This document shows positions 1-17,864 of a DNA stretch of 17,864 bases, piece by piece. The notes beneath the pieces were generated by a model. That model saw only the letters and a list, made by a program, of their open reading frames with translations, ran no database searches and had not been told where the DNA came from. The stretch comes from Candidatus Hodarchaeota archaeon (GTDB lineage Archaea; Asgardarchaeota; Heimdallarchaeia; Hodarchaeales; Hodarchaeaceae): NCBI GenBank assembly GCA_016839785.1, contig JAEOTQ010000150.1, positions 1 to 17,864 of the forward strand, written 5' to 3'. Every line of letters begins with the position of its first letter. The stretch's first letter is position 1. Position numbers and translations under genes: made by a program.

Positions 1-2
1 AG

Positions 3-428
3 AAACGGGAGCTTTTAATTAATCGTGAACAGCAGAGTATAATTTTAACGACATCTGGTATGATGGAAGGAGGGCCAGTTTATGATTATTTACGAATGGG
101 TGGAAACAATACCCAAAATGGCCTGTATATTGTAGGTTATCAAGTGGAAGGAACAATGGGATCAGAGATCGCAGCTGGACGAAAAGAAGTATCACTAGAT
201 AATGGATTTGGCCAAGTTTTTGATGTCGTTTTAAATCTTGAAATTAAACAATTTCAATTTTCTGGTCATTCTTCATTAGAAGGCCTCGTGGAAATGGTTC
301 AATATTCCGCGCCACAGAAAATCTATGCAATTCATGGAGAACCTAATGCACAAGAGCGCTATGCAGATGAAGTGAGAAATTATGGATTCGAGGTTAAGAC
401 ATTAACATCACATGATATTCTTCAATAG
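3..428 (+). CDS. MBL-fold beta-CASP ribonuclease (CPSF73/YSH1-like), C-terminal part; 5' truncated by the window edge
   Basis: Frame is open from base 3 (KRELLINREQQSIILTTSGMMEGGPV...). Beta-CASP motifs TTSGMMEGG, VGYQVEGT, FSGHS and IHGE are present. Confidence 0.9.
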   Translation, partial: KRELLINREQQSIILTTSGMMEGGPVYDYLRMGGNNTQNGLYIVGYQVEGTMGSEIAAGRKEVSLDNGFGQVFDVVLNLEIKQFQFSGHSSLEGLVEMVQYSAPQKIYAIHGEPNAQERYADEVRNYGFEVKTLTSHDILQ

Positions 429-466
429 GAAATCAAATAATTTAGTAATTAGAAAGCGAAAAGGTT

Positions 467-889
467 ATGCTTTCCACCAATTTGGTACTCACTAATTCAG
501 TTCATTGTGCAATTAGCAATCTTCTTAAAGTAGATAACTTAATAGAACAAGTAGGCATATTATTTGGTACGAAGACTCGAACAAAAATAATTCTTGAATT
601 TTTTGTTGAAATGGAGAATTTAGATTCATCTCCAAATAGTTTCTCAATTGATTATGGAATTTTAGTGAAATATCTCAATAAATTTCAAGAGAATGATAAA
701 AAGCTACTTGGGTTCTTTCATTCTCACCCATCAGGGACAATTCTTTTCCCTTCTAAGAAAGATTTGTCATTTATGACGCTGTGGCCTTTTCCCTATGTAT
801 GGTTAATAGGAGTCTATCCAGCAAAATTAGTTGCCTTTACATATTTAGAAAATAAAGTAGAACCAATACCGTTCAATATTATACCTTGA
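467..889 (+). CDS. JAB/MPN+ (Mov34/JAMM) metalloprotease, desampylase/deubiquitinase-like
   Basis: EQVGILFG near the N-terminus and LLGFFHSHPSGTILFPSKKD give E...H-x-H-x8-S-x2-D, one residue longer than the canonical x7 JAMM spacing. Confidence 0.88.
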   Translation: MLSTNLVLTNSVHCAISNLLKVDNLIEQVGILFGTKTRTKIILEFFVEMENLDSSPNSFSIDYGILVKYLNKFQENDKKLLGFFHSHPSGTILFPSKKDLSFMTLWPFPYVWLIGVYPAKLVAFTYLENKVEPIPFNIIP

Positions 890-899
890 ACACAATTAT

Positions 900-1919
900 T
901 TACTCACTAGCAACAACAATTGGAAGTTGAGTTCCGCACGAGGAACAACAGTTTCCATGCAAATTAATTATACCAGTAAAAAATCTCTCCCGTTTAATAA
1001 CCAACTTTCCACAATTGTGGCAATATGTATGATTACCTTTATGCCCTGAAACATTTCCAATATAAACATATTTCAAGCCTACATCAGTAGCAGTTCGAAT
1101 TGCTTTTTCTAAAGTTTTAATGGATGTATATGGCAAGTGGTTTAATTTGTAATCAGGACGAAAAGCTGAGAAATGAAGAGGGATTAAAGGGCTAAGTTTT
1201 TCATAAATCCATTCACACATCTCCCGGATCATGGAATCAGAGTCGTTTTTAGTTGGAATTATTAGGTTGGTAAGCTCGAGATGGACTCCTTGATTATGGA
1301 ATATTTCACACGTTTTCAAGATAGGCTTCCAAGAAGGAGAATCACATATTTCTTTATAAAATTCTGACGAAAAACCCTTAATGTCGATATTTGCAGCATC
1401 AATATGTGGGGTAAGTGCTTCAGCTAATTTTCTGGTAATATATCCATTATCAACAACCACCATTTTTATGTTGTGCTTGTGGGCCAGCGTAGCTATATCT
1501 CTTACGTATTCAAATGCTATCATTGGTTCATTATAGGTGGAAGCAATTAATTTCATTTTTCTGTCTATACAATCTTCAACAATTTCTTCTGGAGATTTTT
1601 TAATAAGTTTAGATATATCACTCTTTTCTTTTTGCATTGAGATATGCCAATTTTGGCAATGCAGACAGCCAAGATTACATCCGTAAGATCCAAATGAGAG
1701 AATTTTCTTTCCAGGGTGGTAGTGATAAAGAGGTTTTTTCTCTATTGGATCTTCTGCTAATCTCCCATGTATTAATCCATAAGTTCGTGGTTCAATCTTC
1801 ATTCCTTTGCGGATTCTTGCTCCACACCAGCCCACTTCATTATCTGAAAGTTGACATAAACGAGGACAGGCAGTACACTGAAGTTTTCCTGATTTTAATT
1901 CCCTATGAAAATCCCACAA
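900..1919 (-). CDS. amrS: AmmeMemoRadiSam system radical SAM enzyme (PFL-activating-enzyme-like)
   Basis: N-terminal CTACPRLC...GWCGAR, DPIEKKPLYHYHPG, radical SAM CxxxCxxC (CNLGCLHC), TYNEP, AANIDIKGF, PLHFSAFRP, YVYIGNV and a C-terminal CHNC...CSSC zinc ribbon. TTG start. Confidence 0.92.
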   Translation of the reverse strand: MWDFHRELKSGKLQCTACPRLCQLSDNEVGWCGARIRKGMKIEPRTYGLIHGRLAEDPIEKKPLYHYHPGKKILSFGSYGCNLGCLHCQNWHISMQKEKSDISKLIKKSPEEIVEDCIDRKMKLIASTYNEPMIAFEYVRDIATLAHKHNIKMVVVDNGYITRKLAEALTPHIDAANIDIKGFSSEFYKEICDSPSWKPILKTCEIFHNQGVHLELTNLIIPTKNDSDSMIREMCEWIYEKLSPLIPLHFSAFRPDYKLNHLPYTSIKTLEKAIRTATDVGLKYVYIGNVSGHKGNHTYCHNCGKLVIKRERFFTGIINLHGNCCSSCGTQLPIVVASE

Positions 1920-2006
1920 TTTTGATTCATTACTCCGAACTTTACTTTAGATAAACGTCATGAGTTTGGGATTCTAAGGTGAGTCGTGTTCTATCATGAA
2001 ATTCCT

Positions 2007-2744
2007 TTAGTTTGCACTATAAGTTTCATTAGTTACATGGAAAGAAATTAACCCTTTTTCCATCATGCGTCCTACAGTTCTAGTTATAATAACTGGAGAA
2101 GTCCGCCCTTCTAATGAAGCCTTGAGGTTATCCATTGTGATTCTACCTTTTCTCATCAATTCAGCTAGTATATCCACCTCAGGAATATCTTCTGCCGATT
2201 CTTCGAGGAGGAATGAAAGAATCCCGTTTTCTCCTTGAATTACTTTAATTTCTTGAGATAAATCGATGGCTTTCAGTTCTTTTTCTTCCACCTCTTGTGA
2301 TAATCTTGATTCAATGTTTTGAATTTTCGTTCCATAATCAGAGATTGCTATTTTGGTATTATCTACATCTAGCTTAATCTTTTCTATCTCCTTCTTGATA
2401 GTTCCTGTATTTGCCTCAACGGTTTGCAATTCTCTATCATGATCACGAATTCGCATCTCTTTGTTTTGCTCCTCATCAATGACCTGTGCCTGTCTTTGCT
2501 TCAATTTCTCTATTAGATTCTTGTTACTCTCGATCTCATCTTTGAGTGAGGCCATTTTTGCTTCTTGTTCAGTTATGTCAGAACCCACAGCTTCTTTTTC
2601 CTTTATCAGAGTTTCAAGGTACTCCTGAGTACTTTTCAAATCCTGTAATCGGGTGAATATCTGCTCGGAGATGTCATCCTTAAGTCGGTTTAATGCTTCT
2701 TCACTGCGAATATATTTCTCACGGATTGTATCTGTATCCATCAC
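2007..2744 (-). CDS. Hypothetical protein: long coiled coil plus C-terminal winged-helix-like domain (paralog B)
   Basis: About 175 aa of E/K/Q-rich heptad-like sequence without Pro, then IPEVDILAELMRKGRITMDNLKASL...ITRTVGRMMEKGLISFHVTNETY (helix-turn-helix plus wing pattern). GTG at 2744 or ATG at 2741, preceded by GGAGG. Confidence 0.8.
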   Translation of the reverse strand: MMDTDTIREKYIRSEEALNRLKDDISEQIFTRLQDLKSTQEYLETLIKEKEAVGSDITEQEAKMASLKDEIESNKNLIEKLKQRQAQVIDEEQNKEMRIRDHDRELQTVEANTGTIKKEIEKIKLDVDNTKIAISDYGTKIQNIESRLSQEVEEKELKAIDLSQEIKVIQGENGILSFLLEESAEDIPEVDILAELMRKGRITMDNLKASLEGRTSPVIITRTVGRMMEKGLISFHVTNETYSAN

Positions 2745-3506
2745 TTATGCCTCCTTCTCAAACAAATCTATCTTCTCATTTACTTCAACGGTATCAACTG
2801 CTGAATCAAAATTAAGAACTTTTCTTTCGGCTAGTTTTTGTAAGATAGTCTTTAAAGATTCAGAATCAATTCCCAAAGCTGATCGAATTTCAATAATTGT
2901 AGACTTGGGATTTGGTTTATTCGCTAAGAATCTTATCAAATTTACTTCTGGAGTTTGTAGGTAAGATTGGCTTAATATTCTAATTGCTTTATATTTGTAT
3001 GTAAGCATATCTTTGTCGTTTTCTAACCGTTCACACCGTTCCTGAACTTTTTGAATCTTCGAATCAAAAATCGGTTGTAAATCGTCAAATTTTTTTCTTA
3101 AACGAAGGAGTTCTTCTTTATCATTTTTTAATATCGTTGATAAAGACGTTTTTTCGGAATCTAATCCTGTTAAATGGTTTTGATCAGCAGTTAAACGGGA
3201 TTGTGATTGAGATAGTTTTTCATTATGTGAATTCAGGTTTGATTCATGTACAGAAATTTCTTTTTCAATCTCCGCTACTTCGTTTAATAAAGCCTGCTGA
3301 TCATTTGTTAAATCGGAAATTTCCCTGGTATGTTCATTAGATGTTCTTCTTAAGTCTCCAATATGTGTTCTTAACGACTCTAGCTCATTTATCAGAGATT
3401 TCAAGTCGTCTCGTATTAATTGAACTCTGCTCTGAAATTTAGTAACTAATTCTTCAAGATTAAGTTCGATTTTTCGAATTTCCTCTGCAGATCTCGGACT
3501 TTCCAT
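2745..3506 (-). CDS. Hypothetical protein: long coiled coil plus C-terminal winged-helix-like domain (paralog A)
   Basis: About 175 aa of heptad-like sequence, then TPEVNLIRFLANKPNPKSTIIEIRSALGIDSESLKTILQKLAERKVLNFDSAVDTVEV. GAGGAG upstream of the ATG; its TAA directly abuts the next start codon. Confidence 0.8.
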   Translation of the reverse strand: MESPRSAEEIRKIELNLEELVTKFQSRVQLIRDDLKSLINELESLRTHIGDLRRTSNEHTREISDLTNDQQALLNEVAEIEKEISVHESNLNSHNEKLSQSQSRLTADQNHLTGLDSEKTSLSTILKNDKEELLRLRKKFDDLQPIFDSKIQKVQERCERLENDKDMLTYKYKAIRILSQSYLQTPEVNLIRFLANKPNPKSTIIEIRSALGIDSESLKTILQKLAERKVLNFDSAVDTVEVNEKIDLFEKEA

Positions 3507-3571
3507 TGTCAGCTCCTCTGTAACTTGAATGCATTTTTCCCTTTTGTATAGGTTAGGGGGCAGAAGCGAGG

Positions 3572-3586
3572 TATAAAAAATATTCG
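3572..3586 (-). promoter_or_regulatory. Putative BRE/TATA promoter for the coiled-coil gene pair
   Basis: Minus strand reads CGAATA-TTTTTTATA about 65 nt upstream of the ATG at 3506. The AT-rich background limits certainty. Confidence 0.4.
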
Positions 3587-3715
3587 AAAAAGAGGAAATA
3601 TCATTTCTGTTAATAGAGATTTAAGGTGTCTATATTTTCTTGTTAAGGTAAAGAATTAGGAGTTTTCGCATTATTTGGAGAGATTTTTACTACAATTCAC
3701 CACTTAAAGACTGAA

Positions 3716-3744
3716 AAATTTCATCACTAGTTGTGAATAAATTT
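3716..3744. promoter_or_regulatory. Dyad-symmetric operator, Phr-box-like
   Basis: AAATTT-ca-TCAC-tagtt-GTGA-at-AAATTT; 10 of 12 positions per arm are complementary. Lies upstream of hsp20. Confidence 0.65.
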
Positions 3745-3765
3745 ATCCCTTGTGAATAAATTTAT
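3731..3765 (+). repeat. Perfect 16-bp direct repeat TTGTGAATAAATTTAT, two copies
   Basis: Copies at 3731-3746 and 3750-3765 separated by CCC. Each contains the palindrome ATAAATTTAT. Confidence 0.9.
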
Positions 3766-3768
3766 AAA
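3761..3768 (+). promoter_or_regulatory. TATA box of the hsp20 operon
   Basis: TTTATAAA matches the archaeal TATA consensus and ends 55 nt before the hsp20 ATG. Confidence 0.6.
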
Positions 3769-3823
3769 TCACTTCCTATTATTGTTAATCAATTAAAAAT
3801 TAAAGCAAAGGAAGAAAAGTGAT

Positions 3824-4450
3824 ATGCCAAACTCCACAGGAGATAATTATGATGATGATGACCGCTTTCCGAGGCGGAGACGACGAAAAGATAACCCATT
3901 TGACGATTTTATTAACCATTTCATGAATCAATTCGGCGCAGGATTCGATTTTGAAAATGTCTTCGATACAATGGATCTGTTCATCGAAGATCTGTTACGT
4001 CGATTTAACTTCATTTCCTCAAAAGGTGATCTTGGGAATACTCCAGGATTTGTATGGGGGTTTCGAATGACAAATGGCCCGGATGGGCGTCCCCATATCG
4101 AAAGATTCGGTAATACACCACAGAAAGTTGAATCTGGGAAAAGTCAGTATAGATCCTCTCCTGAGCGGGAACCCCTCGTTGATGTTATTGAGGATACAGA
4201 TGTTTTACGGGTTATCGCAGAAATTCCAGGTGTAAAAAAGGAGAATATTGATTTATCTACAACAGATAAAAGTTTATTGATCCAAGCCGAATCAGATGAC
4301 CATCGTCGGAAATATTATAAAGAAGTTGATCTTCCCTGTGAAATTATCCCTGACTCTGCTGCTGCAAAGTTTAAAAATGGTGTCCTTGAGGTTGAATTAA
4401 CCAAGGAACAATGCTTAGAACAATCTGGCACCAGAATTGATGTTTCTTAA
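3824..4450 (+). CDS. hsp20: Archaeal small heat shock protein Hsp20 (alpha-crystallin domain)
   Basis: FVWGFRMTNGPDGRPHIERFGN, REPLVDVIE, AEIPGVKKENI, RKYYKEVDLP and AKFKNGVLEVEL are typical of archaeal Hsp20. Confidence 0.95.
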   Translation: MPNSTGDNYDDDDRFPRRRRRKDNPFDDFINHFMNQFGAGFDFENVFDTMDLFIEDLLRRFNFISSKGDLGNTPGFVWGFRMTNGPDGRPHIERFGNTPQKVESGKSQYRSSPEREPLVDVIEDTDVLRVIAEIPGVKKENIDLSTTDKSLLIQAESDDHRRKYYKEVDLPCEIIPDSAAAKFKNGVLEVELTKEQCLEQSGTRIDVS

Positions 4451-4486
4451 TTCATTTATTGCGACTTTGTCTGGAGATGATGAATA

Positions 4487-6670
4487 GTGGCATCTGAAGA
4501 TTACCAGCTAAAAGTTGCTGAAGCGAAATACAGGGATGTCGGAAAAGGGATTGCACGTATAGCTAAAAGAATTATGAATAAGCTCAGTTTACAATCTGGA
4601 GATATAATTGAAATTGAGAACAAGAATTCAATCAAAACTTCTGCAATTGTTTGGCCAGCTTATTCAGAGGATGAATTACAGGATATCATTTTACTTGATC
4701 AAATTACCAGACAAAATGCAGGGGTTCATTTAGACGATACTGTTACAATCCGAAGAGCTATAACACTTAATGCGACATCAATTACCCTCCTTTCTATTTC
4801 AGCTAATACTCTTGGGAATGCCAAAGCTTTCTTTAATCAGAAACTACAAGGAAGAGCACTTTCAATTGGTGACCGAATGCGGTTCGGATCTATGGATAAT
4901 ATCTTTGAATATAAAGTAGTAGAAGTCCAACCTGATAATGAATCAGTTGTAGTAAACAATGATACTAAAATTATTATTGGATCGCAAGAAACGTCTTCCC
5001 TCAAGGAACAAAAAGAAAGCAAAGCAATACCAAAGATTTCATATGAAGATATTGGGGGCTTAGATGAAACGATAAAGAATTTAAGGGAGATGGTTGAACT
5101 TCCCATGCGTTATCCTGAACTCTTTCAACGCTTGGGGGTAACCCCTCCAAAAGGTGTCTTATTACACGGACCACCTGGAACTGGAAAAACATTACTAGCG
5201 AAAGCAGTTGCTAGTGAATCAGCCTCTCATTTTATTCATGTTTCCGGTCCAGAAATCATGTCAAAATTCTATGGTGAAAGTGAACAGAAGGTAAGGGAGA
5301 TATTTGATGAAGCTGCCGAAAATGAGCCTAGTATTATCTTTATTGATGAAATTGATAGTATTGCGCCCAAGAGAGATGATCAAGGTTCAGGAGAAGTAGA
5401 ACGTCGTATTGTTTCACAAATGTTATCACTAATGGATGGTTTAAGTGGAAGAGGGGAAACAATCGTTATAGGAGCAACAAATAGGCCAAATTCAATTGAT
5501 CCTGCATTACGACGTCCTGGACGATTTGATAGAGAAATTGAGATTCCAGTTCCGACATCTGACGCAAGAAAAGTCATTCTTGAAATACAAACTAGATATA
5601 TGCCTTTAGCTGAAGACGTCGATATGAATATGATAGTGGAGCATACAAAAGGTTTTGTTGGAGCCGATCTCTCCTCTTTGACAAAAGAGGCGGGAATGAA
5701 AGCCATTAGACGATTATTCCCAAAAATAGTCTGGGGTGAATCAATTTCTATTGAATTACTGAATCAAATATCTGTAACTGCAGATGATTTCGAAAATGCC
5801 CTAAGGGGAATTAAACCAAGCGCGCTTCGGGAAGTTCTTGTAGATGTCCCTACTGTATCTTGGGATGATATAGGAGGGTTAGATGAGGTAAAACAGCAGC
5901 TTCGTGAGGCAATTGAGTGGCCAACAATTTTTCCTTCCTTATACAAGTACATGGGAAGTGAATCACCACGAGGAATTCTATTAACTGGTTTACCTGGGAC
6001 AGGTAAAACTTTATTAGTAAAGGCAGTCGCTAATCAATCATCGAGAAATTTTATCTCCATTAAAGGTGCTGAGATACACTCTAAATGGATAGGAGAGAGC
6101 GAACGAACAGTTCAGGAAATCTTTCGGAAAGCAAAATTGACTACTCCCTGTATAGTATTTTTTGATGAAATCGAAACAATTTTCCCAGTACGTACAGAGT
6201 CTAATCCTGGTTCAGAGAGATTAGTCACTACCTTGCTAACAGAGATGGATGGATTGGAGGAAATTAATGATATTATTGTTATTGGTGCAACAAATCGTCC
6301 TGATATGATTGACCCTGCAGTTTTACGCCCAGGTAGGTTTGATTATATTATTGATTTACCTTTACCCGATACAGTCGCGAGAGGAAAAATTCTCGATATT
6401 TATGTTAAAGACAAACCCATCGATACAAATATATCAATAGATTCCCTAGCAAAACTTACAGCTGGGTTTAGTGGAGCCGATTTGAAAGGTGTTGTAAATC
6501 TAGCTTCTTCATATGCTACCTCACGATTTTTATCGCAAGTTAAGGAAAGTAATCCTTTACCAACTGACAAAGAAATTCATCAGATGACTGAATCAAAAAA
6601 GCCAAAAATTAAAGTAAGTGATTTTGAGAAAGCGGTGAGTAATATTCGTACATCTTCGAAAATTCGTTAA
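4487..6670 (+). CDS. cdc48: CDC48/p97/VAT family double-ring AAA+ ATPase
   Basis: N domain ([18 protein letters not shown]); D1 [36 protein letters not shown]; D2 [27 protein letters not shown] start with GGAGATGA upstream. Confidence 0.97.
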
Positions 6671-6707
6671 GGTGTTTCTTAACGAAGCTCTATATTGATG
6701 TGATTTA

Positions 6708-7505
6708 ATGTATCTTGAAAAATTAACCGAAGAAATCGAGGAATGGTTAGAAAAAGCTGACGAAGGAGAAACGCTAAGATTCCTTGGTAGATCGGTTCCA
6801 AAAAATACAGATGGAATAATAATTATAGAATTGTTAGGTTATTATGGAGCTATCGCTCAAACAATCACAAAAGAATTGCAGGCCCTTAGTCATGAAAATT
6901 TGAAACTAGCAGGCGTTTTTTCCAGTTATTTCAATGAAATGGTGCAACTTATTGCAGAAGACATTTTACTACCAATCTCTTTAGTTCAGGTCCAAATCGG
7001 ATCAAATCGTTTTATCCTTACAACTAGTAGTTTTGCAATTCCTGATGTCATCAGTTATCAATTAGCAGAGGAATTATGGTCATTTTATTTGAAATTAAAT
7101 CCTTCAAAGATCATTATTGTTGATGGAGTTCACAACTATCGTCGAGATATCTTAACAGTTCCAGAGGTCCATCGGGTCGTATCCTCAAACGCAGGAGTAG
7201 AGCTCCAGAAAAGCAATACTTCTGATTTTACAATGATGGGGCAAGCAGCCAGTTCCTTTCTTATTTATTATTCAAATGTTGAAAATATACCTATTGAGTT
7301 ACTTACAGTCGATTCATTTGCCGAATATGATCCTGTATCAGCATTAGAACTTTTAAAAATACTTACACGTGATTATAAAATTGATTCTGATTTTACAAAT
7401 CTTTTAAAGGAAGTAGAGGGTTTTAAAAGCACTTATCAAGCTTCAAAAAGTAGAAATCTCGAGGATTGGAAATTAAATTCTCCTGATTCACAATTCTTTA
7501 TGTAA
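6708..7505 (+). CDS. PAC2-family proteasome assembly chaperone-like protein (divergent PbaA/PbaB type)
   Basis: Size and pattern fit: IIIIELLGYYGAIAQTI, GVFSSYF, KIIIVDG, DPVSALELLKIL, a helical tail and an aromatic C-terminus (QFFM). Adjacent to cdc48. Confidence 0.65.
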   Translation: MYLEKLTEEIEEWLEKADEGETLRFLGRSVPKNTDGIIIIELLGYYGAIAQTITKELQALSHENLKLAGVFSSYFNEMVQLIAEDILLPISLVQVQIGSNRFILTTSSFAIPDVISYQLAEELWSFYLKLNPSKIIIVDGVHNYRRDILTVPEVHRVVSSNAGVELQKSNTSDFTMMGQAASSFLIYYSNVENIPIELLTVDSFAEYDPVSALELLKILTRDYKIDSDFTNLLKEVEGFKSTYQASKSRNLEDWKLNSPDSQFFM

Positions 7506-7517
7506 ATGGTGTAGTAA

Positions 7518-8081
7518 ATGAGTAGTAATCCAAATGATGAAATAGAATTGATACTAAAGATTCTCTCATACCAGATAGAAAGTAATAAAACTTTAAATTA
7601 CCAAGAAATTGATGAAATTCTTCATCTACTCTCAAATCGAACGAGAAGGAGGATGCTAGTAGAATTAGCTCACGAGGAAGGATTCGTTAATGATCTTGTT
7701 AAACGATTAAATGATCATCCTCAATCTATAATTAGGCATCTAGATGTTCTGAAGAAACAGAACCTTGTTGTTGGAAAAGAGCGTCCTAGTGAAGGTCCTG
7801 GTAGACCTCGTCTCTATTACACGCTTTTTCCAGGAGTAGCAAAATTTATTCAAAAACCAGAGACGAAGGAAATAAGAGATACTCAATCTCATATTTGTAG
7901 TAGCTTTCCACGCTTAAATACTATTAAACAACAGCTTAATAAACGAATATCGCATTCGGAACAAAGAAAAATTGTATCAGAAGTTGAATTTATTAAAAAT
8001 GAGCATGAAATGGCACTTGAAGTCTGTAATGAAATTCTAGCATCTACGAAAAAAAGAGTTACGAAAATTAAAATTGAATGA
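7518..8081 (+). CDS. ArsR-type winged-helix transcription regulator, Phr (archaeal heat-shock regulator)-like
   Basis: ILHLLSNRTRRRML...GFVNDL...IIRHLDVLKKQNLV...GRPRLYY followed by a helical C-terminus. Resembles Pyrococcus Phr as recalled (LGNETRRRIL...YFVSEL...GRPRKYY). Confidence 0.85.
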   Translation: MSSNPNDEIELILKILSYQIESNKTLNYQEIDEILHLLSNRTRRRMLVELAHEEGFVNDLVKRLNDHPQSIIRHLDVLKKQNLVVGKERPSEGPGRPRLYYTLFPGVAKFIQKPETKEIRDTQSHICSSFPRLNTIKQQLNKRISHSEQRKIVSEVEFIKNEHEMALEVCNEILASTKKRVTKIKIE

Positions 8082-10347
8082 GAGAAGATTCATTATGGGG
8101 CATCCCTCTCAAAATCGTGTTCAATCTGAGATTAATTCGCGAACTCTTGTACTTTTTGATTCTCTTGAGAAAGCTACTGGTTCTATATATAATTTTTTTA
8201 ATTCTCTTGCAAACACAAATCAATTATTGGCCAGGGGTGTTATAATTGGTGAGGAAACACTATTTCAAGATAAAAATTTTAAAAAAATTGTCAAAGAATC
8301 AGATCTATTTCCTAAGGTAAAAGCATGTTTTCCAAGAGAAGTATCCTCGTTACTTGGATCAACTCATGATTTTATAATCCAAGATCTAAGGGAGAATTTT
8401 AATCCAAATAAATTGATTATCCTTGCAGAAACAGTAGTTGGTGGTGGGTTAATAATTCTAATTGGAGAAAAGCATGATTATTGGATCAAAACCGTGAATA
8501 AAAGTCGTTTCGGCCATTCTAAGAAATCAAATCTACTTATACGTTTTTTAAAAGAAATTAAGAACAATGAAAGCTGCAGACTCTCAGTTAATAAGGAGAT
8601 AAATCTTCATCCTTATTATAGACCAATTTCACTATCAAAAGTACTTTCTAAAGAAATTCTAAAGATTCCAATTTCAAATAGTCAGTACGATTTAATCAAA
8701 TCTCTTTCTAAAGAACTCGGAGAGAAAAAAAAGGAAAGTATTGTTAATGTAATCGTTGCTGATCGTGGAAGAGGAAAATCCGCTGCTACAGGACTGACCA
8801 TTGCTTATGCATTAATGAATTACATCACTAGTGAATGTCGGGTTACACTTACAGCTCAGACTATAGCTCAGACCCAGTCAATTTTCTTATTTGTTACATT
8901 AGGGTTTAATAGCTTAAAAGTAAAATATAATGTTCAACGATTAGAAGATCAAATAGTCGGAATATTTCTTGAAAATGGGAGTAAGATACAATATCGAAAT
9001 CCAGAAGAATTATCAAAGGATATAAAATCAACAATTCTAATTGTTGATGAAGCGGCCACATTTCCGCAATCTAAATTGACTGAAATTATATCTAGTAAGA
9101 CCAAAAAAGTATTGATTTCGACAATTCACGGTTATGAGGGAACGGGTAGGAGTTTTCAATATAAAATCCTGGATATGATTAAGAGAAAACCACAATACAA
9201 GATCAATTTATATTCACTAAATGATCCAATTCGATATTCTGCTGGTGATTTAATTGAAGCTCTCTTAAATGAAACATTCCTTCTACAGGTGGAACCACCA
9301 ATGATTGGATTGGAAGAGTTCGATAAAGTAAATGCTGATATTGAATTGTTATCTATCGATACGTCTTCAGAATTAATTTTTGAAAGGGAACTCAAATTAT
9401 TAAAAGAGATAATGGGCTTATTGATTTTTTCCCATTACAGAAATCAACCCAATGATCTTTTACTACTCACTGATTCCTACCGACATTCTCTTGCTTATCT
9501 TACTAGTTCTACCCAAGGTAACCAAAAATCTATCCTCTTAGCATGTCAACTAGCTATAGAAGGAGCTTTACCTGATTACGACATAGAAAAAATTGAAAAA
9601 GGACATTTTATTGAAGGTGATCTCATTCCAGCGGTTGCCATTCGATATTTCTCAACAGAATTTGCACAGTTCAAAGGTATAAGAATTGTCAGGATTGCAT
9701 CTCATCCGAAATTTAGAAATAAAGGTTTAGGGAGAATAGCTGTCGAAAATTTAATCAAAAGATACGAGTCACTTGACTGGATAGGGGTAAGTTTTGGAGC
9801 AACAGGAAAGTTGATTAAATTTTGGAAGAAATTTGGATTTAAAATTATCCATATTCGTCCGATAAAGACTCCAGAGACTTCAGAATGGAATATAGTACTT
9901 GTCAAGCCACTTTCAGATCGTGCAATTACTATTGTTGAAGAAGCCTCTCGAAACTTCTTTTTACAGTTTATTCATTTGTTAAAGCAGTCCTTATTTGACC
10001 TTAAACCTGAATTAGCTCTTTTAATCATCCACTCGTGTGTTTCAATTCCAAATTACCAAATGAAAATTACTCAGAGCGGAAATTATAGACTGAAGAAATA
10101 TATTGAAGGAAAAATTAATTTCTTATTAGCTGTGGACGTCCTGCAAGAATTAGCTATTGCTTATTTTGCTGCACACATTGATGTTAAGTTAAGCTCGTCT
10201 CAAGAATTACTTCTGATATCCAGAATTCTTCAAGGACGAACATGGGGCCAAACCTTAGGAAAAACAGGATTATCTTGGAAAGAAGCCAACGGTTTGTTAA
10301 TTAACGCTATAAAAAAGATCACAGGAGCCGTTTCAAATTTACCATAA
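8074..10347 (+). CDS. tmcA: tRNA/rRNA cytidine N4-acetyltransferase TmcA/Nat10
   Basis: ETVVGGGLIIL, Walker A ADRGRGKS, VDEAA, STIHGYEGTGRSF, PIRYSAGD, HYRNQPNDL, GNAT motif RIVRIASHP...GLG, GVSFGAT, FWKKFGF. Start is TTG 8074 (overlapping the upstream gene) or ATG 8095. Confidence 0.95.
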   Translation: MNERRFIMGHPSQNRVQSEINSRTLVLFDSLEKATGSIYNFFNSLANTNQLLARGVIIGEETLFQDKNFKKIVKESDLFPKVKACFPREVSSLLGSTHDFIIQDLRENFNPNKLIILAETVVGGGLIILIGEKHDYWIKTVNKSRFGHSKKSNLLIRFLKEIKNNESCRLSVNKEINLHPYYRPISLSKVLSKEILKIPISNSQYDLIKSLSKELGEKKKESIVNVIVADRGRGKSAATGLTIAYALMNYITSECRVTLTAQTIAQTQSIFLFVTLGFNSLKVKYNVQRLEDQIVGIFLENGSKIQYRNPEELSKDIKSTILIVDEAATFPQSKLTEIISSKTKKVLISTIHGYEGTGRSFQYKILDMIKRKPQYKINLYSLNDPIRYSAGDLIEALLNETFLLQVEPPMIGLEEFDKVNADIELLSIDTSSELIFERELKLLKEIMGLLIFSHYRNQPNDLLLLTDSYRHSLAYLTSSTQGNQKSILLACQLAIEGALPDYDIEKIEKGHFIEGDLIPAVAIRYFSTEFAQFKGIRIVRIASHPKFRNKGLGRIAVENLIKRYESLDWIGVSFGATGKLIKFWKKFGFKIIHIRPIKTPETSEWNIVLVKPLSDRAITIVEEASRNFFLQFIHLLKQSLFDLKPELALLIIHSCVSIPNYQMKITQSGNYRLKKYIEGKINFLLAVDVLQELAIAYFAAHIDVKLSSSQELLLISRILQGRTWGQTLGKTGLSWKEANGLLINAIKKITGAVSNLP

Positions 10348-10362
10348 AGAAAATTGATAATT

Positions 10363-10665
10363 TCAGATTTTTTTCTCCAGTAAATGATCAAGCGAAGACA
10401 CATCTTCTCTACTCACTTCATTATTTATTACGGCTTTTTGTGGGATAATGGAAATCTTATTATTGAAAGTTTTTGCTCGATATTTATCTATCTGAATTAT
10501 ACTACAAAACAGGCTCATAGAACAATTTATGGATGTTTTAAAGTCTGATCCATTAATGATTGTCAATTTTCCTTTATCACATTGACATATGATATCAAGA
10601 GATCCGTCCGTCCCCTGTTTCGAGGTTTTTGTGAGCTGATTGAAGAATGATTGCCAAGAAGACAT
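10363..10665 (-). CDS. Small hypothetical protein (100 aa)
   Basis: ATG-initiated ORF with GAAGG upstream, converging on tmcA with a 15-nt gap. No recognisable motif. Confidence 0.5.
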   Translation of the reverse strand: MSSWQSFFNQLTKTSKQGTDGSLDIICQCDKGKLTIINGSDFKTSINCSMSLFCSIIQIDKYRAKTFNNKISIIPQKAVINNEVSREDVSSLDHLLEKKI

Positions 10666-11067
10666 ATTTTTTTCCTTCTATTCGTTAACAAATGAATATT
10701 TACAGATTTAGAATTAATAGAAGCATGTTTTCCAGATGTCATGACGAATGTCTTTATTGAACAGATCTGAAAGGAAAGGCTATTTACAATTAATAGAGGG
10801 TCAATTTTTATTGAAATATTCTGGTTATCACCCTTATTTATTTCCAGAAGAATTCGTTACTGAATAATTCTTTCAAAAACAGAGGAACTTAAAGTATATA
10901 TTCCGAAACAGAAAAATCTTAAAAAATTGAGAACAATGAGTTCTATAAAGCACCTAATCTAGCATGGTGGGTCTTTCAATAATCATCAATATGTAGAAAT
11001 TTACCAAGTGCTTTGGAATCAGGCATCTGGACAATTAAATTGATCTATAGGGTGGTAATTCTTGTAA

Positions 11068-12369
11068 ATGGATATTTTAACAATTCTAATTGTTATTGGA
11101 CTTTTAATACTAATCATACGCAAGATCTGGAGCTCTAAAGGTAAACGAGTGCAGAATGCAATCCAGTTAGAGCAGCAAGGGAGGTATCTAGATGCTTTAG
11201 ATATATATTCCAAAATTTCAATTAGTCAGGCAGCAGATATGGTAATGCGAACACCAGAAGCTTCGCAAATTCTTGCATTAAGAAGCCTTGAGAGAAAATT
11301 TACCCCCCGAAACATCGAAAGAGCGTTTCTTAATCTAGCTCGCTTATATGGAGGAAAGAATGATCCTCATAAGTCATCTAAAGCCTATGTTTTTGCTAGG
11401 AAACCATTTGCTGCAGCAAAAGCCTATGTAGATATAGGAGGTATTGACTTTATACCAGCAGCAATTCAAGTGATTGATCAGAATTCACAGTTTATCCATG
11501 ATCGTGATCAGGCAATAAGGAATTTAGCTCGGCATGCATATTCTAATCAAAAGTTTCTTGAGGCTTCAGAACTTCTTAGAGCAATTGGAGCCGAAGAGGA
11601 GGCAAATACTGTACTAATTGCGGCCGCTTCAGAATTAAAAAAGCAAGGTTTTGATTCTCTGGCTAAACAATATCTTTCAACAACAAGTCATCCGAAAAAA
11701 GCCATGAAGCGATATATTCGTGATATTCAGGAAAGCTTCATGAAAGGAGATATTGAACAGGTTCGAAGATCTTTAAGTATCACAAATAGCCTAATAGGAA
11801 ATTTAACCGAGGATGACGAGGGAGAACTCAATAACGAAAATCAACAAATAATTGATAAAATACAAGAATTCGATAGAAGATTGAAAGTATTGGATTCAGC
11901 TAGAGATTTACTGAGAAAGAAAAATCTCAATCAATCTGTAGCTCTTTACGAAGAACTTGTAGAAAGTTTTGGTGATGAAGTGCCTGGATTTGTGTATGCA
12001 GAAGCAGCATTAGCAAATGAGGATAATAATCCTTCATACGCCGCTTCTCTTTATCAACAGGCCGCAGAATTAGTGAAGTCTAAGAAGGCTGCAAATTCAT
12101 TTAGATTACGTGCTAAGAATATAGAATTAGCCACGGAAAGGGGGTCATCTACAGTATCGACTGGGACTGCGTTTCTTGCAGAAGAAAGAGTTGAGGAAAA
12201 TTGTTCAGTTTGCCGAACTATAGTTTCTGATATTGATACATTGGTACGCTGCCCAGAGTGTGGATCACCAGCCCATTATGCCCATCTCGCAGAATGGTTG
12301 AAAATTCGCGGTTTTTGTCCAATCTGTAAAAAGAAAATTAAGGTCAAAAATCCAAAACGTCGTTATTAA
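11068..12369 (+). CDS. Membrane-anchored alpha-helical-repeat protein with C-terminal RING-like zinc finger (putative E3 ligase)
   Basis: N-terminal hydrophobic helix ILTILIVIGLLILII followed by RK; Ala-rich TPR/solenoid-like helices; C-terminal C-x2-C-x12-C-x2-C-x4-H-x2-H-x3-W-x6-C-P-x-C. Confidence 0.85.
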   Translation: MDILTILIVIGLLILIIRKIWSSKGKRVQNAIQLEQQGRYLDALDIYSKISISQAADMVMRTPEASQILALRSLERKFTPRNIERAFLNLARLYGGKNDPHKSSKAYVFARKPFAAAKAYVDIGGIDFIPAAIQVIDQNSQFIHDRDQAIRNLARHAYSNQKFLEASELLRAIGAEEEANTVLIAAASELKKQGFDSLAKQYLSTTSHPKKAMKRYIRDIQESFMKGDIEQVRRSLSITNSLIGNLTEDDEGELNNENQQIIDKIQEFDRRLKVLDSARDLLRKKNLNQSVALYEELVESFGDEVPGFVYAEAALANEDNNPSYAASLYQQAAELVKSKKAANSFRLRAKNIELATERGSSTVSTGTAFLAEERVEENCSVCRTIVSDIDTLVRCPECGSPAHYAHLAEWLKIRGFCPICKKKIKVKNPKRRY

Positions 12370-12395
12370 CTTGTGTAAAGAATTCACTGTGTCTT

Positions 12396-13079
12396 TTAGA
12401 TTCTTGTATGGAATTTTCGGGCGAAGAGGAGACGCTGAAAGGCTGAAATATTGGAGGCAATACCAATTATCAGTATAATAACCGCAAGAATACCAATATT
12501 GGTGAAGGGCCAAAGATTGGATAGAATATTTTCAATCAATAGAATTTCTAGAAGGCAACCTATCGATAATAAAGTTAATTTCTCTTTTCTTTCAAAGATA
12601 CCTTGAGTAGAATTCATATTTAAACCGCCACGGAGCTCTGCCGTCGAGCGAACATAGCTCGCTAAGATCATTCCCTCAAAGCAGAAAAAAACTAATTCAG
12701 GTATAACATAACCTCCAATCATAATACCTAACAAAAAGAAAAATTCTGAAAGTCTATCCAAAGTACGATCAAGTAATGCTCCAAAATGACCTGCAATTCC
12801 CCTTGCTCTCGCTAAACTTCCATCCATCATATCCAATAATGAAGATACTCCAAGTAAAAAAGTACCCATTAATAATCCTAAGCTTATTCCAATTTCAGGT
12901 CCAGATGCATATGCTACACAACTACAAATACTTGCTCCAACACTTAACATGGAAATCATGTTTGGTGTAATTCGTGTGTTCGCTAAGAGCCTGCCAGAGG
13001 GTGCAAAAAAAGCCTCATATTTTTTTCGTAAACCTTTCTTAGGGGTGGAGTTTGACACGTTATGTTCACACTTGTCCAA
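12396..13079 (-). CDS. CDP-alcohol phosphatidyltransferase (archaetidylinositol-phosphate synthase/PgsA-like)
   Basis: ITPNMIS and the signature D-x2-DG-x2-AR-x8-G-x3-D-x3-D (DMMDGSLARARGIAGHFGALLDRTLD), plus SYVRS and several TM segments. Confidence 0.93.
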   Translation of the reverse strand: MDKCEHNVSNSTPKKGLRKKYEAFFAPSGRLLANTRITPNMISMLSVGASICSCVAYASGPEIGISLGLLMGTFLLGVSSLLDMMDGSLARARGIAGHFGALLDRTLDRLSEFFFLLGIMIGGYVIPELVFFCFEGMILASYVRSTAELRGGLNMNSTQGIFERKEKLTLLSIGCLLEILLIENILSNLWPFTNIGILAVIILIIGIASNISAFQRLLFARKFHTRI

Positions 13080-13221
13080 GTAATCTAATCATCGAATTTC
13101 TTAGAATTTTTGGTATGTGATAAATTTTTTGCGTCAGAAATTTAAATTGATCAGAGTTTTCATTTATTATTAGGAATAAACTAATTTTTTCCTTTATCTG
13201 TAGATCCAGAGGAGAAATTTC

Positions 13222-14034
13222 GTGAATCAATTGCTAAATTTTTTGACTGATTACATACGGCAAAATTTACATTCTGAAGAGGTAGGAATTCTATACAGCG
13301 GGGGAATTGACTCATCCATCGTATTGAAGATTCTGATTGACGAAATTGGTTCAAATAAAATCAAAGCAGTCACCGTTGGAATGAAAAAGAGTTACGATGT
13401 TCAAAATGCCATGAATGGAGCTAAAGAATTAGGAATTAAGATTAATATTTATCTACTTGATTCTTCCATCATTAATTCGGCTATTGATAGCATTATTAGA
13501 ATGAATGTAGTTTCTGAGGTAGGAAAGTTAGCTATTGCCCTTCCTTTATATCTTGGTATGCGGTTTCTTCTCCAAAATAATATCAAGCAAGTTTTTCTCG
13601 GTCAAGGTGCAGATGAGCTTTTTGGTGGATATCAAAAATACGTTGATCTGTACAAAGATTCCAAAGAGGGGGAAATAAGGGATGTGATGAATTCTGATTT
13701 ACACTCACTTGTGACAAATCAGCAAATAATGGAGAAGAAGATTGCTAATAATTTAGGACTCACTCTTGTGTATCCTTTTCTTTCTCCAACCTTGATTAAA
13801 TTCGCGCAATCGATACCAATAAAGAATCATATTATAGGAAACCGAGGTCAACCAATACGTAAAGCTCTTCTTAGAAAATTGGCTTCGGATCTTAACTTAT
13901 CATCAACTGTGTCTAATCAACCTAAAAAAGCCCTTCAATATGGGTCAGGAACAGTGAAGCTTTTGAGGAAGATTGCCAAAGACGCTGGCTATCTAAATTT
14001 ACCTCTCTGGTTTGAACATTTTTCTCAAACTTGA
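13222..14034 (+). CDS. Asparagine synthase C-terminal (synthetase) domain protein without glutaminase domain
   Basis: PP-loop YSGGIDSS, GQGADELFGGY, YPFL, RKALLR, PKKALQYGSG. GTG start with GAGGAG upstream. Confidence 0.9.
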   Translation: MNQLLNFLTDYIRQNLHSEEVGILYSGGIDSSIVLKILIDEIGSNKIKAVTVGMKKSYDVQNAMNGAKELGIKINIYLLDSSIINSAIDSIIRMNVVSEVGKLAIALPLYLGMRFLLQNNIKQVFLGQGADELFGGYQKYVDLYKDSKEGEIRDVMNSDLHSLVTNQQIMEKKIANNLGLTLVYPFLSPTLIKFAQSIPIKNHIIGNRGQPIRKALLRKLASDLNLSSTVSNQPKKALQYGSGTVKLLRKIAKDAGYLNLPLWFEHFSQT

Positions 14035-15102
14035 AGGTTTTTCATACAAAGCAATTATCGATTTGTGATCCATTTGTATTATGAAGGTAGTCAAAGTATC
14101 GCGAATCATGAATTTCTTTTTATCTATTTGATCTATTGCTAATTTAACCTCATTAGAAGTGTGTCGAATTGAGAAGTGAATAGGTAAAAGTAAAAATAGA
14201 TTATTGAAGTCTTCTAGTGCCTCAACTAGCGATTGGAGGTCAGTATGCAGATCTAGATGATAGCTTTCGTGTTGAGCTAGGTATGTCGTTTCGTGGATAA
14301 TTACGTTACAATCTGAGAAGAAATCCAGAATTTTGGGATTGAGAGCGGTATCTCCAGAATAACCAAGAACAATATTTATATCACGAAAAATATCTGATCG
14401 CTTAATAGATCTTCCTTTAATTGTAATTGATTCATTGTTTGATTCTATCTGCCTGAGCGTGGAGTTAAAGGGTATTTCTAATTGACGAGCTTTTTCCACA
14501 TCAAGTTTTACTTTATTAAAAATAATTTTATACGCAACAGAACCTTGAGGGAGATGAGAATTATGTTCACAACTAAGTGTGTATCCTTGTTCAAGAATAA
14601 TCGATTCTCCCACCCCAATCACAATAATCTTCAGTAATTTGTTGATGATAATTCCAACTTCAATCGCTAAAAATCTATAGAGAAAGACATCATCAGAGAG
14701 TGGAAAATTCGAATCATCAAGTGAAAAAACATGTTTCATTCGAAGCTGTAGAGGGAGAGTCGAACCTTTTGGTATCACAAGATTTAGCGGTTCAAGTTCT
14801 CGTTTTTCTTTTTCTAATAGAACAATTCTATGTAAAATGTGTGGGAGACCTCCCCAATGATCAAAATGAAGATGAGAAAGGATAATATGAGAAATTTTTC
14901 CAAATGTGGGACGACCTAAAGCTTCAAGCTCGGTGTTATTTGTAGTTCCAATCACTTCATTCCAATTTTTTTGGAATCGAGCGAAGGCCTGAACGATTTC
15001 TGAAGGACATTCAAATAAGAACTTGTTATCTACCAAAAATGATGTAGTAGCATTATTCGCAGTTGGTACTGTTCCCCTTGATCCTATCACACCAATGATC
15101 AT
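13999..15102 (-). CDS. rnz: Ribonuclease Z (tRNA 3' endonuclease, short form), MBL fold
   Basis: IGSRGTVPT, SHLHFDHWGGL (HxHxDH), flexible arm KLDVEKARQLEIP, YSGDT, IHETTY, HTD, IHFSIRH. ATG at 15102 is preferred over GTG 15117. Confidence 0.88.
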   Translation of the reverse strand: MIIGVIGSRGTVPTANNATTSFLVDNKFLFECPSEIVQAFARFQKNWNEVIGTTNNTELEALGRPTFGKISHIILSHLHFDHWGGLPHILHRIVLLEKEKRELEPLNLVIPKGSTLPLQLRMKHVFSLDDSNFPLSDDVFLYRFLAIEVGIIINKLLKIIVIGVGESIILEQGYTLSCEHNSHLPQGSVAYKIIFNKVKLDVEKARQLEIPFNSTLRQIESNNESITIKGRSIKRSDIFRDINIVLGYSGDTALNPKILDFFSDCNVIIHETTYLAQHESYHLDLHTDLQSLVEALEDFNNLFLLLPIHFSIRHTSNEVKLAIDQIDKKKFMIRDTLTTFIIQMDHKSIIALYEKPSSLRKMFKPER

Positions 15103-15203
15103 TTTTTGTGAACACACCTAATGGTTCAAAAGAAGTAATCGTGGCAAGACTTTGGCATTGTCGCTATAAGGGACATAATTCTTGCAGAAAAATAGACGGA
15201 AGT

Positions 15204-15272
15204 TTATCCTTTCCTTCTTCGTTCTTTTCGTTTTCTTCTTCTTAGCCGTTTTTTCTTCCATTTTTCTCTCAA
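15204..15272 (-). CDS. rpl41e: Ribosomal protein L41e (eL41/eS32), 22 aa; absent from the ORF track
   Basis: TTG AGA GAA AAA TGG AAG... translates to MREKWKKKRLRRRKRKERRRKG*, matching the eL41 pattern MRAKWRKKRMRRLKRKRRK. Confidence 0.9.
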   Translation of the reverse strand: MREKWKKKRLRRRKRKERRRKG

Positions 15273-15318
15273 AGTACTTCACACTACTTAATAATTAATT
15301 ATACGTTATTTCTAATTG

Positions 15319-15759
15319 TTAGGCACCGCTTGATATAATCTCTTCAATCCATGCTTTAAATTTAACTTTTGGTGCTGCGCCAGCTCGTTGTGCTAATCGA
15401 TTACCTGATTTAAACATGATAAAAGTTGGCACAGAAAAAATTCGATATCTACCAGATGCTTGTGGGTTGTGATCAGTGTTAATTTTAAGAAAAACAACCT
15501 TATTGGTATATTCTCTGCTTAGTTCTTCATATATAGGAGCCATTACTTGACATGGTTTGCACCATGCATCAGCAGAAAAATCCACTAAAACTGGTAGGGG
15601 AGAGGATTGAACAATTCTATCGATATTTGAATCGTCAACGTGAGTGACACCATTTTGATTTACTTCATTGAAGAAAGATGCGTCTTTTTTTAGCGATGAA
15701 GCCTTCTTTTTCAAAATTTCTTGAAGTTCAGGATCAAATTCGGTCAATTTATCTTCCAT
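15319..15759 (-). CDS. trxA: Thioredoxin with N-terminal helical extension
   Basis: PVLVDFSADAWCKPC active site, FLKINTD, cis-Pro loop SVPTF, FKSG. Confidence 0.93.
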   Translation of the reverse strand: MEDKLTEFDPELQEILKKKASSLKKDASFFNEVNQNGVTHVDDSNIDRIVQSSPLPVLVDFSADAWCKPCQVMAPIYEELSREYTNKVVFLKINTDHNPQASGRYRIFSVPTFIMFKSGNRLAQRAGAAPKVKFKAWIEEIISSGA

Positions 15760-16187
15760 TCTCCTATCTGATTGACGTATTTGTCACCATGTTCATAGAA
15801 CACTCTATTCTACCCGAGAAAAAGAGGTTTTAAAAGGATTTCAGAAAACATTAGATTGAAATGAACTTATATTTGACAGGATCATTCTAAATATTTACTA
15901 TTTCTTAAATTCGTTACTTTTATCTTCCACACAGGACTTGGTACATAATATTACAGTGTTATTCATCAAAAATTAACAATCTGCTATAATTGGATAAGCT
16001 TAGTCCTGCGACCGTTCACTACAATCCCCTGAATTTCTTTAGTAACGCTTTTTTAATTTTCTAGGGTCAGATTTATTATAGAGAAATACAATCGCCATTT
16101 CAAAATGATTGATAAACCAACTCCTAGTCTCTTTCTATTGATACAAAATCACCCATTATAACGTCTATTTTCATAGGAGGATTCTAT

Positions 16188-17048
16188 ATTAAGATTCTAG
16201 TCGGCATTCCGTTACACAATGAACAAGCATATCTCCAAGAATGTCTAGTCTCTCTTTATGAGTATCTGAACTCAGAGTGTCAAAATTACGATATAGAGGT
16301 TCTCATCGCTGATGATGGAAGCACTGATCAATCCCGTGAAATTTACGAAGAATTGTCCTTAAGTTATCAACTAAAAACTGTCCGTCATGAACTCGGACCC
16401 TTAGGATATGGAAATACAATCCTCACGTTATTTAGGGAAGCAAAAAATGGGTATGACATATTAATTACCTTTGATGCTGATTTGCAACACGCACCATTCA
16501 CTATCAAAGAGATTATTGATGAGATGGTAACAAATCCAGAACTTGATCTAATCTCAACAAGTAGATATTTGACATACAGATTTTGGAAAGACAATACAAA
16601 AGTTCCTGTTGATAGATATGTTACAAACATGTTCCTCACCAAAACAATCAACGAATTATTTGATATTCAAATAACTGACGCCTTTTGCGGATTAAAGGGT
16701 TATAGAGTACGAATTCTTCCTACTGAAATAGATCACGCTGGTTATTCATTTCCACTGGTATTTTGGCATTATACTCATCAAAATGGAATCGGAGTGAAGG
16801 AGGTTGAAACACCTATTATTTATCGGATTGATAGAAGATCCAGGGGGGAATGGAAAACGAGAACTAACGATTATTTTCAAAAGCTTGAGTCATTAACCAG
16901 AACAGAGACTCAGAAAAGTTTGATAAAGAAATTTCAAAACCAAACCATAGTACAGATCACAGAGATTATTGATCACTATACAGATTTTCCTATCTACACT
17001 TATTCTGACTTCTTTAAGATAAAATGGTTTGACCAAGGATCTAAATAA
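16188..17048 (+). CDS. Family 2 glycosyltransferase (dolichol-phosphate mannosyltransferase-like), 286 aa, probable ATT start
   Basis: The frame upstream of the tracked start (16353) encodes (M)KILVGIPLHNE...VLIADDGSTD; downstream motifs are TFDADLQH and TDAFCGLKGY. AGGAGG at 16175-16180. Confidence 0.88.
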   Translation: MKILVGIPLHNEQAYLQECLVSLYEYLNSECQNYDIEVLIADDGSTDQSREIYEELSLSYQLKTVRHELGPLGYGNTILTLFREAKNGYDILITFDADLQHAPFTIKEIIDEMVTNPELDLISTSRYLTYRFWKDNTKVPVDRYVTNMFLTKTINELFDIQITDAFCGLKGYRVRILPTEIDHAGYSFPLVFWHYTHQNGIGVKEVETPIIYRIDRRSRGEWKTRTNDYFQKLESLTRTETQKSLIKKFQNQTIVQITEIIDHYTDFPIYTYSDFFKIKWFDQGSK

Positions 17049-17063
17049 GAAATAGTAAATTGA

Positions 17064-17168
17064 AGCTGCTGGTGGGACTTGAACCCACGGCCAACAGATA
17101 TCTCGGAGATATTATAGTTTATAGAACATCTTACGAGTCTGTCGCTCTACCAACTAAGCCACAGCAGC
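17064..17168 (-). tRNA. tRNA-Thr(CGU) with a 32-nt intron at position 37/38; CCA not encoded
   Basis: Acceptor stem GCTGCTG/CAGCAGC plus discriminator T; D arm GCTTAGTTGGTAGAGC; anticodon stem ACAGA/TCTGT with CGT at 17135-17133; T arm GTGGG-TTCAAGT-CCCAC. Mature length 73 nt. Confidence 0.96.
17100..17131 (-). other. tRNA intron with bulge-helix-bulge splice motif
   Basis: Exon CTCG pairs with intron CGAG (4-bp helix), flanked by 3-nt bulges TA^A and AT^A. Confidence 0.9.
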
Positions 17169-17565
17169 TTTTTAAACAAGTTTGAGTCGTACTATTGATA
17201 ATTAAATTCGATTCTGACAATTTCATCCATTCTTAATAAATAATCATTCAAATCTAAGGGCAAATATAGGTGGATTGAATTCTCTGGAGATTTGTTTAAA
17301 TTACAAAATGAGAATAGATAACCGTAAGATCTGTCTCTCAGATAGAAGATTGGATTAACCCCTTTAGTTTCTATGAATAATCCTCAGATGTCCACATTTG
17401 ACTTTTAACTTACGCATTATTTATGTGATGGAAAAGAATTAGAGAAATTCAGAATGTAGCAATGATTTGAGAGAGAGATCAATCCTCTTCAATAATACGA
17501 ATTGGTTTTCGTGCTCTGGGGATCATTTCGACACTTCTTAATTGATTTAGCAAATTTGTCAGTTA

Positions 17566-17576
17566 GAAAGTTATAT
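17566..17576 (+). promoter_or_regulatory. Putative BRE/TATA promoter for rpl14e
   Basis: GAAAG-TTATAT about 135 nt upstream of the ATG at 17710. Confidence 0.4.
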
Positions 17577-17709
17577 GAATTATACTTAAAAAAGGCCATA
17601 CTTGAATTTAGGCAGAATTTAAGGCACCCTTCCGTTCATGCAAAGATTTGTGTACATTTTCTGCTTTTATCTCAAGAGATGCGTATTCTAACTAAAGGAA
17701 TGAATATAG

Positions 17710-17864
17710 ATGGCTGCGATTGAAGTTGGTAGAGTTATTGTAAAGACCGCCGGACGCGAGGCGCTAATGAAAGCAGTGATCGTTGATTTAGTTGATCAAA
17801 ACTTTGTTTTGATTTCCGGTGGTGGTGTATCCGCTGTTAAACGACGTCGCTGTAATATTAAGCA
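17710..17864 (+). CDS. rpl14e: 50S ribosomal protein L14e, 3' truncated by the window edge; absent from the ORF track
   Basis: Translates to MAAIEVGRVIVKTAGREALMKAVIVDLVDQNFVLISGGGVSAVKRRRCNIK..., the archaeal L14e KOW-type N-terminus. Confidence 0.96.
   Translation, partial: MAAIEVGRVIVKTAGREALMKAVIVDLVDQNFVLISGGGVSAVKRRRCNIK

Follow-up and report, generated by a model that had tools for sequence, protein, structure and literature searches.

Ancient paralogous coiled-coil/winged-helix proteins encoded side by side in Asgard archaea, a candidate parallel heterodimeric two-headed rod

Background

What do two abutting genes of nearly equal length encode in a Hodarchaeales archaeon, when both products run as a long coiled coil into a small C-terminal domain, and would these products work as one complex or as two? 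Interest in Asgard archaea stems from their position as the nearest archaeal kin of eukaryotes known to date, and work on them has mostly centred on genes with eukaryotic homologues. The two genes, here termed A and B, lie on contig JAEOTQ010000150.1, of which the whole 17,864-nucleotide stretch was analysed (hereafter the window). A preliminary description, made from the letters of the window, had proposed an old duplication giving a parallel 1:1 heterodimer with two winged-helix heads. We examined this proposal by family searches, structure prediction and comparison of Asgard genomes.

Results and discussion

Gene organization and predicted architecture

The two genes abut as previously described, with a TAA-GTG-ATG junction and an internal GGAGG (Table 1). 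On the coding strand the junction reads AAGGAGGCA-TAA-GTG-ATG, and the GGAGG falls within the last codons of A. As the alignment of homologues opens with M-D-T-D, the ATG at position 2741 is the start of B that is common to the homologues. The similar layout of the two proteins was also recovered: the motifs TPEVNLI, IPEVDIL, LQKLAERKVLNF and VGRMMEKGLISF are present in the A and B translations. The database holds 61 relatives of A (252-288 aa) and 82 of B (mostly 243-245 aa). With relatives of the same length in such numbers, and with 43 of the 48 loci examined carrying the pair, the arrangement is more than chance.

Table 1. Features of the A/B locus; positions are those of the window, and residues of B are counted from the ATG
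Feature	Position	Strand	Description
Gene A	3506..2745	minus	ORF with ATG start, 253 aa, TAA stop at 2745-2747; first gene of the pair
A coiled-coil rod, residues 7-183	2958..3488	minus	one unbroken helix (DSSP on the model), heptad repeat (alignments A1 and A3), about 26 nm if straight
A heptad stutter, residues ~140-150	3057..3089	minus	+4 phase shift around Pro145; position good to about 7 residues
A winged-helix domain, residues 186-242	2781..2951	minus	predicted (secondary structure, Foldseek); conserved P-E cap (TPEV) at its start
A C-terminal tail, residues 243-253	2748..2780	minus	conserved I/V-D-L/F motif (alignments A1 and A6)
A/B junction	2739..2754	minus	GGAGG 2750-2754, TAA 2745-2747, GTG 2742-2744, ATG 2739-2741; layout of translational coupling
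Gene B	2744..2007	minus	GTG start, 245 aa, stop at 2007-2009; second gene, paralog of A
Gene B, alternative start	2741..2007	minus	ATG one codon after the GTG, 244 aa; likelier start
B coiled-coil helix, residues 3-181	2199..2735	minus	+4 heptad shift about 37 residues ahead of the P-E cap
B winged-helix domain, residues 187-243	2013..2183	minus	predicted; conserved acidic stretch LLEESAEDIPEVD just before the domain (alignments A2 and A5)

Contigs from RNA libraries cover positions 2206-2429 and 2504-2763 (run X8) and 2902-3052 (run X18), a weak hint that the region is expressed, as DNA can occur in such libraries; the uncovered parts of the stretch carry no meaning in these runs. The contig at 2504-2763 reaches 19 bases beyond the junction into A, short of the 31 that count as bridging.

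AlphaFold2 models were obtained from the family alignments. In A, a helix spanning residues 7-183 is followed by the order helix-strand-helix-helix-strand-strand at residues 186-242 (mean pLDDT 86.0, pTM 0.34), and in B a helix spanning residues 3-181 leads to the same C-terminal fold at residues 187-243 (pLDDT 88.2, pTM 0.35); the pTM of both monomer models is low, and a single straight helix is the AlphaFold default for sequences of this kind. Residues 250-253 of A have low pLDDT. Foldseek with A returned winged-helix proteins only, all as weak matches with E above 1e-3 (the best 3.1e-3), while VIA-align with B matched residues 172-244 to about 50 winged-helix chains in a flat list (Z 8.5-10.3). 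The winged-helix C-terminus anticipated for both proteins is thus borne out at the level of predicted structure, and the models of A and B contain the winged helix-turn-helix fold seen in MarR/TrmB regulators. The I/V-D-L/F motif of the A tail is the protein end in most other lineages, and its D is found in 22 of 29 A rows.

Heptad phases were assigned with an ad hoc sliding-window script, and because the windows were 28 residues long, their resolution is about 7 residues. In both chains the heptads are unbroken from the N-terminus to about 40 residues ahead of the P-E cap and then shift by +4 (from phase 3 to 0 in A and from phase 2 to 6 in B), with a/d phases that differ by one residue relative to the anchor. 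Pro145, around which the shift occurs in A, is invariant in the A-family alignment A1. Column identities in this alignment are 0.87 for residues 1-20, 0.54-0.61 for residues 81-160 and 0.82 for residues 181-200, and B follows the same pattern; the ends are therefore better conserved than the middle of the rod.

Both proteins are acidic, with net charges of -8 (A) and -15 (B), and the last 80 residues have a mean charge of -3.6 in B (range -9 to -1) and +1.6 in A. A conserved D-E lies in the hairpin 'wing' of both chains, and in B 22 of 27 members conserve an Arg where helix 3 begins. Neither a Walker A (G....GK[ST]) nor a Walker B (hhhhD[DE]) pattern was found in A or B. A Kyte-Doolittle scan detected no transmembrane segment in either protein, as the most hydrophobic 19-residue window scores only 0.70. 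Both results agree with the preliminary description.

Relationship to known families

Searches of Pfam, NCBIfam, PADLOC, PHROGs and PDB sequences gave nothing past coiled-coil noise or weak generic winged-helix matches. By these comparisons A and B appear to belong to no described family, in keeping with the preliminary description, which assigned none. Full-text literature searches, covering PMC10936438, PMC12962969 and PMC13734099 in the portions available, found no description of the pair, although supplementary tables could list the family under a cluster number.

The nearest sequence matches concern the C-terminal domain. In the window's own proteins, MarR_2 reaches 18.1 bits at residues 184-230 of A, below its gathering cut-off of 27, and MarR reaches 15.7 bits in the C-terminal 80 aa of B, below its cut-off of 24.6. 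Among the relatives, the C-terminal domains of 27 B members include 16 that match MarR (best E 9.8e-8) and 12 that match TrmB (best E 1.5e-6), whereas MarR_2 and TrmB match 10 and 6 of 29 A members, respectively. The better-scoring B relatives show that the domain, though not the protein as a whole, is related to MarR/TrmB. PDB profile matches of the C-terminal domains include ZitR, Lrs14, Lrp and TFE (E 1.8e-4 to 0.01), and there are weak profile matches to the protein-binding winged helices of cullin and UFL1/DDRGK1 (E 0.0024-0.09); in VIA-align, B matches ESCRT-II with Z 8.6 and cullin with Z 8.8.

The Pfam family DUF7491, a coiled-coil region of unknown function (cut-off 30 bits), matches two A relatives at 36.6 and 30.3 bits over about 50 rod residues, which are coiled coil only, and is absent from the Pfam matches of the window's own A. 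Full-length PDB profile searches recovered only myosin, tropomyosin, crescentin and SMC arms, coiled-coil matches that say nothing about kinship. A defence-system or phage protein was rejected, the PADLOC and PHROGs matches being coiled-coil noise of 15-23 bits.

Distribution of the pair and age of the duplication

Out of 48 loci, drawn from many Asgard families, 43 have an A-type ORF followed on the same strand by a B-type ORF, with a gap between -4 and +30 nt (median 0); each of the other five is either fragmentary or cut short by the end of the available sequence. Among 190 genomes of at least 90% completeness, 110 gave a match to the B C-terminal profile at E<=1e-8; within the window's class, all 23 such genomes did. 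By family, B was present in f1 (11/11), f4 (7/7), f6 (2/2), f7 (3/3), f9 (3/3), f11 (2/2), f12 (1/1), f20 (75/89), f26 (1/1), f27 (3/4) and f19 (1/5), and at the same threshold it was not found in 12 of the 23 families sampled, f31 (0/40) included. The pair is thus spread over many Asgard families beyond Hodarchaeales, and its co-conservation, on which the preliminary description depended, is confirmed in synteny and in phyletic distribution. Length is likewise constrained, with main pairs of about 248-255 aa (A) and 242-254 aa (B); in three of three loci that carry a second pair, A' and B', both chains are longer (283-284 and 285-289 aa).

A search of 1.84 billion representative proteins with the B C-terminal profile returned 128 clusters at E<=1e-3, mostly proteins of 240-255 aa in which the match lies at the C-terminal end. 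Longer proteins (640-850 aa) in this set were treated as a separate family; they are tandem arrays of MarR-like winged helices, matched because scores sum over 4-7 repeats. In addition, a protein search with alignment A3 yielded five further distant proteins among the best 8000 candidates.

A direct BLASTP comparison of A with B is not significant (E 1.5), and the paralogy appears only when profiles are compared. hhalign gave probabilities of 96.8% (E 3e-10) with alignments of close relatives, 99.8% (E 4e-30, 248 columns) with phylum-wide alignments and 98.4% (E 8e-15, 75 columns) with the C-terminal 80 residues alone; the last value means that coiled-coil composition is not what produces the match. 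A tree was built from 68 C-terminal halves, and in it 27 of 27 B rows fall on one side of a branch with SH-aLRT 94, indicating that the duplication is old. A' and B' are sister to their own family's A and B, respectively (99 each), indicating that the pair was duplicated as a unit. Thus, the view that A and B are paralogs by an old duplication is sustained by the full-length and C-terminal profile comparisons and by the tree.

Gene context varies. In the window's genus the pair adjoins Hsp20, Cdc48 and PAC2; Hsp20 lies near the pair in 19 of 48 loci, every one from this genus, and the nearby AAA ATPase belongs to the CDC48 family (855.9 bits against a cut-off of 802.65) and is divergently placed, an arrangement kept within the genus only. 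No conserved partner gene was found beside the pair across families, and as the neighbours change from family to family, context gives no function.

Single-gene relatives were also detected, in 53 of 61 f31 genomes (23/23 of those of high quality) and once in f14. Beyond Asgard, a candidate for a further single-gene form is an Atlas cluster of 210-aa proteins, retrieved at a score of 0.79, in which Bathyarchaeota is the most frequent phylum label. In 22 of 24 f31 loci, the single gene lies directly downstream of top6B-top6A. No such link was found for the pair itself, top6A being at least 85 kb away in five of five complete pair-carrying genomes, nor did a relative adjoin top6 in the three top6 loci inspected; the topoisomerase VI link is confined to f31. 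We compared the gene neighbourhoods of the pair with those of the single-gene forms and found no common synteny: between the two settings, the radical SAM genes match with E 0.007 over 80 residues, and the PAC2 genes with E 0.67.

Proposed assembly and its alternatives

We propose that A and B pair side by side, parallel and in register, into one heterodimeric rod with about 175 residues per chain and a length of roughly 25 nm. The two winged-helix domains would be juxtaposed at one end of the rod and the conserved N-terminal segment of about 60 residues would lie at the other, while the tight junction would provide for coupled, roughly 1:1 synthesis of the chains. The rod may serve Asgard archaea as a fixed-length structural connector. 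Its binding head would consist of the paired MarR/TrmB-like winged helices, and its conserved N-terminal end would make a second contact or mediate self-association. That these ancient neighbouring paralogs form a parallel heterodimeric two-headed rod acting as such a connector is, in our judgement, evenly balanced between right and wrong.

Any ligand or cellular role of the rod is one that we infer, and a chromosome- or DNA-associated role is favoured over a pure protein scaffold only tentatively, with a confidence well below even. The lead towards DNA comes from the C-terminal domains, which are nearest to DNA-binding winged-helix families (MarR, TrmB), from the conserved Arg in helix 3 of B and from the f31 single gene that follows top6B-top6A; DNA binding is not a given, because both proteins and their 'wing' are acidic. 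MarR/TrmB regulators contact DNA with the recognition helix and a basic wing. Winged helices act as protein-binding modules in ESCRT-II, cullins, PCI proteins and kleisins, and the same rod could use its heads to bind protein and link assemblies (cytoskeleton, membrane machinery or proteostasis) instead of DNA. Such a scaffold would suit the net charges, the acidic stretch before helix 1 of B, the wing D-E of both chains, the weak matches to cullin, UFL1/DDRGK1 and ESCRT-II winged helices and the Hsp20, Cdc48 and PAC2 genes beside the pair in the window's genus. However, the nearest sequence families are DNA-binding, and the proteostasis neighbours are kept in one genus only, with no partner gene retained across families, so that we regard the scaffold as a serious but somewhat unlikely reading.

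The heterodimer itself, with its parallel register, we infer indirectly, from the matching +4 heptad shift of the two chains, their joint lengthening in the second pair and a weak A:B complex prediction; to this extent the parallel 1:1 heterodimer of the preliminary description is supported. The A:B prediction scored 0.60, against 0.00 for the best of three controls, and was graded weak; its runs agree in at least 95% of contacts, with a partner pLDDT of 86. Of 157 solved complexes, 116 reached the mark used, and of 215 mismatched pairs, 2 did; at scores up to 0.60 it was passed by 18 of the 157 solved complexes and by both of the passing mismatches; a weak pass is oftener wrong than right unless the pairing is likely beforehand. 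Alternatively, A2 and B2 could be separate homodimers that form independent rods or meet end to end, their genes being adjacent merely as a result of tandem duplication. A common stutter is just as compatible with parallel homodimers, the A:B prediction is weak, and the single-gene relatives in f31 and f14 would have to act alone or as homodimers. Against this, 43 of 48 loci, spread over many families, retain the order, strand and abutment of the genes, a long persistence for unlinked functions; the second pair was lengthened in both chains and duplicated as a unit, and the junction suits coupled translation. Two separate homodimers are therefore considered improbable, and A and B probably form one two-headed rod.

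A pair of transcription factors, that is, a MarR/TrmB-type regulator dimerising through an unusually long coiled coil, would fit winged helices closest to MarR and TrmB and the profile matches to ZitR, Lrs14, Lrp and TFE, but is very unlikely, since A and B of the window score below the Pfam cut-offs, a simple repressor has no use for a rod of about 175 residues that is conserved in length and at its ends, both chains are acidic, no conserved target gene adjoins the pair, and the near-universal, single-copy distribution resembles that of housekeeping genes and not the patchy one of regulators.

Comparison with described coiled-coil and winged-helix systems

Hop2-Mnd1, a eukaryotic recombination cofactor and an analogy raised in the preliminary description, consists of paralogous chains of about 200-250 aa that form a parallel coiled-coil rod with two juxtaposed winged helices at one end, the rod comprising three leucine zippers with two kinks (PMC4402518, in the part available). 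A and B are likewise two paralogous chains with rod and winged helices, their rod dimer being a proposal, and the Hop2 winged helix (2mh2) is among the VIA-align matches to B (Z 9.0, within a flat list). Nevertheless, the winged helices are N-terminal in Hop2-Mnd1 and C-terminal in the models of A and B, which also differ in having one long heptad run with one stutter and in being acidic. No Hop2 or Mnd1 Pfam match to A or B was obtained at E<=1 by hmmscan, which is insensitive to remote homology. The analogy concerns the two paralogous chains with rod and winged helices, but not the domain order.

A MarR/TrmB-like winged helix joined to a dimerising helix is also found in the archaeal chromatin proteins and regulators TrmB/TrmBL2, Lrs14 and Sso10a; Lrs14 (6cmv) was matched at E 0.0026 and 0.0082, and TrmBL2 was matched by B in VIA-align with Z 8.7. 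These proteins have a short coiled coil that follows the winged helix, whereas A and B are two distinct acidic chains with a predicted rod of 175 residues before the winged helix.

CdvB and other ESCRT-III proteins resemble A and B in their size of about 250 aa, helical N-terminal part and C-terminal winged helix (for the winged helix of CdvB, see PMC10936438, seen in part). Membership of ESCRT-III/CdvB was rejected, as there was no Snf7 or PspA match at E<=1 and, with moderate weight, as the monomer models show one unbroken helix and not a hairpin. A Vps4/CdvC link was rejected as well, the nearby AAA ATPase scoring 358.8 against the CdvC cut-off of 650.

Long heptad-rich helices are shared with SMC and Rad50, and SMC, Rad50 and JetC models match the rod weakly. 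The NCBIfam SMC/Rad50 matches to A and B cover coiled coil only, at 11-34 bits against cut-offs of 567-1087 (e.g., 33.8 against 567). Unlike SMC and Rad50, A and B have a helix of about 175 residues without turn, hinge or zinc-hook CxxC, the hook being precluded by the presence of one Cys in A and none in B. A fragment or split gene of SMC/Rad50 was rejected, given arm-level matches only and no ATPase motifs, in accordance with the original exclusion of these families.

Possible significance

A conserved rod with two heads and a length of about 25 nm is the sort of component by which cells organize chromosomes, division sites or cytoskeletal attachments, and to our knowledge almost nothing is known of such organizers in Asgard cells. 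A more specific scenario, which we consider a long shot, is that the A/B rod is a hitherto unrecognised housekeeping connector of Asgard archaea, two-headed and fixed in length, between the chromosome, at the winged helices, and another structure, at the N-terminal end, and that it descends from a single-gene homodimer which in one family still follows the topoisomerase VI genes in an operon-like manner. If true, the pair would be an adaptor for organizing or segregating chromosomes, specific to those archaea that are the nearest known relatives of eukaryotes, and it might be the structural precursor of coiled-coil/winged-helix pairs known from eukaryotes, such as Hop2-Mnd1. A concrete first hypothesis on function comes from the single gene that adjoins the topoisomerase VI genes in f31. 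The pair is small, easy to express and predicted to be soluble, which makes direct tests of stoichiometry, geometry and DNA binding feasible, and cultured Asgard strains permit localization.

In the public records, the proteins are labelled 'hypothetical protein' or, wrongly, 'chromosome segregation ATPase', the latter being an automatic JGI name.

Conservation and novelty of the gene pair

Genes A and B are ancient paralogs that have been co-inherited, abutting one another, over much of the Asgard phylum (Table). Phyletic profiling and synteny analysis of 48 loci from multiple Asgard families revealed an A-type ORF followed by a same-strand B-type ORF in 43, with a gap of -4 to +30 nt (median 0); each of the remaining five is a fragment or reaches the end of the sequence. 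The lengths vary within narrow limits, about 247-255 aa for A where the start is unambiguous and 241-254 aa for B. In the window, the coding strand across the junction reads AAGGAGGCA-TAA-GTG-ATG: the stop codon of A is immediately followed by a GTG and then by an ATG, with a GGAGG 8 nt ahead of the ATG. Because the relatives of B begin with M-D-T-D and are mostly 243-245 aa long, the ATG is the likelier start of B. The motifs quoted in the preliminary description were all found in A and B, and its statement that neither chain has an ATPase motif or transmembrane segment agrees with our scans, which detected no Walker A or B pattern and a maximal 19-residue Kyte-Doolittle mean of 0.70. Both proteins are acidic, with net charges of -8 (A) and -15 (B).

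Table. Genes of the pair, their relatives and neighbouring features. L numbers denote loci and f numbers Asgard families.
Feature	Location	Strand	Description
Gene A	window 3506..2745	-	253 aa, ATG start
Gene B	window 2744..2007	-	245 aa from GTG; likelier start ATG at 2741
AmmeMemoRadiSam-system radical SAM enzyme	window 900-1919	-	340.3 bits against a cut-off of 220
Hsp20-to-ArsR run	window 3824-8081	+	divergent from the pair; archaeal Hsp20, CDC48-family AAA ATPase, PAC2-family protein, ArsR-type regulator
433-aa ORF	window 11068-12369	+	hydrophobic N-terminus, Cys/His-rich C-terminal stretch (CxxC ... CxxC ... H..H ... CxxC)
Ribonuclease and JAB/MPN genes	window 3-889	+	3' end of beta-CASP/RMMBL ribonuclease gene, then small JAB/MPN-domain protein
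Second pair, A'/B'	L050:1814-3522; L051:3007-4727; L052:1580-3294		some f20 genomes
Gene upstream of A in f20	L025:459-1292; eight other f20 loci	same as A	278-290 aa, directly upstream of A
Single coiled-coil/winged-helix gene	L053:2493-3170; also L055-L078		226 aa, family f31
Single coiled-coil protein	L054:2459-3094		212 aa, one f14 genome; PAC2-family neighbour
Pieces of A in G064	C1:783306-783650; C1:572598-572771		about 210 kb apart

The genome of the window (4.04 Mb in 248 contigs, 84.5% complete) carries the pair in one copy. A profile of the C-terminal 80 residues of B matched 303 of 400 genomes of the phylum at E<=1e-3, a threshold that also lets in generic winged helices, and 110 of the 190 genomes that are at least 90% complete at E<=1e-8. 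At the latter threshold, matches were found in 23/23 genomes of the window's class (f1 11/11, f4 7/7, f6 2/2, f7 3/3) and, in other families, in f9 (3/3), f11 (2/2), f12 (1/1), f19 (1/5), f20 (75/89), f26 (1/1) and f27 (3/4), with none among genomes at least 90% complete in f8, f10, f13, f14, f16, f17, f24, f28, f30, f31 (0/40), f32 and f33. Against 1.84 billion representative proteins, the same profile matched no more than 128 clusters at E<=1e-3, of which 57 remain at E<=1e-10; the majority are proteins of 240-255 aa with the match at the C-terminal end. This search also surfaced proteins of 640-850 aa in which a MarR-like winged helix recurs in tandem 4-7 times (P0151, P0155, P0156, P0163, P0164, P0170, P0174, P0188, P0194, P0199 and P0204). 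In G064, a single-contig genome of the same genus (70% complete), gene A is in two pieces, the C-terminal one adjoining B, a split that may reflect either a rearrangement or an error of assembly.

A and B lie outside any described family. Pfam and NCBIfam returned sub-cut-off coiled-coil noise (best for A, ATG17_like at 27.1 bits against 43 and SMC_prok_B at 33.8 against 567) and faint winged-helix hints (MarR_2, 18.1 bits on A 184-230; Sta1, 17.6 bits on B 189-234); PADLOC and PHROGs gave the same coiled-coil noise. Profile searches of the PDB with full-length alignments retrieved myosin, tropomyosin and SMC arms, and those with the last 80 residues alone retrieved weak generic winged helices (best E 1.8e-4). 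The earlier inability to assign a named family was thus confirmed across all of these resources. When C-terminal domains were scanned singly, B domains matched MarR (16/27, best E 9.8e-8) and TrmB (12/27), and A domains MarR_2 (10/29) and TrmB (6/29). In the ESM Atlas, A and B adjoin archaeal 'hypothetical protein' clusters without a common Pfam family (scores 0.91 and 0.94), for which Promethearchaeota is the commonest phylum label, and the public names of relatives are likewise 'hypothetical protein' (Hodarchaeales or Heimdallarchaeota MAGs) or labels assigned automatically by JGI, 'chromosome segregation ATPase' among them. Full-text literature searches and look-ups in PMC10936438 yielded no description of the pair, which supplementary tables may list under a cluster number; 'coiled' and 'winged' each have zero occurrences in PMC12962969 and PMC13734099. 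The family itself is new and is made of ordinary parts.

Age of the duplication

A BLASTP comparison of A with B was not significant (E 1.5). Profile-profile comparison matched the two at 96.8% probability (E 3e-10) with alignments of close relatives, and at 99.8% over 248 colinear columns (E 4e-30) with phylum-wide alignments. The last 80 residues alone also matched (98.4%, E 8e-15, 75 columns), and therefore coiled-coil composition is not the cause. Of the 68 C-terminal halves in a maximum-likelihood tree, 31 are from A, 27 from B and 10 from single-gene forms; the near-identical loci of the window's genus were cut to seven for it, and six near-duplicate loci of other families were left out. 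One branch (SH-aLRT 94) parts 27/27 B rows from all A rows and single-gene forms; the tree, obtained by a quick search, is unrooted and does not say which form is ancestral. It shows that the A/B split is older than the divergence of the pair-carrying families, and the old duplication proposed earlier is borne out by both the profile matches and the tree.

In the second pair of f20, both chains are longer in all three loci inspected (283-284 and 285-289 aa), exceeding the main pair by about 35-45 residues per chain. A' and B' are sister to f20's own A and B (support 99 each), indicating that the pair was duplicated as a unit and that the partners were lengthened together.

Architecture of the rod

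Each chain consists of a coiled-coil rod of fixed length and a winged-helix head. AlphaFold2 models from family alignments gave, for A, a single helix at 7-183 followed by a helix-strand-helix-helix-strand-strand domain at 186-242 (pLDDT 86.0, pTM 0.34) and, for B, a helix at 3-181 and the same domain at 187-243 (pLDDT 88.2, pTM 0.35). Foldseek gave no match of A to the PDB at E<=1e-3; its top rows (from E 3.1e-3) were winged-helix proteins, among them MarR-type regulators, CAP, IclR, Z-beta and a COP9 subunit. By VIA-align against 48,161 chains, residues 172-244 of B align with about 50 winged-helix domains at Z 8.5-10.3, including RPC62, Fur, MecI, Rpa2, Z-alpha, TFE, the MCM C-terminus, Hop2, ESCRT-II and cullin; as this list is flat, it identifies the fold of the domain, not a family. 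The winged-helix ends suspected from the sequence are thus recovered in both chains.

Heptads, analysed with our own sliding-window script (resolution about 7 residues), run without interruption from the N-terminus of each chain and break about 40 residues short of the P-E cap, the conserved opening of the winged helix. The break is a +4 shift in A and B alike (phase 3 to 0 in A, 2 to 6 in B), identical in genus-level and phylum-wide alignments, and that of A falls at Pro145, which is invariant in the alignment of its close relatives (A1). A discontinuity equally far from the same end in both chains is a requirement of a parallel, in-register dimer and would clash in an antiparallel one; homo- and heterodimers are not told apart by it. 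Complex prediction for A:B returned 'weak support', with a score of 0.60 against 0.00 for the best of three controls; of 157 solved complexes, 116 reach the mark, as do 2 of 215 mismatched pairs, and the passes at or below 0.60 comprise 18 of the 157 and both mismatches. The prediction runs share at least 95% of contacts, with a partner pLDDT of 86. Of the parallel heterodimer put forward in the preliminary description, the parallel orientation fits the shared shift, and the A-B pairing obtained the weak support just given. A parallel, in-register A-B heterodimer is the likeliest arrangement, and we consider the case for it evenly balanced. As far as it could be tested, the original interpretation holds, and the observation behind it is real.

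Within the window's genus, column identity peaks at the two ends: in A it is 0.87 at residues 1-20, 0.82 at 181-200 and 0.54-0.61 at 81-160, and in B 0.83 at 1-20, 0.85 at 41-60, 0.83 at 181-200 and 0.41-0.52 at 81-160. The rod looks like a fixed-length spacer between two functional ends.

Possible roles of the pair

The pair might be a chromosome-associated connector, the role towards which we lean, at less than even odds. In favour of DNA are the nearest relatives of the C-terminal domain, which are DNA-binding winged helices, and the conservation of an Arg that opens helix 3 of B (22/27 sequences) and of a basic residue in helix 3 of A (18/29). The main rival is a protein scaffold. Features that speak against DNA binding are the net charge of B over its last 80 residues (mean -3.6, range -9 to -1; the mean for A is +1.6), a conserved acidic run immediately ahead of helix 1 of B, and a conserved D-E in the wing hairpin of both chains.

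Relatives encoded by single genes

Family f31 carries a single gene without the pair, in 53 of 61 genomes and in all 23 high-quality ones, and its product matches the A (54.6 bits) and B (45.3 bits) profiles colinearly. The gene comes immediately after top6B-top6A, on their strand, with a Top6A homologue adjoining in 22 of 24 loci; the next gene, in 23 of 24, encodes a conserved 333-aa protein that matched no family. A scan beyond it at one locus, L053, showed a Roadblock/LC7 gene and then a radical SAM gene. In pair-carrying genomes, top6A is at least 85 kb from the pair (5/5 complete genomes) and no relative adjoins the top6 loci (3/3 inspected); the topoisomerase link is therefore a one-family lead, not a property of the pair. 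The f14 protein matched the full-length profiles of A (A3, 35.3 bits) and B (A4, 29.2 bits) and neither C-terminal winged-helix profile, and its PAC2 neighbour has no detectable orthology to that of the window (E 0.67).

Genomic context and expression

On the strand of the pair, 87 nt separate B from the downstream radical SAM gene, which follows B in all 19 genus-level loci reaching that far and may be co-transcribed with the pair in this genus. An archaeal Hsp20 gene lies divergently upstream. Each was found in 19 of 48 loci, all of the window's genus, and neither is kept beside the pair in other families, whose neighbours are unrelated: a weakly kinase-like gene (9 f20 loci), an ABC ATPase (f4) and others. 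Across the loci examined, no third gene travels with the pair. The matches of the f20 upstream gene are to APH (25.2 bits), RIO1 (19.4) and Bud32 (26 against 125).

In two libraries whose records class them as metatranscriptomic, contigs map to parts of B at 2206-2429 and 2504-2763 (95-99% alike), to A at 2902-3052 (at least 99% alike) and to the Hsp20 gene at 3856-4283. This is no more than a hint that the pair is expressed; such libraries can hold DNA, and of the contig reaching the junction just 19 bases lie beyond it in A.

The Hsp20-to-ArsR run looks like a proteostasis group; its regulator weakly matches the heat-shock regulator Phr (34.3 bits against 320), and the run is followed by the tRNA(Met) cytidine acetyltransferase TmcA. 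The Cys/His stretch of the 433-aa ORF resembles a RING or zinc-ribbon motif, and the ORF had no NCBIfam match at E<=1e-5. The JAB/MPN-domain protein weakly matches a haloarchaeal desampylase (30.5 bits against 130).
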